Shown: positions 1 to 31,722 of the stretch, piece by piece | Layout: the number at the start of each line of letters is the position of its first letter | Position numbering within the stretch: the stretch's first letter is position 1 | UHGV virus genome: UHGV-0068509 | Origin: a virus | Direction: 5' to 3' (one strand) | DNA length: 31,722 nt | The notes under the pieces: generated by a model | The model's database searches: none | What the model saw: the letters and a program-made list of their open reading frames with translations, nothing else | What the model was told of the DNA's origin: nothing | Translations under genes and position numbers: made by a program

Positions 1-28
1 AAACATCAATTATATTTATATGAGTATG

Positions 29-65
29 GCAATGTGTTTATTGAATAAAAAAATAAACACATTGC
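29..65. repeat. Perfect 14-bp inverted repeat with 9-nt AT-rich spacer just 3' of the tailspike stop; possible terminator or recombination-associated hairpin
   Basis: gcaatgtgtttatt (29-42) is the exact reverse complement of aataaacacattgc (52-65); AT-rich flanks. Confidence 0.4.
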
Positions 66-88
66 ATATTTATCTAATTTTATTTTAA

Positions 89-2473
89 TTAATGTACAAG
101 TACAGTGATGGTTACTTCCTTTGATTCATTTACTGATACTACCCTCCCTACGGCTTTACGATAATCTATAAATGATGGTTCTGATATGTACACCCCGCTT
201 ATGCCACCATTAGAATCTCTCTGTGGTATAAGATACTCGCCTGGATTTCCGCCGATGACATTAACAGGAACGCGACCACAAAAGGCTAAGCGGTCAACTT
301 TCTTCCTCTCCTCTTCTGAGGATGCTATCCATTGTTTGTATTCAGCACTCTCCATGTCTGGCTCATTATTTCTGGCCCACTCCTGCTCTGAATTCCACGA
401 TACAAGTTCGGCTTCATAGCTTCGGAAGTATTCAGCATAAACTGACTCTGCCTCTTCCTGTGACATCCCTGACCGAATCATAGCCGAGACCATAGAATAT
501 TCAGGTTTCACGGGTTTTTGTTTTCTGAGTTTCTTTTCCCATTCTGCCCATTCTTGCGATGGGTATTCTGGGCGCTCGCTTTGTAGCCATGTGTCACCGC
601 CAACAAGACATGGGTTGGTACTTTTTACCATGAAGCTAACTGCACTGTCATATCTGTCAGTGATATTCCCGTCCGCGTCAATTCCGCATATATCGCCTGG
701 CTTAATGTCTCCACAGCCTTCTGATTTGTAGAAATATTCAGCGTAATCAGCTCCGGAAGAATTAACTGTGCCAGCGCAGTTTATGCTCCTGTCCGTTGCT
801 GATGACTTTCCTACGAACATAACAGCGTCTGATGCGTTCGCACCTCCTGAGGCTTGTTGCCGTATGACGACCCCAGCTGCTCCATTGGGACCAAACTGTG
901 CGGCGATTTCGTTCACCCCCTTTCGGTTTGTTTGTGTGATGCTACCGGCAGGGTCAATGATAAGTACGTTGGTTTCCTCTCCAACACCATCAACCTGTGA
1001 CGCCAGCACAAATGCCGCAGCGTTGGGGGTTAGAATTTTGATACCGGACTGATCGTGGTCTGAGAAGAACCCATATGATGTAGCACCCCATGAGCGATAT
1101 GAATATGTTGAACCAGGCCAAACATCATGTGCTTTGCCAAACTTACCTACAGCCTGGTATGCGCTATCAACTATCTCATCAGGATTAAATGCATTGTTGT
1201 TGATAGCTTTATAAACCTGACTATCAGAACCTGTTCCGTCTTTATATAGGTTAAGCATCACCTCCATACCAACTGCAGACGTTGCAGCTGCATCTTCAGG
1301 AACTGTTACAACAGTATTATTCCCCCATACACGATATACAGGAGAGATATAAAGTGTTCCTGATGGAGTGCTCTGAGTTCCTGACGTTTTTTCATACCAT
1401 CCATCAACGGTGATGCTTGACGAATTAAACCCCCTAATAAGACCAAACCATGTTTTCGAAGATCCTATAACCACCGCGGTCATATTTATCCTGACCTTAG
1501 CCGGATCAATGGTAATACTAGATGCTCCTGTTGTGCTAAAAATAGCTCCAGTTAGCGTGTACAATGGCGGTAATGCAGTATTTTCAAAATATGTAGCAGC
1601 AGTATCTGTACTGCCGTATTGGGCCAGCGATTGACCGGTTCCGGCGCCTAGAATGCCGGTAAAATGCTCAGCATCACGAGTCGCAGCCACAGCCGTTAAA
1701 ACACATGCATCTTCAAAAACACCAAATGGTTGTTTTTGATGCTTTATTCCTCCATATCGGAACTCATAACCATCAGAAAAACTTCTATCAGATCTGTTAT
1801 ATGAACCAGGTATTAGCCCTGGAATTAGGAAATCAGCATTTTTCTCAATGATGTAATGCCCCTCTGATATCAGCCTCGTCATATCAGCAGAAGATGCTGC
1901 TTCAATGCCTTCTTTTACTGGCAGCCAAAATCCTGATGGCTCTTCATCGCTGGTTATGGTGTGCGGTATGGTTGCCGTATATCTATAAACGGTTGCGCTA
2001 CCAAGATGCAATACAACATCGCATGGGTTATTTATTGTTACTCCTGGTTTGAAATATCCAATTAAATTATATCCAGGAAGTTTACTGTATTTATCCCAAA
2101 GATTTAATAAGTTTATATCAAGGTAAGGAAACTTTGATGATGGATCATACTTCAGCACATTCGGAAAATAGAACTGCTGAGAACCATACGCATCATAAAC
2201 AGCCATAGAATGGCCTTGCACGGTAACGAATTTGGCAATCTGTCCGTTATATACCGGATATCCAGCAGCGTTAATGATGATTGGTTGCGAAACAGGAACG
2301 TGAGATCCGTCTTCGTTCTCCACATAAACCTGAATCTGGTTTTCAGGATTTACCGGGTCAGTGTCAATTTTACCGATATAAATTTTGCCATTGGCTACGG
2401 CTTTAAAAGAACGCGCCATAGTGAAGAGTTGCGAAGGCATGCTTACCACAACATTGGCTGTAATGTCTGTCAT
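89..2473 (-). CDS. Tailspike protein: P22 gp9-type N-terminal head-binding domain, divergent central receptor-binding region, acidic Trp-rich C-terminal extension
   Basis: 794-aa ORF; N-terminus [11 protein letters not shown]...[21 protein letters not shown]...[13 protein letters not shown] matches the conserved P22-like tailspike particle-binding domain as I recall it; last gene of the virion operon. Confidence 0.85.
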
Positions 2474-2530
2474 TTAATTTGCTCCAGATACAAGGAATCG
2501 CCGCAGCGTGGCTACGGTGAATTTTGGGCA

Positions 2531-2555
2531 TAAAAAAACCCAGCCGAAGCTGGGT
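2531..2555 (-). terminator. Rho-independent terminator between the gp16-like gene and the tailspike gene
   Basis: Minus-strand hairpin ACCCAGC-TTCG-GCTGGGT followed by a run of 7 T. Confidence 0.6.
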
Positions 2556-2604
2556 CGTTGCGTTGGTTATCTGTCAGTAGTTATGTACTTAATTAATTAT
2601 TTAT

Positions 2605-4356
2605 CTATTGTTCTGCTGTAATTTGGCTTGAAAGTATAGGGCGTATCGCATTTGCAGCATTATTTAGCGCTCTTTCATAGGCTGGTGTTCCTGCTTTGGT
2701 GTTTGCCAAACGTAAGAGAGCATTCCTGGCCATAGGGCTTTCATAAACCCTCGACATAAGGCCAATCCCTGTTTCCCCAGCCAATAGCGCGCCTCCGGTT
2801 TTTAGGTTACCAATAACCCTTACCAAAGGCGCGAGTGTCATGCCAGTCTTCGTCACAACATTAGCCTCAGATGCTCTTTTGGTAGCATCGAGAATAGATA
2901 ACATCCCCTCTATCTCTTTTCCGTTCTTCCCACCAAATACAGTTTTAAACACCTGACCATTTGCTTGTTTTTGCAGCTTGCCAAGCTCGGTCATCATTTT
3001 CTGAGGGCTGTCACCTACCTTGTCAGCTATTTTGCTGATATATGCCGCCCTTAGCATGTCTTTACCTTTTTGATCGAGTTTCCCGTACAATCGAGCTATA
3101 TCTGACCCATATTGTCCATACACAATGGTATTTACAGCCTCGGGAGTTAAATCTCCTTTGTTTAGAACGTTTTTAAGGCGCGTTTGAGTTACATGTGTTG
3201 CCATTTTTGCATAATCAGCTTTTCCCGCTCTCCATGCTGAAGCATCTTTTGGGCTAAGTCCTTTCGCTATAGATTTACTAAGGCTATTGGTTAGCGAGTT
3301 ATAGACCCTGTCGACCATTGTTTGCGACATTGGTGGCAGAACTGTACGATCGCCTTTTACGTCAATGCGGAACTGAGTTCTCAGCTTATCAAGTAACTCA
3401 AAGGCATCATCTCCATTTGTTATCTCCTGAATGGCATTCTTATAATCATTAAGCGCAGAAATGGTCTGGGTGTCAGAAACACCTTTAAGTTTCCCAAGTT
3501 CGTTTACTGCTCCGTCGATAGCTCTTATGGCGCCACTTGTATCAACTGGCTTTCCAACCATTCTTCCTGACAGGCTGTTTAGTTTTGACTTGGCTAACGA
3601 TTTTTCCCTTGCAACGCCTGACTTTAGACTATCAACGACTACAGATGGATCGTAGTCGCCGTATTTTTCGGTGAAGCGATTAACAAGCTTGGTTCTGGCA
3701 TCCTGCTGTGCGGCTCTCATTGGTCCAGTACCAGCTATGACTCCTTCTGAGTAACCCTGCAGTTGATTGCCAAGTTTTGTTTTTGGAGGAACTACATCCG
3801 ATGTCATAACTGGTACATCTGCCGCAGCGGCACGCTTGAGCAATTGCTGATCTGCTGGTGATATTTCGCCACGAACAGCAGTAATTCCACGCCCTATTCC
3901 CTTTGCTGCTGCGGAAAGAACCCCCTGAGCGGCAAGGTTAACTCCGGCGTTTCTTGCTGCATTTTGTGCGAAATCGCCTTTCTGATTTGCGGCCTCTGCC
4001 AGTGATCCAATAGCCATACTTCCTGCCGTTCCAACTCCTGGAACTAAATACCCGCCAATTGTTTCTCCAGCTTGAGCGTAGGAGTCTGTCGGTCTGTCTA
4101 CTGGACGATAGACATCATCCAATACTTTTGGCCCGCCTAACCCCTGACTAATAGCGTTAATCAGGCTTGCACCGCCCTGCAGCACATCGAACGGAATGTT
4201 TACCAGGCCGCGACCGGCCTGCTCTGCGCTCTGCAACAGAGACTGCTCTTGCGGTTGAGCTGGCTGCTCATCAAACTGATCAAAGAAGTTACCCTCTGCC
4301 GCTGGAGTTTCCGGTTGAGGGATGGCTTCATCAAATTGGTCGAAGAAATTCGCCAT
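2605..4356 (-). CDS. Ejection (internal virion) protein, P22 gp16-like
   Basis: 583-aa ORF in the gp7-gp20-gp16 position directly upstream of the tailspike; N-terminal duplicated NFFDQFDE motif; Gly/Ala-rich. Confidence 0.75.
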   Translation of the reverse strand: MANFFDQFDEAIPQPETPAAEGNFFDQFDEQPAQPQEQSLLQSAEQAGRGLVNIPFDVLQGGASLINAISQGLGGPKVLDDVYRPVDRPTDSYAQAGETIGGYLVPGVGTAGSMAIGSLAEAANQKGDFAQNAARNAGVNLAAQGVLSAAAKGIGRGITAVRGEISPADQQLLKRAAAADVPVMTSDVVPPKTKLGNQLQGYSEGVIAGTGPMRAAQQDARTKLVNRFTEKYGDYDPSVVVDSLKSGVAREKSLAKSKLNSLSGRMVGKPVDTSGAIRAIDGAVNELGKLKGVSDTQTISALNDYKNAIQEITNGDDAFELLDKLRTQFRIDVKGDRTVLPPMSQTMVDRVYNSLTNSLSKSIAKGLSPKDASAWRAGKADYAKMATHVTQTRLKNVLNKGDLTPEAVNTIVYGQYGSDIARLYGKLDQKGKDMLRAAYISKIADKVGDSPQKMMTELGKLQKQANGQVFKTVFGGKNGKEIEGMLSILDATKRASEANVVTKTGMTLAPLVRVIGNLKTGGALLAGETGIGLMSRVYESPMARNALLRLANTKAGTPAYERALNNAANAIRPILSSQITAEQ

Positions 4357-4366
4357 TACTCCCTCC

Positions 4367-5779
4367 TTATGGGAGATAGCCGTATTTAGCTTTGAACTGA
4401 GACGCTAATGCCGGGTTTGCTTTCAGTGCCTGGATAGCTGCTTCCGGTGCTTGCCCTGTTGTGCCTGCCTTCTGCTGATCCTTCTGTGATTTCCTTTCTG
4501 ACACATATGTATCGTATCCCTGCGAGCTGTAGCCCATAGATTCAGCTTCGCGGCCCGCCACCTTTTGCAGTACAGAATATTGGCTGCGAATTTCTCCAAG
4601 CTGCTTTTTCACCACGTCAGCTGGTTGTGTAACATCGAGGCGGGCGATCAGGTTTTCGAGCTTGCTTCCTTCTGCGTTCGAAAGTGCTCCCAAGCCTCTG
4701 AGCATCTGAACGTTCTGAACGAAAGCGCCAGATTTCAGTTCCTCAATAGCGTTTCTGTTTTCCAGCCCTTCAGCAGAGGTCATGGCGTCAGGGTAGCGAC
4801 CTTCAACCCGACCGACGCCTGCCAGGTCTCCCTTGTTCATCAGAGAGTCAATCTTCTCGATCCCCCTCTCGCCAGTGATTAGAGATTCGTTATATCCGTT
4901 ATTACCCTCAAGCCACTTTCTGGCCTGCCCCATTCGCGCGCCGGTTGCTGGCTTGCCGGTTAAAGGGTCAACTCCCGTAGAGGCGATTTGAGAGTTTAAC
5001 GCCAGGGTGTCCATGTCCTGAACGTCGCCATATTTTTTAAGCGCCGCCTGTGACTGCCTGTATACGTATTTATCGTGATTCAGACGAGCCATCTGAGCGC
5101 CATATGAGAGCTGCTGCCCCTGTCGCGTGGTGGCGTTCTGCATGTCAGCCTGACGGATGCTTTCATCCAATCGCCCTTTCTCAAGTTGGCGACCAACCAT
5201 CTTGTCCTGAACATTGAAGTAGTCAATCGGACCGAGAGCAGCCATCCCAAGGTGATCAACAAACTCACCAAATCCTGAAGGATTCTGCTGATACATCTGA
5301 GCAACGCTGTTAGGGTCAACACCTACGCGAGTCAGTTCCTTGGCGTTGTTTTGCAGCCATGATTGCATTGCTTCTGGAGACGAGGCAGCAAGGCGTGCGC
5401 CAGCCGCTAAGGTGCCGATAGAATTGCGCTGGTCTTCATCAATGAATCCCATGCCTTTACGAACGGATTCAATCTGGTCTGGATATTGAGTAGCTAACTG
5501 ACGCAAAGCACCGCGATCACCAGACGCATAAGCATTAGCGTATGCCTGCTGAAATTCTTTCTGCCGCTGAGCCTGCTTTTCCTGCTGAAACACCCCCGCA
5601 ATACCTGAAAGGCCTTGCAAAGCAGTCAGCCCAACATTGTTAGCGCCTGAACGCTCAATATCATTGTTCTGCCTGATAAGCTGAAGCGTATTGCCGATGT
5701 CATTTACGTTCGGAGCGTTTGAGTTGACGCCGCCGATACCAGCTAACAATCCGCCATTTGATCCTTGCCAAGTAGCCAT
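4367..5779 (-). CDS. Ejection protein, P22 gp20-like
   Basis: 470-aa ORF, N-terminus MATWQGSNGGLLAGIGG, Gln/Ala-rich; synteny between gp7-like and gp16-like. Confidence 0.8.
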   Translation of the reverse strand: MATWQGSNGGLLAGIGGVNSNAPNVNDIGNTLQLIRQNNDIERSGANNVGLTALQGLSGIAGVFQQEKQAQRQKEFQQAYANAYASGDRGALRQLATQYPDQIESVRKGMGFIDEDQRNSIGTLAAGARLAASSPEAMQSWLQNNAKELTRVGVDPNSVAQMYQQNPSGFGEFVDHLGMAALGPIDYFNVQDKMVGRQLEKGRLDESIRQADMQNATTRQGQQLSYGAQMARLNHDKYVYRQSQAALKKYGDVQDMDTLALNSQIASTGVDPLTGKPATGARMGQARKWLEGNNGYNESLITGERGIEKIDSLMNKGDLAGVGRVEGRYPDAMTSAEGLENRNAIEELKSGAFVQNVQMLRGLGALSNAEGSKLENLIARLDVTQPADVVKKQLGEIRSQYSVLQKVAGREAESMGYSSQGYDTYVSERKSQKDQQKAGTTGQAPEAAIQALKANPALASQFKAKYGYLP

Positions 5780-5788
5780 GATTACCCC

Positions 5789-6484
5789 TTAAAACAACGA
5801 GCCAAGCAGGCCAAGTCCGCCGCCAATTGCCGCACCTAATCCAGTGCCAAGTCCGGGAACAATAGAGCCAAGAGCAGCGCCAGTCATAGCCCCTGAAGCT
5901 CCGCCGCTAATTGCTGTCTGAAGACCTGATGGTTTATTGGCATTAGCAGCGGCAAGAGCCGCACTTTGCTGCGAAATCTGACTCATGTTGTTGGCATATG
6001 TCTGCCCGGCGTTTGCCTGACCTTGCAGTGCGCCAAGACCAATATTTGCCAGATTCTGGTAGTTGTTCATCTGACCAGACAGCCACTGCTGACCAAGCGT
6101 TGGTGCGATTGTTGCTAACTGATTACCGGTTGCAGTGGAACCCAATCCACCTGTTGCTTCCGCTGCAGCCAGACTCTGATAGCGAGCCTGACCAGCAAGA
6201 TCTTTGTACTGCTGAGAGTTGTTATACTGGTTAAGTGCCTTCCCCTGACCTTCTAAACTGGAAAGATTCTGAAGCTGGTTAACATACTGCTCCGCAAGCG
6301 GCGTGAACGGAGCAAGGTTTTTCATGATCGTCTGCCACTGCTGATTTTGCAGGTCTGCGGCATACTTCTGGGCTTCTGCTGCATACTTTGCGCTTTTATC
6401 AGAGCTACCACCTTTCCCGCCTTTTTCATGGCACCAAGGTTCCTCGCCGCGCAGTTTTCTGCCCAGCTTAAATGCATATAACAT
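5789..6484 (-). CDS. Ejection protein, P22 gp7-like
   Basis: 231-aa ORF, N-terminus MLYAFKLGRKLRGEEP, Gly-rich hydrophobic C-terminus; synteny. Confidence 0.8.
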   Translation of the reverse strand: MLYAFKLGRKLRGEEPWCHEKGGKGGSSDKSAKYAAEAQKYAADLQNQQWQTIMKNLAPFTPLAEQYVNQLQNLSSLEGQGKALNQYNNSQQYKDLAGQARYQSLAAAEATGGLGSTATGNQLATIAPTLGQQWLSGQMNNYQNLANIGLGALQGQANAGQTYANNMSQISQQSAALAAANANKPSGLQTAISGGASGAMTGAALGSIVPGLGTGLGAAIGGGLGLLGSLF

Positions 6485-6486
6485 GG

Positions 6487-6942
6487 CTATCTCCCGTGAT
6501 TCAGGAAGTCGATTAGTTCTTCGCGTGTAGCACTGTAAAATGTCACGTCATCCACGCCTTTGAAGTATTTCTTGATGGTTCCTACACGCTTAAGGCCAAT
6601 CATTGCGCAGTACATCTGCCCGTGGCGGAATTTGCGTGCAGCGAACGATGTGACGCACTGAACGGTGGTGTTAGTCAGAATGTACCGCCAGAACTCCATC
6701 CCGATTTCCTTGCTGAAGCCGCGAATCTCTGGCAGGTACATGGCGTGGCAATCGAATGTAAGCGGCTGAATCTCCTGATAGTAAACAATGCCGCCAAACT
6801 GACCGTGCACGTTAACCTCAAAGTAACGGCATTCAGGCTTGTAGTCGTATCCATCACCGTTGTTGCTCCCGGCGATAATGTCAGGGTGATTTCCTACTGC
6901 TTCTATCAGGTCGATGTTTCGCGTTGGTTTGAATGTAATCAT
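6487..6942 (-). CDS. Head completion / DNA stabilization protein, P22 gp14-like
   Basis: 151-aa ORF immediately after the tail-needle gene; position-based assignment. Confidence 0.65.
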   Translation of the reverse strand: MITFKPTRNIDLIEAVGNHPDIIAGSNNGDGYDYKPECRYFEVNVHGQFGGIVYYQEIQPLTFDCHAMYLPEIRGFSKEIGMEFWRYILTNTTVQCVTSFAARKFRHGQMYCAMIGLKRVGTIKKYFKGVDDVTFYSATREELIDFLNHGR

Positions 6943-7643
6943 CAGTCAATCAGCCCATGTAATCTAAGTGCTGTTTCAAGCGCCAGAATACGCTGCCGCG
7001 CCTGCTGCAAACCTGTAGCGAGAGCTGCGACTTCGGATTGTGTGTACGTAGTGCCGACCGTGTATGCCTGGTTAGCGTTGAATGCGCCGAGGAGTGCCGT
7101 TCCGGTTGCCGCTGTCCATCCTGTCTGACGAGCACCGATAACCTTGGTTCCGCCGACTGAATAGGATGTTGCTACGTTGAGGGGGGATGCCAGCGATTGT
7201 GTTGCTGTTGCTGTTTTCGATACGTAATCGTCCTGCAATGCAGAAATATTTCCTTCAGCCTCCGTCACTCTACCATCGAGAGCACTGACATCAGCCTGCA
7301 AGGTGACTATTTCACCTTCAGCCGTGGTTAGTCTGACATCCAGCGACGCGATTGCATTGGTATTTGCAGTAATACGGATTTCATGGTCGTCTACGTCGAT
7401 GCGGAGCTGACGAATTCTTTCTTCGTGATCGACCAGAATCACATCCTGCTCATCGTTCCTGACTTGTGCATCATAAGCACCCTGTCCGGCCTCGTTGGCC
7501 TTGTTAGCTACGTTACCAACATCAGTGCCCTGTGCAATAACGTAAAGCAGATACGACTGCGAGAAGATATTGCGTGGAAGTATTGATGTATCGAGCCGCG
7601 TCGCCTGCACAATAACAGGGGTGTTGAGATTCGAATCAGCCAT
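6942..7643 (-). CDS. Tail needle (cell-puncturing) protein, P22 gp26-like
   Basis: True start is the internal [18 protein letters not shown]; its ATG overlaps the upstream stop (TAATG); coiled-coil heptads ([34 protein letters not shown]) and C-terminal ...ALRLHGLID as in P22 gp26. Confidence 0.85.
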
Positions 7644-9061
7644 TACTCGATCCTTATCTGGCAGCCTGACAGAGTGACAGGTGACTTCGTGATAACGCGC
7701 AATTTGAAGCCGACATTTTTCCTGATGCGCCCTACTTTCTTCCACAAAACACGTTTGTCATAAACGAACGGTTCATTCTGCTCAATCATCTGCTCACGCC
7801 CGTAATTGATGCCGTCAGTGGTCGCAGAGAGGAACAGGCGGTCAGCATACTGCGCAACGCCAGTTGAAGATTCAACTTCAAGGTCGAAAACTCTGGCGTT
7901 ATCTGCTTTGAACAACGGAGTAAACAGCAGGTGTTCCTGTTGAAGACCATACTGACTGCTGATATCGAACTGCAATTTCCCGGTCACGGACTCCAGCTTA
8001 TCGCCGCACGTTATCTGATTGCCTTCGTAAATGAAGTCGATAGCGCGGTACACATCGTCATACAGGCCTGTTTTCAGCACACACCATTGCGGACCATTGG
8101 CGCTTGAAGATGCGTCGTACACGAGGACGTGGCGCGGAAGATGGATAATCAGCAACTCATGCGCATCAAATCTCAGAGACTCCATCACGCCATCAGCCAG
8201 TTCATCAGCAGTGTAGGAGCGGAGAATTTTCTCAATGCTCGCGCTGGCGATTGGTGACACCTGACCGGAGCCAATGATGTATACAGACGGCGCACCAGTT
8301 GCCGGATTGCTGATGAACGCATACGAATCAGCAAACGGCGTTTTGCAGTAAGTCCCGGCAATACCTTTCTGCACCATCAATGATGGCTGTGCGACATACA
8401 AAGCGGCACCAACGGTGGTTGACCCCGTCAGGGAGAAATATTCAATCGTCGACGAACCAAAGCAGACTATGAAGTCTCGCCATGTGCCGATACCGATGAT
8501 GCCGTCCGGCTGCGATTCTGCGCGATATTGTGCGCTGTAACGGTCAGGATGCGATTCGTCTTCAAGGTCAGTGATAAACCATGAATCAGTGCCGTCTTTT
8601 GACCACGCATAACGCCCACGTAAGCGCGTAATGTCGCGAACTGAACCTAACTCATACTGAGTGAATCCACTGTCTGTAGGCCAGTTTGAGACGGTTTTAA
8701 CCGTGCCATCATAGCGATACTCGACCAGTTGACCATTAACGCCTACCGCCTGTGATGTCCGACCATGCGCCATTGATACACGACCACTTCCGGCAACGTC
8801 ACCGACTTCACTTTCTCCTTTGTACAGCTTGCCACCACACACACGATAAACAGCACTCTGCGCCATGTTGTACTCGACGCCTCGCGATACTCCGTTCACA
8901 TCAGAACGTTTGGCAATGCCCGGGAATGAGCGAAGATATCCGCTGCTGTTGAGTATTTCTTTGGGTGTAGCCAACATATTCACTGGCAGATAGTCGATAT
9001 AGTCGGCGTTTCGAAAGTCTTTGCCGACACCTTTCATAAGCGGAAGTTGCTGAATCGGCAT
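7643..9061 (-). CDS. Tail hub / head completion protein, P22 gp10-like
   Basis: 472-aa ORF between gp4-like and gp26-like; size and synteny. Confidence 0.8.
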
Positions 9062-9070
9062 TTATTCACC

Positions 9071-9532
9071 TCACGTACTCGGATCATCTTTCTCGATGTA
9101 AAACCGATTCCACGTAAACGCGCTTTTGTTACCACTACCGCGAGGCATGTCATTTCGCCGCTCAAGTGGTGGTATTTTGGTTAAAGCGATACAGATTGTC
9201 TGATATGCACTGTCAGCAGCGGTAAGGAGAGCGTCTGACGGCTGAATGACGTTATCCATGCACACTTGCACAGCGAGTTTCAAAGCGACGCCATCATTTG
9301 CCCATGCAGGGATACCTGAATCATCGTCCGGTAACGGCATGATGCCGTTTTCTGTATCAGCAAACTGATACCCAAGCTCGATACCTTTAGCCTGCCATGC
9401 TGCCATCATGTCTTCGAGGTCATTAATGGCATCTTCAATTGCCTGAGGGTCAGCATCTGTCAACGTGGCATTGGAATACAGCCCGGCTTTTCGTAAAGCC
9501 TTTAGAACGAGATCACCCTTCGTTTTCGCCAT
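9071..9532 (-). CDS. Tail accessory (portal-closure) protein, P22 gp4-like
   Basis: 153-aa ORF MAKTKGDLVLKALRKAG...; first gene after the coat region; synteny. Confidence 0.8.
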   Translation of the reverse strand: MAKTKGDLVLKALRKAGLYSNATLTDADPQAIEDAINDLEDMMAAWQAKGIELGYQFADTENGIMPLPDDDSGIPAWANDGVALKLAVQVCMDNVIQPSDALLTAADSAYQTICIALTKIPPLERRNDMPRGSGNKSAFTWNRFYIEKDDPST

Positions 9533-9701
9533 CTTCTTCCGCCTTAGCCACTTTATGCTTCGTTGCGGTTTCTTCAGGAGTTTTTACCCAGCCTTTTTTC
9601 AGGTGAGATTTAACTTCTTCGTCATCAACAATGATGTAATCGACAGCAAACTGACCACAGGTGATCATGTTGCCAGGCTTATAGAGCATTGTTCGTGCCA
9701 T
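9513..9701 (-). CDS. Small hypothetical protein between coat and gp4-like genes
   Basis: 62-aa ORF with RBS GGGAGAAG upstream of the ATG; acidic C-terminus; overlaps the gp4-like start by 20 nt. Confidence 0.4.
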   Translation of the reverse strand: MARTMLYKPGNMITCGQFAVDYIIVDDEEVKSHLKKGWVKTPEETATKHKVAKAEEDGENEG

Positions 9702-9710
9702 TGTCTTCTC

Positions 9711-9735
9711 CCAATAAAAATGGGGCCGAAGCCCC
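9711..9735 (-). terminator. Intrinsic terminator/attenuator directly after the coat gene
   Basis: Minus-strand hairpin GGGGC-TTCG-GCCCC followed by ATTTTTATT; lies between the coat stop and the next RBS. Confidence 0.6.
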
Positions 9736-9740
9736 TTAGA

Positions 9741-11000
9741 TTACTGGTTAGCCAGTACCAGGCCGGTAAACTCTGGAACCAATACACTTGCGCCAGCCAG
9801 CGTGGTGAATCGCGTCCACGTCTTACCTGCTTTGGCATCGAACTGGTAAGCCATGATGATGGTCGCCCCCTGCTCGGTAGTTGCCGTCATAACCTGCGGG
9901 CCCTGCCCGGTCGGGAATGCCAGCTTGCCGTACATCAGCTCTACAGATCCCTCAGCAAAGAAGATGTTGGAAGCCGCAGCCTTCTTGTTGAGAATGGTGA
10001 TCGCCGCGTTATTCGCCGGATTGGCGGTAACGTTCTGGTAAGGAATAGACGGCGCATCAGCGTTGTTTGGTGGCAGAATTTTCGGGCTGATGGTAACGGT
10101 GGTGCCATTTACCGCCAGGACGCGGAATACCTGCGACTGGCCTGTATCCACCTTCTTGATCATGTGGACACTATTAACGCCTGCGATAGTGAATGCATCA
10201 CCAACAGCCAGCACGCCAGCAGTAGACACGGTGATGTCGCCCTGACGGTTATCAGTAGGTGCGCCGTTGGAGTCCATTGCGGTAACTTTATGCGCTACTG
10301 CGCCACCAAGAGTTACGGCGGTGGCAGAACCTGCCTTCATCGCGCCAGCATAATCAACACGGAAGCTGTCGAAGGATGCCACAGGTGGGATCTGAGCTTT
10401 CTCATACGCCGTCAGCGTTGCGCCAACTGCATATGCGCGAGAGCCAAGCTCTTTAGCCAGGTCTTTGTAGTTGAACGGGTTGTAGAACGCTTTGCGCTGC
10501 CCACCCTGCGGCACACCAATAGAGAGCATCATTGCGTCAATGCCTGCAGATGCGTTCCAGAGGTCTTCGCCGAGAGTCTTGCCGGTTGATGCCGAACCAA
10601 TGGTGACCATGTTGGTAGCGCGGGCGGCCACCTCATCGACGATCAGGTTATCAACCCACGCTGCCAGCTGACGACCCGCCGCTTTACCAGCTTGCTCCTT
10701 ATGCCATGGATCGCGCATTTCTTTTGCGTCCAGCTCGTAGATAACGTTTTCTGGCTCGCGGAAACGCGCAGGTACCTGACGCTGAACGAGTGAGTTTGCA
10801 GTTGCTGCGGTCAGATCTAGGCCGCTAACGGTTTTCAGATGGTAACCTTGAGGGCGATAAACTACGTCGCCTGCGCGTTGCATTTCAGTGTCGCCCGGGC
10901 GGAACTTGCTGCACTCACGGGATACTACGTTTGATGCCTCGAATCCATCAATGACGTTTTCAAATAGGATTTCAAGGTCTTTAGTTAACTGATTAGGCAT
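9741..11000 (-). CDS. Major capsid (coat) protein, P22/Sf6-type
   Basis: 419-aa ORF directly after the scaffold gene; N-terminus MPNQL; size and synteny; followed by a terminator as expected for a highly expressed coat gene. Confidence 0.8.
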   Translation of the reverse strand: MPNQLTKDLEILFENVIDGFEASNVVSRECSKFRPGDTEMQRAGDVVYRPQGYHLKTVSGLDLTAATANSLVQRQVPARFREPENVIYELDAKEMRDPWHKEQAGKAAGRQLAAWVDNLIVDEVAARATNMVTIGSASTGKTLGEDLWNASAGIDAMMLSIGVPQGGQRKAFYNPFNYKDLAKELGSRAYAVGATLTAYEKAQIPPVASFDSFRVDYAGAMKAGSATAVTLGGAVAHKVTAMDSNGAPTDNRQGDITVSTAGVLAVGDAFTIAGVNSVHMIKKVDTGQSQVFRVLAVNGTTVTISPKILPPNNADAPSIPYQNVTANPANNAAITILNKKAAASNIFFAEGSVELMYGKLAFPTGQGPQVMTATTEQGATIIMAYQFDAKAGKTWTRFTTLAGASVLVPEFTGLVLANQ

Positions 11001-11020
11001 ACTTTTTTAGCTCCGATGGA

Positions 11021-11917
11021 TTATTTTTTAGCTTTATTCTTCGCCGCTCGGTATGCGGTGTAATCACCGGTGGCGCGCGCTTTTTCGAGAAGTTTGTCGA
11101 GATTATTAATTGCAGCGCCATTGCTCCCCTTAACTGTCGGGGTTGTGGCTGCCGTGGTTTTTGCTTTTGGCATGATTCTGGCCTTCGATTCGATACGTTC
11201 CAGCAGACGACCAATTGCTACGGGGTTGGTAGCTTCTGCCAGTTGCTTGCGCAGTTCAGCGTTGCGACCGAGCGCCAGAACAACGATTTCCGGCTTCTCT
11301 GACTCAAACAGGATCGCGTTTTGTGTCTCTATGGGGATTTCCTCGAGTACGGCCTGTTCAGCTTCCTGATAGCCAGGAACCTTGAGAGCCTTAACACGTT
11401 GCTGATATTTGGATAATCGCTCTTGATAGGCAGCCTGAAGCTCCTGCTCCTTCTGCTTACGAGCCATCTCCTGTTGCTGGTACTTTCCGTTATCCTCTGC
11501 CCACTTAGCCATGCGTTGCTGGTAGATTTCTTCATCGAAACCGATGTCCTCATCATCCAGTTTTGGCATTCGCGGTGGTTGAGTGATTACCGGCTGCTGC
11601 TCGACGGGTTTCTGAGACTGACGCATCAGTTCTTTCAGTTCGCGGTCTTTCTCTTTAATCGTCTTGCGCAGGTGTTTTACCAGTCCATGCTCTGCGCCAT
11701 CTTCGCTGGTTGGCGAATCCAGCTTTTCGTCACCAAAGTAGAATTCCTGTTCTGATTCGTCGTCATCAGTTTCAGTAGCTTCCTCTGCATCATTGCCGGA
11801 GGACTCACTGCCATCTTCTGTTTCGACTTCTTCAGCCAGTTCGACATCATCAGGAATCTGCTCTGACGCGTCGGTTTCGATTTCAACTTCTGGTGTGTTT
11901 TCTGCCATCTGGTCCAT
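11021..11917 (-). CDS. Scaffolding protein, P22 gp8-like
   Basis: 298-aa ORF, highly acidic N-terminus, helical Gln/Lys-rich body, C-terminal GDYTAYRAAKNKAKK resembling the P22 scaffold coat-binding helix-turn-helix. Confidence 0.8.
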   Translation of the reverse strand: MDQMAENTPEVEIETDASEQIPDDVELAEEVETEDGSESSGNDAEEATETDDDESEQEFYFGDEKLDSPTSEDGAEHGLVKHLRKTIKEKDRELKELMRQSQKPVEQQPVITQPPRMPKLDDEDIGFDEEIYQQRMAKWAEDNGKYQQQEMARKQKEQELQAAYQERLSKYQQRVKALKVPGYQEAEQAVLEEIPIETQNAILFESEKPEIVVLALGRNAELRKQLAEATNPVAIGRLLERIESKARIMPKAKTTAATTPTVKGSNGAAINNLDKLLEKARATGDYTAYRAAKNKAKK

Positions 11918-12007
11918 TTGTTACCCCTGTTTACTCGATGTTCAGCCCATCGGAAGGCAATAGGGTGCCAGGCCTCATAAAGACAGCCATTGCACGTTAT
12001 GGGTTAA

Positions 12008-14209
12008 TTACTGCTGTGGTTGTTGCTGAGTTGATTTTTGCAGGATGCTGCTGATGTCCATGCGCTGCGCATGGCCCTGTGCCTGACTTTTCAGGACAAG
12101 CTCTGCATCAGCACGGGCATTATCTCCTTGCTGTTGCTGGAACTGTCCGAGCAGTTTCAGAGCCTCGCGGATATCAGATTTCTGCTGACTATCGGCAGAT
12201 GCGAGTATTTTCACAACATTTGCCGCTGCAACCTGAGCATCAGTCTGTGCCTGGAATGCTTTAACCTGAATGGCTGCCTGTTCGTTCTGCGCTTTCTGCA
12301 ATTCAGCCTGACCAGCAAGAAGCTGACCTTGCGCTGCAACCATAGCCGGATCTGGCTGACTGGCCTGTTGTTGTTTCGCCTGCTCAACCATCTGCTGTTC
12401 TTCTGGCGTTCTCGGCTTGATAACACCAGACAGAAGCAACTGATTGCGGTTGTATTCTTTAAGGTCGTCCATCCCTTCGCCGTCCATATTGTCGAGAATC
12501 ATCGACGATACAAGGTCGTGCTTCGGCGTTCCTGGTGGGATAAGTGCCAGCATGGAAAGTAACGACTTAACCGTTGCATCACGGCGAGTAGCGAACGACT
12601 GACCGACATCGACAGTCACTTCATAGTTACCCTGCGAAAGGTCGTTAAGCGCGATAACCTGCCCTGTCTGACGGTCAACCACTTCACCAGTCATTAGCGC
12701 CACGTCATCGCTGCCGTCCTCATTAACGATGCGCATCGGCGTATCACTGCCATAGACCTCACGCGCCATAGAAAGCCACACAACGCCAGCGCGGCGCATG
12801 GATTTAGCCATGTTGTCCATGTAGATATAGGACTGCGTGTCCATCCGGTTAAAGATGCTATCAACGGTATCGGTGGCGACGTTGCTCGGCATGTTCTCAA
12901 GCTGCGACGCACCTGTAATTTGCTGAATAGCCGTTCCGGTGTACTGCAATAGCCCGGCAAGAGCTGGAGGCATTTGTGTCGGAGGCGTATAACTGCTGAC
13001 CTGAGCCTGCGCAGTAATATCTCCGTTTTTGTTTTTCAGACTGACCATCGGCAGGAACGCCGGGCGCTTTTTGTTGCGCTCCGCCCAATGAGCGGCGAGA
13101 GGACCAGGAATCATGTCAACATCAACTACAGGAATGCCATCACCGCCAGCCTGAGTAGCGTTATCTGCAATCATGGAAACCATCAGGTTCTCAAGACGCT
13201 GTGCATCCATCGCTTTTGCTGCGTGGCCTTCAATTCGCTCCTGATTATCAACAAATGAGCGACGCCCATATACCGGGATGAGAGGAATATGTTCACCCGG
13301 AATACGCTTCGGTTCTTCCAGCCATTCAGCGCCAGACAGAAGACCGCAATAAACGCGGCGCTTCTTCACCGTTCGCTCGCCAATCAGTTCGAATGCACCA
13401 TCGGTCAGCTCGTCGACAATATCTTTGATTTGCTCTTCATCATAGATTGCCGTTTCTCCGCTAACAGGGTTGCGCCACGCCGTGAGCTTCACCTTCTCTA
13501 TGCGAACTTCGTAGTAGCGTCCAACATAGATGGCATCGGGCGTTGACCAGTCATATTGAGTGCCAGTGTCATCACGAGAAAGGCTTGCCGCGATGGAATC
13601 AGGGTATTCAGTCTCGAACGCTTTAGGCGTCATGGAGAACATTTCCATAGCCCACATAGCATCAGAGCGGTCATATTGCTTGCTGTCCTGATCAAAGAAG
13701 ACGCATGTCGCTGGGTCGTAAACAGGAAGAAGGCTTATACGGCGTTGCTCGTTACTCGGATCCATTTCATCTTCGTAATCGGCACACATGCGGAAACAAC
13801 CGAATCCGCCCGTTACAGCATCATCAAATGCGTTATCACACGCTTCGCCACCTGATGTTTCCTGATAGTCAGCGCGGAATTTGCCGTTCATTTTTTCGGC
13901 TAACGCTTCCGATGCCTTGTCATCCTTCGGCCTGAATTTAACGCTGATGCGATTCTGTCGATACTCGCCAATGATGCGATCACATTCACGGGCAATCTTA
14001 TTTAGTTCAAAGCGCGGGTAATGCTCAAACCTGCCTTCATCAAATGAGTAACCAGCGTTTGTGCTGCCTTCCCACTGTGCACCGGACACCCTGACGAAAC
14101 GTTGAGCCTCAATAATCTGCTCACGCATATCCTGCGTTGCTGACCAGGCATTATCAAAGTTGCACAGCACCTTGCGATGCCAGTCAGTCATCTTTCTATC
14201 ATCAGCCAT
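12008..14209 (-). CDS. Portal protein, P22 gp1-like
   Basis: Start at MADDRK, whose ATG overlaps the terL stop (TAATG); conserved motifs (IPGEHIPLIPVYG, RTPEEQQMVEQAKQQ, long Gln-rich C-terminal barrel region). Confidence 0.9.
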   Translation of the reverse strand: MADDRKMTDWHRKVLCNFDNAWSATQDMREQIIEAQRFVRVSGAQWEGSTNAGYSFDEGRFEHYPRFELNKIARECDRIIGEYRQNRISVKFRPKDDKASEALAEKMNGKFRADYQETSGGEACDNAFDDAVTGGFGCFRMCADYEDEMDPSNEQRRISLLPVYDPATCVFFDQDSKQYDRSDAMWAMEMFSMTPKAFETEYPDSIAASLSRDDTGTQYDWSTPDAIYVGRYYEVRIEKVKLTAWRNPVSGETAIYDEEQIKDIVDELTDGAFELIGERTVKKRRVYCGLLSGAEWLEEPKRIPGEHIPLIPVYGRRSFVDNQERIEGHAAKAMDAQRLENLMVSMIADNATQAGGDGIPVVDVDMIPGPLAAHWAERNKKRPAFLPMVSLKNKNGDITAQAQVSSYTPPTQMPPALAGLLQYTGTAIQQITGASQLENMPSNVATDTVDSIFNRMDTQSYIYMDNMAKSMRRAGVVWLSMAREVYGSDTPMRIVNEDGSDDVALMTGEVVDRQTGQVIALNDLSQGNYEVTVDVGQSFATRRDATVKSLLSMLALIPPGTPKHDLVSSMILDNMDGEGMDDLKEYNRNQLLLSGVIKPRTPEEQQMVEQAKQQQASQPDPAMVAAQGQLLAGQAELQKAQNEQAAIQVKAFQAQTDAQVAAANVVKILASADSQQKSDIREALKLLGQFQQQQGDNARADAELVLKSQAQGHAQRMDISSILQKSTQQQPQQ

Positions 14210-15705
14210 TATCCAACTCCGCAAGGTATGTTGTAGCTTGAGTAATCAATCTCTTTAGGATCTTTGATGTCTCGCATCTGTATTGCAAAACGCCTCATCA
14301 TGTAGCCATAGCGAACAGCAGAAAGGATGTCGTCATTTAGCTTGACGATCTTCCCGTTCTCATCGCGGTGATACAGGCGAAACTCTTCAAAGAATGGCTC
14401 GCAGGTGTTAAATACCTTGAAACGACCGTCGAGCATCATGTCGCGTATCTCTGCTATCCCGGGTTCGACCGCATTACCTCCATCAGGCCATGTTGCATGA
14501 TCTGGCAACATATCGAACCCAGCGTCGGCGTATTGTTCCTTGAGCTGAGCGCCGCCTCCCTTTTCGTGCTGATGCCCGTCATGAGGCCAAGCCGTAGGGG
14601 TGTTTTTGCTCCATGCTTTAACAGCACTCCATGCCTCTGTCGCCTTCTTCTGTTTGGCCTTCCAGACGCGAGAAAGATAAATCACGTCCTCGTCTTTATC
14701 CCACCAAAGCTGGATGTGTGCCTGTGGGTGATCCCATCCGAAGTCCATTGCATTGATGACGTAGAAGTGATCAGGACACTCGAACGGCTGACACTTAATA
14801 GTCTCTTCCGGTATCTGGAAGATTCGACCGCTACCCATCGTAGGAATACCGCGAGCACGCGCCTCTCTCTCATGCTCAGGATAGGATGCGATGATTTGCT
14901 CTTTCTGCTCGTCGGTATAGTGCTCAGCATCATAGATGGTCATGTTGACCACTTTCTGCGACTTGCTGGGATTCTTCAGGAACTTAGTAACAACGTCAGA
15001 CATCCCCATCAGCGGGGTAAACGTCAGAATTGAGAATTGCCCGTATTTGTTGGTACGGGTAAGACCTTCGCCATAAATGCTGTATGGTGGCTCTTCGTCA
15101 AACCACACGCCGTGGATTGTGTCACCCTGCCAGCGAGCACGGCCTTGCGAGTATGGTTTGAAGTAGCAGATTGAAATGCCATCTTCAACGCCATCAGCCG
15201 TGTGATGCTTAACCAGAAGGTGATCAACAAGGTTCGGAAAGAAAGGAGACTTCTTCCAGCTAATGATGTCCTCTTTCGGTATTGAACCGTAGCCCGGCTC
15301 ATCATTCTCTTCAATACGACCGCACAGGATGCGTTGAGTCGTTTTGGTTACAGTCTCGTTTGTCTCGCCACCAATCCAGAAGACAACAGGCTCATAAAAA
15401 CGCTTACCTTTCCACTCACCGCCATATTTACCATCAGCAGGATAGCCTTTTGTGCCCGGATAACGCCCTGTAAGGTGAAACGCTACTTCAGCAGCACCAG
15501 TAAATGACTTACCAAGCTGGTTACCAGCCATAAAACAGCGCTCTGGATAGTCATGCCCGGCGTCGATGAACTCACACTGTTTGCTGTATGGCGTAAATTC
15601 ATATAGCAGGTGTGTGTTCCGGTAGTTCTCTTCTTCTTCGAGTAGCTCGAGCAATTCGATTTGCTCTTCGTCGCTCAGGTTATCAAGAATCGCGTCCAGT
15701 TCCAC
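14209..15705 (-). CDS. terL: Terminase large subunit, P22 gp2-like
   Basis: 498-aa ORF; N-terminus [37 protein letters not shown] and ATPase/nuclease body match the P22-type headful terminase as I recall it. Confidence 0.9.
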
Positions 15706-16171
15706 GGTTGAATAGCTCCTTGATACGAGAGCGCCGCTTATCGCGATCTCCCTTATCAGGTGTCACGTCTTCAACTTGCGACTGCTCTTTGAGGCCCAAA
15801 TCACGGGCGATGATGTTAGCGTTGAGAAGGTCAGCGGCTGCGCCAGAGAATTTCTGGTCGTAGATGACCTGTTCTGCTCGCGTAACGACTTCAGATAAAT
15901 CTTCTCGCAGGCGATATGTGCGCCATGTTTCAAGCGTCACATCAATGAACAGAGTGAGGCCGGTAATGGTCATCGCTCGCATCTTGGCGATAGGCTCTTG
16001 TATCACTTCACCCTGATACGAGAACGCCTTCATCTCCCATAGCGGGTTAGCTTCTACCCACTCGAAGTATTCACAACAAGCAGCCCACAGCGCCTCAGGC
16101 GATTCGAATTTAGGATTTCGCCCATGACTACTGCGGGCCTCCCAAAATCGGTTGCCCTTTGGTGCTGCCAT
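15683..16171 (-). CDS. terS: Terminase small subunit, P22 gp3-like
   Basis: Start assigned to [17 protein letters not shown] (third Met of the ORF, best RBS spacing); contains the pac sequence in frame ([10 protein letters not shown]). Confidence 0.9.
15877..15904 (-). other. pac: P22-type pac site (packaging initiation) inside terS
   Basis: Minus-strand sequence GAAGATTTATCTGAAGTCGTTACGCGAG matches the P22 pac site as I recall it. Confidence 0.6.
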
Positions 16172-16178
16172 ATTCATC

Positions 16179-16370
16179 TCACTTAATTGTCATTTCAGGT
16201 CGTTGGCTCTTCATGCTTTCAATCAATGACTGCTTCAGCAATTCGAGTGTGCCAATCGCCTCACATACACTGATTTCACCATAATCATGGATGACGCTTT
16301 CCAGCCTCTCGTATAGCTCTTGAGTAATTGGGAATTTCTTCTCCTTACCCAAATTGATTACGCGGCTCAC
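16179..16370 (-). CDS. Small hypothetical protein (63 aa), GTG start, translationally coupled to the upstream ORF
   Basis: GGAG 6 nt upstream of GTG; start overlaps the TGA of the 80-aa ORF; helical acidic protein. Confidence 0.5.
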
Positions 16371-16371
16371 A

Positions 16372-16614
16372 TCATGCTCCGGTAGTGAACAGGTCTAACG
16401 CTTCCTTCGATTTACGCACCGCTTCAAATGTGCGGATCGTGATATCCGAATTAGCGCCGCCTGACTGGAAGTGAATTTTGAATAGCTCAAGCTTCAGTTC
16501 GTCAGTGCCAATGAACTGAAATGCTTCTTCTGCGGCTGCGTTCTGGTTCATGACCAGTTTGTAAATCTCTAACTGGAATTTCTGTTCTTCAGTCATGGGA
16601 ATAATCTCTGCCAT
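16372..16614 (-). CDS. Small hypothetical protein (80 aa)
   Basis: ATG with GGAG about 7 nt upstream; MAEIIPMTEEQKFQLEIYKLV... Confidence 0.55.
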   Translation of the reverse strand: MAEIIPMTEEQKFQLEIYKLVMNQNAAAEEAFQFIGTDELKLELFKIHFQSGGANSDITIRTFEAVRKSKEALDLFTTGA

Positions 16615-16716
16615 TGTTGGCTCCGTTTATCCGTTAAAAGGGATATCAGTTAAGTTATCCCGTGTAGGGTATAAGCCATTATCAAAGCCACTCTGCAAGG
16701 AATGGCTTTTGTGATG

Positions 16717-16744
16717 GCAATAAAAAGCCACACATATGCGTGGC
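16717..16744 (-). terminator. Putative intrinsic terminator immediately 3' of the protease gene
   Basis: Minus-strand hairpin GCCAC-GCATATGT-GTGGC followed by TTTTTATT. Confidence 0.45.
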
Positions 16745-16777
16745 CATATCATGTATAAAATCTTATACAACGAATGT

Positions 16778-17518
16778 TTATTTCGTAGGGAAAGATGTGA
16801 TCACATCAACGATGGGCTGGATTGAAAATCCAATACCAATTCCGGAGTTAGCATTCAGCGACATCATGTCCGAAACAATCTGTAGCGATCTACCAAACAT
16901 GTCCGCCATTTGCCCGAAATTAACACCCATGATCTCAACACTTCCATGCAGACTTGCTGAAGAAAGATATTGTCGCAGTTGGGCTATTTCTTGGCTGAAA
17001 GCATCAGCCTGATCGCCCATTATATATCTACGCTGGGTGACGATACCTACTAACTCTCCCGAATCTCGATCAATAATAGGTCCTCCTGAGTTCCCCCCAT
17101 TAACCATTCCATCAAGCGTAAATCGGCCATGCTCCATCGGTGCTGAAATAATTGCCTCACTTGTTAGTAACAGAGGTATCCCATGCGGGTATCCTGCAAA
17201 AATTACTTTTCTGCCCCTGGATGGAGCAAACCCAGCAGATGGTTGAAGGACTGTTCTTCCGCCAGGAAGGGGGGATTGCAATTGCATGATAGCAAAGTCG
17301 TTACTACCATCAACATGCAAAATTTTAGCGTCGATACTCTCATTTGCTTCAGTTTGAAGAATGACGTCATTGATTTGACACTCGGTTTGTAAGTCACAAC
17401 AGGTGGCCACAACATGCAAGTTAGTTACAACTAGGTTTTCTCGCATGAAACTGAACCCGCTACCACGAGACTTACCTGCAATGACCTGAAATGTTGCGTT
17501 GGCTAAGTTTTGATGCAT
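16778..17518 (-). CDS. Trypsin-like (S1/HtrA-type fold) serine protease, cytoplasmic, no PDZ domain
   Basis: 246-aa ORF with strong RBS GGAGGA; catalytic motifs in canonical order His (VVTNLHVV), Asp (DFAIMQL), Ser (GNSGGP); no N-terminal signal peptide; about 75-aa C-terminal tail ending GIGIGFSIQPIVDVI. Confidence 0.85.
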   Translation of the reverse strand: MHQNLANATFQVIAGKSRGSGFSFMRENLVVTNLHVVATCCDLQTECQINDVILQTEANESIDAKILHVDGSNDFAIMQLQSPLPGGRTVLQPSAGFAPSRGRKVIFAGYPHGIPLLLTSEAIISAPMEHGRFTLDGMVNGGNSGGPIIDRDSGELVGIVTQRRYIMGDQADAFSQEIAQLRQYLSSASLHGSVEIMGVNFGQMADMFGRSLQIVSDMMSLNANSGIGIGFSIQPIVDVITSFPTK

Positions 17519-17630
17519 TGAAATCCTCCGATTCTGGTTAGTGGAATTTCATAATGAACTCATTTCCCAGAATAATTGATATATCACATCAATTCACGCC
17601 CGGAATATTCAATACACCAATTGGCCCGTA

Positions 17631-18068
<438 letters not shown>

Positions 18069-18224
18069 TAAGGCAGGAGGTTCATCTTTCAGTGGCTGCC
18101 AGTGTTATTTCCCCACTTACTGGCTTGGGTTGTTTCGTGGTACTGCCGTTAACTGGTGGCCCAGAATAAATTCCGGTTTCATTATCAAGCCCACCCGTAG
18201 ATGGGCTTTGTAATGCCTACATGG

Positions 18225-18695
18225 TTAAATGATTTGCCAGTCTTCTGCTAGAACATCAGTCTGACTAGCCAGCCACGGTACTAATTTATCGTCCGCTGTC
18301 TTCATGCAAATGCATGGCAGCGTCACAAGGCCATTAACTCCGTCCAGGTCACACTCAAACCCCCAAGCATTCTGCTGGATAATGAACAGATACATCCCCT
18401 TACCATTCCAGCCAGCACGGGCAACTTTATTCCCCAACTTGAGCGCTTCAATGGCAAGGCCGAAACTTAGCCCTGATACCGGACGATAAGCCTTTTCGAA
18501 TACTTCTTTTGGACTCCAGCTAACGTAGCCATCAAAGCGATCGGTGTTAGGTTTTCCGCCATCAAGATATTCAACCAGATAGCCTTCATCCTCGCCGTTT
18601 TCTCCGGCAGGAAGCTGCCAGCCACGAAAATCGTTATATGCCTGTCTCGTCATCGGAAAGGCGTTAATCAGTTTTACGCCAATATGCTGGGTCAT
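18225..18695 (-). CDS. DUF2829-family protein (Tad2-like candidate Thoeris anti-defence sponge fold) with an extra N-terminal region
   Basis: C-terminal half AIEALKLGNKVARAGWNGKGMYLFI...MKTADDKLVPWLASQTDVLAEDWQII resembles the DUF2829 consensus as I recall it; start uncertain (ATG at 18695 used; an in-frame GTG at 18788 would give 187 aa). Confidence 0.55.
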   Translation of the reverse strand: MTQHIGVKLINAFPMTRQAYNDFRGWQLPAGENGEDEGYLVEYLDGGKPNTDRFDGYVSWSPKEVFEKAYRPVSGLSFGLAIEALKLGNKVARAGWNGKGMYLFIIQQNAWGFECDLDGVNGLVTLPCICMKTADDKLVPWLASQTDVLAEDWQII

Positions 18696-18775
18696 AAAAT
18701 TACCTATAGAGTTGGGAATAAAAAGCCCCGCATCGCGAGGCTCATTAAATGGACTTTGTGATTTGCAAAACGTGT

Positions 18776-19246
18776 TTATTTCAGGCACTGCTCTTTGATG
18801 TATTCCTGCAGATAGCCAACCTGCTTCGTCACTGTGACGATTCGCTCTCTGAGGGTGAAATAATCCCGTTCAGCGGAGTCAGTAAGTCGGGGGCCGGTAA
18901 CATCGCCCAGGCCGCCGGTGCTGGTCGTTCCGTTCGCGGGACAGTTTGCGTTGAGCTGCAGCCGCTTACGGCCAGCAATGACATCGCTATGCAGACGCTC
19001 AATGGTTTCTTTCGCATCAGCCAGTTCTCCGGTGTATTTGGCATCCAGTGCAGCGACATCACGCTGGCGGGTCTGCATGTCTTTAATGGTGGCGGTCGCC
19101 AGGAGGAGTTTCTCAGTGGCCTTATCGCGCTGGTCTCTGTAAGTGATGGCGTTGTCGCGGTAGTGGTTCACGAAGAAAGCCAGTGCGCCGATTAACGCCA
19201 GCACCAGCAACTGCAGCCAGTAACGCTTAACCAGTGCGCTAATCAT
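18776..19246 (-). CDS. Rz: Rz-like i-spanin
   Basis: N-terminal TMD ([26 protein letters not shown]), [20 protein letters not shown] and C-terminal ...[10 protein letters not shown]...EQC similar to lambda Rz; ATG overlaps the endolysin stop. Confidence 0.9.
18829..19017 (-). CDS. Rz1: Rz1-like o-spanin (lipoprotein) embedded in the +1 frame of Rz
   Basis: [20 protein letters not shown] lipobox signal followed by a Pro-rich mature region; nested in Rz. Confidence 0.75.
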
Positions 19247-19692
19247 GACAGGAACAGAGCTCGCTCTGCCTTGCGGCGATTCGTGAGCCCCGGCATCACC
19301 TTTCCGCCTGATTTATTCCAGCGCAGAAATTCATCTGCCGCGCCTTTTATATCGCCAGCATTCAGCTTTTTCAGCAGTGTAGATGTGGAAAGAGCACGCG
19401 ACCCAACGTTGTAAGCGAACGACACCAGTGCGTCGAACTGGCCTTGTGTCAGCTTCACCCTGACAACTTTCAGCACGTCATTCTCATAACCAACAAGCCC
19501 TGTTTTCAGAAGCCTGTCAGCGGTTTGCTGGTCGATAGTCATACCGCGCTTTACTGGCTTTCCGTCAACCGGATGGGTCCAGCCATAGCCGATGGTCCAC
19601 GGCGCATCTCCCGTTCCGGGGTCTGGGTAAGCAGTCAGCCGACAACCTTCAAATTTTTTTATCAGAGCAATTCCGTCAGGACTGGTTTGCAT
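19243..19692 (-). CDS. Endolysin, phage lysozyme (GH24, T4/P22 gp19-like)
   Basis: Start at [16 protein letters not shown] with RBS GGGAG; motifs [18 protein letters not shown]...TIGYGWT and C-terminal [11 protein letters not shown]. Confidence 0.9.
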
Positions 19693-19999
19693 CGTCAACT
19701 CCCGCCTTTTTTGCTGCAAGTTTTTTAATAAGATTGCCGATCGAATCGGTGCCGATGTATCCAATAAAGACGCTGGCTATGTAGGCGAGGTTGCTGCTCA
19801 GGCCGATAAAGTCCAGAAGGTCACGAACGAACCAGGCAATCATCGCGCACATCAGCGCATCAATTAGCGTTTTTGTTACCGCGCCGCCGTTATAGCGACC
19901 ACGCAGATACGCCATGATAAAAGCCAGCATTGCACCAATACCCTGCTCCTTGGCGGCAAGTAGCGCAGCGATGAAATCTTGTTTGTATGGCATTTTCAT
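19676..19999 (-). CDS. Class I holin, lambda S-like, with dual-start motif
   Basis: Start [39 protein letters not shown] strongly resembles lambda S including the Met-Lys-Met dual start; RBS GGAGGTGA. Confidence 0.85.
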
Positions 20000-20107
20000 A
20001 GGCCTCACCTCCGATTTTTCGGATGGCGCTGTGTGTGTATGAAAAGGATCAGGCTTCACTGGCTGGATTTTCAACAAAGCACGTAGTGATTGATTCCCGT
20101 GAGCCTG

Positions 20108-20132
20108 AAATAAAAAACCCGCTCAAGGCGGG
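20108..20132 (-). terminator. tR'-like intrinsic terminator between the tRNA genes and the holin
   Basis: Minus-strand hairpin CCCGC-CTTGA-GCGGG followed by TTTTTTATTT. Confidence 0.6.
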
Positions 20133-20188
20133 AATGTTAGGGTGTGGCAATGTCAGCTCTGCGGCTGAAGATACCCTGGCTGGGTTTT

Positions 20189-20264
20189 TGGTGCCGGTTA
20201 ACGGATTTGAACCGCTACCTATTCACTTACAAGGCGACCGCTCTACCATTGGAGCTAAACCAGC
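20189..20264 (-). tRNA. tRNA-Thr (anticodon UGU), 76 nt with encoded CCA
   Basis: Hand-folded cloverleaf: 7-bp acceptor stem (one G-U), 4-bp D stem with GG in loop, anticodon loop CT-TGT-AA, T loop TTCAAAT, discriminator A, CCA. Confidence 0.7.
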
Positions 20265-20269
20265 ATGTT

Positions 20270-20344
20270 TGGCGGGACAGCGTGGACTCGAACCACGATA
20301 AGAAGGTTAACAGCCTTCCGTAATGACCTTTATACGACTGACCC
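20270..20344 (-). tRNA. tRNA-Asn (anticodon GUU), 75 nt with encoded CCA
   Basis: Hand-folded: perfect 5-bp anticodon stem, loop CT-GTT-AA, perfect T arm CGTGG-TTCGAGT-CCACG, acceptor stem with one mismatch, 4-nt variable loop, CCA. Confidence 0.6.
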
Positions 20345-20407
20345 AAATAAAAAAAGCCACCGTTGCAACTTAAGAGTCACTAACGGCAGCTTACCCTCTA
20401 ATTATGG

Positions 20408-20926
20408 CTAAATGGCTAATTGCATGTCAAGGTTTTTAACAGCAACATGCTTAACTTTCTCAACACGTTTACGCATTTTGAAAGCATTTTGCATTGGTTG
20501 GTACAAAACAAATAATGACGCTTTCAGGATGTCGTCAATTTCATTTCTACAGGTTGCCAGTGAAGGTTTTCTCCATCCCTCGCCACCACGTCCACACATC
20601 TTGCGTGGCTTTGCAGTCGCGTGATAGTAGGATGCAATTGCTCGCTTAGATGAACCATGAGCGTAGTAGCTGAGGAGGATGCCAAAGGCTTTCTTGTCAA
20701 TGTACATGACGGAATCGACGACCTGAGAAATCAACATTCCATCGTCATCATTACACATTGGCCTTGTAATAACTCTTCCCGGCTCTACGCTCTCCATGAA
20801 CTTCGCTATTACGCTGCTCATGCGCTTTTCCAGACGACCTGAATAAACCCATGCGCCCCATAGTTCAAGCCATCCATTCAGCCAATCGTGCTGCTCTTTG
20901 GTGAGGTTTAGTTCTCTTATGCTCAT
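20408..20926 (-). CDS. Q: Late-gene antiterminator Q family protein
   Basis: 172-aa ORF with LELWGAWVYSG and RPMCNDDDGMLI motifs typical of Q-family antiterminators; last gene before the tRNA/lysis region. Confidence 0.8.
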   Translation of the reverse strand: MSIRELNLTKEQHDWLNGWLELWGAWVYSGRLEKRMSSVIAKFMESVEPGRVITRPMCNDDDGMLISQVVDSVMYIDKKAFGILLSYYAHGSSKRAIASYYHATAKPRKMCGRGGEGWRKPSLATCRNEIDDILKASLFVLYQPMQNAFKMRKRVEKVKHVAVKNLDMQLAI

Positions 20927-21111
20927 CGTCTTCCCCTCTTGCCCTGTTTGACCATCAGGACGCCGTTAACTATTACGTGACGCTCGCCTTTGCTGTCTCG
21001 GTTGTACTTGAGCACTGTTCCTCTTGCGCAGGAAAGCATCCTCGCCACTTCGGTCTGATTGCCTCGTGTCTGGATAAGAAGCTCTGGTATCGTTTGAATT
21101 GTGGCGTTCAT
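20923..21111 (-). CDS. ninH: NinH-like protein
   Basis: 62-aa ORF; TIPELLIQTRGNQTEVARMLSCARGTVLKYNRD...VIVNGVLMV closely resembles lambda NinH. Confidence 0.85.
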   Translation of the reverse strand: MNATIQTIPELLIQTRGNQTEVARMLSCARGTVLKYNRDSKGERHVIVNGVLMVKQGKRGRR

Positions 21112-21470
21112 ACGTTCTCCAGTTCGGTGATTTTTATTCCAAGCCGTCCGCCTGGTACTTTCACGCCACGAATTACGCGAATGTCATCGAATTGCTCGTC
21201 GTCTTCCGCAAATCCGGCGTGGATAAGGGAGTCGAGTAAACCTTTCAGGATGTTGTCGAGGTCGCGGCGGCGGGAGTCTGGAACGTCTGCGATGACTTTG
21301 ATGCGGAGTCGTGATTTGGTGAAAATGTCTAACTTAAGTTGGCGGATGATTTGCTGAACGTCTTTTCGGTATTTCTGGCCTTTATCGCTGATGTAGTATT
21401 GGCTTCCCCGTCTTCGCCAGTAGGTATTCACCGACGGCGGGTATGGAAGCACAAACTGATATTCGTTCAT
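21108..21470 (-). CDS. rusA: RusA-family Holliday junction resolvase
   Basis: 120-aa ORF; LPYPPSVNTYWRRRG...DVPDSRRRDLDNILKGLLDSL...GGRLGIKITE matches RusA motifs. Confidence 0.9.
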   Translation of the reverse strand: MNEYQFVLPYPPSVNTYWRRRGSQYYISDKGQKYRKDVQQIIRQLKLDIFTKSRLRIKVIADVPDSRRRDLDNILKGLLDSLIHAGFAEDDEQFDDIRVIRGVKVPGGRLGIKITELENV

Positions 21471-21757
21471 GACTTAATCTTCCCCTCCTTCAGCAGTATC
21501 GCCTGCGTCCTGATCACGCCTTCGAGGTGGTAAAGTCTGGCGTCTTTGTTGTCGAGAATCATTGTGCGTCGGTCGATTTCATCGTGACACGCGCTACAAG
21601 CCCATGCGCCGATCAGGTCGCCAGGCTTCATTCCCGTTCCGCAAATTCCAGCCATCCGGTAATGTGCCAGAACTGTAGTTTCAGGATTACCATTGCATAC
21701 GCCGTAAATACGTACCTGGCATTCTCTGCCGCGTGCTTCTTTGCGTAGATTAGCCAT
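21467..21757 (-). CDS. ybcO: YbcO-like protein (DUF1364, putative nuclease)
   Basis: 96-aa ORF; MANLRKEARGRECQVRIYGVCNGNPETTVLAHYR...ACSACHDEIDRR resembles DLP12 prophage YbcO. Confidence 0.8.
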   Translation of the reverse strand: MANLRKEARGRECQVRIYGVCNGNPETTVLAHYRMAGICGTGMKPGDLIGAWACSACHDEIDRRTMILDNKDARLYHLEGVIRTQAILLKEGKIKS

Positions 21758-22482
21758 TAAGCAGCCTCCCCTGTTACTTTCAGCATTCCGTTATCGAGCA
21801 GCTTTCTGGTCAGCCACTGTTGACCACGCCCGGTGATTTTTGTGGTGAACAATATCTGTATTCCGTGATTTGTGTTGCCCGCTGTTTCTTTCACTGTGAA
21901 ATAGCCGCGATCCATATATTCCTGCATTGGCACATTGCGCCGGGAACCTGAAGCAATAAGGATTTTGTGATCGCGCATCCACGCAAACAGTATGTTTGGA
22001 CCAATACCGACAACCTTTGCAAAGTTTCCAATCAAAATTCCACTGGCCTCGCCAACGCGATCGGCAAACTCAACTTTAGGTGCTGCGAGAGCAAGCTGTT
22101 TCTCCAGTTCAGCCTTCTGGTCTTCAAGGTCAGCCGCGAGGCGCAATGCTTCAGAGAAGGTTTGTGGGATTTTCGCGGTTGCCCCTTCAAGCTCTCGCCA
22201 GCGGTCAACAAGGCGAGCGGTGAACTCTGGCGACAACTGGGCGACGACAATAATGCTGTCTCGCTTTCCTTGTTCTCCTTCGAAGACGTAGAAATCACGC
22301 TTCCCGGTAATAACACCTAAATCATTGATTATGTTAGTGTGCTGCAATGCAGGAGGCTTGATAACGCCACGTTTCACCAATCTATCTATGGATACTTTTA
22401 CATTGCTATGGCGGCTTTCTACCAACTCAGCGATTTCAATGCTTGTCATTTTGATGGCATTGCCATTTATTAACTCATTCAT
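21757..22482 (-). CDS. Rha-family phage regulatory protein with C-terminal KilA-C/ANT-type antirepressor domain
   Basis: 241-aa ORF; N-terminal GNAIKMTSIEIAELVESRHSNVKVSIDRLVKRG (Rha-like), C-terminal FADRV...IGNFAKVVGIGPNILFAWMRDHKILIASG (antirepressor-like). Confidence 0.65.
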   Translation of the reverse strand: MNELINGNAIKMTSIEIAELVESRHSNVKVSIDRLVKRGVIKPPALQHTNIINDLGVITGKRDFYVFEGEQGKRDSIIVVAQLSPEFTARLVDRWRELEGATAKIPQTFSEALRLAADLEDQKAELEKQLALAAPKVEFADRVGEASGILIGNFAKVVGIGPNILFAWMRDHKILIASGSRRNVPMQEYMDRGYFTVKETAGNTNHGIQILFTTKITGRGQQWLTRKLLDNGMLKVTGEAA

Positions 22483-22645
22483 CGTCTTCTTCCTCGTACA
22501 TTGAGCTATTCGGATCGCTCATCAGCTCTGCGCAGCAATCGGAGCACACGTGAACTTCAAGCACATGCAGCTTCTGACCGCAGTTAGCGCACGTTAAAGC
22601 CCGCTCGACGCTTTCTTGTTCGTAACTTCGATTTGGGTCAATCAC
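22475..22645 (-). CDS. ninF: NinF-like protein (56 aa, GTG start; not in the ORF track)
   Basis: Hand-translated [56 protein letters not shown]; close to lambda NinF; GTG overlaps the NinE stop, RBS GAGGAAAA. Confidence 0.8.
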
Positions 22646-22824
22646 CTTGTTTTCCTCGCACGTTCTCTAAGCCACCGGATATCCCACAGGTGAGCCGTGT
22701 AGTTGAAGGTTTTTACGTCAGATTCTTTTGGGATTGGCTTGCGTTTATTTCTGGAGCGTTTCGTTGGAAGGTATTTGCAGTTTTCGCAGATGATGTCGGT
22801 GATACTTCGTCGCTGTCGCCTCAT
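22642..22824 (-). CDS. ninE: NinE-like protein
   Basis: Internal start [60 protein letters not shown], essentially lambda NinE; ATG overlaps the upstream methyltransferase stop. Confidence 0.9.
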
Positions 22825-23384
22825 GCCGCCCTCCTGACGCCCTGCCCGATCGCCATCAATGCCGCTTTGGATACGGTAGTAAACATCCGTCGAGGACTGA
22901 TGAACGGTCGCCAAATCAGCAGCATGGAGCCTTTGCTGTTTCCCTTCTTCTCCAGCCCTGTCGATGGTTCGATAAAATTAATCCGTCCATCAGTGATGAT
23001 GCGAACTTCGTCAACACTCTCCAGAGCCTTGCTGAACCATCCGACTGACATATCCTCTGGCACAAGCATAACTACCGTCTGTCGCTGTTGTATGCACTGC
23101 TCAGCGGCTTTTTCCACCCACGGCCTGATATTGCTGTACGGCGGGTTATTCCAGATTGCACCGTGGCTTACCCACTCAGAATTGAGCGCGTCGTCGGCCT
23201 CAGTTAGCCAGTGAGCACACAGAGCATTTTTGTCGCTCGCTGCCGAATCCAGCCAGAATCCAAACTCAATATCCAGTGCATCAAAAAGCCAGAGCGGCGT
23301 TTGCCAGCAGTCCTTGTCGTGTGCTGGCGTATTTGATTTGATAGTCACTCTACTTGCCTCTCCTTTAGATCCCGGTACTCGCAA
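22821..23384 (-). CDS. Phage Dam-family DNA N6-adenine methyltransferase (orphan)
   Basis: 187-aa ORF with WQTPLWLF and NPPYS (motif IV, DPPY-type); no restriction endonuclease partner nearby. Confidence 0.7.
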
Positions 23385-23770
23385 TTATCAGGAATGGTTA
23401 GTCGTAATCCCTTCTGATGCGCCCACTGGTCAATATCGGTCAGATATTTGTGCATATCTCCAATATCAAGCTGACGTGTTGATTTAACGCATCGTGTAAT
23501 ATTAAAAATCGTCACCCTTTTAGCCGGACAAAATATATCTTTCAGCCACTCATGAACCTCTTCAGGCGTGAAGTTTTCAGCAGAAGCAGCAGATAACTGT
23601 GCGGCTATTTCTGCATTCCACATCCACAGCAGATTGTTTTGTGACAATGTACGCTTCTCACGGTACTCAGATATTTTGATTCTCCAGCGTTTGCCGGTAG
23701 AGAGGATTTGTTTCAGAACTAACCAGAATTGTGATTTATTGGTTTCGTGCAGAATGAAATCATTCATCAT
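23345..23770 (-). CDS. YbcN/NinB-family protein (nin region)
   Basis: 141-aa ORF in the first nin position; ...KRTLSQNNLLWMWNAEIAAQL...FTPEEVHEWLKDIFCP... Confidence 0.55.
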   Translation of the reverse strand: MMNDFILHETNKSQFWLVLKQILSTGKRWRIKISEYREKRTLSQNNLLWMWNAEIAAQLSAASAENFTPEEVHEWLKDIFCPAKRVTIFNITRCVKSTRQLDIGDMHKYLTDIDQWAHQKGLRLTIPDNCEYRDLKERQVE

Positions 23771-23987
23771 CAGTCATCAAATCTAATTGCTGGATAATTC
23801 TGTCACACTGAAAATCAGTATCGATTTTAACCAACCGGCGAAGAACGCGGTCACGCGGATAGATCCGTGGCTTAGGGGCGTTTTTCTGTCTCTCGCCAGT
23901 CGGAAGTCTGGAAGCAGACCAGTACCGCTTTGCACGACCAATGTTCTCCTGAAAGTCGGCGCAGACAAGCTCAGTCATCGAACTCAT
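23760..23987 (-). CDS. Small hypothetical protein (75 aa) at the start of the nin region
   Basis: Strong RBS GGAGG; basic protein; just downstream of the tR2-like terminator. Confidence 0.45.
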   Translation of the reverse strand: MSSMTELVCADFQENIGRAKRYWSASRLPTGERQKNAPKPRIYPRDRVLRRLVKIDTDFQCDRIIQQLDLMTDDE

Positions 23988-24006
23988 TTCTTAAAGCCTC
24001 CAATTA

Positions 24007-24035
24007 CTCTCCCCCAAATAAAAAAGCCTGCGATT
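24007..24035 (-). terminator. tR2-like intrinsic terminator between the replication genes and the nin region
   Basis: Minus-strand hairpin GCCTGC-AGGTAATC-GCAGGC followed by TTTTTTATTT. Confidence 0.55.
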
Positions 24036-24072
24036 ACCTGCAGGCCTGTTACAAGCTCAGTGATGTAGATGG

Positions 24073-25449
24073 TCATACGTCAGCCCCTTGTGCATATCGT
24101 CTGCCACGCGCAGCGGGCGCATTTGATGCTGTGCAAATCTGTCTGGCTTCATCCTGGTCACATGCAACAAAGTGTCCGTTACAGAACCGCTGGTAAACCG
24201 TACCAAGCGAGCCAAAACGGTTTTTCGTCACGATGATTTCAGCAAATGGCGCGGCGCTACTGCTCTCGTCATATACCGCTTCCCGATAGAGCATGATGAT
24301 TGAGTCTGCGTCCTGTTCAATGCTTCCTGAATCACGCAAATCTGCGTTTGTCGGGCGTTTGTTTGGTCGCTTCTCAACATCGCGTGAAAGCTGACTCAGG
24401 GAAATAACCGGTGTTTTCAGGTCTTTCGCCATCGCCTTCAGGCTTCCGGAGATGTGAGCAATTGCGAGGTCGTTGCGGTCTGCTTTCGGCTTCTCAATCA
24501 GACCAAGATAATCCGCCATGATGAGTGACAGGTTTGGATTTTCCTGTTTGTGCCGTTCTGCGATTGAGCGTATTTCTTCGACCGATAACCGCGAGGCATC
24601 GACTACCCATACATCCAAATCTGCAAGCTGACTCATGCCGTTAGCAACGCGCGCCCAGCCTTCGTCATCCATCGATGCAGGATTTCGCAGCACGCTAACC
24701 GACATCCTCCCGGCGTTGGCAATACTTCGCTCTGCAATCTGCAATGCGCTCATTTCCATCGAGAAAATCAACACTCCGCGCCGGACGTCAGAACCAGGAA
24801 TAACGCGGCTTGCAACGCCTTCGGCAATCTTCAGCGCCAGTTCGGTTTTACCCATACCAGGACGAGCGGCGATAATCACCAGGTCTTCTGCGTTCATCCC
24901 TCCGGTGATGGCGTCAAGTTCATCGATTCCGGTCTTCAGGGTATCTGACTCTTCTCCGTTCCTCAGACGCCTGTCAAGCGTGTCAGTGTAGTCAGTGATG
25001 ATTTCCCCTAACCGTACAGGTTTAACCTCGTCACGGGGCTTTCTGATGGCTGAAAGACGCTTTACAAGTTCATCCATCGCCTGACTCGATGCGTCGATGG
25101 TTCCGCTCTGAATTGGTTCACGCATTTCATCCATGATTTCCAGAACCAGACGGCGGTGATAGTTATCCGCGACCATTCCGGCATATCCCTTCAGGTTTGC
25201 GGCACTCGGGCAGTTTTTGCTGGTCATCAGGATTGACGTGAAATGTTCCTCTCCGCACGCCTCGGCAACCATCAGCGCGTCGATTAGGTTTCTGTTTCTC
25301 GCCTGCTTACGGATAACTTCGAAGGCTTTCCGGTAGAGCGGAATTGAAAACGCTTCCGGCTCCAGCGTTGCCAGAACGTCGCTGGCGGTTGGAGTTAATC
25401 CACCAATCAGCAGGCCACCGATAACGCTCGCTTCGATATCCTGTTTCAT
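24073..25449 (-). CDS. Replicative DNA helicase, DnaB family (P22 gene 12-like)
   Basis: 458-aa ORF; Walker [17 protein letters not shown], DnaB-like N- and C-terminal regions. Confidence 0.9.
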
Positions 25450-26267
25450 GCAATCCCCCTGTCTGCAAACTTCCCTTCCCGTACCCCCGTTAACGAGTCT
25501 TCCCTCAGCAGGTAATCAAAATCTGCCGTCCAGCCAGTGTCGTTGTCTCCGAAGTAAAACGGCTTGGCCTGATGCACAAACGCCCTGACATACGCTCTGA
25601 AACCGTCCACGTTTGGCGTTTTCAGTTGCGGAATGATTTTCTTCAGGCGGCGTTTTCGTTTCTCGTTGACCGCAACAGCGTGTGGCAGTCTGTCACCGAC
25701 TTCGGTGTTGTAGGCGTTCAGGAAGGATTCGTAGTCGATTCGTTCTGCCTTGCGACGTTCAGGTTTAACCTGCCCATCGCCGCCCCCGTTAGGGGGTAAG
25801 GGGGTGTTTGTATTTATTGTCTTTTGTATATTGTCTTTTGTGTTTAGCTGACTTGGCTTATACCCATTAGCCGACTTGGCTAATGTTTTATTAGCTGTTT
25901 TAGCTAATGTTAAGCTGTCCTGGCTAATCCACTGCGAAACCACCTTGTTCACTCCGATTTTCACGCCATCAGCAATGAGGAATTTACGCTCAATAAGCTG
26001 GCGCTTGGCAGCGCAAACATGAGTGTGATGAATACCTGTCATGGCTGCTATCTGCGTGTTTGTGAGTCGATCCATCGGCTTATTGAATCCGTATGTCTTG
26101 CGCATGATAGCGAGCATCACCTTCAGCTGCCGGACGGTTAAATCAGCCATCAGCAGACTGTCGGTAATCTCGTTAGCAACGCGCATGAAACCATCTTCGG
26201 TATCTGCCACGCGATGCTCCACGACCTCCAGTTGAGGCCTGTAATCAGCTAACTTAACGACGCCCAT
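25446..26267 (-). CDS. O: Replication initiator, lambda O-like
   Basis: 273-aa [39 protein letters not shown] resembles the lambda O N-terminal domain; iteron cluster lies inside the gene. Confidence 0.85.
25782..25930. repeat. ori: Replication origin-like iteron cluster plus AT-rich tract inside the O-like gene
   Basis: Direct repeats tattgtcttttgt (x2), agctgacttggct / agccgacttggct, gctaatgtt (x2), cctggctaat; preceded by palindrome cccccgttaggggg. Confidence 0.65.
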
Positions 26268-26415
26268 GTTTCACTCCTGCTTTGGCTAGTCTGTAAACAC
26301 CAACAAGGCGCTCTGCGAACGCCCTGTTATTTGCTGCGGCTACCACTAATCCCTCAGGTGAATCAGGGTGTCGAATCTCTTCTTTTTCCTGGTATTTCTT
26401 ACGACGTTTTGTCAT
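26254..26415 (-). CDS. Small basic ORF (53 aa) between cII and the O-like gene
   Basis: Hand-translated [61 protein letters not shown] 5 nt upstream; 3' end overlaps the O-like start. Confidence 0.35.
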   Translation of the reverse strand: MTKRRKKYQEKEEIRHPDSPEGLVVAAANNRAFAERLVGVYRLAKAGVKHGRR

Positions 26416-26447
26416 AATGACTCCTGTGGATTGATCCAGTAATTACC

Positions 26448-26744
26448 TCAGAATTGCATATCAATTTGCTTAAAATCCTCGGTGGCGGCCGGGGATTTTT
26501 TCTTTGTGATTTCATCAAGCGCATACTTAAAAGCCCTACTAATCGGACTGATGTCTGATGCCATTCCAAAAGCACACAAGACCGAAGCAATAAACCTCCA
26601 GTCCGTTCTGCTTATCTTCGATTCATGACAGCCAATCATCTTTGCCAGACCGCGCTGGGTAAGCGTTGACAGGTTGATGAGTAAATCAGTTTCAGCGCGA
26701 TCAATTTCTCGCTGTGTTGGCTTGCTGTAACTTGCTTGTGTCAT
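26448..26744 (-). CDS. cII: CII-like transcriptional activator
   Basis: 98-aa ORF; C-terminus TKKKSPAATEDFKQIDMQF resembles the lambda CII C-terminus; HTH ...GLAKMIGCHESKISR. Confidence 0.8.
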   Translation of the reverse strand: MTQASYSKPTQREIDRAETDLLINLSTLTQRGLAKMIGCHESKISRTDWRFIASVLCAFGMASDISPISRAFKYALDEITKKKSPAATEDFKQIDMQF

Positions 26745-26829
26745 TTCTCACTATTTCCAATAGTGAATAGTTAGTTGAAAGGTATGCGTGGAAACGCATA
26801 TGACCTTAGTTGGTCAGATATCTTGGGAC

Positions 26830-26875
26830 TCGCTTTGTCAGCGACGTAGGACGAATGTCCATTGTGAAAAGAGCG
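26830..26875 (-). promoter_or_regulatory. nutR: nutR-like site: boxA-like CGCTCTTTT and boxB hairpin TCGC-TGACAAA-GCGA
   Basis: boxB loop TGACAAA is identical to the nutL boxB loop in this window; located between cro and cII. Confidence 0.5.
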
Positions 26876-26882
26876 GTGTTAC

Positions 26883-27116
26883 TTATGCTGCTGATGCTCT
26901 ACGCGATACGAACACCAGGTTTTCCTTTTTCACGGGTTTATAGGCCGTGAAATTACGAGTAGCTTCTTCGATTGCATTCGCTTTATCAGGGGAAGCTCTT
27001 CGAAATCCATATGCAATCTGGTCAAGATAGCCAACTGAAGTTTTCGCTAATGCGGCGAGTCGCTTCCATTCCTCACTAGAAGCCTCTTTTCGCCAGCGTA
27101 GTAGTTCATTACTCAT
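26883..27116 (-). CDS. cro: Cro-like lytic repressor (HTH), divergent from cI
   Basis: 77-aa ORF immediately across the operator region from cI; RBS GGAGG; assignment mainly positional. Confidence 0.6.
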   Translation of the reverse strand: MSNELLRWRKEASSEEWKRLAALAKTSVGYLDQIAYGFRRASPDKANAIEEATRNFTAYKPVKKENLVFVSRRASAA

Positions 27117-27127
27117 TAGTGCCTCCG

Positions 27128-27211
27128 TTTATCATACAGAATAACTTTACCATTTTGATAAATCAACCGCAATGTAAATTTATCATATTGCGTATTTATC
27201 CATTTGCTAAA
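27128..27211. promoter_or_regulatory. OR operator/promoter region with repeated 17-bp sites built from TTTATCA half-sites
   Basis: TTTATCATACAGAATAA, TTTACCATTTTGATAAA, TTTATCATATTGCGTAT, TTTATCCATTTGCTAAA between the divergent cro and cI starts. Confidence 0.65.
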
Positions 27212-27229
27212 TAGAGGGAGAATTGTGAG

Positions 27230-27934
27230 ATGGAAAACAAAGATATTCGCAAATCGAATCTGGCGTTTTTGCTAGATGAGCATAAAAAAATCGCGGGTAA
27301 CACTAATGCAAGCTTTGCCGATAAGCTTGGGGTTAGCCCTTCTCAACTCACGCAAGTCTCCGGTGAAAAAAGCACTCGAAACATAGGGGATAAACTAGCA
27401 AGAAAATTTGAAGCCGCACTTGGGTTACCTAATGGGTGGCTTGATTTGGTACATGATGTAACACCAATTGCATCATGCTCAGATTCTTTAACTTTTGTCG
27501 GTCAGGTAAGAAAAGGGTTAGTGCGCGTGGTTGGTGAGGCAATTCTTGGTGTTGATGGTGCCATCGAGATGACCGAAGAGCGCGATGGGTGGCTCAAAAT
27601 TTATAGCGATGATCCAGATGCCTTTGGCCTTCGTGTGAAAGGAGACAGCATGTGGCCTAGAATAAAATCAGGAGAATATGTACTCATTGAGCCTAACACC
27701 AAAGTATTCCCGGGTGATGAGGTGTTTGTCAGAACCGTTGAAGGACACAACATGATTAAGGTTCTTGGCTATGACAGAGATGGAGAATACCAGTTTACAA
27801 GCATCAACCAGGACCATAGGCCAATAACGTTGCCTTATCATCAAGTAGCAAAGGTGGAGTATGTGGCTGGTATTCTGAAGCAATCTCGCCATCTGGATGA
27901 CATCGAGGCAAGGGAGTGGCTGAAAAGTTCGTGA
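27230..27934 (+). CDS. cI: CI-type prophage repressor (HTH plus LexA-like S24 autopeptidase domain)
   Basis: 234-aa ORF; N-terminal HTH (ASFADKLGVSPSQLTQV), C-terminal GDSMWPRIKSGEYVLIE...MIKVL (Ser/Lys dyad). Confidence 0.9.
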   Translation: MENKDIRKSNLAFLLDEHKKIAGNTNASFADKLGVSPSQLTQVSGEKSTRNIGDKLARKFEAALGLPNGWLDLVHDVTPIASCSDSLTFVGQVRKGLVRVVGEAILGVDGAIEMTEERDGWLKIYSDDPDAFGLRVKGDSMWPRIKSGEYVLIEPNTKVFPGDEVFVRTVEGHNMIKVLGYDRDGEYQFTSINQDHRPITLPYHQVAKVEYVAGILKQSRHLDDIEAREWLKSS

Positions 27935-28360
27935 CTTCATCGTCACATAGCTGATAGCCAATGGCCTGAAGAGACGTTTGGGTGAAGAGGATAGATGGAG
28001 TTTAATGGCCATGAGTATCACGCGGTCAAAAAGAAGTTCATCTATTCATTGAAAGCATAAGGCCATCTGAGTATATCCGTAATGATCTGGATATTGTCTA
28101 TAACATCAATGACCGGACAATAGATATCGGTGAGCAGCGTCCTGTATGGCAGGGTGAGGCAGGTGAAAAAAACGTCCTGCCATCAACAAGAATCAAGTGC
28201 ATCAGCTCTCTGGACAGATGGAAAATTTATTGGATGCAAAAAGATATGAAATAACACCTGTATAGCACGGAGCTTTCTCTGACCGATGCACTTGAAGTTG
28301 TTAGGGCTGACCCAGCCTGCTGTTTCTTTAGGTAAGAGAAAAGAGATTTAGGAGATGAAA

Positions 28361-28387
28361 GGTCGCAGAGGTGCGGCCTTTTTTATT
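28361..28387 (+). terminator. Intrinsic terminator downstream of cI
   Basis: Hairpin GGTCGCA-GAGG-TGCGGCC (one G-U) followed by TTTTTTATT. Confidence 0.65.
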
Positions 28388-28413
28388 GAGAGTGGATCTT
28401 GAACGGAAATTCT

Positions 28414-28455
28414 CAAGACTTGAGTCTTGCATGCAAATCAATTCCTGGATAAACT
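28414..28455 (+). promoter_or_regulatory. Putative sigma70 promoter of the 173-aa gene with overlapping 16-bp palindrome
   Basis: -35 TTGCAT (28427-28432), 17-nt spacer, -10 TAAACT (28450-28455); palindrome CAAGACT-TG-AGTCTTG (28414-28429) overlaps the -35. Confidence 0.5.
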
Positions 28456-28487
28456 CGATCTGAGTCAATAACTTAGAGAGAGAGCAA

Positions 28488-29009
28488 ATGGCAAAGTCAA
28501 ACGTTAGCGTGCAGGCATTCAAGGACTTCCTTGAAGAGCTTATGTCGCTGAACATAATGAAGGAGGCCACCGCTCGAAATTTAAAAAACTCATCCGCTCG
28601 CCTCTTAACGGTAGTCCAAGAAGAGGAAATGGGTGATGTTACTCAGCTTGATGTGAATGAGCTTGCCGAGCGATACATCAACGCAACTGAGCCGAAGCCT
28701 AGCGACAGCAGCATTACTGCATATAAAAGCCGCATGGAAAGTGCAATCAAAAAGTTTGTAGCTTTCCAGTCTGGTGAAGAAATCCCATACACTCCGATTG
28801 ACAAAGAATCCAGTGAGGAAAAAGATTTGACTGGCGAACCAACAAAAGTCGAAGGCAAGGCTAATGCACTTCATACCTATGATCTTCCAGTAGTTCTTCG
28901 ACCTGAATCAGGGGTTACAGTAACGATTAAAGGCATTCCTAACGATATCACAAACGAAGAAGCCGAACGCATCTCTTCAATTCTGAAGGTTTACGTTCGG
29001 CCTCAATAA
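28488..29009 (+). CDS. Hypothetical 173-aa soluble protein in the cI-pL immunity-region hotspot (rex/sieB-equivalent position); no family recognised
   Basis: ORF with purine-rich RBS and own promoter; no TM segments; acidic helical N-half and beta-rich C-half; flanked by terminators. Confidence 0.7.
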   Translation: MAKSNVSVQAFKDFLEELMSLNIMKEATARNLKNSSARLLTVVQEEEMGDVTQLDVNELAERYINATEPKPSDSSITAYKSRMESAIKKFVAFQSGEEIPYTPIDKESSEEKDLTGEPTKVEGKANALHTYDLPVVLRPESGVTVTIKGIPNDITNEEAERISSILKVYVRPQ

Positions 29010-29311
29010 TGCAAAAGCATTCAGCACAATGTCCAACTCCCCAGTCCGACATTGATGCTGTTTAACCAGAGCCTCCAAAAGGAGCCCTTGTTAAGGTACA
29101 CAATATTTGCGATGTAACCTTAGCGCGTCTGGTACATTTTTTCAAGCGGTTGTAGGGCTGCCGCCAATATGAGAAAACACAGATGTCTACATACAATTTG
29201 AATGACCAATTCGATCGAGAAGTTCATGTGAATGCCTATGAACGGATAAGGCATGGAAATCTTGAACATGTGTGTGAGCATTATCGCTCAAGGCCACACC
29301 GCTAATCATCA

Positions 29312-29339
29312 ACCCGGCCTCAGCGCCGGGTTTTCTTTG
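29312..29339 (+). terminator. Intrinsic terminator (tIMM-like) upstream of oL/pL
   Basis: Hairpin ACCCGGC-CTCAGC-GCCGGGT followed by TTTTCTTT. Confidence 0.65.
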
Positions 29340-29518
29340 CCTCTCGATCCCCCACCTAAAAAAAACATAACTCATTGTATTTATTGAAAAACTGATTGAT
29401 ACAACTTGCTAAACCACGCAATCCAGATCTCCCTCAAATCTCTTTATTTATCCTGTCGAATTCCTACAACAAAATAAAACACCATAAGAATCAATACGAT
29501 ATTTGAAAATCAAAAGAA

Positions 29519-29562
29519 TTTATCATTTTGCTATTGCCATTAATTTATCATTCCGATAAAGT
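29519..29562 (+). promoter_or_regulatory. oL/pL: operator sites with TTTATCA half-sites overlapping a candidate leftward-operon promoter
   Basis: TTTATCATTTTGCTATT and TTTATCATTCCGATAAA; -35 TTGCCA (29534-29539), 17-nt spacer, -10 TAAAGT (29557-29562). Confidence 0.55.
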
Positions 29563-29630
29563 TTGCCCATCAGCAGGACGCACTACTCACCAGGGCGGTG
29601 AATATACAACGATTCGAATATGAATCTACG

Positions 29631-29645
29631 GCGCTGACAAAGCGC
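29631..29645 (+). promoter_or_regulatory. nutL: nutL boxB hairpin
   Basis: GCGC-TGACAAA-GCGC, matching the P22-type boxB as I recall it; upstream of the N-like gene. Confidence 0.6.
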
Positions 29646-29678
29646 AATAACCAAAGTGAACTTTGGGGTGTGGTGAAG
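29641..29678 (+). repeat. Leader repeat A, copy 1 (38 bp; contains hairpin CCAAAGT-GA-ACTTTGG)
   Basis: Identical 38-bp copy at 29918-29955. Confidence 0.8.
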
Positions 29679-29874
29679 CCAGCTAGTCACTGGCAAGTGC
29701 TTACCTACTGTTGAGCGGTGAAGCGCTCCCAACGCTAGCAATAGCGTGGACGAGATGGGGAGCCGCGGGCGATAAGGCCGCCATAACGCGCACGTTGTCG
29801 CATGGAAAAATCACTGGGGTGCCGGTTATACCCCTCCGAATGAGACTCAACAAGCTGGAGCTAGACTACCAGCC

Positions 29875-29918
29875 ACCACACCACCAAAGTTCATCAGGAG
29901 GTCTATATGACACGCAGA
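29875..29918 (+). repeat. Leader repeat B, copy 1 (44 bp; contains RBS AGGAGG, ATG and the first four N codons)
   Basis: Identical 44-bp copy at 30056-30099, which is the genuine N start; this copy opens a mini-ORF MTRRAQ (29907-29927). Confidence 0.8.
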
Positions 29919-29955
29919 GCGCAATAACCAAAGTGAACTTTGGGGTGTGGTGAAG
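29918..29955 (+). repeat. Leader repeat A, copy 2
   Basis: Identical to 29641-29678. Confidence 0.8.
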
Positions 29956-30055
29956 GGTTCATGGACGGGAATATGTCGCACGTAAAGCGGCGAGGCCTGC
30001 GGGACTATTGCCGAATTGAAGTAGGCCGAAACAGGTCGAAATGGGTCTCCCACCT

Positions 30056-30099
30056 ACCACACCACCAAAGTTCATCAGGAGGTCTATATGACACGCAGA
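30056..30099 (+). repeat. Leader repeat B, copy 2 (genuine N translation-initiation region)
   Basis: Identical to 29875-29918. Confidence 0.8.
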
Positions 30100-30471
30100 A
30101 CTCAGTTCAAAGGCAATTCACGTTCTCGTCGTCGTGAGCGTTTAAAGGCAAAGGCATTAGCTAACGGCGTACTGGCCCGCGAAGAAGCAATAAGTTCAGA
30201 AGTATTACACCGCCCTACTCTAAGCAGAGCGCAGATTCAGGCTAAAGGTACTCACGAAACGCCTGAGCGCATAGAAGACGCTAAGCCAATTAAGTTCATG
30301 GCACAGGACGTGATCTGGCAACAGAAAGAATACAGACGCAATCTGGAGCGAGCGGCCATTGTGTACGCGAATGAGTTTGGACATAAGCAACCAGAAACTG
30401 GTGTATGTCTTCCAAACGTAGCCATTTACTCGGCAGGCTACCGGAAATCAAAACAACTGACGGCGAGGTAA
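30088..30471 (+). CDS. N: N-like early antiterminator (P22 gp24 family) with Arg-rich RNA-binding N-terminus
   Basis: MTRRTQFKGNSRSRRRERLKAKA (arginine-rich motif); C-terminus ...VAIYSAGYRKSKQLTAR resembles P22 gp24. Confidence 0.8.
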   Translation: MTRRTQFKGNSRSRRRERLKAKALANGVLAREEAISSEVLHRPTLSRAQIQAKGTHETPERIEDAKPIKFMAQDVIWQQKEYRRNLERAAIVYANEFGHKQPETGVCLPNVAIYSAGYRKSKQLTAR

Positions 30472-30474
30472 GTG

Positions 30475-30699
30475 ATGAATCAGACATACATTCCATCATG
30501 CTTGAGAAATCTGCCAAAGCAGAAAGCAAAGCCCCGCAAGCAAGCCATAAAGGACGCTAAGGCAGAGGTTATTGATCAAGCAATACAATTGCTCAGGGAG
30601 GAGTTAAGAAGTGGCAAGCTCGAAGGAATGATGATGCCCTATCAGCGCGGATATCTATCGGCGATTAGTAAGTTGGAAGTATTGAAGAGTGAATTATGA
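30475..30699 (+). CDS. Hypothetical early-left protein (74 aa)
   Basis: ATG 4 nt after the N stop with RBS GAGGT; basic, helical. Confidence 0.5.
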   Translation: MNQTYIPSCLRNLPKQKAKPRKQAIKDAKAEVIDQAIQLLREELRSGKLEGMMMPYQRGYLSAISKLEVLKSEL

Positions 30700-30763
30700 A
30701 CTATCTGGAATTTCCGGATGGTTCATTGTTTTGGCAGCAAACCAATTATTTGAGAGCTGATAC

Positions 30764-31006
30764 ATGAGAGTAAAAACTATGGGCGCAAGCCCATTAAGCG
30801 GTCGTATTTTTCAAGGAACATTAAACACTGAAAAAGGAATGTGGGTAGGAAAGAAAGAAGATGTCACCGATCAGGCAGTTAGGGCAGTAGCCGAACACAT
30901 GATGATAAAAGACCAGAAATATGCATACGAAACGAAGGATGGCAAATGGCTGATAATAAGTCATCAACTGGTTGATAAATTACCAGAAGAGTTTGTTGAT
31001 GGTTAA
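30764..31006 (+). CDS. Hypothetical early-left protein (80 aa)
   Basis: ORF on the pL-transcribed strand; no recognised family. Confidence 0.45.
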   Translation: MRVKTMGASPLSGRIFQGTLNTEKGMWVGKKEDVTDQAVRAVAEHMMIKDQKYAYETKDGKWLIISHQLVDKLPEEFVDG

Positions 31007-31031
31007 ATTTGCTTTGGCATAAACAACAGAG

Positions 31032-31325
31032 GTGGATATGAAAGAGTTTAAGGGTACGCCTGGTAAATGGAAGTACACGGTTAGAAACGTCAACGAGATG
31101 ATGACTACGTTCCATGGTGTGACGATTGGTGACACATACATTGAAGCAGCAACAAGAAATGAAAGGGAGGATGCGCTACTGATAGCAGCAGCTCCTGACC
31201 TTCTCGAAGCACTTCAGTTATTACTTAAGCAAACCAAAAATAGAACAACGACAACATATCCAGAATGGTATGGAGCTGTTAATAAAGGTATCGCAGCAAT
31301 CAGAAAAGCTCTTGGGGATAAGTAA
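31032..31325 (+). CDS. Hypothetical early-left protein (97 aa)
   Basis: ORF on the pL-transcribed strand; stop overlaps the next start (TAATG). Confidence 0.45.
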   Translation: MDMKEFKGTPGKWKYTVRNVNEMMTTFHGVTIGDTYIEAATRNEREDALLIAAAPDLLEALQLLLKQTKNRTTTTYPEWYGAVNKGIAAIRKALGDK

Positions 31326-31513
31326 TGAAAGTAAAAATAACTGCTTCTAATACCAGTTTTGTTAGTGTTGGTGATATTACAGAAGTAATAACAAACCATG
31401 ATGGAACACAAGTTATGTGGTCTGATTTTTGTAAAAGATATGAGCGAGTCACTTGGTGTAAACTCGTATGGGGAGTCGAATACGAAGAATTACCTGAAAT
31501 GCATGACGAATAA
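31325..31513 (+). CDS. Hypothetical early-left protein (62 aa)
   Basis: Translationally coupled to the upstream ORF. Confidence 0.45.
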   Translation: MKVKITASNTSFVSVGDITEVITNHDGTQVMWSDFCKRYERVTWCKLVWGVEYEELPEMHDE

Positions 31514-31518
31514 GCACT

Positions 31519-31546
31519 GTGTATTCATTCCAACGAGTGAATACAC
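31519..31546. repeat. 9-bp inverted repeat GTGTATTCA / TGAATACAC with 10-nt spacer
   Basis: Exact reverse-complement arms directly after the last early-left ORF. Confidence 0.5.
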
Positions 31547-31607
31547 GGAGCAATGTCGCTCGTAACTAAACAGGAGCCGACTTGTTCTGATTATTGGAAA
31601 TCTTCTT

Positions 31608-31636
31608 TGCCCTCTAATGTGAGGGCAATTTTTTTG
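31608..31636 (+). terminator. Intrinsic terminator in the early-left operon
   Basis: Hairpin TGCCCTC-TAATGT-GAGGGCA followed by ATTTTTTTG. Confidence 0.6.
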
Positions 31637-31722
31637 ACGGAGGATATATGAGTGAAGTAACAGATTTGTAAGCGTGCAGTGAGAACCGTATTGACGAAGT
31701 GAAGCTGGTCAGGCAGGCAGAG

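Follow-up and report, generated by a model that had tools for sequence, protein, structure and literature searches.

The gene at positions 89–2473 on the minus strand of the window, by which we mean the whole 31,722-nucleotide stretch of viral DNA analyzed here (UHGV virus genome UHGV-0068509), is best explained, taking the evidence as a whole, as the tailspike gene of a temperate phage that is P22-like (Lederbergvirus-type) and has enterotoxigenic E. coli (ETEC) as its host, an assignment that we consider probable. The protein is likely to be a modular P22-like spike, in which a P22-type head-binding domain is followed by a depolymerase body of the type deposited as PDB entry 24qj and by a C-terminal auto-chaperone of the phi29 gp12 D4 type; we hold this reading with fairly good confidence and infer from it a sequence of assembly steps. 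The open reading frame is intact, starts with ATG, ends in a stop codon at 89–91 and encodes 794 amino acids. PHROG 34132, annotated as "unknown function", matches the protein over its full length, and RefSeq names it only "head-binding domain-containing protein". Of the 5,426 complete E. coli genomes searched, three (TW10573, 503440 and 503829) carry the whole gene at no less than 99% nucleotide identity, and strain B7A contains a full-length 794-residue copy with 77% amino-acid identity to the window protein. The recurrence of the same 794-residue gene in these three genomes and in B7A indicates that the reading frame is not a chance feature. A megablast comparison with isolated phages (50,697 phage records) matched the gene only over its first 329–340 nucleotides, in Sf6-, HK620- and CUS-3-like phages.

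The window is a genome of the P22-like kind, closely similar to Kapi1, E212 and CUS-3, and outside the spike gene it matches P22-like phages across the portal, terminase and coat genes. The tailspike gene is positioned after the gp7/gp20/gp16 ejection genes of the P22-like morphogenesis cluster. Directly upstream lies a gene for a gp16-type DNA transfer (ejection) protein (2605–4356, minus strand; PHROG 770, E 6.5e-221), and the PHROG assignments of the five upstream genes place gp20-, gp7-, gp14- and gp26-type genes further upstream. The preliminary description of this DNA had reported that only a terminator separates the gp16-like gene from the tailspike, and this was borne out: the 131-nucleotide gap contains no open reading frame, and an intrinsic terminator is found at 2537–2556 on the minus strand, with an 8-pair stem (5 GC pairs) followed by TTTTT. 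The same description had treated the lack of immI/sieA-type genes at this point as noteworthy, a view that we rejected. Phage Sf6 has the identical order of gp16 and tailspike without immI, in TW10573 an arc/ant immI module precedes the near-identical spike copies, and CUS-3 has an immI region (mnt/ant) ahead of its spike. Thus, the missing immI region in the window is ordinary mosaicism. Just 3' of the tailspike stop codon is a perfect 14-bp inverted repeat at 29–65 (arms at 29–42 and 52–65, 100% complementary; strand not assigned), which is likely a bidirectional terminator; Sf6 has an annotated terminator at the same position.

Residues 1–113 (2135–2473, minus strand) comprise the P22-type head-binding, or tail-attachment, domain, and homology marks them as the part predicted to attach the trimer to the tail. 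Pfam PF09008 (Head_binding) covers residues 1–112 with an E-value of 2.4e-66 and 221.5 bits against a cutoff of 24. Matching PDB entries include 7sg7 (Sf6), 2xc1 and 8tvr (P22) and 1lkt, and an HK620 chain was also matched. Matches to the solved P22, Sf6 and HK620 spikes end at residues 113–130, those to the P22 chains at 113, and neither the PDB sequence matches nor Pfam revealed similarity to the P22 gp9 beta-helix, the endorhamnosidase body, past the head-binding domain. Searches with the whole protein and with sub-segments identified no Pfam or NCBIfam domain besides Head_binding. It had been proposed that the likeness to P22 is confined to the first ~110 residues and that the protein is chimeric, its P22-type head-binding domain being fused to an unrelated body that binds the receptor. 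Both proposals are upheld by the limits of the PF09008 and PDB matches, by the absence of any P22, Sf6 or HK620 match after residue ~130 and by the short stretch of DNA held in common with isolated phages. The Sf6, P22 and HK620 spikes share the head-binding domain and the genome position with the window spike but show no sequence similarity to it past residue ~130. To our knowledge, these three spikes have no cleavable C-terminal domain. The endosialidase tailspike of CUS-3, an E. coli K1 prophage, has the same P22-type head-binding domain (94% nucleotide identity) and the same layout as the window spike, namely an adaptor, an enzyme and a cleavable C-terminal chaperone. With its Head_binding and Peptidase_S74 (40.8 bits) domains, CUS-3 shows that cleavable chaperones have a precedent among P22-like spikes, whereas its enzyme, a beta-propeller endosialidase, and its S74 chaperone both differ from their counterparts in the window spike.

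Residues 114–237 (1763–2134, minus strand) constitute a linker and a small N-proximal subdomain before the conserved core. This region is 91% identical to the B7A copy and gave no family match in Pfam or NCBIfam, whether the whole protein or sub-segments were used; a similar segment is found in the relative P0055, downstream of its Tail_spike_N domain. Residues 238–575 (749–1762, minus strand) form the predicted depolymerase body, which we assign to the rare tailspike-depolymerase family represented by 24qj. Chain 24qj_A, entitled "Tailspike depolymerase", matches residues 268–421 at E 1.2e-11 in a single-sequence search. Family profiles improved the match to E 2e-22 and 4e-124, with the latter profile covering nearly the whole of 24qj. 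Sequence identity between 24qj and the window body is ~30% or less, and the termini of 24qj differ. We found no paper on 24qj, and its source phage was absent from the phage collection examined. Word-indexed homologue searches with the central domain, as one sequence or as a profile, returned 4 proteins only, and 1.84 billion representatives, scanned exhaustively with phmmer, yielded only 109 relatives of the body, 4 of them below 1e-30.

The other domains carried by these relatives are informative about the body fold. In 69 aligned body sequences (the window protein and 68 relatives), Pfam identified Peptidase_S74 in 14, PF12708 in 9, Tail_spike_N in 6, End_tail_spike in 6 and Head_binding in 2. 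PF12708 marks the start of a pectate-lyase-like beta-helix, and in the relatives whose coordinates were checked it immediately precedes the part that is homologous to the window protein. This supports a right-handed beta-helix, so that the body, judged from its relatives only, probably adopts the pectate-lyase-like fold. An AlphaFold2 (AF2) model of residues 114–566, calculated from a 5-sequence alignment, had a pLDDT of 35.5. Glu404 (full-protein numbering) is the only invariant residue in the body family alignment. The C-terminal domain with its DYAEY motif is present in only the six closest body relatives. P0054 and P0055 have the same body, chaperone and insertion as the window spike joined to other N-terminal adaptors. 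The spike appears to consist of three exchangeable modules, with P0054 and P0055 fitting the module exchange that is the usual picture for receptor-binding proteins (PMC10408124).

Residues 576–794 (92–748, minus strand; 24.8 kDa) make up a predicted auto-chaperone domain resembling phi29 gp12 D4 (Peptidase_G2). A homologue search with residues 561–794 found 49 metagenomic proteins with 33–67% identity over the local alignment, none of which is annotated by Pfam. The alignment of the domain has three parts: a conserved, beta-rich start, a variable middle and a conserved end. The conserved segments, residues 576–629 and 726–794, are beta-rich and flank an acidic, Trp-rich stretch. The start segment opens with a conserved 19-letter stretch and continues to KSTNPxxVGGDxW, and the end segment is characterized by VDRIAFxGxVPVNV...IIVKV. 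A search with phi29 D4 retrieved near-identical phages only, and ten canonical G2 domains were gathered singly from GenBank phages (phi29, Nf, SPbeta-like, phi105, three Staphylococcus phages, Carin-1 Dpo31 and two cyanophages). Comparison of 24 family sequences with these ten domains in hhalign gave a probability of 81–87% (P 5e-7 global, 1.2e-5 local), and comparison of 72 family sequences gave 91–94% (P 1e-6 local, 2.5e-8 global). The alignments span 149–180 columns, and reversed and column-shuffled controls gave P values of 0.1–0.8. Residues 576–794 were also classed with the D4 fold. A Foldseek search against the PDB found nothing; the predicted C-terminal model is a monomer, whereas an intertwined trimer is expected. 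Taken together, the fold, the profile comparisons and the boundary motif support the assignment of residues 576–794 as a distant relative of the phi29 gp12 D4-type auto-chaperone.

The Pfam model for this family, PF11962 (Peptidase_G2), gave no match to the window protein (E ≤ 10) and none to P0054 or P0055, which are closely related to it (E ≤ 0.01), and its best E-value in the relatives was 0.012 (2 of 24). The positive controls phi29 gp12, Dpo31 and S-SM2 scored 109–325 bits. Since PF11962 scores the canonical G2 controls and misses the window protein, P0054 and P0055, the C-terminal domain appears from its sequence to be a divergent sister group of Peptidase_G2 that lies outside the current Pfam model. 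The family HMM reached one PDB sequence only, the D4 domain of Dpo31, which it matched weakly (E 0.33) at the DYAEYFE start. The preliminary description had taken the C-terminal ~200 residues for a self-cleaving intramolecular chaperone, possibly of the Peptidase_S74 family. The kind of domain is supported by the G2-like profile and motif; the family had to be changed.

The predicted autocleavage site is located at the start of this domain, in the motif A575/D576-Y-A-E579-Y (734–751, minus strand; translated as ADYAEY), in which Asp576 and Glu579 would be the acidic catalytic pair. The D, Y, A, E and Y of this motif are invariant in 24 of 24 aligned members, a set that was found by homology and is independent of the pattern scan of IMG/VR described below. 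In the hhalign alignment, window A575/D576-Y-A-E579 falls on phi29 S691/D692-F-A-E695, and the boundary sequences read GA/DYAEYF in the window, NTWS/DFAEYF in phi29 and TTYA/DYAEYF in Dpo31. A literature search for the DYAEY motif gave no relevant result. In 2009, Xiang et al. reportedly placed the cut in phi29 gp12 between Ser691 and Asp692 and showed it to follow trimerization and to precede an ATP-dependent release of the domain. Cleavage of the window protein between Ala575 and Asp576 would generate products of ~61.5 and 24.8 kDa, which is a specific prediction of our analysis.

Two known systems place this domain in context. D4 of gp12, the pre-neck appendage protein of the Bacillus phage phi29 (PDB 3gqh and 3suc; PF11962), shares ~14–20% identity with the window domain, which falls below Pfam detection. 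The middle segment is ~50 residues long in phi29, whereas the window has a ~95-residue acidic helical insertion, and the residue before the Asp is Ser in phi29 and Ala in the window. Unlike phi29, the phage that hosts the window spike is a P22-like temperate phage of Gram-negative bacteria. Dpo31, the tailspike depolymerase of Cobetia phage Carin-1 (PDB 28nb; PMC13317679), belongs to a Gram-negative podovirus and contains a D4 of the G2 type, and its A/DYAEYF boundary motif is identical to that of the window. D4 is lost from the expressed Dpo31 protein, as it is from phi29 gp12, and when the D4 construct was crystallized by itself, the first residue traced was Asp664, in the sequence YA/DYAEYFE (PMC13317679). 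Dpo31 D4, which is 43% identical to phi29 D4, belongs to the canonical PF11962 members (E 6e-55), whereas the window domain, with its helical insertion, has diverged much further; the upstream domains of the two spikes are unrelated.

The insertion itself occupies residues 630–725 (299–586, minus strand) and contains 5 Trp and 21 Asp plus Glu in 96 residues, with a pI of 4.7. The model shows four helices here between two beta-rich parts, with pLDDT values of 80–97. Comparison of the window protein with the B7A copy gave identities of 96% in the head-binding domain, 87% in the enzyme core, 63% in residues 576–629, 38% in the insertion and 52% in residues 726–794. The segment is essentially absent from P0052 and P0053, which have the same enzyme body, and its equivalent measures 38–149 residues in the 69 IMG/VR relatives in which both flanking motifs were located. 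The lowest identity to B7A, together with the variable length or absence in relatives, indicates that this stretch is the least conserved part of the domain and not its functional core; we interpret it as a variable, lineage-specific insertion, with the chaperone core predicted to be the beta-rich part. The acidic, Trp-rich C-terminal extension of the preliminary description does exist, within residues 630–725 and not over ~200 residues. Its helical stretch had been taken for the chaperone-type part of the protein, an identification contradicted by the length variation and by P0052 and P0053. As a speculation, the helices may provide an extra trimer-stabilizing bundle.

To get a broader picture of the domain, we turned to IMG/VR, in which a pattern scan found relatives of the C-terminal domain encoded on 340 viral contigs. 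The domain ends the reading frame in 78 of the 78 viral contigs analyzed, with 155–269 residues from the Asp to the stop, and the upstream parts are unrelated and 150–975 residues long. The residue preceding the Asp is Ala in 67 of these 78 reading frames, Thr in 5, Asn in 4 and Leu and Val in 1 each. Because the scan used two patterns, of which DYAEY was one, the invariance of this motif in IMG/VR is partly by construction. The only isolated phages with the domain are one Vibrio and two Aeromonas phages, and none of the isolated P22-like phages in the collection searched has it. A bolder interpretation, to which we give little credence at present, is that the GA/DYAEY domains are a distinct clade of phi29-D4-like self-cleaving domains, missed by Pfam and PHROGs, that extends across hundreds of environmental fibers and spikes and is first recognized here on a P22-like tailspike. 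The variable helical middle would then serve a separate function, perhaps as a trimeric bundle that replaces or modifies ATP-dependent release.

The spikes of temperate phages normally match the O-antigen of the lysogen. Strain B7A belongs to serotype O148:H28, and the relative P0050 carries the source label "E. coli O148". Strains 503440 and 503829 are ETEC O148:H28 (PMC6446980, supplementary table). A search for the serotype of TW10573 did not find it, and other O148:H28 genomes are without the tailspike gene. The presence of near-identical copies in O148:H28 strains, combined with the usual match between spike and lysogen, makes the O148 O-antigen the likely receptor and substrate, on the strength of host association in a handful of lysogens.

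In the assembly pathway that we propose, residues ~114–575 would be the receptor-binding and receptor-degrading body. By analogy with phi29 gp12 and Dpo31, the three C-terminal domains would associate first and template the trimerization of the upstream body. After trimerization, each chain would cut itself at Ala575/Asp576 via the invariant Asp576/Glu579 pair, and the 24.8-kDa domain would be released to leave a mature spike of 61.5 kDa. We consider it unlikely that the D4-homologous domain is instead kept in the mature spike, where it would serve as an auto-chaperone that is not cleaved, of the kind described for the P22 spike (PMC4690869), or as a knob at the distal end with a structural or receptor-contacting role. 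Retention would agree with the weak SH3-like Pfam matches in 7 of 24 relatives and with the divergence from B7A, which is greatest in the C-terminal domain (38–63% identity against 87–96% upstream), as is often the case for receptor-contacting tips; a discarded scaffold, however, would diverge equally fast. Without cleavage, it would be difficult to account for a D...E pair that sits exactly at the domain boundary and is invariant in the 24 homology-derived relatives; in addition, the two homologues that have been studied, phi29 gp12 and Dpo31, each lose the domain (PMC13317679). The unrelated upstream parts that precede the domain in IMG/VR also argue against a retained knob, with the proviso that DYAEY was itself a search pattern there.

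Whether cleaved or not, the domain could in principle have belonged to the endosialidase type, a Peptidase_S74 chaperone that has a Ser-Lys dyad. No other C-terminal chaperone is as common on spikes as S74, which is carried by 14 of the 69 distant central-domain sequences and by the P22-like CUS-3. Yet PF13884 matched neither residues 516–794 at E ≤ 10 nor any of the 24 relatives, while the CUS-3 control scored 40.8 bits, and the window domain does not have the S74 chaperone fold. We regard an S74 identity as effectively refuted. It is also very improbable that the gene is part of a decaying prophage remnant, with a C-terminus that is a fusion or other non-functional sequence. The TW10573 prophage looks rearranged, with a truncated recT beside gene 16, and the gene is absent from all isolated phages in the collection. 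Decay, however, is at odds with a 794-residue frame that is intact in five independent sequences and with the codon differences from B7A in the central part, of which 129 are synonymous and 63 non-synonymous. The gp26-, gp14-, gp7-, gp20- and gp16-type genes are all present in the window and its portal, terminase and coat regions match P22-like phages; moreover, the central and C-terminal modules also occur behind the two other N-terminal adaptors of P0054 and P0055, and the C-terminal domain recurs on the 340 viral contigs. The reading that we prefer remains that of a spike matured by loss of a D4-type auto-chaperone.

The architecture proposed here is an ordinary one for phage proteins; it leaves the understanding of tailspike assembly unchanged and would not surprise specialists. 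What it adds is a concrete annotation of a protein left by RefSeq and PHROGs with a partial name or none. The predicted mature boundary at Ala575 matters for expression of the spike as an O148-ETEC-specific depolymerase or diagnostic reagent, for which the C-terminal domain should be kept in the construct and its loss, as predicted, expected. Finally, a family of phi29-type auto-chaperones on 340 contigs that is missed by the domain libraries implies that predictors of receptor-binding proteins would mis-delimit the proteins that carry it.

Directly 3′ of the tailspike stop codon, the window contains a perfect, AT-rich 14-bp inverted repeat with a 9-nt loop (window 29-65), which is likely to be a bidirectional terminator. 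In the P22-like phage Sf6, a convergent O-antigen acyltransferase gene terminates at the matching position, and the same probably holds for the convergent gene of the E. coli TW10573 prophage; the window itself stops short of any convergent acyltransferase gene beyond the repeat. The TW10573 gene 3′ of the spike belongs to the acyltransferase family, possibly encoding an O-antigen acetylase as in Sf6, and is followed by intS and tRNA-Arg (L001 8474-9484), whereas in the B7A prophage intS comes directly after the spike with no intervening gene (L002 7467-8624). The tRNA-Arg/yfdC site is common to both prophages. Within the P22-like genome of the window, an adjoining tRNA-Thr(TGT)/tRNA-Asn(GTT) pair was found on the minus strand (20189-20344), with ARAGORN and Rfam agreeing on both genes.

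The TW10573 prophage looks rearranged or partly deleted, since gp20/gp7 are not the neighbours of its gp16 gene, which instead adjoins a truncated recT pseudogene along with a gene of the Gp157 family (L001 763-3577). Despite this, its tailspike differs from that of the window at only 3 residues.

Among isolated phages, the only well-matching homologue of the C-terminal domain comes from Vibrio phage 1.023.O (L016 1-2664), where it makes up the final ~195 residues of a protein longer than 887 aa. This protein, annotated just as a "coil containing protein" and encoded next to a terminase gene, was also the top match in BFVD. A second Head_binding tailspike, P0057 (557 aa), carries a distant depolymerase core of the same family as that of the window tailspike (34% identity) and lacks the C-terminal chaperone module. 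Thus, P22-like phages employ this depolymerase family both with and without the removable domain.

What the first reader, a model, noticed from the sequence alone, without database searches (positions are those of the whole stretch)
9707..9740. GC-clamp tetraloop terminator immediately after the coat gene
A GGGGC-TTCG-GCCCC hairpin plus U-tract sits 5 bp after the coat stop and before the next gene's RBS. It is likely a partial terminator or stabilising 3' hairpin that sets coat-to-downstream stoichiometry. The following 62-aa ORF is therefore in a separately tuned expression context.
Basis: seen in the sequence. Interest (0 to 1): 0.2.

Follow-up and report, generated by a model that had tools for sequence, protein, structure and literature searches.

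The report
Leaky terminator hairpin after coat gene
A short G+C-rich RNA hairpin followed by a run of U sits right after the major coat gene of this P22-like phage; the same feature is already annotated in phages P22, Sf6 and HK97, so it is real but ordinary.

Summary
The genes lie on the minus strand. The coat gene (9741-11000) ends with TAA. Five nt later comes GGGGC-UUCG-GCCCC (9735-9722), then AUUUUUAUU, a GGGAG ribosome-binding site and the ATG of a 62-aa ORF.

The hairpin is not chance. The pattern is expected 0.01 times per window. It fills one of only two sizeable terminator-like intergenic gaps in the tightly packed 16-kb virion-gene cluster. A G+C-rich hairpin follows the coat stop in 19 of 20 surveyed phages with a P22-type coat (identity to this one 26-100%). 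Their stems differ, and most have a T-run.

It is already known. GenBank annotates the homologous element in P22 ([quoted passage not shown]), in Sf6 ("terminator; t coat") and in HK97 ("terminator, putative"). Lambda has the same layout after gene E.

The most likely mechanism is a weak intrinsic terminator and 3'-end stabiliser that enriches scaffold-coat mRNA. It must be largely read through, because eight downstream virion genes have no convincing promoter and a Q antiterminator gene is present. This copy is the weakest surveyed (5 bp, -9.6 kcal/mol). Function is inferred, not shown. Interest is low.

The parts
9741..11000 (-). Major coat protein gene (419 aa); stop TAA at 9743-9741
   Evidence: ORF list; Pfam PF11651 P22_CoatProtein, E = 2e-70; tblastn 67% identity to Kapi1/Sf101 coat
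9736..9740 (-). 5-nt spacer (UCUAA) between the coat stop and the hairpin. A ribosome terminating at the UAA would cover the 5' arm.
   Evidence: Sequence. The spacer varies among relatives while the stem does not. The ribosome-footprint argument is inference.
9722..9735 (-). Hairpin GGGGC-UUCG-GCCCC: 5 G-C pairs closing a C(UUCG)G tetraloop, dG -9.6 kcal/mol
   Evidence: Identical in CUS-3, Sf101 and Kapi1 and in most related IMG/VR loci.
9713..9721 (-). U-rich tract AUUUUUAUU directly 3' of the stem (6 U in the first 8 nt)
9708..9712 (-). Shine-Dalgarno-like GGGAG, 6 nt upstream of the ATG of the 62-aa ORF
   Evidence: Sequence
9513..9701 (-). 62-aa ORF of unknown function, in the same PHROG as P22 orf69. 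Its 3' end overlaps the gp4 start by 20 nt.
   Evidence: phrog_1175, E = 2e-28, the same family as P22 orf69; conserved small ORF after the hairpin in many relatives; no Pfam or NCBIfam hit
9071..9532 (-). gp4-type head-tail adaptor gene, the first essential gene that needs read-through of the hairpin
   Evidence: Pfam PF11650 P22_Tail-4, E = 7e-41
20408..20926 (-). Q-type late antiterminator gene (context: the late operon is read by terminator-resistant RNA polymerase)
   Evidence: Pfam PF06530 Phage_antitermQ, E = 1.6e-25; 11/12 promoter-like site at 20430-20401 (-) and terminator-like hairpins downstream
2537..2556 (-). Second sense-strand terminator-like hairpin of the cluster (GACCCAGC-UUCG-GCUGGGUU + UUUUUUAU), between the gp16-like gene and the tailspike gene

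Best explanation
This is the post-coat-gene hairpin ('t coat') of P22-like and lambdoid phages. It is a weak, leaky intrinsic terminator whose hairpin also caps and protects the 3' end of the upstream message.

Proposed mechanism, all steps inferred:
1. Late transcription starts downstream of the Q gene and runs leftward in window coordinates through the terminase, portal, scaffold and coat genes.
2. At the hairpin and U-tract, a minority of polymerases release. In addition, read-through transcripts may be cut in the single-stranded AU-rich tract.
3. Either route gives an RNA that ends in the very stable GGGGC-UUCG-GCCCC hairpin, which resists 3'-to-5' exonucleases.
4. The result is more, and longer-lived, mRNA for the high-copy proteins (scaffold, coat) than for the low-copy head-completion, ejection and tail proteins encoded downstream.
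5. Most polymerases, made terminator-resistant by Q, read through, so the downstream genes are still expressed. The 62-aa ORF has its own RBS immediately after the U-tract and is probably translationally coupled to gp4.

Shown here: the structure, its position and its conservation. Not shown: termination, stabilisation or any stoichiometric effect.
For: - Anatomy fits an intrinsic terminator on the sense strand: an all-G-C stem, a UUCG loop, 6 U in the 8 nt after the stem, in an intergenic gap directly after a stop codon.
- Position is specific. From the small terminase gene to gp16, gene junctions overlap or are 20 nt or shorter, except portal-scaffold (90 nt, no terminator-like hairpin) and coat-orf62 (39 nt, filled by hairpin, U-tract and RBS). 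Of the three strongest sense-strand hairpins with a T-rich tail, the third (12795) lies inside the portal ORF, leaving this one and 2556-2537 as the intergenic ones.
- Conservation. The hairpin is identical in CUS-3, Sf101 and Kapi1. The stem is invariant in 78 of 79 alignable of the 80 gp4-anchored loci, while the spacer varies, and the one loop variant, UACG, is still a UNCG loop.
- Structure is kept with different sequences in distant phages that have a P22-type coat. Examples are GGGCGGC/GUCGCCC, GGGGAGCC/GGCUCC, GGGGGC-GAAA-GCCCCC, AGGCCUCGC/GCGGGGCCU and GCGGGCCGGG-GAAA-CCUGGCCCGC. This holds in 19 of 20 phages, and 12 of the 19 have at least 5 T in the next 8 nt.
- The post-coat hairpin is the strongest local fold of its ~2.5-kb region in 8 of 20 loci and in the top five in 16 of 20.
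- In P22 and Sf6 it is the top sense-strand terminator-like site of the 13-kb virion-gene cluster.
- Curated annotation of the homologues gives the same reading: P22 stem_loop 6102-6119, Sf6 'terminator; t coat' 6147-6173, HK97 'terminator putative' after the major head gene and on both sides of the major tail gene. Lambda has AUGGCCC-UUCG-GGGCCAU 2 nt after the gene E stop.
- Leakiness. Eight virion genes follow with only chance-level promoter matches (14 found against 23.9 expected in shuffles). A Q antiterminator gene is present.
- Functional precedent: the phiX174 terminators after genes J, F and G each block only 20-40% of transcription.
Against: - There are no transcript data for this or any close relative in what I could search, so neither termination nor stabilisation is shown.
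- The stem has only 5 bp, the minimum the scan accepts. An A separates it from the U-run. It is the weakest of the 21 hairpins compared (-9.6 against -11 to -24 kcal/mol).
- Q-modified polymerase is expected to ignore such a signal almost completely (established lambda biology, my own knowledge).
- Some distant relatives keep the hairpin but lack a U-tract (L028, L029, PVA1, ct3Oc712; also lambda and HK97, which have unrelated coats). That fits a pure stability element better than a terminator.
- The T-run may be selected partly as an A/U-rich spacer upstream of the next RBS.
- dRNA-seq of the P22-like prophage BTP1 reported internal promoters in the capsid gene cluster, so the downstream genes may not rely on read-through alone.
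Confidence: 0.6

Rival explanations
1. It is a pure mRNA stability or processing element. Polymerase does not terminate here at all. The hairpin only blocks 3' exonucleases after endonucleolytic cleavage downstream, for example by RNase E in the AU-rich tract. This would give a long-lived scaffold-coat mRNA segment, like REP or papA-type stabilisers.
For: - The operon is Q-antiterminated, so terminators should be read through.
- The hairpin is very stable for its size, a C(UUCG)G tetraloop on 5 G-C pairs.
- Several relatives, and lambda, keep the hairpin without a proper U-tract.
- An AU-rich single-stranded tract next to a stem is a typical RNase E context (my own knowledge).
Against: Most homologues (12 of 19) have a T-run abutting the stem, and several add an upstream A-run that pairs with it. 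A mere exonuclease block does not need this; it is the signature of intrinsic terminators. This cannot be tested further here.
Confidence: 0.25
2. It has no present regulatory role. It would be a vestigial terminator or module-boundary sequence that persists because it lies at a mosaic junction, a recombination joint between the coat module and the head-completion module.
For: Similarity changes sharply at the hairpin. Window against CUS-3 or Sf101 is 58-77% identical over the last 900 nt of the coat gene but 97-100% over the 900 nt after the hairpin. Window against L005 is 86-92% on the left, 71% over the first 100 nt on the right, then 98-100% over the next 500 nt. The same GGGGC/GCCCC stem occurs next to otherwise unrelated coat genes, including P22, Sf6, CUS-3, Skarpretter and STP9.
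Against: - Hairpins with different sequences occupy the same position in distant phages. That argues for selection on structure, not for inheritance of a joint.
- The stem is invariant while the adjacent spacer varies.
- A 14-nt identity is short for homologous recombination.
- Junctions at gene boundaries are expected anyway, because hybrids broken inside genes are selected against.
Confidence: 0.1
3. It is a translational insulator. The hairpin would stop ribosomes that finish the coat ORF from re-initiating or coupling into the next ORF, and would keep the downstream RBS unpaired. The 62-aa ORF and gp4 would then be translated at a low, independent rate.
For: The hairpin lies 5 nt after the stop and 9 nt before the SD. 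In the predicted fold the SD region is not paired with the hairpin. The stop-to-hairpin distance is 4-7 nt in all of the temperate P22-like genomes examined except L024 (19 nt).
Against: The distance is 13-33 nt in Skarpretter, STP9, Lumpael, IME279, Kc259 and Vibrio 1.275.O, so close spacing is not conserved. A U-run is not needed for this role. There is no direct test.
Confidence: 0.05

Closest known systems
Sf6 't coat' (NC_005344 6147-6173, annotated 'stem-loop that is likely to be a transcription terminator') and the P22 post-gene-5 stem-loop (NC_002371 6102-6119)
   Same: Same genomic position: coat stop, 4-5 nt, hairpin, T-rich tract, RBS, small ORF, gp4 homologue. Same GGGGC/GCCCC stem core with a 4-nt loop. 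Same phage group (Lederbergvirus-like).
   Different: Loop UUCG here against UGCG (P22) and UUAC (Sf6). The stem here is one or two pairs shorter (5 against 6-7 bp). The neighbouring coat proteins are only about 25-29% identical to this one. In Sf6 the small ORF that follows belongs to a different PHROG.
CUS-3 / Sf101 / Kapi1 post-coat hairpin (not annotated in those records)
   Same: The 14-nt hairpin, U-tract, RBS and downstream ORF are identical in sequence.
   Different: The upstream coat gene end and the spacer differ (TAATTTTGGT against TAATCTAA). In those phages the flanks add up to three pairs, giving 8 bp and -13.3 kcal/mol.
HK97 putative terminator after major head gene 5, and the lambda hairpin between E and FI
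   Same: A G+C-rich tetraloop hairpin 2 nt after the stop of the major capsid gene, followed by the RBS of the next gene, inside a Q-antiterminated late operon. Lambda also uses a UUCG loop.
   Different: The capsid protein families are unrelated at the sequence level. The stems are 7 bp or longer, and the U-tracts are poorer (lambda UGUUUCUCU, HK97 UUUUAACG). HK97 also has such hairpins on both sides of its major tail gene.
phiX174 partial terminators TJ, TF, TG, TH
   Same: Leaky Rho-independent terminators placed after capsid genes that step down transcript abundance along a polycistronic unit. Measured termination is 20-40% for TJ, TF and TG.
   Different: A different virus family and no antitermination system. 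The effect is measured there and only inferred here.
T7 Tphi after capsid gene 10, and the papA or REP-type 3' stabilising hairpins of E. coli operons (my own knowledge, not tested here)
   Same: A hairpin right after the gene for the most abundant structural subunit raises its mRNA level relative to downstream genes, by partial termination or by 3'-end protection.
   Different: Tphi acts on T7 RNA polymerase. The pap and REP elements act after RNase E processing in host operons. There is no sequence relationship.

Membership tests
Intrinsic (Rho-independent) terminator | G+C-rich stem with a short loop on the transcribed strand | tested here: met
   5 G-C pairs, 4-nt UUCG loop, dG -9.6 kcal/mol. 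The stem length is at the lower limit for the class.
Intrinsic (Rho-independent) terminator | U-tract immediately 3' of the stem | tested here: met
   AUUUUUAU, 6 U in 8 nt, although the first base is A
Intrinsic (Rho-independent) terminator | Located after a stop codon in a non-coding gap | tested here: met
   5 nt after the coat TAA, inside the 39-nt coat-orf62 gap
Intrinsic (Rho-independent) terminator | RNA 3' ends form at the U-tract, in vivo or in vitro | not testable with these tools
   No transcript data. Literature searches found no 3'-end mapping for P22-like late operons.
Post-coat-gene stem-loop of P22-like phages ('t coat') | Synteny: scaffold, coat, hairpin, small ORF, gp4 adaptor, gp10 | tested here: met
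   Pfam assignments, the ORF map and the same order in P22, Sf6, CUS-3, Sf101 and Kapi1
Post-coat-gene stem-loop of P22-like phages ('t coat') | Sequence or structure homology to the annotated P22 and Sf6 elements | tested here: met
   Shared GGGGC-N4-GCCCC core and T-rich tail
Post-coat-gene stem-loop of P22-like phages ('t coat') | Conserved across the family beyond close relatives | tested here: met
   19 of 20 phages with a PF11651-type coat carry a hairpin within 4-33 nt of the stop. The exception is Ralstonia phage Hennie.
UNCG tetraloop hairpin | Loop UNCG closed by a C-G pair | tested here: met
   C(UUCG)G by sequence. The natural variant UACG keeps the motif. The extra thermodynamic stability is established knowledge and was not measured here.
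mRNA 3'-stabiliser hairpin (REP or papA-like) | The upstream mRNA segment is longer-lived or more abundant because of the hairpin | not testable with these tools
   Needs half-life and abundance measurements
Any curated Rfam RNA family | Match at gathering score | tested here: not met
   The only matches in the window are the two tRNAs at 20192-20344

The most novel reading that the evidence does not exclude
The hairpin may be more than a generic terminator. The GGGGC-UNCG-GCCCC core recurs next to coat genes that have diverged to under 30% identity, and it coincides with a sharp mosaic junction. That could mean it acts as a preferred recombination joint for swapping coat modules. Alternatively, because the stop codon lies only 4-7 nt upstream in nearly all of the temperate P22-like genomes examined (L024 is the exception at 19 nt), it could be a ribosome-gated terminator. 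A ribosome closely following the polymerase would mask the 5' arm, so termination would occur only on untranslated or uncoupled transcripts.
Probability: 0.06. Interest if true: 0.45.

Novelty: already known. Interest (0 to 1): 0.12.

Why it matters
It matters little beyond annotation. It adds one more instance, and a small comparative survey, showing that phages with P22-type coats, like lambda and HK97, place a hairpin directly after the gene for their most abundant virion protein. This is consistent with tuning expression at the transcript level inside a single late operon. The open point for the whole class is whether these hairpins act by termination or by mRNA stabilisation in an antiterminated operon. 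That is a modest, directly testable question. This copy would be a convenient minimal test case because it is the shortest one found.

Tried and rejected
- **Species-representative genomes.** A scan for coat relatives gave no confirmed locus.
- **gp4-anchored scan of viral contigs.** It returned 80 loci that were all 100% identical in gp4, so it added little diversity. Diversity came instead from tblastn of the coat against GenBank phages followed by fetching 11 spread hits.
- **Sliding 34-nt fold ranking.** It mis-scored the window's own locus (rank 53), because the best window there also includes a neighbouring hairpin inside the coat coding sequence and fell outside my acceptance zone. I replaced it with a perfect-stem hairpin ranking.
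- **Literature.** Eight full-text searches and several papers gave no experimental study of the post-coat hairpin in P22-like phages or lambda. I tried two PMC ids that I recalled as the P22 genome papers, and neither is held. The statement that the feature is known therefore rests on the GenBank feature tables.
- **Rfam.** No family matches.
- **Pfam and NCBIfam.** Nothing for the 62-aa ORF.
- **Bidirectional or antisense terminator.** Rejected: on the plus strand the palindrome is followed by TTAGATTA, not a T-run.
- **RNase III site.** Rejected: a 5-bp stem is far too short (established knowledge).
- **Specific protein-binding operator.** Rejected: the stem sequences differ among relatives.
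- **Classical terminator discriminant score.** I did not compute one, because I would have had to quote the formula from memory.

Full report
**1. What is there**

The genes in this part of the window are on the minus strand. Read 5'-to-3' on that strand, the layout is:

- a 419-aa ORF (9741..11000) ending in TAA (9743-9741)
- UCUAA (9740-9736)
- GGGGC (9735-9731), UUCG (9730-9727), GCCCC (9726-9722)
- AUUUUUAUU (9721-9713)
- GGGAG (9712-9708)
- six more nt, then the AUG (9701) of a 62-aa ORF (9513..9701)

The 419-aa ORF is a P22-type coat protein (Pfam PF11651, E = 2e-70). The ORFs around it are a scaffold protein, a gp4-type adaptor (PF11650) and a gp10-type protein (PF11134). Nucleotide searches place the region among P22-like phages (Lederbergvirus) of the CUS-3/Sf101/Kapi1 kind.

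**2. Is it more than chance?**

- The consensus scan lists the site as terminator-like with the minimum stem it accepts: 5 pairs, all G-C, loop 4.
- The exact pattern GGGGCNNNNGCCCC occurs once in the window against 0.01 expected from shuffles.
- Folding the 71-nt context keeps the hairpin in the MFE and centroid structures (z = -2.25).
- The isolated hairpin has dG = -9.6 kcal/mol.

By energy alone the hairpin is not exceptional. On the sense strand of the 16-kb virion-gene cluster it ranks 11th of 306 perfect-stem hairpins. Position is what sets it apart. From the small terminase gene to the gp16-like gene, the junctions overlap or are 20 nt or shorter, with two exceptions: portal-scaffold (90 nt, no terminator-like hairpin) and coat-orf62 (39 nt, filled by hairpin, U-tract and RBS). 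Among hairpins with a T-rich tail it ranks third. Of the top three, only this one and the one at 2556-2537 lie between genes.

**3. Conservation**

*Close relatives.* The 14-nt hairpin, the U-tract and the RBS are identical in CUS-3, Sf101 and Kapi1. Of 26 IMG/VR loci found with the coat protein, 24 carry the GGGGC-TTCG-GCCCC core. One of these, L004, is 100% identical in the coat protein and is probably the source contig. Of the other two loci, L025 has a frameshifted coat ORF so my stop-finder did not reach its post-coat region, and L028 has a different hairpin.

In the 79 alignable of the 80 further loci anchored on an identical gp4, the stem is unchanged in all but one, where an outer pair is lost. 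The only loop variant is UACG, still a UNCG loop. The 7-nt spacer upstream shows several variants.

*Distant relatives.* I fetched 11 GenBank phages spread over the tblastn ranking of the coat protein, and added P22, Sf6, CUS-3 and six IMG/VR loci, L004 among them. Coat identity to the window ran from 26% to 100%. Hosts were Escherichia, Salmonella, Klebsiella, Kosakonia, Stutzerimonas, Vibrio and Ralstonia.

- 19 of 20 have a G+C-rich hairpin 4-33 nt after the coat stop. The exception is Ralstonia phage Hennie.
- Stem sequences differ while pairing is kept: GGGCGGC/GUCGCCC, GGGGAGCC/GGCUCC, GGGGGC-GAAA-GCCCCC, AGGCCUCGC/GCGGGGCCU, GAGGGAGC/GCUCCC and GCGGGCCGGG-GAAA-CCUGGCCCGC.
- 12 of the 19 have at least 5 T in the next 8 nt.
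- The post-coat hairpin is the strongest local fold of its ~2.5-kb region in 8 of 20 loci and among the top five in 16 of 20.
- In P22 and Sf6 it is the best sense-strand terminator-like site in the 13-kb virion-gene cluster.

This is good evidence that the structure is under selection at this position.

**4. It is already annotated**

- The P22 RefSeq record carries [quoted passage not shown]. The sequence is AGGGGC-UGCG-GCCCCU UUCUUUAUGGAG..AUG orf69.
- The Sf6 record carries [quoted passage not shown]. The sequence is GGGGC-UUAC-GCCCC UUUUAUGUUUU.
- HK97 has "terminator, putative" directly after major head gene 5, and two more on either side of the major tail gene.
- Lambda has AUGGCCC-UUCG-GGGCCAU 2 nt after the stop of E, followed by the RBS of FI.

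The window's element is thus another copy of a known feature. Its exact sequence already exists in GenBank phages.

**5. How it most likely works**

*Shown.* The site has the anatomy of an intrinsic terminator on the sense strand, directly after the gene for the most abundant virion protein, and it is conserved.

*Context.* A Q-type antiterminator gene (PF06530) lies at 20408-20926. An 11/12 promoter-like site overlaps its 3' end. Terminator-like hairpins and two tRNA genes follow before the lysis genes. This is the standard lambdoid late-operon layout. Downstream of the coat hairpin lie the genes for gp4, gp10, gp26, gp14, gp7, gp20, gp16 and the tailspike. That stretch has only chance-level promoter matches. 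The hairpin therefore cannot be an efficient stop.

*Inferred.* A minority of polymerases terminate here, and read-through RNA may also be cut in the AU-rich tract. Either way the resulting 3' end, capped by a C(UUCG)G hairpin on five G-C pairs, resists 3' exonucleases. Scaffold-coat mRNA would then be more abundant and longer-lived than the mRNA for the low-copy proteins downstream. phiX174 provides measured precedent: its terminators after J, F and G each block 20-40% of transcription.

I put 0.6 on this combined "leaky terminator plus 3' cap" reading. The rivals are:

| Reading | Confidence | Main reason |
|---|---|---|
| Pure stability or processing element | 0.25 | Q modification; some relatives and lambda lack a U-tract |
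| No current function, or a recombination joint | 0.10 | Sharp mosaic junction at the hairpin |
| Translational insulator | 0.05 | Close stop-to-hairpin spacing, but not conserved |

**6. Limits of the stoichiometry claim**

This copy is the weakest of the 21 hairpins compared: 5 bp and -9.6 kcal/mol against 6-13 bp and -11 to -24 kcal/mol. An A separates the stem from the U-run. In an antiterminated operon it can account for only part of the difference between a protein needed in hundreds of copies and proteins needed in about a dozen (copy numbers from my own knowledge of P22). Translation initiation must do most of the work.

The 62-aa ORF has its own RBS, but its last 20 nt overlap the gp4 start. 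It therefore belongs to the downstream expression unit and is not separately tuned from it. It falls in PHROG 1175 with P22 orf69. A small ORF with a similar N-terminal motif follows the hairpin in many of the surveyed phages. Its function is unknown.

**7. Verdict**

Novelty: already known. Interest: low. The one open question is whether such hairpins act by termination or by stabilisation under Q antitermination. It applies to the whole class and needs transcript mapping and stem mutants.

Noticed in passing
window 9722-9735 and flanks; loci L001, L002, L005, L018, L027: The hairpin coincides with a sharp mosaic junction. Window against CUS-3 or Sf101 is 58-77% identical over the last 900 nt of the coat gene but 97-100% over the 900 nt after the hairpin. 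Window against L005 is 86-92% on the left, 71% over the first 100 nt on the right, then 98-100% over the next 500 nt.
   Followed up: partly
window 9513-9701 (-); L030 6135-6344; L112, L119-L122, L024-L029: The small ORF after the hairpin is a conserved family (PHROG 1175, P22 orf69) of unknown function, with an N-terminal M-x-x-(I/L)YKxG ... GW..P motif. It recurs in Dewey, Skarpretter, Vibrio phages and distant IMG/VR loci. In Vibrio phage PVA1 the equivalent 98-aa ORF is not annotated. Sf6 has a different family (PHROG 3251) at that position.
   Followed up: partly
window 9513-9532 (-): The 62-aa ORF overlaps the gp4 start codon by 20 nt, which suggests translational coupling of gp4 to the small ORF.
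   Followed up: no
window 2537-2556 (-): There is a second, stronger terminator-like hairpin with the same UUCG loop: GACCCAGC-UUCG-GCUGGGUU followed by UUUUUUAU, -13.5 kcal/mol. It lies in the 131-nt gap between the gp16-like gene and the tailspike gene, where P22 carries the immI/ant region. This phage has no such insert.
   Followed up: no
window 20189-20344 (-): tRNA-Asn(GTT) and tRNA-Thr(TGT) genes lie between the Q antiterminator gene and the lysis genes. Terminator-like hairpins bracket them, one just after the Q stop and one at 20132-20118. The epsilon34 paper mentions the same tRNA pair for a Salmonella P22-like prophage.
   Followed up: no
window 9741-11000 (-): No GenBank phage has a coat protein more than 67.5% identical to this one, and the best E. 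coli complete genome is about 90% identical at the DNA level over 9400-10300. IMG/VR holds 93-100% matches. The coat module is therefore a variant poorly represented among sequenced phage isolates.
   Followed up: no
L119 (Vibrio phage PVA1) 1822-1850: The post-coat hairpin there is preceded by a run of nine A and is not followed by a T-run. It looks like a terminator for the opposite strand, although the flanking genes run in the same direction.
   Followed up: no
window 16178-18224 (-): Two long stretches between the lysis genes and the small terminase gene contain only small ORFs or none above 100 aa, apart from one 246-aa ORF. Each has a sense-strand terminator-like hairpin (18743-18723 and 16745-16726). 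They may be inserted accessory genes.
   Followed up: no

Follow-up and report, generated by a model that had tools for sequence, protein, structure and literature searches.

Two small, closely spaced genes lie between the lysis and packaging genes of a P22-like prophage, at positions 16,179 to 16,614 of UHGV virus genome UHGV-0068509, and the question raised by this locus is what they contribute to the phage. The whole stretch of 31,722 nucleotides analyzed here is referred to as the window, and the two genes as orfA and orfB. The answer favored, with roughly even confidence, is that they are separate, non-essential accessory genes of the late operon, encoding small binding proteins that are of benefit only under certain conditions.

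Gene content and coding status of the locus

All genes from Q to portal are on the minus strand, orfA and orfB included, in the order Q antiterminator, holin, lysozyme, Rz, Tad2-like gene, 59-aa ORF, trypsin-like protease, terminator, orfA, orfB, terS, terL and portal (Table 1). This is a late-operon context. The preliminary description reported an 80-aa and a 63-aa ORF with good RBSs between the protease terminator and terS. Both ORFs are present on the minus strand, with the terminator hairpin (16745-16726) upstream and terS downstream. A GGAG precedes each start by 6 nt, and that of orfB (16380-16377) falls within the last codons of orfA. The GTG of the second ORF had been described as overlapping the first one's stop, but the junction reads TGAtGTG, with a single base between the stop and the GTG; the ATG that overlaps the orfA TGA is out of frame. 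The mechanical ORF call begins terS at ATG 16177 (MNMAAPK...). However, terS probably begins in fact at the second ATG, 16171 (MAAPK..., 162 aa), given the annotated start of P22 gene 3 in the alignment and the RBS spacing. This second ATG is 7 nt past the orfB stop, with GTGAG as its RBS. No paralogues of orfA or orfB were found elsewhere in the window, and a scan of the genome contigs for orfB identified a single locus.

Table 1. Positions of features in and around the orfA-orfB locus of the window
Feature	Position	Strand	Basis and details
orfA, 80 aa	16614-16372	minus	ORF call; ATG 16614-16612, stop TGA 16374-16372
GGAG RBS of orfA	16624-16621	minus	from sequence; 6 nt 5' of ATG
orfB, 63 aa	16370-16179	minus	ORF call; GTG 16370-16368, stop TGA 16181-16179
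orfA/orfB junction, GGAGCATGATGTG	16380-16368	minus	orfB RBS, orfA TGA, 1 nt, orfB GTG
terS, P22 gp3 type	15683-16177	minus	PF16677, 3.6e-33; phrog_606
Intrinsic terminator after protease stop, GGCCACGCAUAUGUGUGGCU + UUUUU	16745-16718 (hairpin 16745-16726 + T run)	minus	terminator scan; hairpin in fold
Structured non-coding element directly 5' of orfA RBS	16626-16715	minus	conservation and fold
Trypsin-like serine protease, 246 aa	16778-17518	minus	PF13365
59-aa ORF, no family, 5' of protease	17631-17810	minus	
187-aa protein with C-terminal Tad2-like (Thoeris anti-defence 2) domain	18225-18788	minus	PF11195, 1.4e-26; phrog_872

Coding status was assessed with 120 distinct orfA and 59 distinct orfB DNA sequences from 168 related loci. 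In the annotated frames, pN/pS is 0.15 for orfA and 0.10 for orfB, compared with 0.67 to 4.6 in shifted control frames. Thus, orfA and orfB are genuine protein-coding genes. The orfB GTG start and the 1-nt spacing are retained in 108-109 of 110 loci, and the TGAtGTG junction is identical in 108 of 109. Distant orfB relatives carry an ATG start at the aligned position.

Judged by sequence, orfA and orfB are the orthologues of P22 orf80 and orf59c (NP_059625.1, NP_597915.1), Sf6 gp67 and gp68, and HK620 hkbM and hkbN, which likewise lie directly upstream of the small terminase gene. The earlier suggestion that these may be conserved P22-like small proteins, to be checked against P22-like phage genomes, is therefore borne out: the pair is found at the equivalent position upstream of terS in all three phages, and nucleotide identity across the region is 97.9% with Sf6 genes 67/68, 94.3% with hkbM/hkbN and 93.3% with orf80/orf59c. 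orfA shares 96-100% amino acid identity with its three counterparts. orfB shares 95% with Sf6 gp68 over its full length, and approximately 91-92% with the P22 and HK620 proteins over residues 1-54. Both genes thus already have annotations and names in these model phages. The TGAtGTG junction is common to the window and all three phages. The window joins a 63-aa orfB with an Sf6-type C-terminal tail to a P22-type terS, whereas P22 has a 59-aa form of orfB and a 23-nt spacer.

In complete E. coli genomes, a 601-nt query holding the pair and its flanks is matched over at least 80% of its length in 142 of 5,426. Fragments of the query, or the adjacent non-coding element, are matched in approximately 2,560 genomes, most of which are probably explained by the element (16626-16715). 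It comprises two hairpins, the second followed by UUUU, and its sequence variation is concentrated in one loop; the intergenic region 16610-16780 as a whole has a folding energy of -54.9 kcal/mol, with z = -5.3. At 94-98% identity, the element also occurs in Shigella phage Ss-VASD, in HK97/HK022-like phages and in Stx2-converting phages, all of which lack a complete orfA, although 28 codons from its start persist in the HK97/HK022-like phages. The position of the element was examined at two loci, in Stx2a_WGPS8 and Ss-VASD, where it lies 3' of an hkbK/hkbL-like gene pair, with a KilA-N annotation in WGPS8. The element may be a terminator or a processing site. Rfam gave no match over 15500-18500, no sigma-70-like promoter was found on the minus strand of 16615-16780, and folding revealed no inhibitory RNA structure around the starts of orfB and terS (z-scores +0.5 and +1.0).

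The genes upstream of orfA differ between phages, with the Tad2-like gene, the 59-aa ORF and the protease in the window, rha/orf25/pid in P22 and KilA-N/hkbL in HK620. The preliminary description proposed that the pair may be partners of the protease module. Among 138 related loci with enough upstream sequence, a protease homologue (53% identity) is present in just one (L109), and the P22, Sf6 and HK620 pairs are without a protease. Thus, the protease is not a partner. The 59-aa ORF is also found in L109 (69% identity), and the two genes constitute a rare two-gene cargo of the slot between lysis and terminase genes. The protease resembles protease domains of defence systems in PADLOC (RT-Protease_XI, 2e-15; Avs1b; LmuA). 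The cargo may be a prophage-borne defence or effector module. The Tad2-like gene lies right after Rz in this late accessory slot, and is found in 22 of the 138 loci.

orfA as border gene of the packaging module

orfA is a member of Pfam DUF2560 (PF10834; 2.6e-42, 143.3 bits against a cut-off of 25), residues 5-76 matching model positions 1-72 of 72, and of phrog_571 (6e-41). DUF2560 is a family without assigned function or solved structure. Its members in Klebsiella, Proteus and E. coli phages are also found between the lysis cassette and terS. However, these distant members are not joined to terS as orfA is. With 31-44% identity (ST64T-type, Klebsiella, Proteus and E. coli siphophage genes), they are followed by other genes before terS, and in distant phages DUF2560 is parted from terS by both these further genes and its own hairpin. 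E. coli K-12 YbcW, which occupies the same position upstream of nohD in DLP12, was considered as a DUF2560 relative and rejected (hhalign 0.3%, no Pfam hit).

To the 3' side, 83 loci were compared: 80 from IMG/VR, with 99-100% identity in the orfA protein, and three references, P22, HK620 and ST64T, in the last of which orfA is only 44% identical. A P22-type terS follows orfA directly in 16 loci and with orfB in between in 19. The corresponding numbers for the Sf6/HK620-type terS are 11 and 8. A third, 145-aa terS type follows orfA in 22 loci, and a 129-aa HExxH protein plus a 134-aa protein precede terS in 5. The gene that comes next begins, without exception, 1-3 nt past the orfA stop, and the conserved orfA 3' end (ACCGGAGCAT + stop) embeds the GGAG that is the RBS for the following gene, be it orfB, terS or another. 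From this invariable spacing and the common GGAG before varied genes, orfA is the gene that consistently borders the packaging module in P22-like prophages, and its 3' end appears to act as a portable translation-coupling joint.

Recombination has also occurred within orfA. In HK97/HK022-like and mEp phages only the first 28 codons are left (1501-1584 in the HK97 locus, L173), fused just 5' of the HNH endonuclease that opens the HK97-type packaging module, showing that orfA itself is a frequent recombination joint. The family phrog_23132 is seemingly built on this 28-codon remnant. Other arrangements were observed around the joint. In ST64T-type loci (3247-4040 in ST64T itself, L003; also L057, L061, L073 and L074), the 129-aa HExxH and 134-aa proteins, which belong to no Pfam family, replace orfB, and in L169 a 104-aa HExxH protein (4687-5001) is encoded directly 5' of a distant orfB relative. 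In the orfB-less loci L028, L037, L046, L066, L033 and L020, a 23-codon mini-ORF (MATQGFDNPSKFRDEWDKQAEGK) begins 2 nt past the orfA stop, before terS. An inverted repeat within orfA (16493-16520) was considered as a possible element of RNA or DNA. Its variable stem positions are found in all four combinations, and thus without covariation; the repeat is due to chance.

An alternative to the accessory reading is that orfA, with or without orfB, is packaging-associated, modulating terminase assembly, pac recognition, the timing of packaging or, as a leader cistron, the level of terS translation. The location of orfA is compatible with this, as it is invariably the final gene ahead of the packaging module in P22-like phages and supplies the RBS of the gene 1-3 nt away, and even the distant Klebsiella, Proteus and E. 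coli siphophage genes keep their place between lysis genes and terS, although parted from it as described above. However, the 99-100% identical orfA precedes three unrelated terS families (clusters C3, C5 and C6) and different terL types, which argues against specific contact of the protein with terS. Some orfB relatives are found between terL and portal or between coat and gp4, but many others are in early regions. P22 terminase activity is known to need only gp2 and gp3.

The P22 orthologue of orfA also bears on this alternative. In P22 UC-0937, a CamR cassette takes the place of orf25 and pid, and orf80 is reduced to a fragment; of orf80, the working phage of bioRxiv 10.1101/2023.08.15.553423 retains only a fragment. 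With a P22 delta(orf25-orf80)::Km prophage, phage still lyse and lysogenise (PMC11016777). From these papers, orf80 is dispensable in P22, since phage in which it is disrupted or deleted grow and lysogenise. On balance, a role in packaging is considered unlikely, and orfA and orfB are unlikely to serve the terminase or the protease as subunits or dedicated partners. A specific link to terS is not supported either, given the three unrelated terS after the same orfA, the lack of orfB in about two thirds of loci and the location of orfB relatives in other regions. Literature searches on the function of orf80/orf59c, DUF2560, hkbM and both PHROGs returned nothing relevant; the "ORF80" of Stx2 phage Sp5 is an unrelated gene of 2,793 aa.

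orfB, an optional gene of a wide family

In contrast to orfA, which is constant, orfB is present in 28 of the 83 loci and missing from the other 55. It is found with two of the three terS clusters, and is often absent there too. Among complete phage records, 170 contain orfA and 44 contain orfB. Twelve orfB-less loci appear to carry a clean internal deletion, in which the initial bases and the final ~25 nt of the 63-aa form remain. The apparent scar, TGATG followed by CTCAACCTGAAATAAC.ATTAAGTGAGATGAATATG, lies just after orfA in loci with P22-type terS (L005, L010, L011, L015, L024 and others).

orfB matches phrog_3546 (E = 1.7e-38, with residues 1-57 aligned to positions 1-58 of the 59-position profile) and no Pfam family. 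With an exhaustive profile search, the family contains at least 166 cluster representatives at 50% identity, mostly of 53-67 aa, with the consensus M..V..L...K.FP...EL..RI...I.EY.G..SL....GVLEL.K..LI. All 56 sampled relatives match phrog_3546, which is annotated as "unknown function", and none matches a Pfam family. Some relatives have N-terminal extensions; these carry no Pfam domain, and were rejected as informative domain fusions.

The phrog_3546 relatives are encoded in many genomic contexts. In a Providencia phage the relative is part of the nin region; Serratia and related prophages carry it in the ea region by the integrase, and larger phages in early regions or among genes of nucleic-acid metabolism. 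Other relatives lie between terL and a Mu-F-like gene, between coat and gp4 in another P22-like phage, and 5' of a capsid gene. No conserved neighbor of the distant relatives was found. Such scattered contexts without a conserved neighbor are the pattern of a free-standing small accessory gene. However, 4 of 10 contexts, the window included, are in head or packaging modules; together with the retained place of orfA between lysis genes and terS in distant relatives, this could point to a morphogenesis-related role instead.

The variable presence of orfB resembles that of the "moron" cargo in the slot between lysis and terminase genes (P22 rha/pid, HK620 KilA-N, lambda bor), which is dispensable and located in the same late-operon region. 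Unlike this cargo, the orfA/orfB pair has no promoter or terminator of its own, and orfA is constant rather than variable. P22 pid is also transcribed from the opposite strand.

Predicted protein properties and possible roles

The preliminary description characterized both proteins as acidic and helical, compatible with small regulators or inhibitors. This holds for orfA, with a pI of 4.7 and three predicted helices, although its AF2 model (pLDDT 60.1) is too poor to interpret. It does not fully describe orfB. While both families are acidic, with a median pI of 4.7 and a median charge of -4.4 in the orfB family, the 63-aa form in the window is only mildly so (pI 5.8), and its AF2 model (pLDDT 75.5) has a predicted beta-hairpin (2-6/12-16) as well as two helices (17-28 and 35-55). 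Searches with both proteins against PDB chains, by sequence and profile, yielded nothing meaningful and nothing below E = 0.03, and Foldseek with the AF2 models against PDB and BFVD gave no match with E < 0.5. Neither protein has a match in PADLOC or NCBIfam, and neither shows similarity to known defence or anti-defence proteins in these databases or in Pfam. No significant sequence or fold relative of either protein was found; the two may be small regulators or inhibitors.

Beyond the accessory reading, the orfB family might represent a new class of small phage inhibitors, acting late against host defence or a competing mobile element, and DUF2560 might be a second, independent factor of this kind that became established at the edge of the packaging genes. 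As another possibility, the two might act on a head-filling step common to unrelated phages. This proposal is regarded as decidedly unlikely.

It was also considered whether orfB is a ribbon-helix-helix (RHH) DNA-binding regulator, possibly toxin-antitoxin-like or forming a regulator pair with orfA, as would fit two coupled small genes. RHH proteins (Arc, Mnt, CopG and the N-domains of ParD/PrpA) are like the predicted orfB in size and in the order strand-helix-helix, and in the model residues 12-16 (strand), 17-28 and 35-55 (helices) follow this order with a turn G-E-I-S (G-x-x-S). However, RHH proteins have a single N-terminal strand where a hairpin is predicted for orfB, and there is no significant similarity in sequence, profile or fold. 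PrpA (7ycv_B, E = 5.7, TMq 0.47), ParD (7ycw_D) and Arc (1u9p) do appear among the Foldseek matches of orfB, but all of these matches have E > 5. In Pfam searches at E up to 1 with 56 orfB members, no RHH family was found apart from one match at E = 0.18; hhalign probabilities were 3.6% against P22 Arc and 0.3% against Mnt, and PDB profile searches with orfB were empty. Membership of the RHH superfamily is thus not supported. The acidity of the orfB family is a further, weak argument against DNA binding. As for a toxin-antitoxin pair, no toxin or antitoxin domain is present in either protein (Pfam, NCBIfam, PADLOC), and orfA lacks orfB in about two thirds of loci while orfB relatives occur without orfA or DUF2560, so the two are not an obligate pair. 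This family of explanations is very improbable.

Similarly improbable is that the region is mainly a DNA-level homology block, a module-boundary "linker" for recombination to which the proteins contribute little: it is 93-98% identical across phages with unrelated flanking modules, and has mosaic breakpoints at the orfA stop, inside orfA (HK97-like, 28 codons) and at the orfB 3' end, but only in the annotated frames do its substitutions show a strong bias toward synonymous sites, and divergent relatives exist at the protein level (31-44% identity in DUF2560, down to ~30% in the orfB family), which shows selection on the orfA and orfB proteins.

For the favored explanation, that of separate accessory genes, the following mechanism can be proposed from the anatomy of the locus. 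A late, Q-antiterminated transcript would carry orfA and orfB together with the lysis and packaging genes, reading through the terminator at 16745-16726. orfA would be translated from its own GGAG, and ribosomes ending at its TGA may restart at the orfB GTG 1 nt on, by way of the GGAG in the last orfA codons. In the 63-aa variant, this coupling may extend to terS, 7 nt past the orfB stop. orfA is the fixed left-hand border gene, its 3' joint giving an RBS to orfB, to one of the three terS types or to other cargo. orfB is optional cargo in this joint, drawn from a family of ~55-63 aa, mostly acidic proteins encoded in accessory, early and head regions of unrelated phages. Each protein alone would be a small stoichiometric binding protein, the target of which may be a host component or something common to these phages. 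In this sense, the two may be host-modulating or counter-defence-like factors whose benefit is conditional. Functions in counter-defence are not usually expressed late, which weighs against the counter-defence-like version.

orfA and orfB are among the few genes still uncharacterised in P22, a model phage, and in the related phages Sf6 and HK620. The pair is already annotated in many phages, and the current understanding of them is unchanged. What is added here is the role of orfA as border gene and apparent coupling joint, the optional nature of orfB and the breadth of the orfB family. Neither gene shows a link to the protease or to a single type of terminase, and these results narrow the range of useful experiments.

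Follow-up and report, generated by a model that had tools for sequence, protein, structure and literature searches.

The lysis-proximal gene and its start codon

The window, by which we mean the whole 31,722-nt stretch of viral DNA that was analysed, contains an ORF at 18225..18788 on the minus strand, as the original prediction had reported. Read from a GTG codon, this ORF encodes 187 residues, and both peptide strings quoted in that prediction occur within it. We assign the gene itself to 18225..18695 (minus strand), a CDS of 156 codons plus stop that encodes a two-domain protein. This assignment is based on the ORF list, the sequence, the starts of homologues, annotated 471-nt CDSs and phrog_872, which the 156-aa protein matches over its whole length (E 1e-68). 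Residues 1–75 (18471..18695, minus strand) form an N-terminal companion domain of predicted β-β-α-β-β-α topology, hereafter the N-domain. Residues 77–156 (18228..18467, minus strand) form a Tad2-like domain (PF11195), identified using Pfam, phmmer and Foldseek. The two-domain protein had no match in NCBIfam or PADLOC. The protein database holds a 187-aa entry (P0001), which is a longest-ORF call.

Immediately 5′ of the two-domain gene, and likewise on the minus strand, are the spanin genes that the original prediction had placed there: Rz (18776..19246; PF03245, E 1e-42) and, embedded within it, the ORF of the lipoprotein Rz1 (18829..19062). They belong to a lysis cassette (18776..20077, minus strand) that also encodes a lambda-type holin (PF05106) and a lysozyme-type endolysin (PF00959). 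The two-domain gene is followed by a 59-aa ORF and by genes for a trypsin-like peptidase, a DUF2560 protein, packaging and the head. The gene had been described as part of the late operon. Consistent with this, it lies on the same strand as the late genes and a scan found no promoter-like site of its own; its late timing is deduced from gene order. The carrier is a P22-like temperate coliphage; approximately 45–47% of window positions 7000–31722 aligned, at ∼94% identity, with the P22-like coliphages E212, Kapi1 and CUS-3. Elsewhere in the window, no Acb4 or Sequestin gene was found.

The start codon had been considered ambiguous, either ATG at 18695 or an in-frame GTG at 18788. Both codons are present and, as had been noted, the GTG form overlaps Rz, by 13 nt, but the evidence settles on the ATG. 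All 38 aligned homologues (38/38) start at a methionine matching ATG 18695, and most homologues comprise 154–175 residues. In Escherichia coli EC2001 and phage Louie, whose genes are 99–100% identical to that of the window, PGAP or Pharokka annotated a 471-nt CDS. An AGG Shine-Dalgarno sequence (18703..18705, minus strand) was read 7 nt 5′ of the ATG. Moreover, the supposed GTG extension, in the 80-nt spacer 3′ of the Rz stop codon, contains a GC-rich hairpin (18743..18723) followed by UUUUU. This terminator-like hairpin and U-tract (18716..18743, minus strand), found by a consensus scan and folding, has a 9-bp stem with six GC pairs and a 3-nt loop, and the hairpin sequence is the same in Louie and EC2001. 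Folding of the spacer as a whole (91 nt) was no stronger than that of shuffled sequence (z −0.78), such that the terminator likeness is confined to the local hairpin. Finally, indels of −2 and +1 nt right after the Rz stop codon in Louie and EC2001 throw the GTG out of frame. Together, the homologue starts, the 471-nt CDS calls, the Shine-Dalgarno sequence, the hairpin and the frame-breaking indels indicate that the start is not really ambiguous. We rejected GTG 18788 on these grounds and, as judged from sequence, the true start is ATG 18695, yielding a protein of 156 residues. The Kapi1 version is longer, at 173 residues, due to an internal insertion; its N-terminus is not extended.

Relatives of the gene occur in several genomic settings. 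The Louie protein is identical to that of the window, and in another P22-like phage, Huey, an Acb4 homologue lies 3′ of the gene encoding the N-domain–Tad2 fusion. Among the 80 closest IMG/VR loci, 77 encode this fusion, 26 have a separate Acb4 gene within ∼3 kb and four have a Sequestin gene. In EC2001, the gene lies behind the lysis cassette of a prophage whose packaging module is another one (P27-family terminase small subunit), and in other lambdoid phages the post-spanin slot holds Rha or KilA-N genes. The differing contents of this slot mark it as an accessory or anti-defence locus. The same architecture, with 47% full-length identity, is found in N4 gp49 and the DUF2829 protein of Klebsiella phage KP8. 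There, the gene adjoins Acb4 (gp48 in N4), just before the vRNAP gene, in the published anti-signalling hotspot of N4-like phages. That hotspot is located in the middle-gene/replication region of lytic N4-like podoviruses, whereas in the window, which comes from a temperate P22-like phage, the gene lies 3′ of the lysis cassette.

The Tad2-like domain and its predicted pocket

The C-terminal half had been proposed to adopt the DUF2829 fold, the family that includes Tad2. According to a profile search, residues 77–156 match PF11195 (‘Tad2-like’) with an E-value of 9.3e-27 and 93.8 bits (cut-off 25), spanning positions 2–73 of the 73-position profile, far beyond chance. In phmmer searches, the protein matched six solved Tad2/AcrIIA7 chains with E-values of 4e-17 to 7e-14: 8sme (SPO1 Tad2, as is 8wje; E 4e-17), 9eib and 8v3e (Myroides Tad2), 9kzr and 8kbi (AcrIIA7/HgmTad2), and 8wjd (SptTad2). 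Structural comparison gave the same result: the AlphaFold2 monomer prediction (pLDDT 91) was matched by Foldseek, with a probability of 1.0, to 9eib, 8wjd, 8smf and 8kbj, with target-normalised TM scores of 0.6–0.84. The C-terminal domain is a genuine member of the Tad2 family.

The residues that bind the signal in characterized Tad2 proteins are conserved, each contact position matching SPO1 Tad2 or HgmTad2. In SPO1 Tad2, 1′′–3′ gcADPR is contacted by W25, N26, W73, D79, T78, I63 and T65, and by the water-coordinating residues D67, H71 and S76 (10.1101/2023.05.01.538930). These ten residues align to W96, N97, W141, D147, T146, M131, T133, D135, V139 and S144, respectively, of which eight (W96, N97, T133, D135, W141, S144, T146 and D147) are identical. 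The two substitutions, I63 to M131 and H71 to V139, correspond to M76 and V84 of HgmTad2, which contact adenine (10.1101/2023.11.15.567273). Alignment to SPO1 Tad2 and HgmTad2 divides the predicted gcADPR pocket into two halves. The first is the GWNG loop (G95 W96 N97 G98; 18402..18413, minus strand), aligned to W25/N26 of SPO1 Tad2 and W21/N22/G23 of HgmTad2. The second is the WLASQTD motif (W141–D147; 18255..18275, minus strand), aligned to W73, S76, T78 and D79 of SPO1 Tad2 and to W87, L88, S90, T92 and D93 of HgmTad2. The WxxSQTD form of this motif is kept in ∼105 of 114 close homologue clusters.

SPO1 Tad2 (gp34.65; PDB 8SME/8SMF/8SMG) thus shares its fold with the C-terminal domain, with ∼46–48% identity over 82 residues and an identical C-terminal SQTDVLAEDW. 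By contrast, it comes from a Bacillus myovirus and has a single domain of 89 residues, while the protein of the window has 156 residues, the added N-domain and a different β2–β3 insertion. HgmTad2/AcrIIA7 (PDB 8KBI–8KBM, 9KZR) has the same gcADPR pocket, the M76/V84 pair included, and its full-length form also carries an N-terminal extension. However, this extension is helical and unrelated to the N-domain, and the long insertion of HgmTad2 forms a pocket for cGG/cGAMP.

The corresponding β2–β5 insertion of the window's protein (residues 105–127; 18315..18383, minus strand) is hypervariable, according to identity comparison among homologues. Among the closest homologues, its mean identity to the query was 15%, as compared to 74–80% in the flanking Tad2 core and 80% in the N-domain. 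At least 25 sequence classes of the segment were distinguished among the 114 closest clusters that allowed its limits to be set.

The N-terminal companion domain

The original prediction described an extra N-terminal region of about 70 residues. Approximately 75 residues are indeed additional to the Tad2 fold, but they are not a loose extension: they constitute a discrete domain that is both widespread and highly conserved. The predicted fold has a pLDDT of 90, and the domain is marked by K8 and the motifs PMT(R), RGW, GYLVEY, DGGKPN and SWSP, of which RGW and DGGKPN hardly vary within the main subfamily. Most of the invariant residues are Arg, Lys, Trp, Tyr, Asp or Glu.

Residues 1–75 had no match in Pfam, even at E ≤ 10, and none in NCBIfam. 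A search of PDB sequences with the single domain gave nothing better than chance matches (E > 0.5), and its profile found no match at E ≤ 10. Fold searches of the PDB and BFVD yielded low scores to DUF1653 (PF07866, PDB 3BE3) and to Tudor/SH3-like RNAP-interacting domains (Mfd RID and CarD), with 7–17% identity; this likeness appears to be one of fold class only, with no profile match to the N-domain. We also compared the N-domain with the Acb4, Sequestin, Lockin, Acb5, Tad1, Acb2 and Tad2 families. Its identity with PF13876 (‘N4 gp49/Sf6 gp66’) was rejected: there was no Pfam match at E ≤ 10, and PF13876 is Acb4, found on N4 gp48. Further, in fusion proteins the PF13876 and PF21825 matches lie outside the N-domain. 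Profile searches likewise rejected Lockin, Acb5, Tad1, Acb2 and a second copy of Tad2, the N-domain profile scoring below zero bits against Acb5A, LockinA, cbTad1, T4 Acb2 and SPO1 Tad2.

The N-domain is widely distributed. Among 1.84 billion cluster representatives searched, those of at least 1,587 clusters carry it at E ≤ 1e-3 and those of 846 at E ≤ 1e-10; it is also present in 137 records of isolated phages. By a rough estimate, the N-domain–Tad2 form accounts for one-third of Tad2-encoding phage records. Among the best 150 of the 1,587 representatives, the Pfam partners were Tad2-like (53), PF21825 (38) and PF13876 (20), the latter two being identified in the literature as Sequestin and Acb4, respectively. 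In a local census, domain coordinates revealed triple fusions (Acb4–N-domain–Sequestin). The reverse order also occurs, with Tad2 preceding the N-domain (P0218), such that the N-domain can lie on either side of its partner. The census further contained fusions to RyR and 19 proteins consisting of the N-domain alone. Erwinia phage phiEaP8 encodes a divergent stand-alone copy, a 78-aa ORF (AWN06211) that adjoins the vRNAP gene in an N4-type hotspot. Other divergent copies, each fused to Acb4, are present in p-crAssphage (gp41) and in a Clostridium phage.

Sequestin was itself discovered through its Pfam fusions to Tad2 and Acb4. That analysis was Pfam-based, and the N-domain has no Pfam model. 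The supplementary tables of the Sequestin paper list many N-domain–Sequestin proteins and two N-domain–Lockin proteins, the domain being uncommented. In all, the partners of the N-domain belong to five sponge families, each validated independently: Tad2, Sequestin, Acb4, Lockin and RyR-Tad.

RyR-Tad provides the only published view of this domain that we found in the literature searched (Fedorova et al. 2026; 10.64898/2026.06.04.730250). The N-terminus of RyR-Tad, gp68 of Pectobacterium phage CB1, aligned with the N-domain in BLASTP (34% identity over 67 residues, E 5e-6) and scored 24 bits against its profile. In BFVD, Foldseek matched the N-domain to the RyR protein of Yersinia phage TG1 (E 2e-4, query-normalised TM 0.75). 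The N-domain and the N-terminus of CB1 gp68 (residues 1–70) are distantly homologous. Both proteins have two domains, with a sponge at the C-terminus behind a homologous N-domain. They differ in that the partner in gp68 is a RyR-repeat gcADPR sponge rather than Tad2, and in that the gp68 N-domain lacks RGW and DGGKPN. The preprint by Fedorova et al. names Tad3 in the same loci and calls the N-domain an unknown fold; the crystal structure of the gp68 N-domain is a β1 domain-swapped dimer to which no function was assigned, and gp68_N (residues 1–86) had no activity alone against type I Thoeris (10.64898/2026.06.04.730250).

Near-identical DNA was present in 45 of 5,426 complete E. coli genomes and was full length in only eight; most of the remainder had only the first ∼84 codons in common, at ∼98% identity. 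A homologue with a SIGD motif, P0038, exemplifies a swapped Tad2 module. This partial sharing indicates that a conserved N-terminal module is recombined with different Tad2 modules. The gene is intact across more than 100 close clusters, with dN/dS below 1 in both domains. Median dN/dS, calculated by the Nei-Gojobori method from 59 distinct genes (that of the window and IMG/VR homologues), was 0.07 for the N-domain and 0.33 for the Tad2 core, values that are indicative only, as the pairs are not independent. With that proviso, they suggest that purifying selection acts more strongly on the N-domain than on the Tad2 core.

Proposed function and alternatives

The original prediction proposed that the protein neutralises a signalling-based host defence during lytic growth. 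We consider it probable, by analogy with characterized homologues, that the protein is a late-expressed Tad2 sponge that sequesters TIR-derived cADPR isomers and thereby blocks type I Thoeris. Four of five diverse Tad2 homologues inhibited Thoeris, as did, later, many of 18 tested (10.1101/2025.08.24.671296 for the 18); the N-domain is absent from all 18. The Acb4 genes that recur beside relatives of the gene, and its maintenance in intact form, also speak for this reading. As in the solved Tad2 proteins, the Tad2 domain would form a homotetramer. Pockets between protomers, lined by W96/N97 and by W141/S144/T146/D147, would then enclose 1′′–3′ gcADPR (3′cADPR) and 1′′–2′ gcADPR, the products of Thoeris TIR proteins. 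With the signal enclosed, the ThsA effector would never be activated. The gene would be transcribed with the late genes, a Q-modified polymerase reading through the hairpin 3′ of Rz. The hypervariable β2–β5 segment probably tunes a second pocket, which would probably confer extra specificities.

The N-domain is a distinct module, under strong constraint, that accompanies sponges of many families. Since its RyR-Tad homologue is a β1-swapped dimer, its minimal role may be self-association, which would organise or stabilise the sponge assembly. That assembly could differ from the known ones, as solved Tad2 proteins tetramerise via helix α1, which here follows the N-domain and a very short linker. 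A pure dimerisation role leaves unexplained both the stand-alone N-domain ORFs and the unusually strong conservation of the domain.

The strongest alternative, which we regard as possible, is that the protein is a dual inhibitor, the N-domain being an unrecognised anti-signalling module in its own right that is joined to Tad2 and would either soak up a further immune nucleotide or bind a defence protein. The breadth of its partners, the triple fusions, its occurrence in either order and the copies encoded alone, such as that of phiEaP8, are in keeping with this possibility. So is precedent: Sequestin was uncovered by the same fusion logic, and Acb4–Tad2 and Acb4–Sequestin are built in a like manner. 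In these fusions (Acb4–Tad2 of Pasteurella phage Pm86; Acb4–Sequestin, gp59 of Pseudomonas phage Ab09), small anti-signalling domains are likewise joined in one polypeptide, but both halves are validated sponges, while in the window's protein membership of a validated family is limited to the Tad2 half. The invariant polar and aromatic residues, which are the same whatever the partner, and the low dN/dS of the N-domain also favour an autonomous function. By contrast, gp68_N, which serves as a dimer interface, was inactive against type I Thoeris, although it lacks RGW and DGGKPN. Assembly modules can also be fusion partners. That the N-domain represents an unrecognised anti-signalling family with its own ligand or target, missed for want of a Pfam model, and is the most promiscuous sponge partner, ranging from coliphages to p-crAssphage and Clostridium phages, is a tentative proposal that we judge rather doubtful.

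A different question is which signal the Tad2 domain binds. Tad2 proteins vary in their ligands, which include 3′cADPR, His-ADPR, N7-cADPR, and cyclic di- and mononucleotides (10.1101/2025.08.24.671296). As specificity differs among homologues, 3′cADPR is a best guess rather than a certainty. We consider it unlikely that the main signal is another one, whether His-ADPR (type II Thoeris), N7-cADPR (type IV), cCMP/cUMP (Pycsar) or cyclic dinucleotides (CBASS). Homologues with such activities exist (10.1101/2025.08.24.671296), and the Tad2 domain is 55% identical to one Pycsar inhibitor, Tad2_70. In addition, the segment that is hypervariable in this family matches the one that builds the second (CDN) pocket in HgmTad2 (10.1101/2023.11.15.567273). 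However, the gcADPR pocket residues resemble those of the 3′cADPR binders SPO1 Tad2 and HgmTad2, and not the SVSD motif of MoTad2. Further, none of the HgmTad2 residues R31, S47, F70 and N85, which line the cGG/cGAMP pocket, has an aligned counterpart in the insertion, which comprises 23 residues as compared to ∼41. Binding of another signal would in any case be compatible with binding of 3′cADPR as well.

It is highly improbable that the protein acts as an AcrIIA7-type anti-CRISPR. Such a label is carried by the genes of Louie and Huey, which are identical or near-identical to that of the window, and the protein is similar in sequence to the AcrIIA7 chains 9kzr and 8kbi. Nevertheless, the label is inherited by similarity, Huey's Acb4 homologue being labelled likewise. 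To our knowledge, type II-A CRISPR-Cas systems are absent from E. coli, which also counts against this reading. AcrIIA7's own inhibition of Cas9 proved irreproducible: when re-tested, AcrIIA7/HgmTad2 had no inhibitory effect on SpyCas9, whether in vitro or in vivo, and was instead a Thoeris/CBASS sponge (10.1101/2023.11.15.567273). Least probable of all is a lysis-associated or structural accessory protein without an anti-defence role, a reading suggested by the position between spanins and terminase and opposed by the N4-like relatives in a replication-region hotspot far from lysis genes, by the lack, on inspection, of a signal peptide or transmembrane segment in the protein, and by the solved ligand complexes of the family.

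The Tad2 half of the protein extends a known family by one more ordinary member and adds little by itself. The two-domain form, by contrast, is an uncharacterised variant, its N-domain having been noted only in passing in the literature searched. The gene shows that temperate P22-like and lambdoid coliphages carry putative anti-Thoeris or anti-CBASS genes in a slot behind the lysis cassette, mirroring the hotspot of N4. The main lead is the N-domain, which is small, has neither a Pfam model nor a PDB sequence match, and appears more constrained than the sponge to which it is attached. Should its partner be a signal or a defence protein, the N-domain would represent a new and very widespread counter-defence family, and, were that function anti-signalling, the protein of the window would neutralise two immune signals at once. 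If it is instead an assembly module, it would explain how phages build multi-sponge arrays. With a profile of the N-domain, thousands of phage proteins could be annotated better, including some that currently bear the label ‘anti-CRISPR’.

Surroundings of the Tad2 gene

Upstream of the holin gene, between it and the Q-like antiterminator region, the window carries tRNA-Thr(TGT) and tRNA-Asn(GTT) genes (20189-20344, minus strand), placed as in phage Kapi1. A GC-rich hairpin (AAGCCCA...TGGGCTT; 18183-18205, minus strand) comes immediately after the Tad2 gene's stop codon. In the window sequence, this hairpin has no U-tract.

The slot that the Tad2 gene occupies is usually held by rha. Just 3' of the gene, a segment of ~95 nt (~17930-18024) matches the ends of IS21-like (IS100kyp) elements, and has thousands of matching places in E. 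coli at such ends. In the neighbouring stretch (~18011-18158), the match is to the 3' portion of a gene for a Rha-family regulator. Judged by these matches, the two stretches look like leftovers of an IS and of a rha gene.

The interval that separates the Tad2 gene from the DUF2560/terminase genes holds an orphan ORF of 59 aa (17631-17810, minus strand) and, following it, a gene for an S1/trypsin-like peptidase of 246 aa (16778-17518, minus strand; Trypsin_2, E 3e-20). The protease part of the latter is similar to protease domains that defence proteins carry (PADLOC RT-Protease_XI, E 2e-15), and bears a weak likeness to Avs1b and LmuA. Among complete E. coli genomes the module is rare, with 21 carriers out of 5,426, and it is essentially absent from isolated phages. 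It may therefore be a prophage moron or a defence gene.

Distribution of the N-domain

DNA near-identical to the window's N+Tad2 gene occurs in 45 E. coli genomes. In most of these, the resemblance (~98% identity) is confined to the half that encodes the N-domain (window positions 18444-18695) and is lost from about codon 85. Such a pattern indicates recombination at the domain boundary.

The N-domain also occurs in other phages. It is fused to Acb4 in gp41 of the prototype crAssphage (locus L008, BK010471, 1201-1650) and in Clostridium phage vB_CpeS-1181 (locus L009, 1201-1665). In the N4-like Erwinia phage phiEaP8, it forms a stand-alone ORF of 78 aa that adjoins the vRNAP (locus L010, 1468-1704).

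Acb4 genes adjoining N+Tad2

In phage Huey (locus L006, PQ850609), the gene directly after N+Tad2 encodes an Acb4 of 126 aa (2236-2616; PF13876, E 3e-35) that shares 45% identity with N4 gp48. It is annotated as 'anti-CRISPR protein', which is probably a mis-annotation. An Acb4 gene likewise follows N+Tad2 in IME10. These arrangements suggest a small anti-signalling islet downstream of the lysis genes.

What the first reader, a model, noticed from the sequence alone, without database searches (positions are those of the whole stretch)
20189..20344. Two phage-encoded tRNA genes (Thr-UGU, Asn-GUU) in the late leader between Q and the holin
Hand-folding gives two adjacent cloverleafs with encoded CCA ends on the minus strand, 5 nt apart, immediately upstream of a tR'-like terminator and the holin gene. 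This is the position where some lambdoid phages carry tRNA genes downstream of Q. Both have minor stem imperfections, so they could be functional phage tRNAs, tRNA-derived processing signals, or remnants of integration at a tRNA locus.
Basis: seen in the sequence. Interest (0 to 1): 0.4.

Follow-up and report, generated by a model that had tools for sequence, protein, structure and literature searches.

The report
Known lambdoid phage tRNA gene pair
Two genuine tRNA genes (Asn-GUU and Thr-UGU) sit at the start of the late operon of a P22-like E. coli prophage. The cassette is already annotated in phage 21, Sf6, BTP1 and hundreds of genomes, and the phage-21 copy of the Thr tRNA was shown in 2025 to stand in for a host tRNA that the P2 Old defence nuclease destroys.

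Summary
ARAGORN and Rfam both call tRNA-Thr(UGU) at 20189-20264 and tRNA-Asn(GUU) at 20270-20344 on the minus strand. They lie 5 nt apart and both have an encoded CCA.

One detail is wrong. The phage-21-type tR' terminator lies upstream of the tRNAs and ends 1 nt before tRNA-Asn. The hairpin downstream of tRNA-Thr is a second terminator.

The cassette is already known:
- It is 96.8% identical to the phage 21, Sf6, SfI and BTP1 cassettes.
- tRNA-Asn matches in 368 of 5426 complete E. coli genomes.
- RefSeq annotates both genes in the source genome.

The "stem imperfection" in tRNA-Thr (G27.A43, with U28-A42) is the feature that Govande et al. 2025 link to resistance of phage-21 tRNA-Thr to the P2 Old Toprim nuclease. 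[quoted passage not shown]

Codon supplementation gets only modest support. ACA is 1.8-fold enriched in late genes, but the coat gene has 1 ACA among 34 Thr codons.

Best reading: Q-dependent counter-defence tRNAs. The only new element is a rare tRNA-Thr allele with U40 instead of C40, which removes the cytosine at the second Old/AriB cut site.

Verdict: ordinary, already known, low interest.

The parts
20408..20926 (-). Q-type late antiterminator gene (172 aa)
   Evidence: PHROG phrog_943 'anti-termination protein Q-like', E = 1.3e-92. It is 97-98% identical in DNA to Sf6 gene 59 and BTP1 q.
20401..20430 (-). Late promoter PR' (TTGACA, 18-nt spacer, CATAAT)
   Evidence: It is the only sigma-70-like site on this strand in 19500-21500, matching 11 of 12 positions. 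The homologous stretch is annotated as PR' in Sf6. The exact 30-mer occurs in at least 119 IMG/VR contigs.
20345..20392 (-). Late leader hairpin plus U7AU3 tract, equivalent to phage-21-type tR' (the qut region overlaps its 5' part)
   Evidence: The RNA fold gives -20.2 kcal/mol, z = -4.64, with 0 of 200 shuffles as stable. The sequence is identical to the phage 21 leader. There the terminated 'aRNA' is annotated as ending 1 nt before tRNA-Asn. Sf6 annotates the same stretch as tR' and qut.
20270..20344 (-). tRNA-Asn(GUU), 75 nt, CCA encoded, discriminator G73
   Evidence: Called by ARAGORN and by RF00005 at 55.3 bits. It is identical to the phage 21 and Sf6 genes. An exact or near match occurs in 368 of 5426 E. 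coli genomes. Three pairs show compensatory changes relative to phage Mulock.
20265..20269 (-). 5-nt spacer AACAU between the two tRNAs
   Evidence: Read from the sequence. Relatives have AACAT, AATAT or GACAT.
20189..20264 (-). tRNA-Thr(UGU), 76 nt, CCA encoded, discriminator A73. Rare allele with G26, U40, A45, A59 and G70.
   Evidence: Called by ARAGORN and by RF00005 at 55.4 bits. It differs from the phage 21 allele at 5 positions, all unpaired or pair-preserving. The anticodon stem is GUCGC/GUGAA, with G27.A43 unpaired and U28-A42.
20108..20132 (-). Second intrinsic-terminator-like hairpin (CCCGC-CUUGA-GCGGG) plus T-run, between tRNA-Thr and the holin
   Evidence: Found by the terminator scan. 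A homologous terminator is annotated after the tRNAs in phage L.
19676..19999 (-). Holin/antiholin with a lambda-S-type dual start (MKM); first protein gene of the late operon
   Evidence: PHROG phrog_126 holin/anti-holin, E = 2e-39. RefSeq calls it 'phage holin, lambda family'. The ATG-AAA-ATG start is read from the sequence.

Best explanation
These are two functional phage tRNA genes that form the first transcribed cargo of the late operon.

PR' fires constitutively, and without Q most transcripts stop at tR', 1 nt before tRNA-Asn. Q-modified RNA polymerase reads through tR', both tRNAs and the second terminator into the holin and the structural genes. This transcription scheme is inferred from the architecture and from phage 21 and lambda biology. 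RNase P and 3' exonucleases would then release mature tRNAs that already carry CCA; this step is also inferred.

Their main job is most likely counter-defence. They supply nuclease-resistant replacements for host tRNA-Thr(UGU), which comes from the single-copy gene thrU, and for tRNA-Asn(GUU). Both host tRNAs are cut in the anticodon stem by Toprim nucleases carried on P2-like prophages and P4-like satellites (P2 Old, PARIS AriB). Late proteins, with about 15 ACA codons per 1000, can then still be made.

This has been shown experimentally for the phage-21 orthologue of tRNA-Thr against P2 Old. It is inferred for this allele and for tRNA-Asn.
For: The genes are real and under structural selection.
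- Searches confirm both genes.
- In tRNA-Thr, 93.5% of cells pair, 13 pairs change on both sides, and 0 of 500 shuffles reach this.
- In tRNA-Asn there are 3 compensatory pairs relative to phage Mulock.

Identity elements are present (the element lists are from established knowledge).
- Thr: G1-C72, C2-G71, G35, U36.
- Asn: G34, U35, U36, G73.

Architecture.
- There is a single promoter and a strong tR' immediately upstream.

Expression of orthologues.
- The BTP1 lysogen RNA-seq paper sets its two tRNA genes aside when listing genes above TPM 100. It places the start of the lytic operon directly after them (PMC7067206).

Function (PMC12445682).
- P2 Old kills by cutting host tRNA-ThrU after C28 and C40.
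- Phage-21 tRNA-Thr protects Old+Gam+ cells and resists cleavage in vitro.
- Resistance needs an altered CNG motif plus a shortened anticodon stem.
- The window tRNA-Thr has both features: U28-A42 and unpaired G27.A43.
- The 27.43 pair is unpaired in all 12 temperate-phage alleles examined. It is paired in host thrU and in T5.
- Mulock keeps this anticodon arm unchanged while its acceptor stem covaries.

AriB (PMC12409363).
- AriB cuts host Lys(UUU), Thr(UGU) and Asn(GUU) at U36-A-A-U39-C40|N41.
- The host sites are UAAUCA and UAAUCC. The window tRNAs read UAAGUG and UAACCU, so they lack U39, as the T5 evader tRNAs do.

Context.
- A Tad2-like anti-Thoeris ORF lies just after the spanin genes.
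Against: - No experiment exists on this allele or on tRNA-Asn from this cassette.
- The cassette is one lineage inherited by descent. The match between its two anticodons and the nuclease targets therefore counts as a single event, not repeated convergence.
- Lacking U39 is not rare among tRNAs in general.
- Phage Mulock's tRNA-Asn regains the C28-G42 pair and so a CNG motif. Loss of CNG in Asn is therefore not conserved.
- There is no tRNA-Lys(UUU), which is indispensable against PARIS of strain B185. The pair cannot by itself defeat that system.
- The tRNAs sit behind tR', so they may arrive late relative to a nuclease triggered by early proteins. Q itself contains an ACA codon.
- About half of the relatives with the same promoter lack the tRNAs, so the cassette is dispensable.
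Confidence: 0.6

Rival explanations
1. Codon supplementation. The tRNAs raise the supply of decoders for ACA and AAC/AAU because the phage late genes use these codons more than the host does. This would speed late protein synthesis with no role for defence systems.
For: ACA is 15.4 per 1000 codons in late plus lysis genes against 8.5 per 1000 in a 33-gene K-12 sample, a ratio of 1.8. ACA makes up 0.27 of Thr codons against 0.16. AAC is enriched 1.7-fold. thrU is the only UGU-anticodon gene in K-12 (stated in PMC12445682). The phage L paper notes that 24 of 25 Asn codons in its coat gene are AAC and proposes supplementation.
Against: The most highly expressed late gene (coat, 9741-11000) has 1 ACA among 34 Thr codons. 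ACA and AAC are not the most enriched codons; AAG, TAC, AGG and GAC rank higher. E. coli has four tRNA-Asn genes, so Asn decoding is unlikely to be limiting. Supplementation does not explain why the unusual anticodon-stem features are conserved while other stems covary. The host sample is small (about 9400 codons from one region).
Confidence: 0.25
2. RNA-processing signals. The tRNA-shaped elements mainly recruit RNase P or RNase E. This would cut the leader with its terminator hairpin away from the lysis and structural mRNA and set that mRNA's 5' end and stability. Decoding would be secondary.
For: tRNA-Asn starts 1 nt after the leader, so RNase P cleavage would release a leader RNA about the size of the terminated transcript. 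In relatives the same slot can hold a very stable clamp hairpin, in some cases with a hammerhead-like core. These are other potential cleavage elements.
Against: A processing signal would not need a conserved anticodon, synthetase identity elements and an encoded CCA. The phage-21 tRNA-Thr rescue activity points to decoding of ACA: in the related tRNA-Thr6, changing the anticodon abolished rescue.
Confidence: 0.08
3. Decaying or pseudo-tRNAs, or remnants of integration at a tRNA locus, kept only by hitch-hiking with the Q module.
For: Mismatches occur in stems: U4.U69 and U13.U22 in Asn, G27.A43 in Thr. The single-sequence MFE fold of tRNA-Thr is not a cloverleaf. Decay is seen in some relatives. 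The second tRNA of phage L/ST64T is not called by ARAGORN. Asn/Gly deletion chimeras exist.
Against: Both genes score 55 bits, almost twice the Rfam threshold. Both are full length with CCA. tRNA-Asn is identical in 55 of the 60 cassettes recovered, 59 IMG/VR loci plus the window. All five differences from the phage-21 tRNA-Thr are at unpaired positions or preserve pairing. Compensatory changes are seen. The phage-21 tRNA-Thr is active in vivo. The locus lies in the late operon, not at an attachment site.
Confidence: 0.04

Closest known systems
Phage 21 / Sf6 / SfI / BTP1 late-leader cassette tRNA-Asn(GUU)-tRNA-Thr(UGU)
   Same: The order is the same: Q, PR', qut/tR', tRNA-Asn, 5-nt spacer, tRNA-Thr, lysis genes. 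The cassette is 96.8% identical, tRNA-Asn is identical, and the leader is identical from the transcription start region onward.
   Different: tRNA-Thr differs at 5 positions: G26, U40, A45, A59 and G70. The exact allele was found only in the source genome NZ_LR536431.1 among 5426 complete E. coli genomes, and in two IMG/VR contigs (L017, L087). No phage record carries it at full length. The holin and lysis module downstream is of another type, with the mosaic junction at the 3' end of tRNA-Thr.
Nuclease-resistant phage tRNA-Thr(UGU) that rescue P2 Old toxicity (tRNA-Thr6, tRNA-Thr21; Govande et al. 2025, PMC12445682)
   Same: It has the UGU anticodon, an altered CNG motif (U28-A42 instead of C28-G42) and an anticodon stem shortened by an unpaired 27.43.
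   Different: The window allele was not tested. It also has U40 in place of C40, the cytosine after which Old site 2 and AriB cut.
[quoted passage not shown]
   Same: Two of the three isoacceptors are the same. Both carry substitutions at positions 39-41 that remove the host UAAU(C) site.
   Different: Identity to the T5 tRNAs is only 62-66%. There is no Lys tRNA. The phage is temperate, the tRNAs lie in the late operon rather than an early tRNA cluster, and no PARIS test has been done.
Host E. coli thrU and asnT/U/V/W
   Same: Same anticodons, discriminator bases and synthetase identity elements.
   Different: Identity is 74% and 63%. The host genes carry the paired CNG motifs and the UAAUC site that make them nuclease substrates.
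tRNA genes downstream of Q in Stx phages (ileZ-argN-argO of 933W; from my own knowledge, not checked here)
   Same: Same kind of position: between Q/PR' and the first late genes of a lambdoid phage.
   Different: The isoacceptors differ (rare Ile and Arg codon readers) and the Q/PR' type differs. Those tRNAs are usually explained by codon supply for stx and late genes.

Membership tests
Bacterial-type elongator tRNA (Rfam RF00005) | Cloverleaf with conserved D and T loops, scoring above the curated threshold | tested here: met
   55.4 and 55.3 bits against a gathering score of 29, full-length model match. ARAGORN calls both.
Bacterial-type elongator tRNA (Rfam RF00005) | Stems maintained by compensatory change among relatives | tested here: met
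   Thr: 13 of 21 pairs change on both sides and 0 of 500 shuffles reach this (the alignment includes K-12 thrU and T5). Asn: 3 pairs, with 2 of 500 shuffles (only 6 sequences).
tRNA-Thr(UGU) chargeable by ThrRS | G1-C72, C2-G71, G35 and U36 (identity set from established literature, recalled), plus A73 and CCA | tested here: met
   All are present in the sequence. Aminoacylation itself is not testable here.
tRNA-Asn(GUU) chargeable by AsnRS | G34, U35, U36 and G73 (identity set from established literature, recalled) | tested here: met
   The anticodon loop is CUGUUAA and the discriminator is G before CCA. Aminoacylation is not testable here.
Phage-21-type late-leader tRNA cassette | Located directly after the 21-type leader/tR' and before the lysis genes, with high sequence identity to the phage 21 cassette | tested here: met
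   96.8% identity over 156 nt. tRNA-Asn starts 1 nt after the leader in both.
P2-Old-resistant phage tRNA-Thr (Govande 2025) | UGU anticodon | tested here: met
P2-Old-resistant phage tRNA-Thr (Govande 2025) | Altered paired CNG motif at positions 28-30 and 40-42 together with a shortened anticodon stem | tested here: met
   The window has U28-C29-G30 and U40-G41-A42 with G27.A43 unpaired. Host thrU has C28-U29-G30 and C40-A41-G42 with A27-U43 paired.
P2-Old-resistant phage tRNA-Thr (Govande 2025) | Resists cleavage by Old and rescues Old-induced death | not testable with these tools
   Shown for the phage-21 allele, which differs at 5 nt. Not shown for this allele.
PARIS/AriB-neutralising phage tRNA set (Belukhina 2025) | Variants of the AriB targets with a changed U36-A-A-U39-C40|N41 site | tested here: met
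   Thr reads UAAGUG and Asn reads UAACCU, against host UAAUCA and UAAUCC.
PARIS/AriB-neutralising phage tRNA set (Belukhina 2025) | Includes a resistant tRNA-Lys(UUU), which is required for rescue | tested here: not met
   Only two tRNAs occur in the window and neither is Lys. The Lys tRNA is stated as necessary. I therefore do not file the cassette as a PARIS-neutralising set.

The most novel reading that the evidence does not exclude
The window's rare tRNA-Thr allele may be a second-step escape variant in an ongoing arms race with Toprim anticodon-stem nucleases. The phage-21 allele is resistant at Old site 1 but is still cut at site 2. The window allele also replaces C40 with U40 (a G30.U40 wobble), removing the cytosine after which both Old (site 2) and AriB cut. 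Together with a co-transcribed tRNA-Asn that lacks both CNG motifs and U39, it could give temperate phages broader protection than has been shown so far. The independent thrU-like allele in five relatives (unpaired A27.C43 and C28.U42) would then be a convergent solution.
Probability: 0.25. Interest if true: 0.4.

Novelty: already known. Interest (0 to 1): 0.15.

Why it matters
As an annotation it adds nothing. The pair is already called by PGAP in the source genome and has been described for phage 21, Sf6, L and BTP1. Its value is as a worked example of how to read a feature. The mismatch that looks like tRNA decay is the conserved feature that a 2025 study links to escape from the P2 Old nuclease. 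If the rare U40 allele and the Asn partner also prove resistant, temperate phages would be carrying a compact, Q-timed two-tRNA counter-defence module. In that case its allelic variation would record selection by P2/P4-borne nucleases in natural E. coli populations.

Tried and rejected
1. Integration remnant or satellite attachment site. I read the helper-embedded satellite paper. It says nothing about phage tRNA genes as targets, and the genes here are intact, so I dropped this idea.
2. Single-sequence MFE folding. tRNA-Thr does not fold as a cloverleaf, and z-scores are weak (-1.6 and -1.7). This is uninformative for tRNAs, so I relied on covariance-model scores and covariation instead.
3. 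Megablast of the 76-nt tRNA-Thr against E. coli genomes. It cannot see the phage-21 allele, because no 28-nt exact word survives five spaced mismatches. The count of 93 genomes is not a prevalence figure. I used tRNA-Asn for prevalence.
4. The "chimeric tRNA-Asn" in four relatives first looked like an integration scar. It turned out to be a deletion hybrid between tRNA-Asn and a downstream tRNA-Gly(UCC), joined at the shared GGTTCGA.
5. Rfam searches for the clamp hairpin that replaces the tRNAs in relatives gave nothing at the gathering threshold or at E < 5. The only result was a sub-threshold type-I hammerhead hit in the long variant.
6. I looked for a RecBCD inhibitor (the Old trigger) in the window. 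The window ends inside the early-left region before any gam, abc or erf genes could be seen.
7. I looked for an isolated phage carrying the exact window allele. Bas106 and HF4s both carry the phage-21 allele.
8. I could not cross-tabulate presence of the cassette against old or ariAB across genomes with these tools.

Full report
**Observation.** ARAGORN finds exactly two tRNA genes in the window: tRNA-Thr(tgt) at 20189-20264 and tRNA-Asn(gtt) at 20270-20344, both on the minus strand. An independent covariance-model scan against all of Rfam matches RF00005 over the full model at both places. The scores are 55.4 and 55.3 bits against a gathering score of 29, with E about 1.6e-9. The sequence shows a 5-nt spacer (AACAU) and an encoded CCA after discriminator A73 in Thr and G73 in Asn.

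**Surroundings.**
- The window is a P22-like podovirus prophage. It has a tailspike with the P22-type N-terminal domain, a DNA-transfer protein, a coat protein (phrog_283), a portal and a terminase.
- It is 99.8% identical to E. coli chromosome NZ_LR536431.1 over the 801 bases tested. RefSeq already annotates both tRNAs there.
- Upstream lies a Q-type antiterminator gene (20408-20926; phrog_943, E = 1e-92).
- Next comes the only sigma-70-like promoter on this strand (20430-20401; TTGACA, 18-nt spacer, CATAAT; 11 of 12 matches).
- The transcribed leader folds into a strong hairpin followed by U7AU3 (20392-20345; -20.2 kcal/mol; z = -4.6).
- This leader is identical to that of phage 21. The GenBank record for phage 21 annotates the short terminated RNA as ending one base before tRNA-Asn.
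- The Sf6 record labels the same stretch as qut and tR'.
tR' precedes the tRNAs. The hairpin plus T-run at 20132-20108 is a second terminator, between tRNA-Thr and the lambda-S-type holin with its dual MKM start at 19999.

**What it is.**
- The 156-nt cassette is 96.8% identical to those of phage 21, Sf6, SfI, BTP1 and many Salmonella phages.
- tRNA-Asn is identical to the phage-21 gene. It matches in 368 of 5426 complete E. coli genomes.
- The literature already describes the pair. Phage 21 has "2 tRNA genes" (PMC9119081).
- The phage L paper discusses tRNAs at this position in L and Sf6. It states that it is unknown whether they are cut out of the late mRNA or have their own promoter (PMC8022706).
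- As a feature this is already known.

**Are they functional?**
- The synthetase identity elements that I recall from the literature are all present: G1-C72, C2-G71, G35 and U36 for ThrRS, and G34, U35, U36 and G73 for AsnRS.
- I aligned 12 temperate-phage tRNA-Thr variants with K-12 thrU and the T5 gene. In that alignment 93.5% of cells pair, 13 of 21 pairs change on both sides, and no shuffle out of 500 reaches this.
- Klebsiella phage Mulock carries Asn-Phe-Thr-Arg before its holin. It shows double compensatory changes in both acceptor stems.
- The five differences between the window tRNA-Thr and the phage-21 allele fall at unpaired positions (26, 45, 59) or keep pairing (G30.U40 for G30-C40; U3.G70 for U3-A70).
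- RNA-seq of BTP1 lysogens sets the two orthologous tRNA genes apart when listing the prophage genes with TPM above 100. It places the start of the lytic operon directly after them (PMC7067206).
- The phage tRNAs are only 74% and 63% identical to host thrU and asnT, so they are not recent host captures.

**Mechanism.** Three recent papers change how the "stem imperfections" should be read.

*P2 Old (Govande et al. 2025, PMC12445682).*
- P2 Old, the classic excluder of lambdoid phages, kills by cutting the anticodon stem of host tRNA-ThrU after C28 and C40 of a paired CNG motif.
- Phage tRNA-Thr(UGU) genes rescue the cells. The phage-21 tRNA-Thr was tested explicitly; it protects and it resists cleavage in vitro.
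- Resistance requires both an altered CNG motif and a shortened anticodon stem. The paper mentions C28U/G42A specifically.
- The window tRNA-Thr has U28-A42 and an unpaired G27.A43.
- In my alignment the 27.43 pair is unpaired in all 12 temperate-phage alleles, but paired in thrU and in T5.
- Mulock keeps this arm unchanged while its acceptor stem covaries. The mismatch therefore looks selected, not decayed.

*PARIS AriB (Belukhina et al. 2025, PMC12409363).*
- A U39 substitution abolishes cleavage of tRNA-Lys.
- I verified the host sites as UAAUCA (thrU) and UAAUCC (asnT). The window tRNAs read UAAGUG and UAACCU, and the T5 evader tRNAs read UAAGCA, UAAGUU and UAAACC.

*HepS (PMC13043305).* HepS of Gifsy-1 also cuts Thr tRNAs, including Thr(UGU) as a secondary target.

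The best-supported reading is that the cassette supplies nuclease-resistant decoders for ACA and AAY when Toprim nucleases from P2-like prophages or P4-like satellites destroy the host versions. Q-dependent read-through of tR' would deliver them together with the late genes. A Tad2-like anti-Thoeris ORF sits just after the spanin genes (18225-18788; PF11195, 93 bits). That fits counter-defence cargo flanking the lysis module.

**Limits of that reading.**
- Only the phage-21 tRNA-Thr has been tested, and only against Old.
- The cassette is one lineage, so the match of its anticodons to the nuclease targets is one event.
- Absence of U39 is not unusual in tRNAs.
- Mulock's tRNA-Asn has C28-G42 again.
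- No tRNA-Lys is present, and that tRNA is indispensable against PARIS of strain B185. The pair therefore fits Old-type nucleases better than PARIS.
- The tRNAs sit behind tR', so timing relative to an early-triggered nuclease is an open question.
- About half of the 120 IMG/VR loci with the identical promoter lack the tRNAs.

**Rival: codon supply.**
- ACA is 15.4 per 1000 codons in late and lysis genes against 8.5 per 1000 in 33 K-12 genes. AAC is enriched 1.7-fold.
- However, the coat gene has 1 ACA among 34 Thr codons, and other codons are more enriched.
- E. coli has four tRNA-Asn genes.
- Supplementation may contribute, but it does not explain the conserved anticodon-stem peculiarity.
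- Pure processing signals or pseudo-tRNAs are unlikely for the reasons given above.

**What is new, if anything.**
- The exact window tRNA-Thr allele (G26, U40, A45, A59, G70) occurs in only one of 5426 complete E. coli genomes, which is the source genome.
- It also occurs in two IMG/VR contigs, and in no phage record at full length.
- U40 removes the cytosine that precedes Old site 2 and the AriB cut. The phage-21 allele was reported as resistant mainly at site 1.
- That is a testable prediction, not a finding.

**Verdict.** The feature is already known and annotated, and its likely function was published in 2025 for the orthologue. Interest is low.

Noticed in passing
window 18225-18788 (-): The ORF (187 aa) immediately after the Rz/Rz1 spanin genes carries a Tad2-like (Thoeris anti-defence 2) domain: PF11195, 93 bits. 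Its homologue in phage Louie is annotated as 'anti-CRISPR protein'. It is likely a counter-defence gene at the end of the lysis module.
   Followed up: partly
window 16778-17518 (-): A 246-aa ORF with a trypsin-like peptidase domain (PF13365, 74 bits) lies in the 2-kb gap between the lysis genes and the terminase genes. It looks like accessory ('moron') cargo of unknown role. The neighbouring 59-aa ORF at 17631-17810 matches no family.
   Followed up: no
L006 about 565-641 and 36 other IMG/VR loci (e.g. L003, L004, L015, L077); not in the window: In relatives with the same PR'/tR' but no tRNAs, the slot is filled by a 68-81-nt hairpin. It has a conserved clamp stem of about 19 bp (CACAAC-A-GGUAAGAGCAUUG...CAGUGCUCUUAUC-GUUGUG) and at least five unrelated apical inserts. 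Folds give -29 to -35 kcal/mol with z from -3.5 to -5.9. No Rfam family matches. Its function is unexplained; an RNase III site or a carrier for small ribozymes are possibilities.
   Followed up: partly
L032 10476-10522 (+), also L056: The 209-nt version of that clamp element contains a type-I hammerhead-like core (CUGACGAG...CGAAAC...GUC). It scores 24.7 bits on RF00163, below the gathering score of 34, with E = 8e-4 in a 401-nt search.
   Followed up: partly
L014 1285-1360 (-), L041 626-701 (-), L042 2495-2570 (-), L091 775-850 (-), L097 6188-6263 (+): Five relatives carry an Asn / Thr-variant / Gly(UCC) cassette. The variant tRNA-Thr(UGU) joins the phage 5' 25 nt to a host-thrU-like remainder. 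Its anticodon stem is ACUGA/UCAUC, leaving A27.C43 and C28.U42 unpaired, so only 3 bp remain. ARAGORN does not call it. It is either decaying or an independent, more extreme stem-shortened allele.
   Followed up: partly
L020, L023, L101, L111 (about 86-170 nt downstream of PR'): A chimeric gene joins the 5' part of tRNA-Asn to the 3' end of tRNA-Gly(UCC) at the shared GGTTCGA of the T arm. It is apparently a deletion by recombination between neighbouring tRNA genes. ARAGORN does not call it, and it scores 32.6 bits in L020.
   Followed up: partly
L002 1202-1273 (-) (phage L, MW013502; the same in ST64T): The gene annotated 'tRNA-Leu(TAA)' in place of tRNA-Thr is a diverged derivative of the Thr gene. 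It keeps the same acceptor stem, has a rewritten anticodon arm and has 4 nt fewer in the variable region. ARAGORN does not call it. A class-I-sized Leu tRNA with a Thr acceptor stem is unlikely to be a normal Leu tRNA.
   Followed up: partly
window about 20131-20189: There are mosaic junctions on both sides of the cassette. Similarity to Sf6-type phages stops at the 3' end of tRNA-Thr (about 20186-20189). Similarity to phage Louie's lysis module starts at the second terminator (about 20131). On the left, alternative cargos begin 1-2 nt after the tR' U-run. The tRNA pair therefore behaves as a discrete exchangeable module.
   Followed up: partly
L011, L051, L073, L117, L118 (tRNAs at +785 from PR'): Some relatives have a different leader and terminator after the same promoter, plus an extra ORF. 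They carry the same Asn-Thr pair about 700 nt further downstream.
   Followed up: no
L126 901-1220 (Klebsiella phage Mulock, MN098327): This is an expanded four-tRNA version of the cassette (Asn-GUU, Phe-GAA, Thr-UGU, Arg-UCU) in the same position before the holin.
   Followed up: partly

What the first reader, a model, noticed from the sequence alone, without database searches (positions are those of the whole stretch)
28361..29339. Self-contained 173-aa gene of unknown function in the cI-pL immunity hotspot
Between the cI stop and oL/pL, the position where lambdoid phages carry exclusion or abortive-infection genes such as rexAB or sieB, there is one isolated gene (28488-29009). It has an upstream terminator (28361-28387), its own sigma70-like promoter (TTGCAT, 17 nt, TAAACT), a 16-bp palindrome overlapping the -35 (CAAGACTTGAGTCTTG, suggesting repressor or autoregulatory control), and a downstream strong terminator (29312-29339). 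The product is soluble and acidic with a helical N-half and a beta-rich C-half, and I recognise no family. The promoter-gene-terminator arrangement in a lysogen-expressed region makes it a prime candidate for a prophage-encoded defence or exclusion function.
Basis: partly seen in the sequence, partly recalled or inferred. Interest (0 to 1): 0.75.

Follow-up and report, generated by a model that had tools for sequence, protein, structure and literature searches.

The report
Three-part prophage cassette in the rexAB slot
The "lone 173-aa gene" between cI and pL is real, but it belongs to a conserved, mobile cassette (own promoter, a protein with an integrase core-binding fold, a structured RNA found in no RNA family library, a small second protein, a terminator) that is identical in Shiga-toxin phage Sp5, where others could not delete the gene from a lysogen; its function is still unknown.

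Summary
The coordinates and sequence features in the finding are correct. The ORF (28488-29009) is 100% identical to Sp5/VT2-Sakai ORF23 (ECs1184) and belongs to phrog_2602, function unknown. It sits in the lambda rexAB slot and ends at the same terminator that follows rexB in lambda-like prophages.

It is not a single isolated gene. In 24 of 24 related loci it is followed by a 149-174 nt spacer, a small conserved ORF (here 29183-29305, 40 aa) and a terminator. The spacer has covarying helices and matches no Rfam family.

The cassette travels with unrelated cI alleles. It also occurs in nin regions, tail regions and chromosomal islands.

Published work could not delete ORF23 from an Sp5 lysogen, and found the protein in EHEC cultures.

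My best reading (about 0.4) is an autoregulated, addiction-like or abortive-infection-like cassette in which the 173-aa protein and the RNA restrain the small protein. No evidence shows a defence role, and no PADLOC model matches.

The parts
28027..28329 (+). Context only: decayed DUF3024-family gene (frameshift and internal stop) between cI and the cassette.
   Evidence: tblastn finds 81% identity over 101 aa to the intact SH2026Stx1 114-aa gene, with stops in frame. The intact homologue matches DUF3024, E 2.4e-31.
28357..28388 (+). Intrinsic terminator that ends the cI / pseudo-DUF3024 transcript and insulates the cassette from it.
   Evidence: Hairpin -15.9 kcal/mol, z -4.0, followed by a U-tract. 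The hairpin is conserved in Oslo and SH2026Stx1.
28414..28429 (.). Inverted repeat CAAGACT-TG-AGTCTTG, a candidate operator; its right arm overlaps the -35.
   Evidence: Read directly from the sequence and detected by script. It is identical in Oslo and partly kept in L026 and L032. Other clades carry different inverted repeats at the same place relative to the -35.
28427..28455 (+). Sigma-70-type promoter: TTGCAT, 17 nt, TAAACT.
   Evidence: Only 7 of 12 consensus positions, and missed by the scan. The same -35 / 17-18 nt / -10 arrangement is kept in diverged loci, for example TTGCAA-17-TAGAAT in L032 and TTGACT-17-AAAAAT in L037. No transcript mapping was available.
28488..29009 (+). 173-aa protein (Sp5 ORF23 / ECs1184; phrog_2602). 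Residues about 8-95 form a tyrosine-recombinase core-binding (SAM-like) four-helix domain. Residues 101-127 are an acidic disordered linker. Residues 130-170 form a beta-beta-alpha domain with no fold assignment.
29022..29060 (+). Long hairpin just after the stop codon. Its inner part is inverted in Oslo and L034 relative to the window and L026. The SH2026Stx1 and L038 clades have a canonical terminator hairpin at this position.
   Evidence: Sequence comparison.
29065..29164 (+). Core of the conserved structured spacer RNA. P2 pairs 29065-29070 with 29128-29133 and encloses a small hairpin and a long hairpin (about 29089-29125), followed by the conserved TAGCG motif. Then come a U-tract (29137-29142) with CAAG, hairpin P4 (29146-29164), and the Shine-Dalgarno GAGA (29171-29174).
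   Evidence: RNAalifold on the window clade predicts 34 pairs, 8 of them with compensatory changes. In the sister clades 91% of cells are paired against 37-46% in slid controls, and 18 pairs change on both sides against 9.6 +/- 1.8 in shuffles, with 0 of 500 shuffles reaching that. G-U wobbles fit the + strand. No Rfam match.
29183..29305 (+). 40-aa conserved small protein (phrog_21154), the obligate downstream partner of the 173-aa gene.
   Evidence: phrog_21154, E 5e-8. It is 57% identical over 28 aa to the SH2026Stx1 version. It occurs in the 46 phage records (44 Stx-type plus 2 Oslo) that also carry the closest copies of the 173-aa gene. Two other small-ORF types found at this position are under clear purifying selection.
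29311..29339 (+). Intrinsic terminator that closes the cassette. It is homologous to the terminator that follows rexB in lambda-like prophages.
   Evidence: The roughly 90-bp segment matches at about 88-93% identity in the listed rows, in about 1000 E. coli genomes, after rexB, DUF1828 and other cargo.

Best explanation
What is shown: window 28414-29339 is one horizontally mobile accessory cassette. In order it has a sigma-70 promoter overlapped by an inverted repeat, a 173-aa two-domain protein (integrase core-binding fold plus a small beta-beta-alpha domain), a roughly 160-nt structured RNA, a small protein (40 aa here; exchangeable 47- or 57-aa basic, Cys-containing types elsewhere), and a terminator. 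Here it occupies the lambda rexAB slot.

What is inferred: the cassette behaves like an autoregulated addiction or abortive-infection module, similar in logic to a toxin-antitoxin pair. The 173-aa protein would bind the inverted repeat and possibly the spacer RNA. Together with the folded leader it would keep the small downstream protein (the effector) silent in the lysogen. Loss of the 173-aa protein, or a trigger such as superinfection, would release the effector. This would explain why ORF23 cannot be deleted from an Sp5 lysogen even though the cassette is unrelated to the cI/Cro switch.
For: Architecture:
- 24 of 24 loci have gene, 149-174 nt spacer, small ORF and terminator.
- The small ORFs are coding: differences by codon position are 3/2/29, with 28 synonymous against 3 non-synonymous codons.
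- The W-type small ORF and the closest copies of the gene occur in the same 46 phage records.
- RNA helices covary.

Independence from immunity:
- The protein is 100% identical to the Sp5 copy and 77% to the Oslo copy, while the cI proteins are unrelated.
- The cassette also sits in nin and tail regions and in chromosomal islands.

Similarity in logic to toxin-antitoxin pairs:
- An inverted repeat overlaps the -35 in every clade, with clade-specific sequence.
- The upstream protein is acidic, pI 4.85, while two of the three small-ORF types are basic, pI 9.0 and 10.3.
- The small-ORF types are shuffled relative to the phylogeny of the large protein.
- ORF23/ECs1184 could not be deleted from Sp5; the authors wrote that this 'appears to be lethal' (PMC5155283).
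- ECs1184 was expressed from pBAD24 in Sakai and purified for the assay, with no toxicity mentioned, and the native protein was recovered in TRAPP of Sakai cultures (PMC7618764).
- In the window clade RNAalifold pairs the U-tract with the Shine-Dalgarno region of the small ORF.

Fold: core-binding domain, as in recombinase-derived prophage regulators.
Against: - No toxicity, DNA-binding or RNA-binding data exist for this cassette.
- The small proteins match no known toxin family.
- The 40-aa type in this window is neutral, not basic (pI 7.0).
- A 150-175 nt spacer, and in some clades a canonical terminator between the two genes, is unusual for a type II toxin-antitoxin pair.
- The N-domain here is acidic, which argues against simple DNA binding.
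- ECs1184 gave only background signal in a PNK RNA-crosslink assay.
- The Shine-Dalgarno-sequestering helix is only 62.6% paired in the sister clades.
- The proposed pseudoknot is not significant.
- The failed deletion was never followed up and could be technical or due to polarity.
- In one distant relative the small ORF is decayed while the RNA is kept.
Confidence: 0.4

Rival explanations
1. One reading: the 173-aa protein is itself a lysogen-expressed superinfection-exclusion or defence effector, functionally like RexAB, SieB or BstA. The downstream RNA and small ORF would be accessory or unrelated.
For: - It occupies the same slot and ends at the same terminator as rexAB and other variable cargo.
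- It has its own conserved promoter.
- The protein was detected in EHEC Sakai cultures.
- It has a moron-like distribution in many temperate phages.
Against: - No PADLOC model matches.
- The strict linkage to the RNA and small ORF shows the protein does not act as a lone gene.
- A pure defence gene should be deletable, but ORF23 was not.
- Distant homologues sit in non-phage chromosomal contexts.
Confidence: 0.15
2. The proposal of Mondal et al.: the protein is a regulator needed to keep the prophage repressed. It would be an auxiliary repressor derived from a recombinase DNA-binding domain, comparable in principle to SPbeta MrpR or phi3T SroF. Its loss would induce the phage and kill the host.
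For: - The gene is non-deletable in the Sp5 lysogen.
- It lies next to cI.
- Its own promoter carries an inverted-repeat operator.
Against: - The identical or near-identical cassette accompanies unrelated cI proteins, different N genes and different replication modules.
- In other phages it sits far from the immunity region, or outside phages altogether. This is hard to reconcile with a dedicated role in one phage's switch.
- The N-domain is acidic.
Confidence: 0.2
3. The functional product is mainly the structured RNA, acting as a cis-regulatory leader or a stable RNA-protein particle with the 173-aa protein. It would regulate host or phage transcripts, and the small ORF would be a regulated reporter-like passenger.
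For: - RNA helices covary, and the RNA is kept even where the small-ORF type is swapped or decayed.
- ECs1184 was near-significant in the TRAPP RNA-interactome, FDR 0.065.
- Distant homologues are also followed by hairpin-rich non-coding DNA.
Against: - The PNK assay signal was no higher than the sfGFP control.
- The small ORFs are under strong purifying selection.
- RNA homology beyond the Enterobacterales was not demonstrated.
Confidence: 0.15

Closest known systems
Lambda rexA-rexB, and other cargo of the cI-pL slot such as 933W stk (stk is recalled from memory, not tested here)
   Same: Same genomic position, downstream of cI and upstream of oL/pL, on the cI strand. It ends at a homologous terminator. 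It is expressed from a prophage.
   Different: No sequence or fold similarity. It has its own promoter rather than pRM/pLIT. It includes a structured RNA and a small second ORF. It is not restricted to this slot.
Type II toxin-antitoxin and addiction modules (general architecture)
   Same: The promoter is overlapped by an inverted repeat. An upstream acidic protein is followed by a small, often basic, protein. The downstream partners are shuffled. The cassette is mobile among phages and islands. The upstream gene could not be deleted.
   Different: The two genes are separated by a 150-175 nt structured spacer instead of being coupled. Neither protein is homologous to known toxins or antitoxins. 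Toxicity has not been demonstrated.
Core-binding (SAM-like) domain of tyrosine recombinases (lambda Int, XerC/D, IntI4), and the recombinase-derived prophage regulators SPbeta MrpR and phi3T SroF
   Different: There is no catalytic domain, and none could fit in 173 aa. There is an extra C-terminal beta-beta-alpha domain. The surface of this copy is acidic. It is not linked to att sites or an integrase.
RNA-controlled small ORFs in prophage or plasmid maintenance loci, such as P1 c4-icd-ant and hok/sok-type leaders (compared from memory)
   Same: A structured RNA lies directly upstream of a small ORF inside a maintenance or immunity region, and the ribosome-binding site may be occluded.
   Different: No antisense RNA is evident. 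There is no Rfam match, and the C4 and Sok models are in Rfam. The small proteins are not hydrophobic.
PHROG families phrog_2602 (large protein) and phrog_21154 / phrog_33859 (small proteins)
   Same: Direct membership: E 3.5e-102, 5e-8 and 4e-38.
   Different: All three are annotated 'unknown function', and their linkage is not recorded in the PHROG annotation returned here.

Membership tests
phrog_2602 (phage protein family of unknown function) | Full-length match to the family profile | tested here: met
   E 3.5e-102, residues 1-173 against profile positions 1-173.
Tyrosine recombinase / phage integrase | Core-binding (SAM-like) N-terminal helical domain | tested here: met
Tyrosine recombinase / phage integrase | C-terminal catalytic domain with the RHR triad and the tyrosine nucleophile | tested here: not met
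   The protein has 173 aa. After residue 100 there is only a disordered linker and a 46-aa beta-beta-alpha unit. No Phage_integrase hit appears in Pfam. It is therefore not a recombinase.
Known anti-phage defence systems (PADLOC-DB 2.0.0) | Match to any defence-protein model | tested here: not met
   No families match the 173-aa or the 40-aa protein at E up to 1.
Lambda Rex exclusion system | Homology to RexA or RexB | tested here: not met
   Only the position and the terminator are shared. The Pfam and PHROG hits are unrelated to Rex.
Type II toxin-antitoxin module | Two adjacent co-oriented genes under one autoregulated promoter | tested here: inconclusive
   The two genes are co-oriented and always linked, and an inverted repeat lies at the -35. 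However, they are separated by 174 nt of structured RNA, and some clades have a terminator between them. No transcript data were available.
Type II toxin-antitoxin module | Toxin or antitoxin belongs to a known superfamily | tested here: not met
   No Pfam, NCBIfam or PADLOC match beyond a weak zinc-finger-like hit for one small-ORF type.
Type II toxin-antitoxin module | The toxin arrests growth and the antitoxin neutralises it | not testable with these tools
   Only indirect evidence exists: ORF23 could not be deleted from the Sp5 lysogen (PMC5155283).
Any described RNA family (Rfam 15) | Covariance-model match to the spacer | tested here: not met
   No hit at gathering score. At permissive E-values there are no hits over the spacer itself; the only matches near it are chance-level ones (E above 1) over the small ORF and the terminator.

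The most novel reading that the evidence does not exclude
The cassette is a previously unrecognised three-component protein-RNA-protein system, carried by temperate phages and genomic islands. A recombinase-derived core-binding-fold protein and a dedicated structured RNA would jointly gate a small effector protein. This would be a new type of RNA-containing addiction or abortive-infection system, present in the clinically important Stx2 phage Sp5.
Probability: 0.2. Interest if true: 0.8.

Novelty: new variant of a known kind. Interest (0 to 1): 0.6.

Why it matters
- The cassette is carried unchanged by the Stx2-converting phage of E. coli O157:H7 Sakai and by many other Stx phages. Sequence covering at least 80% of it is present in 233 of 5,426 complete E. 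coli genomes, about 4%.
- The large protein's family has at least 652 clusters at 50% identity, and no member has a known function.
- If the cassette stabilises the prophage or kills cells that lose its control, it affects the maintenance and spread of Shiga-toxin phages.
- It would also add an RNA-containing module to the list of prophage addiction and defence systems.
- The work gives a concrete explanation to test for a published, unexplained result: that ORF23 cannot be deleted.
- It also identifies a candidate structured RNA absent from Rfam, and a stand-alone use of the integrase core-binding fold.

Tried and rejected
- PADLOC, Pfam, NCBIfam and PDB sequence searches gave no assignment for the large protein beyond weak SAM-like hits.
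- The C-terminal beta-beta-alpha domain alone matched nothing meaningful in Pfam or the PDB.
- The afdb50 fold library was unavailable.
- Rfam was searched at gathering score and at permissive E-values on the window and six loci and gave nothing over the spacer.
- Covariance model R1, built from one clade, recovered sister clades (L034, L038, L026 at E 0.005-0.05). It did not significantly detect the window, Oslo or SH2026Stx1 copies, nor the distant homologues' spacers. The window copy is therefore tied to the family by synteny, shared motifs (TAGCG, U-tract plus CAAG), its own RNAalifold result and hand parsing.
- A pseudoknot between the internal bulge and the P4 loop looked attractive by eye, but shuffle tests gave p = 0.015-0.57 per sequence. 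I dropped it as unsupported.
- A helix sequestering the Shine-Dalgarno sequence is predicted in the window clade but is only 62.6% paired in the other clades. I keep it as tentative.
- An attempt to place all clades in one register-true alignment failed because MAFFT shifted the 3' arms.
- Published EHEC prophage sRNAs (AsxR/AgvB/EcOnc and the Pas sRNAs) map to the late region, not to this locus.
- The minus-strand ORF annotated in VT2-Sakai (VT2-Sap22) overlaps the small ORF. I did not count it as part of the cassette, because conservation supports the plus-strand ORF.

Full report

The window carries a lambdoid early region in reverse orientation: a DnaB-like gene, O, cII and cro on the minus strand, then cI (27230-27934, Peptidase_S24) and N (30088-30471, N_peptide) on the plus strand. 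Between them lies the ORF in question, 28488-29009, 173 aa.

- The upstream hairpin 28357-28382 with its U-tract is stable: -15.9 kcal/mol, z -4.0. The hairpin is conserved in related phages.
- The downstream terminator 29311-29332 is strong.
- The repeat CAAGACT-TG-AGTCTTG (28414-28429) overlaps the -35 TTGCAT, followed by 17 nt and TAAACT.
- The promoter matches only 7 of 12 consensus positions, and the scanner did not list it. In diverged homologous loci the same -35 / 17-18 nt / -10 geometry is kept, often with better hexamers. An inverted repeat whose right arm overlaps the -35 recurs with clade-specific sequence. I take this as phylogenetic support for a promoter with an operator.

**2. 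What the finding missed.**

- The stretch between cI and the upstream terminator is a decayed DUF3024 gene: 81% identity over 101 aa to the intact SH2026Stx1 gene, with in-frame stops. The "upstream terminator" therefore closes the cI transcript rather than belonging to the cassette.
- The last roughly 90 bp, terminator included, match about 1000 E. coli genomes downstream of quite different cargo. In a lambda-like prophage the match lies directly after rexB, and elsewhere it follows a hypothetical gene plus a DUF1828 gene. This is the rexAB slot, and the "hotspot" idea is correct.
- The gene is not alone. In all 24 related loci examined, the homologue is followed after 149-174 nt by a small ORF and then a terminator.
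- The small ORF comes in three types:
  - a 40-44 aa type (window, Oslo, SH2026Stx1; phrog_21154);
  - a 57-aa basic type (phrog_33859);
  - a 47-aa CxxC-containing type.
- These ORFs are coding. Substitutions concentrate at third codon positions, for example 3/2/29, with 28 synonymous against 3 non-synonymous codons. The window's 40-aa product is 57% identical to the SH2026Stx1 one.
- In the phage database the 40-aa ORF occurs in 46 records, the 44 Stx-type and 2 Oslo records that also carry the closest copies of the large gene.
- The current RefSeq annotation of Sakai has no feature for the small ORF.

**3. The spacer is a structured RNA.**

- Across clades the spacer keeps the same order of elements. 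A hairpin follows the stop codon. A long composite stem follows, whose outer helix P2 changes completely between clades while staying complementary: ACCAGA/TCTGGT here, AGCTGC/GCAGUU, UGGGGAU/AUCCCCA, UCGGAGAU/AUCUCCGA, GGAGGA/UUCUCC. Inside it is an apical hairpin followed by a conserved TAGCG(G). Next come a U-rich tract with CAAG, a second hairpin P4, and the Shine-Dalgarno sequence and AUG of the small ORF.
- G-U pairs fit the plus strand.
- A covariance model built from one clade gave an alignment in which 91% of cells pair, against 37-46% when partners are slid. Eighteen pairs change on both sides against 9.6 +/- 1.8 in shuffles, and 0 of 500 shuffles reach that. P2 is 98% paired, with 6 of 7 pairs compensatory. 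One caveat: that alignment was fitted to the model.
- RNAalifold on the window clade alone (window, Oslo, L026, L034) independently predicts P2, the inner hairpins and P4, with 8 compensatory pairs. It also pairs the U-tract with the Shine-Dalgarno region. That last helix is weak in the other clades, at 62.6% paired.
- A tempting pseudoknot is not significant.
- Nothing in Rfam 15 matches the spacer.

**4. The protein.**

- It is 100% identical to VT2-Sakai/Sp5 ORF23 (ECs1184) and to copies in about 44 Stx-phage records. It is a full-length member of phrog_2602, function unknown.
- Close relatives are confined to the Enterobacterales. A profile search finds 652 representatives at 50% identity; the listed top hits are mostly 160-200 aa and matched end to end.
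- The conserved parts are an N-terminal roughly 100 aa (motif TARNLKNS; Y79, R82) and a C-terminal roughly 40 aa (PxxxRxxxxVxIxGxPxDLTxxEAxxI). A variable linker joins them.
- With the deeper alignment AlphaFold gives pLDDT 89.
- There is no catalytic domain, so it is not a recombinase.
- The C-terminal beta-beta-alpha unit has no assignment.
- This copy is acidic throughout, pI 4.85. In the wider family the linker is usually basic. Nucleic-acid binding is therefore inferred from the fold, not shown.

**5. Distribution.**

- The cassette is independent of immunity type. The window's cI is unrelated to those of Sp5 and Oslo, while the cassette protein is 100% and 77% identical to theirs.
- Homology to Sp5 starts just past cI and ends before pL.
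- Other homologues sit between cI and N (Oslo, SH2026Stx1, L026, L032, L037, L059). Others lie between replication genes and ninB/rusA-like genes (L039-L056). Still others lie beside tail genes (L038, L057, Yersinia phage YP3).
- Distant homologues (about 25% identity) occur as single insertions in chromosomal contexts next to hutU or guaA. They too are followed by hairpin-rich non-coding sequence and, in one case, a 68-aa ORF.
- The small-ORF types are shuffled relative to the tree of the large protein.

**6. Published evidence.**

- Mondal et al. (Sci Rep 2016, PMC5155283) deleted Sp5 genes systematically in K-12. They could not obtain ORF23 (ECs1184). They judged the deletion apparently lethal and suggested a role in maintaining lysogeny. 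They found no conserved domain.
- A 2025 NAR study (PMC7618764) recovered ECs1184 in the RNA-associated proteome of EHEC Sakai (FDR 0.065). It expressed the protein from pBAD24 in Sakai and saw only background RNA crosslinking.
- So the protein is made in EHEC Sakai cultures, it could be expressed from pBAD24 and purified with no toxicity mentioned, and it is at most a weak general RNA binder.

**7. Interpretation.**

The anatomy is shown: one insulated, mobile cassette of promoter/operator, core-binding-fold protein, structured RNA, small protein and terminator.

The mechanism is inferred. The cassette moves among unrelated immunity regions, and even outside phages. The lethal deletion is therefore more simply explained from within the cassette than by a role in one phage's switch. 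On this view the large protein, probably acting on its own operator and perhaps on the leader RNA, and the folded leader keep the small protein silent, and losing that control is harmful. That is the logic of an addiction or abortive-infection module (confidence about 0.4).

The rivals are:
- a recombinase-derived auxiliary repressor of the prophage (0.2);
- an RNA-centred regulator (0.15).

Against my reading:
- Toxicity has not been demonstrated.
- Neither protein is related to known toxins or antitoxins.
- The 40-aa variant here is not basic.
- The long spacer is unusual for such modules.
- The PNK result was negative.
- The deletion failure was never followed up.

**8. Novelty and verdict.**

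The gene itself is known as a hypothetical protein and a PHROG of unknown function. Neither the PHROG annotation nor the two papers that mention ECs1184 record the following, and I found no other description in the searches I ran:
- its core-binding fold;
- its obligate linkage to a small ORF and to a covarying RNA absent from Rfam;
- its independence from cI;
- the link to the published non-deletable phenotype.

I class it as a new variant of a known kind (prophage accessory or addiction-like cassettes). There is a modest chance (about 0.2) that it is a new three-component protein-RNA-protein system. Interest 0.6.

Noticed in passing
window 29638-30104: The N leader holds two tandem units. 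Each is bounded by a 41-nt box (..AACCAAAGTGAACTTTGGGGTGTGGTGAAG) and a 58-nt box (..CCACACCACCAAAGTTCATCAGGAGGTCTATATGACACGCAGA). These form a long closing stem just upstream of the N ribosome-binding site (z -4.0 and -3.3). The first unit carries a decoy N start (MTRRAQ*). The interiors differ (187 against 91 nt). No complete E. coli genome holds both units in tandem (best cover 77%), but each interior occurs alone elsewhere. This looks like a recombinational duplication of an RNase III-site-like leader or of a small cassette.
   Followed up: partly
window 29631-29645: GCGCTGACAAAGCGC forms a 5-bp stem with a 5-nt loop (z -3.9). From memory it matches the P22-type boxB of nutL. It lies about 70 nt downstream of the pL-like site at 29534-29562.
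   Followed up: no
window 28027-28329: Pseudogene of a DUF3024-family gene between cI and the cassette. The gene is intact in SH2026Stx1 and, as a divergent homologue (38% identity), in L032.
   Followed up: yes
window 29022-29060, compared with L003 3532-3570 and L034: The inner part of the hairpin after the stop codon is the exact reverse complement in Oslo and L034 relative to the window and L026. This indicates an inversion between the hairpin's own arms.
   Followed up: partly
L063 1741-2022, L066 3568-3850, L062 5544-5740: Distant homologues (about 25% identity, metagenomic, next to hutU or guaA) are also followed by 190-280 nt of GC-rich multi-hairpin sequence. L063 and L066 appear by eye to differ by compensatory changes, while the 68-aa ORF downstream is intact in L063 and broken in L066. 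No Rfam hit falls in these spacers (L062 and L063 searched), and model R1 finds no significant match.
   Followed up: partly
window 20192-20344 (minus strand): Two adjacent tRNA genes lie in the prophage late region.
   Followed up: no
window 30472-30699: A 75-aa ORF directly after N has no Pfam match. In Sp5 the gene at the corresponding position (ORF21/ECs1180) was the only other gene that could not be deleted. Homology between the two was not checked.
   Followed up: no

What the first reader, a model, noticed from the sequence alone, without database searches (positions are those of the whole stretch)
28414..28429. Perfect 16-bp palindrome overlapping the -35 of the 173-aa gene promoter
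CAAGACT-TG-AGTCTTG is an exact inverted repeat, and a further TCTTGA/TCAAGA repeat lies just upstream (28397-28418). It differs from the TTTATCA operator half-sites of cI/cro, so it would be bound by a different regulator, possibly the 173-aa protein itself or a host factor.
Basis: seen in the sequence. Interest (0 to 1): 0.4.

Follow-up and report, generated by a model that had tools for sequence, protein, structure and literature searches.

The report
Operator-like repeat at ECs1184 promoter
A short inverted repeat sits on the -35 element of the private promoter of an uncharacterised Shiga-toxin-prophage gene (ECs1184, reported as undeletable), and it is conserved across prophages with unrelated repressors, so it is probably a binding site for a regulator other than CI/Cro, though nothing has yet been shown to bind it.

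Summary
The window is the immunity region of an Sp5/VT2-Sakai-type Stx prophage. The repeat is real at 28414-28429, but it is 7+2+7 (CAAGACT-tg-AGTCTTG), not a perfect 16-mer. On its own it is not beyond chance: the window holds 16 such repeats against 8.7±3.1 expected. Its value comes from comparison. It overlaps the TTG of a promoter (TTGCAT-17-TAAACT, 28427-28455) found in about 27 distinct homologous loci. The left arm is the first conserved element of a mobile one-gene cassette (about 28360-29341) that always lies between cI and N. The arms AAGA(C/T)…(G/A)TCTT persist in E. coli, Salmonella, Cronobacter, Yersinia, Proteus and Morganella prophages whose CI proteins are only about 30% identical. 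That excludes CI/Cro as the binder. The centre varies (1, 2 or 4 nt), and Serratia has a direct repeat of AGTCTT instead. A distant subfamily carries different, co-varying arms with the same dyad axis (about -41). The hairpins are weak (-1 to -4.6 kcal/mol). Best reading: a repressor operator, possibly autoregulatory. The product has a weak integrase SAM-like N-domain, a disordered linker and a small C-domain, but it is acidic. The binder is unproven. It is an ordinary kind of element attached to an interesting, unexplained gene.

The parts
28357..28385 (+). Intrinsic terminator (AAAGGTCGCA-GAGG-TGCGGCCTTTTTT) that ends transcription coming from cI. It marks the left edge of the cassette shared with other prophages.
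   Evidence: RNA fold -15.9 kcal/mol, z = -4.0. Homology with Salmonella phage Oslo starts here.
28397..28402 (.). Upstream TCTTGA copy, an inverted partner of TCAAGA 28413-28418. It overlaps GATC 28395-28398.
   Evidence: Read. Kept in Oslo and Salmonella loci but absent from Cronobacter, Yersinia and Proteus loci, so it is not a core part.
28414..28429 (.). The inverted repeat CAAGACT-tg-AGTCTTG. Its dyad axis lies at about -40.5 relative to the predicted +1. The right arm overlaps the TTG of the -35.
   Evidence: The arms are conserved in homologous promoters. It is unique in the window.
28427..28432 (+). -35 hexamer TTGCAT.
   Evidence: TTGnnn-17/18-TAnnnT lies 55-74 nt upstream of the start codon in about 27 distinct loci, with a variable spacer sequence.
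28450..28455 (+). -10 hexamer TAAACT (TAGAAT in other genera), preceded by a conserved TGG.
28457..28460 (.). GATC (Dam site) between the -10 and the predicted start (about 28462). TCGATCTG is conserved in the close subfamily.
   Evidence: Every family promoter examined has GATC in or beside its core elements.
28488..29009 (+). 173-aa gene = ECs1184 / ORF23 of Sp5 (VT2-Sap23, PHROG 2602). It has an N-terminal four-helix domain, a disordered acidic linker and a C-terminal beta-beta-alpha domain.
   Evidence: Literature: PMC5155283 (could not be deleted) and PMC7618764 (protein detected in EHEC).
29183..29305 (+). 40-aa ORF in the conserved 3' part of the cassette. Its status as a gene is uncertain.
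   Evidence: About 90% DNA identity with Oslo through window ~29341. Oslo annotates a similar small ORF.
29311..29332 (+). Intrinsic terminator closing the cassette, upstream of OL/pL and N.
   Evidence: 8-bp stem, 6 GC pairs, T-run. It lies at the right end of the homology with Oslo.

Best explanation
The repeat is an operator, a binding site for a dimeric regulator, that controls the sigma-70 promoter of ECs1184. ECs1184 is a self-contained, terminator-flanked one-gene cassette that lysogens express independently of CI. The right half-site covers the TTG of the -35, and the hexamers look competent without help. Occupancy should therefore block RNA polymerase, making the element repressive. 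The most likely binder is the cassette's own product, giving negative autoregulation: two N-terminal integrase-SAM-like domains, tethered by long disordered linkers to a small C-terminal dimerisation domain, would each contact one A(G/A)TCTT half-site. Shown here: the repeat, its position, the promoter's conservation, the conservation of the half-sites across immunity types, and the exclusion of CI/Cro. Inferred: that a protein binds, that binding represses, and that the binder is ECs1184. I put about 0.5 on 'functional protein-binding site of some regulator' and about 0.3 on 'ECs1184 is that regulator'.
For: The promoter TTGCAT-17-TAAACT is conserved with a variable spacer sequence in about 27 loci. 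The left arm lies outside the -35, yet it is the first conserved element of the cassette, and sequence upstream of it is unrelated between sub-groups. There are 0/16 changes versus Oslo, against 8/29 just upstream. The cassette always lies between cI and N, while CI is only about 30% identical among these loci. The half-site is retained while its arrangement changes: inverted with a 1-, 2- or 4-nt centre, and direct AGTCTT-tct-AGTCTT in Serratia. This fits flexibly tethered DNA-binding domains. The AF2 model has a 25-residue disordered linker (residues 103-127) between two folded domains. A distant subfamily has different 13-nt arms at -61..-49 and -33..-21 that co-vary within loci (6.9/9 vs 5.7/9, permutation p = 0.0003), with the dyad axis at about -41, the same as here. 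Of 47 family members, 7 hit Phage_int_SAM_1 (best E 3.6e-4), with further hits to SAM_3/4/5/6, and no other family recurs more than twice. Integrase N-domains recur among the top, non-significant Foldseek hits. No other regulator gene is in the cassette. The protein is made in EHEC (PMC7618764). The gene could not be deleted from an Sp5 lysogen (PMC5155283).
Against: No binding data exist. The repeat alone is within chance expectation. There are no compensatory double changes in the close subfamily, only conservation, and the right arm is constrained anyway by the -35. Half-site spacing varies by 1-3 bp, which rigid dimers do not tolerate. ECs1184 is acidic (pI 4.9, N-domain net charge -4). 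Its most conserved motif, TARNLKNS, is identical in subfamilies with entirely different repeats. All Pfam and Foldseek similarities are below significance thresholds. The PNK assay found it not to be a strong nucleic-acid (RNA) binder (PMC7618764).
Confidence: 0.35

Rival explanations
1. The repeat is a binding site for a host transcription factor conserved in Enterobacterales. The factor could be a class II-type activator or a repressor centred near -41, and it would tie expression of the prophage gene to a host signal.
For: The dyad axis at -40.5 (-41.5 if +1 is 28463) is the classical position of CRP/FNR-type class II sites. The -35 is only 3/6 to consensus. The arms are conserved in prophages of six genera, independent of immunity type.
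Against: It does not match the sites I could recall for CRP, FNR, LexA, CII (TTGC-N6-TTGC), NarL 7-2-7, the RcsB box (spacing is wrong by 1-2 bp), MetJ or SoxR. These comparisons are from memory, not from a database test. The spacing between arms changes between hosts. The Serratia and distant subfamilies have different repeats even though they also sit in Enterobacterales prophages. TTG of the -35 is invariant and Serratia has TTGACT, so the promoter does not look activator-dependent. No paper in the held library contains the sequence.
Confidence: 0.2
2. The symmetry has no separate function. The conserved bases upstream of the -35 are simply part of the promoter context, or are young shared ancestry, and the dyad is coincidental.
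For: Repeats of this size are expected by chance (16 observed vs 8.7 +/- 3.1). The right arm is fixed by the -35. There is no compensatory covariation in the close subfamily. The symmetry degrades in Proteus and Cronobacter (5/7 matching half-sites), L110 (3/7) and L018. All 233 matching E. coli records (232 genomes) are >=99% identical and so give no information.
Against: The left arm stays conserved where the promoter spacer and the upstream flank have diverged beyond alignment. A different dyad with co-varying arms and the same axis occurs in a distant subfamily, so symmetry at about -41 is a family trait rather than an accident of one lineage.
Confidence: 0.3
3. The repeat acts as a nucleic-acid hairpin: a cruciform in DNA, or a stem-loop in RNA that reads through from cI.
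For: The centre varies in length and sequence while the arms are kept (3-, 4- or 6-nt loops), which is the pattern expected of a hairpin.
Against: The predicted stabilities are marginal: -3.8 kcal/mol here, and -1.1 to -2.1 in Yersinia, Cronobacter, Proteus and L020. No T-run follows. A strong terminator lies 30 nt upstream, so little read-through RNA is expected. In Serratia the repeat is direct, not inverted.
Confidence: 0.05
4. The repeat is an extra operator for the prophage's own CI or Cro.
For: It lies in the immunity region, 480 nt downstream of cI.
Against: It has no similarity to the TTTATCA-type operators. An identical or near-identical repeat occurs in prophages whose CI N-terminal domains are 25-39% identical.
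Confidence: 0.02

Closest known systems
Lambdoid CI/Cro operators (OR, OL)
   Same: Both are short dyad-symmetric sites that overlap a promoter hexamer in the immunity region of a lambdoid prophage and act by occluding RNA polymerase.
   Different: The half-site is unrelated (AGTCTT vs TTTATCA). This is a single site rather than a triplet. It is conserved across immunity types, so it cannot be read by CI or Cro.
Autoregulated stand-alone prophage or toxin-antitoxin promoters (a palindromic operator over the -35/-10, bound by the product of the first gene)
   Same: It is a self-contained cassette with its own promoter, a palindrome on the promoter and no other regulator gene. It is expressed in the lysogen.
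   Different: The product has no recognisable HTH, RHH or AbrB domain and no toxin partner. PADLOC and NCBIfam gave no hits. Binding is untested.
Class II activator sites (CRP/FNR family) centred at -41.5
   Same: The dyad axis lies at about -40.5/-41.5 and overlaps the -35.
   Different: The sequence does not fit TGTGA-N6-TCACA or TTGAT-N4-ATCAA (comparison from memory). The TTG of the -35 is intact and conserved. The spacing is variable.
Tyrosine-recombinase core-binding (SAM-like) domains on inverted core sites
   Same: There is recurrent weak sequence and fold similarity of the N-domain to integrase SAM-like domains. Such domains bind inverted-repeat arms.
   Different: There is no catalytic domain. 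All scores are below threshold. The centre here is 2 bp, not a 6-8 bp crossover region. The protein is acidic.
Flexibly linked dimeric regulators that tolerate different half-site spacing and orientation (AraC is the textbook case, cited from general knowledge)
   Same: The half-site is conserved while its spacing (1, 2 or 4 nt) and even its orientation (direct in Serratia) change. The candidate binder has a long disordered linker.
   Different: There is no sequence or fold relationship to AraC. This is an analogy of mechanism only.

Membership tests
Repressor operator at a sigma-70 promoter | Dyad-symmetric sequence | tested here: met
   7+2+7 exact inverted repeat at 28414-28429.
Repressor operator at a sigma-70 promoter | Overlap with a core promoter element of a real promoter | tested here: met
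   The right arm covers the TTG of the -35. The promoter is inferred from conservation of the hexamers and 17-nt spacing in about 27 loci. The TSS has not been mapped.
Repressor operator at a sigma-70 promoter | Conservation beyond the neutral flanks in orthologous promoters | tested here: met
   The left arm is conserved where the flanks and the spacer are not. There is no compensatory covariation in the close subfamily, but co-varying arms occur in the distant subfamily.
Repressor operator at a sigma-70 promoter | A cognate protein binds it and changes transcription | not testable with these tools
   Needs EMSA or footprinting, reporter fusions, or ChIP.
Lambdoid CI/Cro operator | Half-sites matching the phage's OR/OL operators, and specificity that tracks the immunity type | tested here: not met
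   OR and OL carry TTTATCA-type sites. The repeat is shared by prophages with about 30%-identical CI.
LexA SOS box | CTG-N10-CAG with an AT-rich centre | tested here: not met
   There is none at or near 28414-28429. Such boxes do occur 124-134 nt upstream of the gene in other prophages.
CII-activated promoter | TTGC-N6-TTGC straddling the -35 | tested here: not met
   The sequence is TTGC-ATGCAA-ATCA. The second repeat is absent here and in the homologs.
Class II CRP/FNR-type activator site | Site centred at -41.5 with the family consensus half-sites | tested here: inconclusive
   The position fits (-40.5/-41.5 from the predicted +1). The half-sites do not match the CRP or FNR consensus as recalled. 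No position-weight-matrix library was available.
Intrinsic terminator / stable hairpin | GC-rich stem of adequate stability followed by a T-run | tested here: not met
   -3.8 kcal/mol, no T-run, and homologs at -1.1 to -4.6 kcal/mol.
Tyrosine-recombinase SAM-like (core-binding) domain, for the ECs1184 N-domain | Pfam match above the gathering threshold or a significant fold match | tested here: inconclusive
   E 0.047, 14.4 bits against a 22.3 cutoff. 7/47 members hit SAM_1, best E 3.6e-4. Foldseek hits to integrase N-domains are at E >= 0.28.
Dam-methylation-sensitive promoter | GATC within core promoter elements, and expression that depends on dam | tested here: inconclusive
   GATC lies at 28457-28460 between the -10 and +1, and in or beside the core elements of all family promoters examined. 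The effect of methylation cannot be tested here.

The most novel reading that the evidence does not exclude
ECs1184 would represent a widespread, unnamed family: 636 cluster representatives at 50% identity, and no Pfam, NCBIfam or PADLOC model. Its members would be integrase-core-binding-domain-only proteins that dimerise through a small C-terminal domain on long flexible tethers. They would autoregulate their own promoters through subfamily-specific, co-evolving dyads centred at about -41. In Sp5, this autoregulated and terminator-bounded unit would sit just upstream of pL/nutL/N. Losing its control would drive transcription into N, which would explain why ORF23 cannot be deleted from the lysogen.
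Probability: 0.15. Interest if true: 0.6.

Novelty: new member of a known kind. Interest (0 to 1): 0.35.

Why it matters
ECs1184 (ORF23) is one of only two early-region Sp5 ORFs that could not be deleted from a Stx2-prophage lysogen, and it has no known function. Its promoter is the only visible handle on how it is controlled. If the repeat is its operator, simple reporter, EMSA and ChIP experiments would identify the regulator. They would also show whether the protein binds DNA, and would test whether misregulation of this cassette destabilises lysogeny of a Shiga-toxin phage. If the repeat has no function, the finding is just a conserved promoter-proximal sequence.

Tried and rejected
- **Second copies of the site.** I searched the window with up to 3 mismatches, and with half-sites at 0-6 nt spacing. 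Only the site itself was found.
- **Exact 16-mer in IMG/VR.** There were 53 loci. 23 are the same cassette and 30 are unrelated, mostly coding, contexts, so there is no regulon signal.
- **E. coli genomes.** 233 records in 232 of 5426 genomes carry the promoter. All are >=99% identical and give no information on constraint. A whole-host-genome scan for the motif was not possible with the tools.
- **Second inverted repeat inside the ORF (28518-28535).** It is explained by the codons F-K-D-F-L-E and is not kept at synonymous sites.
- **Hairpin reading.** The predicted energies are too weak.
- **Known motifs.** Sigma-54, sigma-32, CII, LexA, SoxR, RcsB, NarL, MetJ and CytR motifs were compared by eye from memory. 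None fits. This is not a database test.
- **Small convergent gene.** One lies downstream of the homolog in Salmonella, Morganella and Serratia loci and was considered as a possible partner regulator. It is absent from the window.
- **Protein annotation.** Pfam is sub-threshold only. PHROG 2602 is of unknown function. PADLOC and NCBIfam gave nothing.
- **Structure searches.** A PDB sequence-profile search found nothing credible. Foldseek against PDB on two AF2 models gave no hit with E < 0.1.
- **Literature.** A search for the sequence returned 0 papers.

Full report
**Where the finding sits.** The window matches VT2-Sakai/Sp5-type Shiga-toxin phages at 100% over the query 28300-29100 (VT2-Sakai, Stx1-converting phage, Nil2 and many O157 Stx2a phages). 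The local order is:
- P/DnaB-like gene, 24073-25449 (-)
- O, 25446-26267 (-)
- cII, 26448-26744 (-)
- cro, 26883-27116 (-)
- cI, 27230-27934 (+)
- a 173-aa ORF, 28488-29009 (+)
- OL/pL, about 29440-29560
- N, 30088-30471 (+)

In the Sakai chromosome the 173-aa ORF is ECs1184 and cI is ECs1185.

**The observation.** CAAGACTTGAGTCTTG is at 28414-28429. It is an exact inverted repeat with 7-nt arms around a 2-nt centre, TG. The centre is not self-complementary, so the reverse strand differs at two positions. It is therefore not strictly a perfect 16-bp palindrome. The upstream pair TCTTGA (28397-28402) / TCAAGA (28413-28418) is present. CTCAAGaCTTGAG (28412-28424) is a second, overlapping palindrome. 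As a bare statistic the repeat is ordinary: the window has 16 inverted repeats with arms >=7 and spacer <=4, against 8.7 +/- 3.1 (maximum 17) in Markov shuffles. It has no second copy in the 31.7 kb, even allowing mismatches or variable spacing.

**The promoter.** TTGCAT (28427-28432), a 17-nt spacer and TAAACT (28450-28455) lie 61 nt before the ATG. The consensus scan missed this promoter because the -35 matches only 3/6. Comparison makes it convincing. A pattern TTGnnn-17/18-TAnnnT lies 55-74 nt upstream of the start codon in about 27 distinct homologous loci, and the spacer sequence diverges freely between them. Taking the -10 as -12..-7 puts +1 near 28462 and the dyad axis of the repeat at -40.5. 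The right arm covers the TTG of the -35. The protein is made in EHEC: it was recovered in an RNA-interactome purification at FDR 0.065, although a PNK assay showed it is not a strong RNA binder (PMC7618764).

**The cassette.**
- Homologs of the 173-aa protein occur in E. coli, Salmonella, Cronobacter, Yersinia, Proteus, Providencia, Morganella and Serratia.
- In every locus long enough to show context, the gene lies between cI and N of a lambdoid prophage. A more distant Erwinia member sits among tail genes, another typical site for accessory genes that prophages carry.
- Homology between the window and Salmonella phage Oslo runs from the terminator at 28357-28385 (-15.9 kcal/mol) to about 29341, just past a second terminator at 29311-29332.
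- The unit is therefore a terminator-bounded, one-gene cassette of about 1 kb with its own promoter.
- The CI proteins next to it are only 27-52% identical to the window's CI, and 25-39% in the DNA-binding N-terminus.

**Conservation of the repeat.** Against Oslo the 16 nt are unchanged, while the 29 nt just upstream carry 8 changes and the first 7 nt of the promoter spacer carry 3. The table shows the other loci.

| Locus | Sequence at the repeat |
|---|---|
| Other Salmonella loci | CAAGAC-ccga-GTCTTG |
| Yersinia and L098 | TAAGACT-t-AGTCTTG |
| Cronobacter | TAAGACT-t-AATCTTG |
| Proteus / Providencia | TAAGATT-a-AGTCTTG |
| Morganella | CAAGATT-a-AGTCTTG |
| L020 | AAGGACT-gatc-AGTCTTG |
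| Serratia | AGTCTT-tct-AGTCTTG (direct repeat) |
| L018 | degenerate |

Upstream of the left arm the sub-groups are unrelated, so the left arm is the first conserved element of the cassette. The half-site A(G/A)TCTT is therefore under constraint outside the -35. The spacing, and in one lineage the orientation, are not fixed, and no lineage shows a compensatory double change. Because the repeat is shared by prophages of different immunity, CI and Cro are excluded as the binder. Their operators here are TTTATCA-type.

**A family-level pattern.** In a distant subfamily (41-46% protein identity; loci L111-L128 and L004) the promoter is TTGATC-17/18-TA(A/G)ACT. It is flanked by 13-nt arms at about -61..-49 and -33..-21, for example GGATTCATCGATC … GATCGATGAATCC. 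Arms from the same locus match better than arms from different loci (6.9 vs 5.7 of the 9 outer positions; permutation p = 0.0003). The dyad axis is at about -41, the same as in the window. So symmetry about -41 is a recurring, selected feature of this family's promoters, although the arm sequence and geometry differ. GATC lies in or beside the core elements of every promoter examined. In the window it is at 28395-28398 and at 28457-28460, between the -10 and +1.

**The candidate binder.**
- A profile search finds 636 representatives at E <= 1e-3. Nearly all of the 150 best hits listed are 160-210 aa.
- There is no Pfam, NCBIfam or PADLOC family, and PHROG 2602 is of unknown function.
- AF2 with a 32-sequence alignment gives mean pLDDT 77. 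It shows a confident four-helix N-domain (residues 8-94, pLDDT about 90), a disordered linker (103-127) and a beta-beta-alpha C-domain (130-169, pLDDT about 88).
- The N-domain gives recurrent sub-threshold matches to integrase SAM-like (core-binding) domains. The window protein scores E 0.047. Of 47 members, 7 hit SAM_1 (best E 3.6e-4), with further hits to SAM_3/4/5/6, and no other family recurs more than twice.
- Integrase N-domains (2kiw, 5j0n, 1z1g, 2a3v, 3nrw) appear among the top Foldseek hits, none significant.
- Two DNA-binding domains on long tethers would tolerate the observed changes in half-site spacing and orientation.
- Against this, the enterobacterial subfamily is acidic (pI 4.9; N-domain net charge -4).
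- Its most conserved motif, TARNLKNS, is identical in subfamilies whose repeats differ.

**Alternatives.**
- A hairpin or cruciform is unlikely. The stems are worth only -3.8 kcal/mol here and -1.1 to -2.1 in several homologs, no T-run follows, and a strong terminator lies just upstream.
- LexA, CII, sigma-54 and the CRP, FNR, RcsB, NarL, SoxR and MetJ consensus sites do not fit. LexA was tested. The others were compared from memory.
- A host factor centred at the class II position remains possible.
- So does the null reading, that the symmetry is incidental to a conserved promoter-upstream sequence.

**Literature.** ORF23 (ECs1184) and ORF21 (ECs1180) were the only early-region Sp5 ORFs that could not be deleted. 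The authors suggested they are needed for stable lysogeny (PMC5155283). No paper in the held library mentions the repeat sequence.

**Verdict.** Comparison shows it is a conserved, promoter-embedded, CI-independent dyad. It is most likely an operator (about 0.5). The cassette's own product is the favoured but unproven binder (about 0.3), a host factor is next (about 0.2), and no function is about 0.3. As a kind of element it is ordinary. Its interest comes from the unexplained, apparently essential prophage gene it controls.

Noticed in passing
L010 2786-2801, L012 2867-2882, L098 2367-2382, L003 3877-3892, L014 2876-2891, L016 2819-2834: In related prophages a LexA-box-like CTG-N10-CAG (for example CTGAATTCATATACAG) lies 124-134 nt upstream of the homologous gene (182 nt in L016). 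In L010, L012 and L098 it overlaps a TTGACG-16-TATACA promoter and is followed at once by a short intrinsic terminator. This looks like an SOS-controlled mini-transcript or attenuated read-through into the cassette. The window has no such box at this position.
   Followed up: partly
window 29638-29678 / 29915-29955 and 29866-29923 / 30047-30104: Two direct-repeat pairs downstream of pL were found. One is a 41-nt segment containing the hairpin CCAAAGTGAACTTTGG (98% identical copies), which I read as the nutL region. The other is 58 nt spanning the ribosome-binding site and first codons of N (AGGAGGTCTATATGACACGCAGA, 91%). A truncated N start at 29908 therefore precedes the full N gene at 30088.
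   Followed up: no
window 28395-28398 and 28457-28460; all family promoters (L004-L006, L016, L019, L111-L131): GATC (Dam) sites lie inside or directly beside the -35/-10 or the start site in every promoter of this gene family examined, often as CGATCG. This suggests methylation-sensitive expression or GATC-centred operators.
   Followed up: partly
window 28518-28535: An 8+2+8 inverted repeat, TTCAAGGA-ct-TCCTTGAA, lies 30 nt into the ORF and resembles the promoter repeat. It arises from the codons for F-K-D-F-L-E and is not preserved at synonymous sites in homologs, so it is probably coincidental.
   Followed up: yes
window 29010-29341: About 330 nt downstream of the ECs1184 stop are 90% identical to Salmonella phage Oslo. 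They include a 40-aa ORF (29183-29305, with a promoter-like ATGAGA-17-TACAAT at 29169-29197) and end at the terminator 29311-29332. This is a conserved 3' part of the cassette with unknown content: a small protein, an sRNA or a 3'UTR.
   Followed up: partly
window 28427-28436: TTGCATGCAA is a perfect 10-bp palindrome formed by the -35 and the first 4 spacer bases. It would give a mirror-image TTGCAT on the minus strand. It is not conserved in Oslo (TTGCATATGA), so it is probably incidental.
   Followed up: yes
L002 3488-3697, L021 3861-4064, L014 3878-4075, L016 3871-4047: Many related prophages have a small acidic convergent gene (58-69 aa) between the ECs1184 homolog and N. The window lacks it (tblastn found no credible match).
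   Followed up: partly
P0144: A 2285-aa protein matches the linker/C-terminal beta-beta-alpha part of the family profile 11 times. The small C-domain may therefore also exist as a tandem repeat module elsewhere.
   Followed up: no

What the first reader, a model, noticed from the sequence alone, without database searches (positions are those of the whole stretch)
29631..30099. Duplicated N-leader elements with long-range complementarity and a decoy mini-ORF
Two different exact repeats are interleaved upstream of the N-like gene: A (38 bp, at 29641 and 29918) and B (44 bp, at 29875 and 30056). B contains the RBS, the ATG and the first four codons of N. The upstream copy therefore opens a 6-codon mini-ORF (MTRRAQ, 29907-29927) that runs into repeat A. 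The 3' part of A (GAACTTTGGGGTGTGGTG) is largely complementary to the 5' part of B (CACCACACCACCAAAGTTC), so A and B can form roughly 18-bp duplexes enclosing unrelated inserts of about 196 nt and 100 nt. Such a duplex would be an RNase III-type substrate and would position or occlude the RBS. This looks like either a translational control device for N or the scar of cassette exchange between phages sharing A and B as flanking sequences.
Basis: seen in the sequence. Interest (0 to 1): 0.55.

Follow-up and report, generated by a model that had tools for sequence, protein, structure and literature searches.

The report
Doubled RNase III hairpin in N leader
The repeats are real: this phage carries two different versions of the well-known structured leader hairpin that sits in front of the antiterminator gene N, joined head to tail by a one-off recombination accident that left a six-codon stub of N between them. 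It is a curiosity rather than a new regulatory device.

Summary
Repeat A is 38 bp exact and repeat B is 44 bp exact. The mini-ORF MTRRAQ lies at 29907-29927. The A:B duplexes (16 bp plus one bulged A, about 20 bp with flanks) enclose 196 nt and 100 nt.

The A and B arms match the arms of the phage lambda N-leader hairpin. From the literature and my memory, that hairpin is the RNase III site controlling N translation, and the A arm is nutL boxC.

Relatives have one module, boxB-A-insert-B-SD-N. 933W, AU5Stx1 and mEp506 carry the 100-nt insert ("Y"). Sf6, HK544 and E. coli 730V1 carry the 196-nt insert ("X"). In IMG/VR the same arms enclose nine length classes of insert, which reassort with different boxB and N types.

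The window is unique in carrying X and Y modules in tandem. The junction joins N codon 4 to the 3' half of boxB with 1 nt of microhomology. I found it in no phage record, complete E. coli genome, IMG/VR contig, JGI metagenome contig or GTDB representative.

Best reading: a neutral recombination scar in a known regulatory element. The N-proximal module is intact, so N control is probably unchanged. Interest is low to moderate.

The parts
29311..29332 (+). Intrinsic terminator hairpin followed by a T-run. It corresponds to the terminator that the 933W record annotates as tM, at the end of the repressor operon.
   Evidence: Terminator scan. It aligns with the annotated 933W tM.
29534..29562 (+). 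pL-like promoter (TTGCCA-17-TAAAGT). The transcript start is at about 29569 (ATCAGCAGGACGCAC, as in lambda pL).
   Evidence: Promoter scan. Sequence identity to the start of the lambda pL transcript.
29577..29645 (+). nutL, the counterpart of the nutL annotated in the 933W record. It ends in an intact boxB, GCGCTGACAAAGCGC, at 29631-29645.
   Evidence: BoxB occurs only once in the leader; the only other boxB-like site is the nutR-type site at 26830-26844 on the minus strand.
29641..29678 (+). Repeat A, copy 1. It contains the 3' half of boxB, a local mini-hairpin CCAAAG-TGAA-CTTTGG (29651-29666), and the 5' arm of hairpin 1 (29656-29675, boxC-like GGGGTGTGGTG).
29679..29874 (+). Insert X (196 nt), the interior of hairpin 1. 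It is the same cassette as in Sf6, HK544, HK446, HK633, mEp213, mEp043, Sf101 and the E. coli 730V1 prophage.
   Evidence: (19 phage records at 99.5% identity). The module folds at -101.3 kcal/mol, z = -5.4. No Rfam family matches.
29874..29894 (+). 3' arm of hairpin 1 (CACCACACC-A-CCAAAGTTCAT, with A29883 bulged). It forms the start of repeat B, copy 1 (exact repeat 29875-29918).
29896..29927 (+). Duplicated N ribosome-binding site (AGGAGG at 29896-29901) and the mini-ORF ATG ACA CGC AGA GCG CAA TAA (MTRRAQ*, 29907-29927).
   Evidence: The ORF is below the 20-aa limit of the ORF listing, so I read it directly from the sequence.
29917..29919 (+). The novel junction. N codon 4 (..CGCAGA) is joined to the 3' half of boxB (AGCGCAATAACC..). 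Only A29918 is shared, giving 1 nt of microhomology.
   Evidence: Alignments A1 and A2. The junction 25-mer is absent from all collections searched.
29918..29955 (+). Repeat A, copy 2. It includes the 5' arm of hairpin 2 (29933-29952). The 5' half of boxB is missing, so there is no second nut site.
29956..30055 (+). Insert Y (100 nt), the interior of hairpin 2. It is the cassette found in 933W, AU5Stx1 and mEp506.
   Evidence: The module folds at -60.4 kcal/mol, z = -4.0.
30055..30075 (+). 3' arm of hairpin 2, at the start of repeat B, copy 2 (exact repeat 30056-30099).
30077..30471 (+). The genuine N ribosome-binding site (AGGAGG at 30077-30082, 1 nt from the base of the helix) and the N gene (30088-30471, 127 aa, 933W/H-19B type).
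   Evidence: Pfam N_peptide PF25694, E = 3.1e-15, 57 bits against a cutoff of 27.9. Matching phage records annotate the gene as antitermination protein N.

Best explanation
The A and B arms are the two strands of the conserved helix that closes the large structured element between nutL and the N ribosome-binding site in lambdoid phages. The 5' strand is the boxC-like GGGGUGUG(G)UG motif.

In lambda this helix is the RNase III processing site of the pL leader. Cleavage removes structure next to the Shine-Dalgarno sequence and cuts the nutL-bound N/Nus complex away from the N ribosome-binding site. This raises N translation and relieves N autorepression.

The interior of the hairpin is an exchangeable cassette. 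The window carries two allelic modules in series: boxB-A-X-B-SD-ATG-3 codons | A-Y-B-SD-N. This is what one illegitimate crossover would produce. One parent was a genome with the X-type leader, broken after N codon 4. The other was a genome with the Y-type leader, broken in the middle of boxB. The result is a 277-bp heterologous tandem duplication.

The mini-ORF is a by-product of that junction. nutL is intact and the N-proximal module (A2-Y-B2-SD-N) is identical to that of 933W-like phages. RNase III cutting of whichever helix contains B2 should therefore give the normal mature N mRNA.

The duplication is most likely neutral or mildly deleterious. Its only plausible effects are a longer nutL-to-RBS distance (457 nt against 180 nt from boxB to the ATG) and some wasted initiation at the stub.

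**Shown here:** the anatomy, the correspondence to lambda and 933W, the parental types, the absence of the arrangement from every collection searched, and the predicted folds.

**Inferred:** RNase III cleavage and the consequences for N expression.
For: - **Match to lambda.** Lambda has the same arms in the same place: CTTTGGGGTGTGTG at +83..+96 and CACACACCACCAAAG at +187..+201 of the pL transcript, with the N AUG at +223.
[quoted passage not shown] N'. [quoted passage not shown] - **Single-module relatives.** 933W, AU5Stx1 and mEp506 align end to end apart from one 277-bp gap. The E. coli 730V1 prophage has the same nutL and N with cassette X alone. Sf6 and HK544 have X with lambda-type boxB and N.
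- **Survey of viral contigs.** About 50 IMG/VR modules fall into nine length classes (77 to 229 nt). Their interiors are mutually unrelated, apart from one pair that shares 39 nt. X and Y each occur with both lambda-type and 933W-type flanks.
- **Covariation.** The outer helix flanks covary with N type: GUGAAC/GUUCAU, AGUUGG/CUAACU, GG/CU.
- **Folding.** Both modules close with the A:B helix in both the MFE and centroid structures. The whole leader folds with z = -5.4.
- **Uniqueness.** No full-length match in 50,697 phage records or 5,426 E. coli genomes. No junction 25-mer in GTDB representatives, IMG/VR or JGI metagenomes. No arrangement of B followed by A within 30-60 nt in IMG/VR or the metagenomes.
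Against: - RNase III cleavage has not been shown for 933W-type leaders. The cleavage positions in lambda come from my memory, because the primary papers were not held.
- The thermodynamic optimum of the doubled leader is not two tandem hairpins. It is a nested fold, A1:B2 plus B1:A2, at -200.9 against -195.8 kcal/mol. The RNA may therefore behave differently from the sum of two normal modules.
- Uniqueness is equally what an artefact would show, and I cannot see the reads.
- No single known genome matches the X-type parent across the upstream immunity region. The best is ABWA45 at 95.8%. The history may therefore have involved more than one event.
Confidence: 0.75

Rival explanations
1. The tandem leader is a selected, two-stage translational control device. 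The upstream SD and mini-ORF would act as a decoy or ribosome sink, or as a peptidyl-tRNA drop-off minigene like the lambda bar minigenes. The alternative pairings A1:B1/A2:B2 and A1:B2/B1:A2 would act as a switch that tunes N synthesis.
For: - Both copies are intact, with a strong SD (AGGAGG, 5-nt spacing) and an in-frame stop.
- The two topologies lie within 5 kcal/mol of each other. The prefix folds switch from A1:B1 to B1:A2 once A2 has been transcribed.
- The mini-ORF stop lies only 6 nt upstream of the 5' arm of hairpin 2 (stop codon ends at 29927, arm begins at 29933), so a terminating ribosome could open it.
Against: - There is no second example anywhere.
- All relatives function with a single module.
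- The junction has the look of an accident: 1 nt of microhomology, and it bisects boxB and N codon 4.
- In either topology the helix containing B2 has the same sequence, so the processed N mRNA would be the same.
Confidence: 0.07
2. The duplication is an assembly or library artefact. It would be a chimeric join of two co-resident prophages, one with an X-type and one with a Y-type leader.
For: - The arrangement is unique across all collections searched.
- E. coli genomes often carry several lambdoid prophages with these leaders, up to 4 places per genome.
- The two parental modules match known alleles at close to 100%.
Against: - The junction ..ACGCAGA|GCGCAAT.. shares only 1 nt between the parental sequences. 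An overlap- or k-mer-based assembler has no path that would create it.
- Collapsing or expanding the A and B repeats would give A-X-B or A-Y-B, not this join.
- The sequence on both sides is colinear with a single phage genome.
Confidence: 0.13
3. X, or the whole 277-bp unit, is a small mobile element (MITE-like or intron-like) that inserted into the N leader and duplicated its target.
For: X is bounded by imperfect inverted repeats of 16-20 bp, which are the arms. It is nearly identical (99.5%) in many otherwise different phages.
Against: - In phages with X alone, X replaces Y between the same arms rather than being added.
- The same 'terminal repeats' enclose other inserts that are mutually unrelated, apart from one pair sharing 39 nt, and all occur only at this locus.
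- The repeats in the window are interleaved as A-B-A-B. They are not a flanking target-site duplication.
- No Rfam intron or ribozyme family matches, and there is no tRNA or tmRNA.
Confidence: 0.03

Closest known systems
Phage lambda N-leader hairpin (nutL boxC helix), the RNase III processing site that modulates N translation and N autorepression (Steege 1987; Kameyama 1991; Wilson 1997, 2002)
   Same: - Same position, between nutL boxB and the N Shine-Dalgarno sequence on the pL transcript.
- Near-identical arm sequences.
- The same bulged A.
- A helix of about 20 bp closing a structured interior.
   Different: - The interior cassettes X and Y are unrelated to lambda's.
- The SD abuts the helix at 1 nt, against about 9 nt in lambda.
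- There are two modules in series with a stub of N between them, which no other genome searched shows.
- RNase III cleavage is untested for these leaders.
Single-module N leaders of 933W/H-19B-type Stx phages, and of Sf6/HK544-type phages
   Same: Module 2 plus N is identical or nearly identical to 933W, AU5Stx1 and mEp506. Module 1 is identical to the E. coli 730V1 prophage and 99.5% identical to Sf6 and HK544.
   Different: Those genomes have one module each. The window has both, joined at a novel junction.
rrn operon leader-trailer helix, with boxC as the 5' strand of the RNase III site (PMC10250234)
   Same: A GU-rich boxC downstream of boxA/boxB forms the 5' strand of a long helix. That helix is the RNase III substrate and loops out the intervening RNA.
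   Different: In rrn the helix encloses 16S rRNA and serves ribosome assembly. Here it encloses a non-coding cassette of 100-200 nt and sits next to an mRNA ribosome-binding site.
Lambda bar minigenes (two-codon ORFs that cause peptidyl-tRNA drop-off); comparison from memory
   Same: A very short ORF with a good SD on a strongly transcribed early phage RNA.
   Different: The bar minigenes are conserved. Their toxicity depends on specific last sense codons and on Pth-limited hosts. The MTRRAQ ORF here is a junction by-product with no conservation.

Membership tests
Lambda-type N-leader RNase III hairpin (boxC helix) | Lies on the pL transcript between nutL boxB and the N Shine-Dalgarno sequence | tested here: met
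   pL-like promoter at 29534-29562. BoxB at 29631-29645. Arms at 29656-29675/29874-29894 and 29933-29952/30055-30075. N ATG at 30088.
Lambda-type N-leader RNase III hairpin (boxC helix) | Arms match lambda's CUUUGGGGUGUGUG / CACACACCACCAAAG | tested here: met
   Direct comparison with NC_001416. The only difference is a compensated extra G/C pair (GUGUGGUG/CACCACAC). The same arms occur in about 50 IMG/VR loci.
Lambda-type N-leader RNase III hairpin (boxC helix) | The arms form a helix of about two turns that closes a structured interior | tested here: met
   Duplex energy is -24 to -26 kcal/mol for the 16-bp core. With 14-nt flanks added, 20-24 bp form in most classes and 16 bp in one. The helix closes the MFE and centroid structures of both modules, at z = -5.4 and -4.0. 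These are predictions only.
Lambda-type N-leader RNase III hairpin (boxC helix) | Cleaved by host RNase III, with cleavage altering N translation | not testable with these tools
   This needs rnc+ and rnc- mapping and N'-lacZ fusions. It is known for lambda only, from references listed plus my own knowledge.
nut site (boxA/boxB) of the 933W/H-19B/P22 type | An intact boxB hairpin, GCGCUGACAAAGCGC, downstream of the promoter | tested here: met
   29631-29645 is identical to the boxB inside the annotated nutL of 933W. A nutR-type partner lies at 26830-26844 on the minus strand.
nut site (boxA/boxB) of the 933W/H-19B/P22 type | A second functional nut site in the duplicated unit | tested here: not met
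   Copy 2 begins at AGCGC. The 5' half of boxB is replaced by N codons (..ACGCAG). There is no boxB match within 2 mismatches near 29918.
N antiterminator protein (Pfam PF25694 N_peptide) | Scores above the Pfam gathering threshold | tested here: met
   E = 3.1e-15 and 57 bits against a cutoff of 27.9. Matching phage records annotate the gene as antitermination protein N.
Any curated RNA family (Rfam 15), tRNA or tmRNA for cassettes X and Y | A covariance-model or ARAGORN match | tested here: not met
   There is no Rfam match within 29570-30110 even at E <= 10. ARAGORN finds only the tRNA-Thr and tRNA-Asn genes at 20189-20344.
Transposable or MITE-like insertion | Flanking target-site duplication, and copies at unrelated loci | tested here: not met
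   The repeats are interleaved as A-B-A-B. X occupies the same slot as Y in single-module phages. Each of the 19 phage records with X holds it at a single place; in the two examined (Sf6, HK544) that place is the N leader.

The most novel reading that the evidence does not exclude
The invariant boxC and anti-boxC arms may be more than an RNase III site for N control. They could form a standard 'socket' from which RNase III releases a diversified payload of structured non-coding RNAs of 50-200 nt, very early and at high level from pL. I found nine length classes of cassette, one of which looks tRNA-like. Such RNAs could have their own functions, for example in host takeover or anti-defence. On this reading the window would show that the sockets can be stacked, giving two payloads on one transcript.
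Probability: 0.07. Interest if true: 0.6.

Novelty: new variant of a known kind. Interest (0 to 1): 0.25.

Why it matters
As it stands this matters little. It explains an odd repeat pattern as a recombination scar inside a classic regulatory element. It also shows that the lambda N-leader/boxC helix is conserved base for base across lambdoid phages with very different nut sites and N proteins.

Two modest points of value follow.

- The doubled leader is a natural construct for testing how nutL-to-RBS distance and RNase III cutting shape N autorepression.
- The survey shows that the interior of the hairpin is a freely exchanged cassette between invariant arms. That sharpens the old open question of why the boxC sequence, and not just its pairing, is conserved.

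Tried and rejected
- **AgvB/GcvB-type sponge sRNA.** I considered this because the arms are CA-rich and GU-rich. I rejected it because AgvB-type sRNAs lie between the late promoter and the lysis genes, and no Rfam sRNA matches here.
- **tRNA-like or tmRNA-like cassettes.** ARAGORN finds nothing in the window leader or in nine comparison loci. For the tRNA-looking L022 cassette, Rfam gives only an 11-bit partial T-arm hit.
- **Covariation inside X.** The one diverged variant (L058, 12 differences) gave only G-C/G-U changes and unpaired changes. This is uninformative.
- **Finding the source genome or other carriers.** A look-up through the neighbouring 173-aa protein returned only prophages with a different 90-aa N. 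None carries the junction.
- **Primary papers on lambda N-leader processing.** Court 2007, Wilson 1997 and 2002, and Bubunenko 2013 are not held. A phrase search for 'N-leader' with 'RNase III' found nothing. The exact lambda cleavage positions therefore rest on my memory.
- **87-nt junction query.** The 87-nt junction query returned only two-piece 'places' in ordinary single modules, not contiguous matches.

Full report
**1. Observation**

The region was read directly and scanned for repeats.

- Repeat A is exact over 38 bp (29641-29678 and 29918-29955).
- Repeat B is exact over 44 bp (29875-29918 and 30056-30099). It extends to 58 nt at 91% identity.
- B carries AGGAGG, a 5-nt spacer, the ATG and the codons ACA CGC AGA.
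- The downstream copy opens a 127-aa ORF (30088-30471). This ORF is an N antiterminator: Pfam N_peptide, E = 3.1e-15, and it matches genes annotated as N in 933W-type Stx phages at 98-99% DNA identity.
- The upstream copy reads ATG ACA CGC AGA GCG CAA TAA, which is MTRRAQ*, at 29907-29927.
- The 3' part of A and the 5' part of B pair as 16 bp with one bulged A, at -24 to -26 kcal/mol. With the flanks GTGAAC/GTTCAT the helix reaches about 20 bp.
- The A arm occurs twice in the window, against 0.08 expected by chance.

**2. What the single unit is**

I aligned the window with 933W, AU5Stx1 and mEp506. All three are colinear with the window except for one 277-bp gap. They have a single unit, boxB - A - 100-nt insert (Y) - B - SD - N.

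A search with the 196-nt insert (X) found it at 99.5% identity in 19 phage records, including Sf6, HK544, HK446, HK633, mEp213, mEp043 and Sf101. A search with the whole leader found X-type single modules in six complete E. coli genomes. The alignment shows two things.

- The E. coli 730V1 prophage has exactly boxB(933W type) - A - X - B - N(933W type).
- Sf6 and HK544 have X between the same arms, but with lambda-type boxB (GCCCTGAAGAAGGGC) and lambda-type N.

Phage lambda itself has the arms in the same place. CTTTGGGGTGTGTG lies at +83..+96 and CACACACCACCAAAG at +187..+201 of the pL transcript, with the N AUG at +223.

The A:B helix therefore matches the base of the large lambda N-leader stem-loop in position and arm sequence. 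The literature held here states that N and Nus factors bound at NutL repress N translation, and that the roughly 200-nt intervening sequence is highly structured. It cites Wilson et al. 1997 and Wilson et al. [quoted passage not shown] It also lists the N leader among lambda's RNase III targets (Steege et al. 1987, cited in PMC5371410).

Two further points come from my own knowledge, because the primary papers were not held. First, RNase III cuts both strands of this helix, near +88 and +197. Second, the GU-rich 5' strand is the element called boxC of nutL.

The parallel with rrn operons is documented. There, boxC (UCUGUGUGGG) is the 5' strand of the leader-trailer helix that RNase III cleaves (PMC10250234; PMC8632103).

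**3. The arms flank exchangeable cassettes**

I scanned IMG/VR for CACACCACCAAAGNT. After filtering for an A arm within 450 nt upstream, about 50 leader modules remained.

- They fall into nine length classes: 77, 118 (two kinds, one of which is a lambda variant), 119 (lambda), 124, 133 (Y), 144, 153, 164 and 229 nt (X).
- The interiors share no significant similarity, apart from one pair with a common first 39 nt.
- X and Y each occur with lambda-type and with 933W-type boxB and N. Other cassettes go with further N types, such as MNAKQRCK.. and MSRRTSFN...
- Beyond the invariant core, the outer part of the helix covaries with the flank type: GUGAAC/GUUCAU, AGUUGG/CUAACU, GG/CU. This argues that the pairing is selected.

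**4. What is special in the window**

Only the window has two modules in series. The join is ..TATATGACACGCAGA|GCGCAATAACC... N codon 4 of an X-type leader runs into the 3' half of boxB of a Y-type leader, and only one nucleotide (A29918) is shared.

The simplest history is one illegitimate crossover between two phages or prophages that carried the two leader alleles. A tandem duplication followed by cassette replacement through the 38- and 44-bp arms is also possible, but needs two events.

The arrangement was absent from every collection I searched.

- The junction 25-mer is absent from GTDB species representatives, IMG/VR and JGI metagenome contigs, and from all loci fetched.
- No phage record and no complete E. 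coli genome of the 5,426 searched matches the leader full-length or the 87-nt B-to-A segment contiguously.
- A generic pattern, B arm then 30-60 nt then A arm, has no hit in IMG/VR or the metagenomes.

The duplication is therefore a one-off.

**5. How it most likely works**

This section is inference built on the lambda model.

Transcription starts at a pL-like promoter (29534-29562), at about 29569. nutL is intact. Its boxB (29631-29645) is identical to that in the annotated 933W nutL, and a nutR-type partner lies at 26830-26844 on the minus strand. The duplicated unit has no boxB 5' half, so there is only one nut site.

Prefix folding shows that A1:B1 forms first, closing X. Once A2 is transcribed, the calculated optimum shifts to B1:A2. 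That is a short hairpin whose 48-nt loop holds SD1 and the mini-ORF. The full leader then prefers A1:B2 plus B1:A2 (-200.9 kcal/mol) over the tandem fold (-195.8 kcal/mol).

A1 and A2 are identical, and B1 and B2 are nearly so. Every possible helix is therefore the same dsRNA and presumably the same RNase III substrate. Whichever helix contains B2 would, when cut, leave the same N mRNA 5' end as in 933W-like phages. It would also detach nutL.

I therefore expect N expression and its RNase III dependence to be largely preserved. The distance from boxB to the N ATG grows from 180 to 457 nt, which might weaken N autorepression when RNase III is low. The mini-ORF may be translated when SD1 is exposed, but nothing indicates that this has been selected.

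**6. Rival explanations**

- **Selected decoy or switch device (0.07).** It is disfavoured by the lack of any second instance and by the accidental look of the junction.
- **Assembly or chimera artefact (0.13).** It cannot be excluded without reads. However, an assembler has no overlap path that would create a junction sharing only 1 nt.
- **Mobile-element insertion (0.03).** It is contradicted by allelic replacement in single-module phages and by the interleaved A-B-A-B repeat order.

**7. Comparison and novelty**

The element belongs to the lambda-type N-leader boxC/RNase III hairpin. Position, arm sequence and predicted helix were tested here and met. Cleavage and the effect on translation are not testable with these tools.

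Cassettes X and Y match no Rfam family and are not tRNA or tmRNA.

The tandem, heterologous arrangement with an N stub is a new structural variant of a known element, seen once. The broader pattern of invariant arms with many unrelated interiors may be worth a note. [quoted passage not shown]

**8. Verdict**

The finding is of low to moderate interest (0.25).

The most novel reading still open is that RNase III releases the cassettes as functional early RNAs and that the sockets can be stacked. I put this at about 7% probability.

Noticed in passing
window 29651-29666 (and 29928-29943); lambda L007 about 701-716 on the minus strand; all nutL types: Every leader type has CCAAAG or CAAAG a few nucleotides upstream of the CTTTGG of the 5' arm. 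This gives a local mini-hairpin (CCAAAG-UGAA-CUUUGG here, CAAAGC-AGAAG-GCUUUG in lambda). That hairpin competes with the long-range helix for the same CUUUGG. In the prefix folds, A1 switches to this partner when B1 is taken by A2.
   Followed up: partly
L022 7891-8035 (IMGVR_UViG_2541047875_000007): This 144-nt cassette between the same arms looks tRNA-like. It has a GCUC-AACGGC-GAGC D-arm-like hairpin straight after GGUGUGGUG-AA. It also has a perfect T-arm-like hairpin, GCUGG-UUCGACU-CCAGC, followed by CACCACACC-ACCA. ARAGORN calls nothing, and Rfam gives only an 11-bit partial tmRNA hit (E = 0.23).
   Followed up: partly
L036, L100 and L102 (IMG/VR loci): The same hairpin module, with Y-type or lambda-type interior, is followed by ORF starts that are not recognisable N N-termini (MLDIMTNP.., MESYSLTL.., MNMKHNEH..). 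L036 also has a different boxB-like hairpin upstream. The module may therefore precede other early genes or other N analogues.
   Followed up: no
window 26830-26844 (-): A nutR-type boxB, TCGCTGACAAAGCGA, lies between the cro-like and cII-like genes. It has the same loop as the nutL boxB and a different closing pair.
   Followed up: no
window 20189-20344 (-): Two adjacent tRNA genes, tRNA-Thr (tgt) and tRNA-Asn (gtt), lie in the late-regulatory region of this P22-like mosaic phage.
   Followed up: no
window 28488-29009 (+): A 173-aa ORF sits between the cI-like repressor and pL, and has no Pfam match. The exact protein is extremely common in E. coli prophages (about 10,900 index blocks). There it usually sits next to a different, 90-aa N.
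   Followed up: partly
window 1-25000: The rest of the window is a P22-like (Lederbergvirus-type) structural and late region. It is about 94% identical over about half its length to phages E212, CUS-3, JEP4 and Kapi1, while the immunity and N region is closest to mEp506 and Stx1 phages. No record covers more than about 50%, so the phage is a new mosaic.
   Followed up: partly
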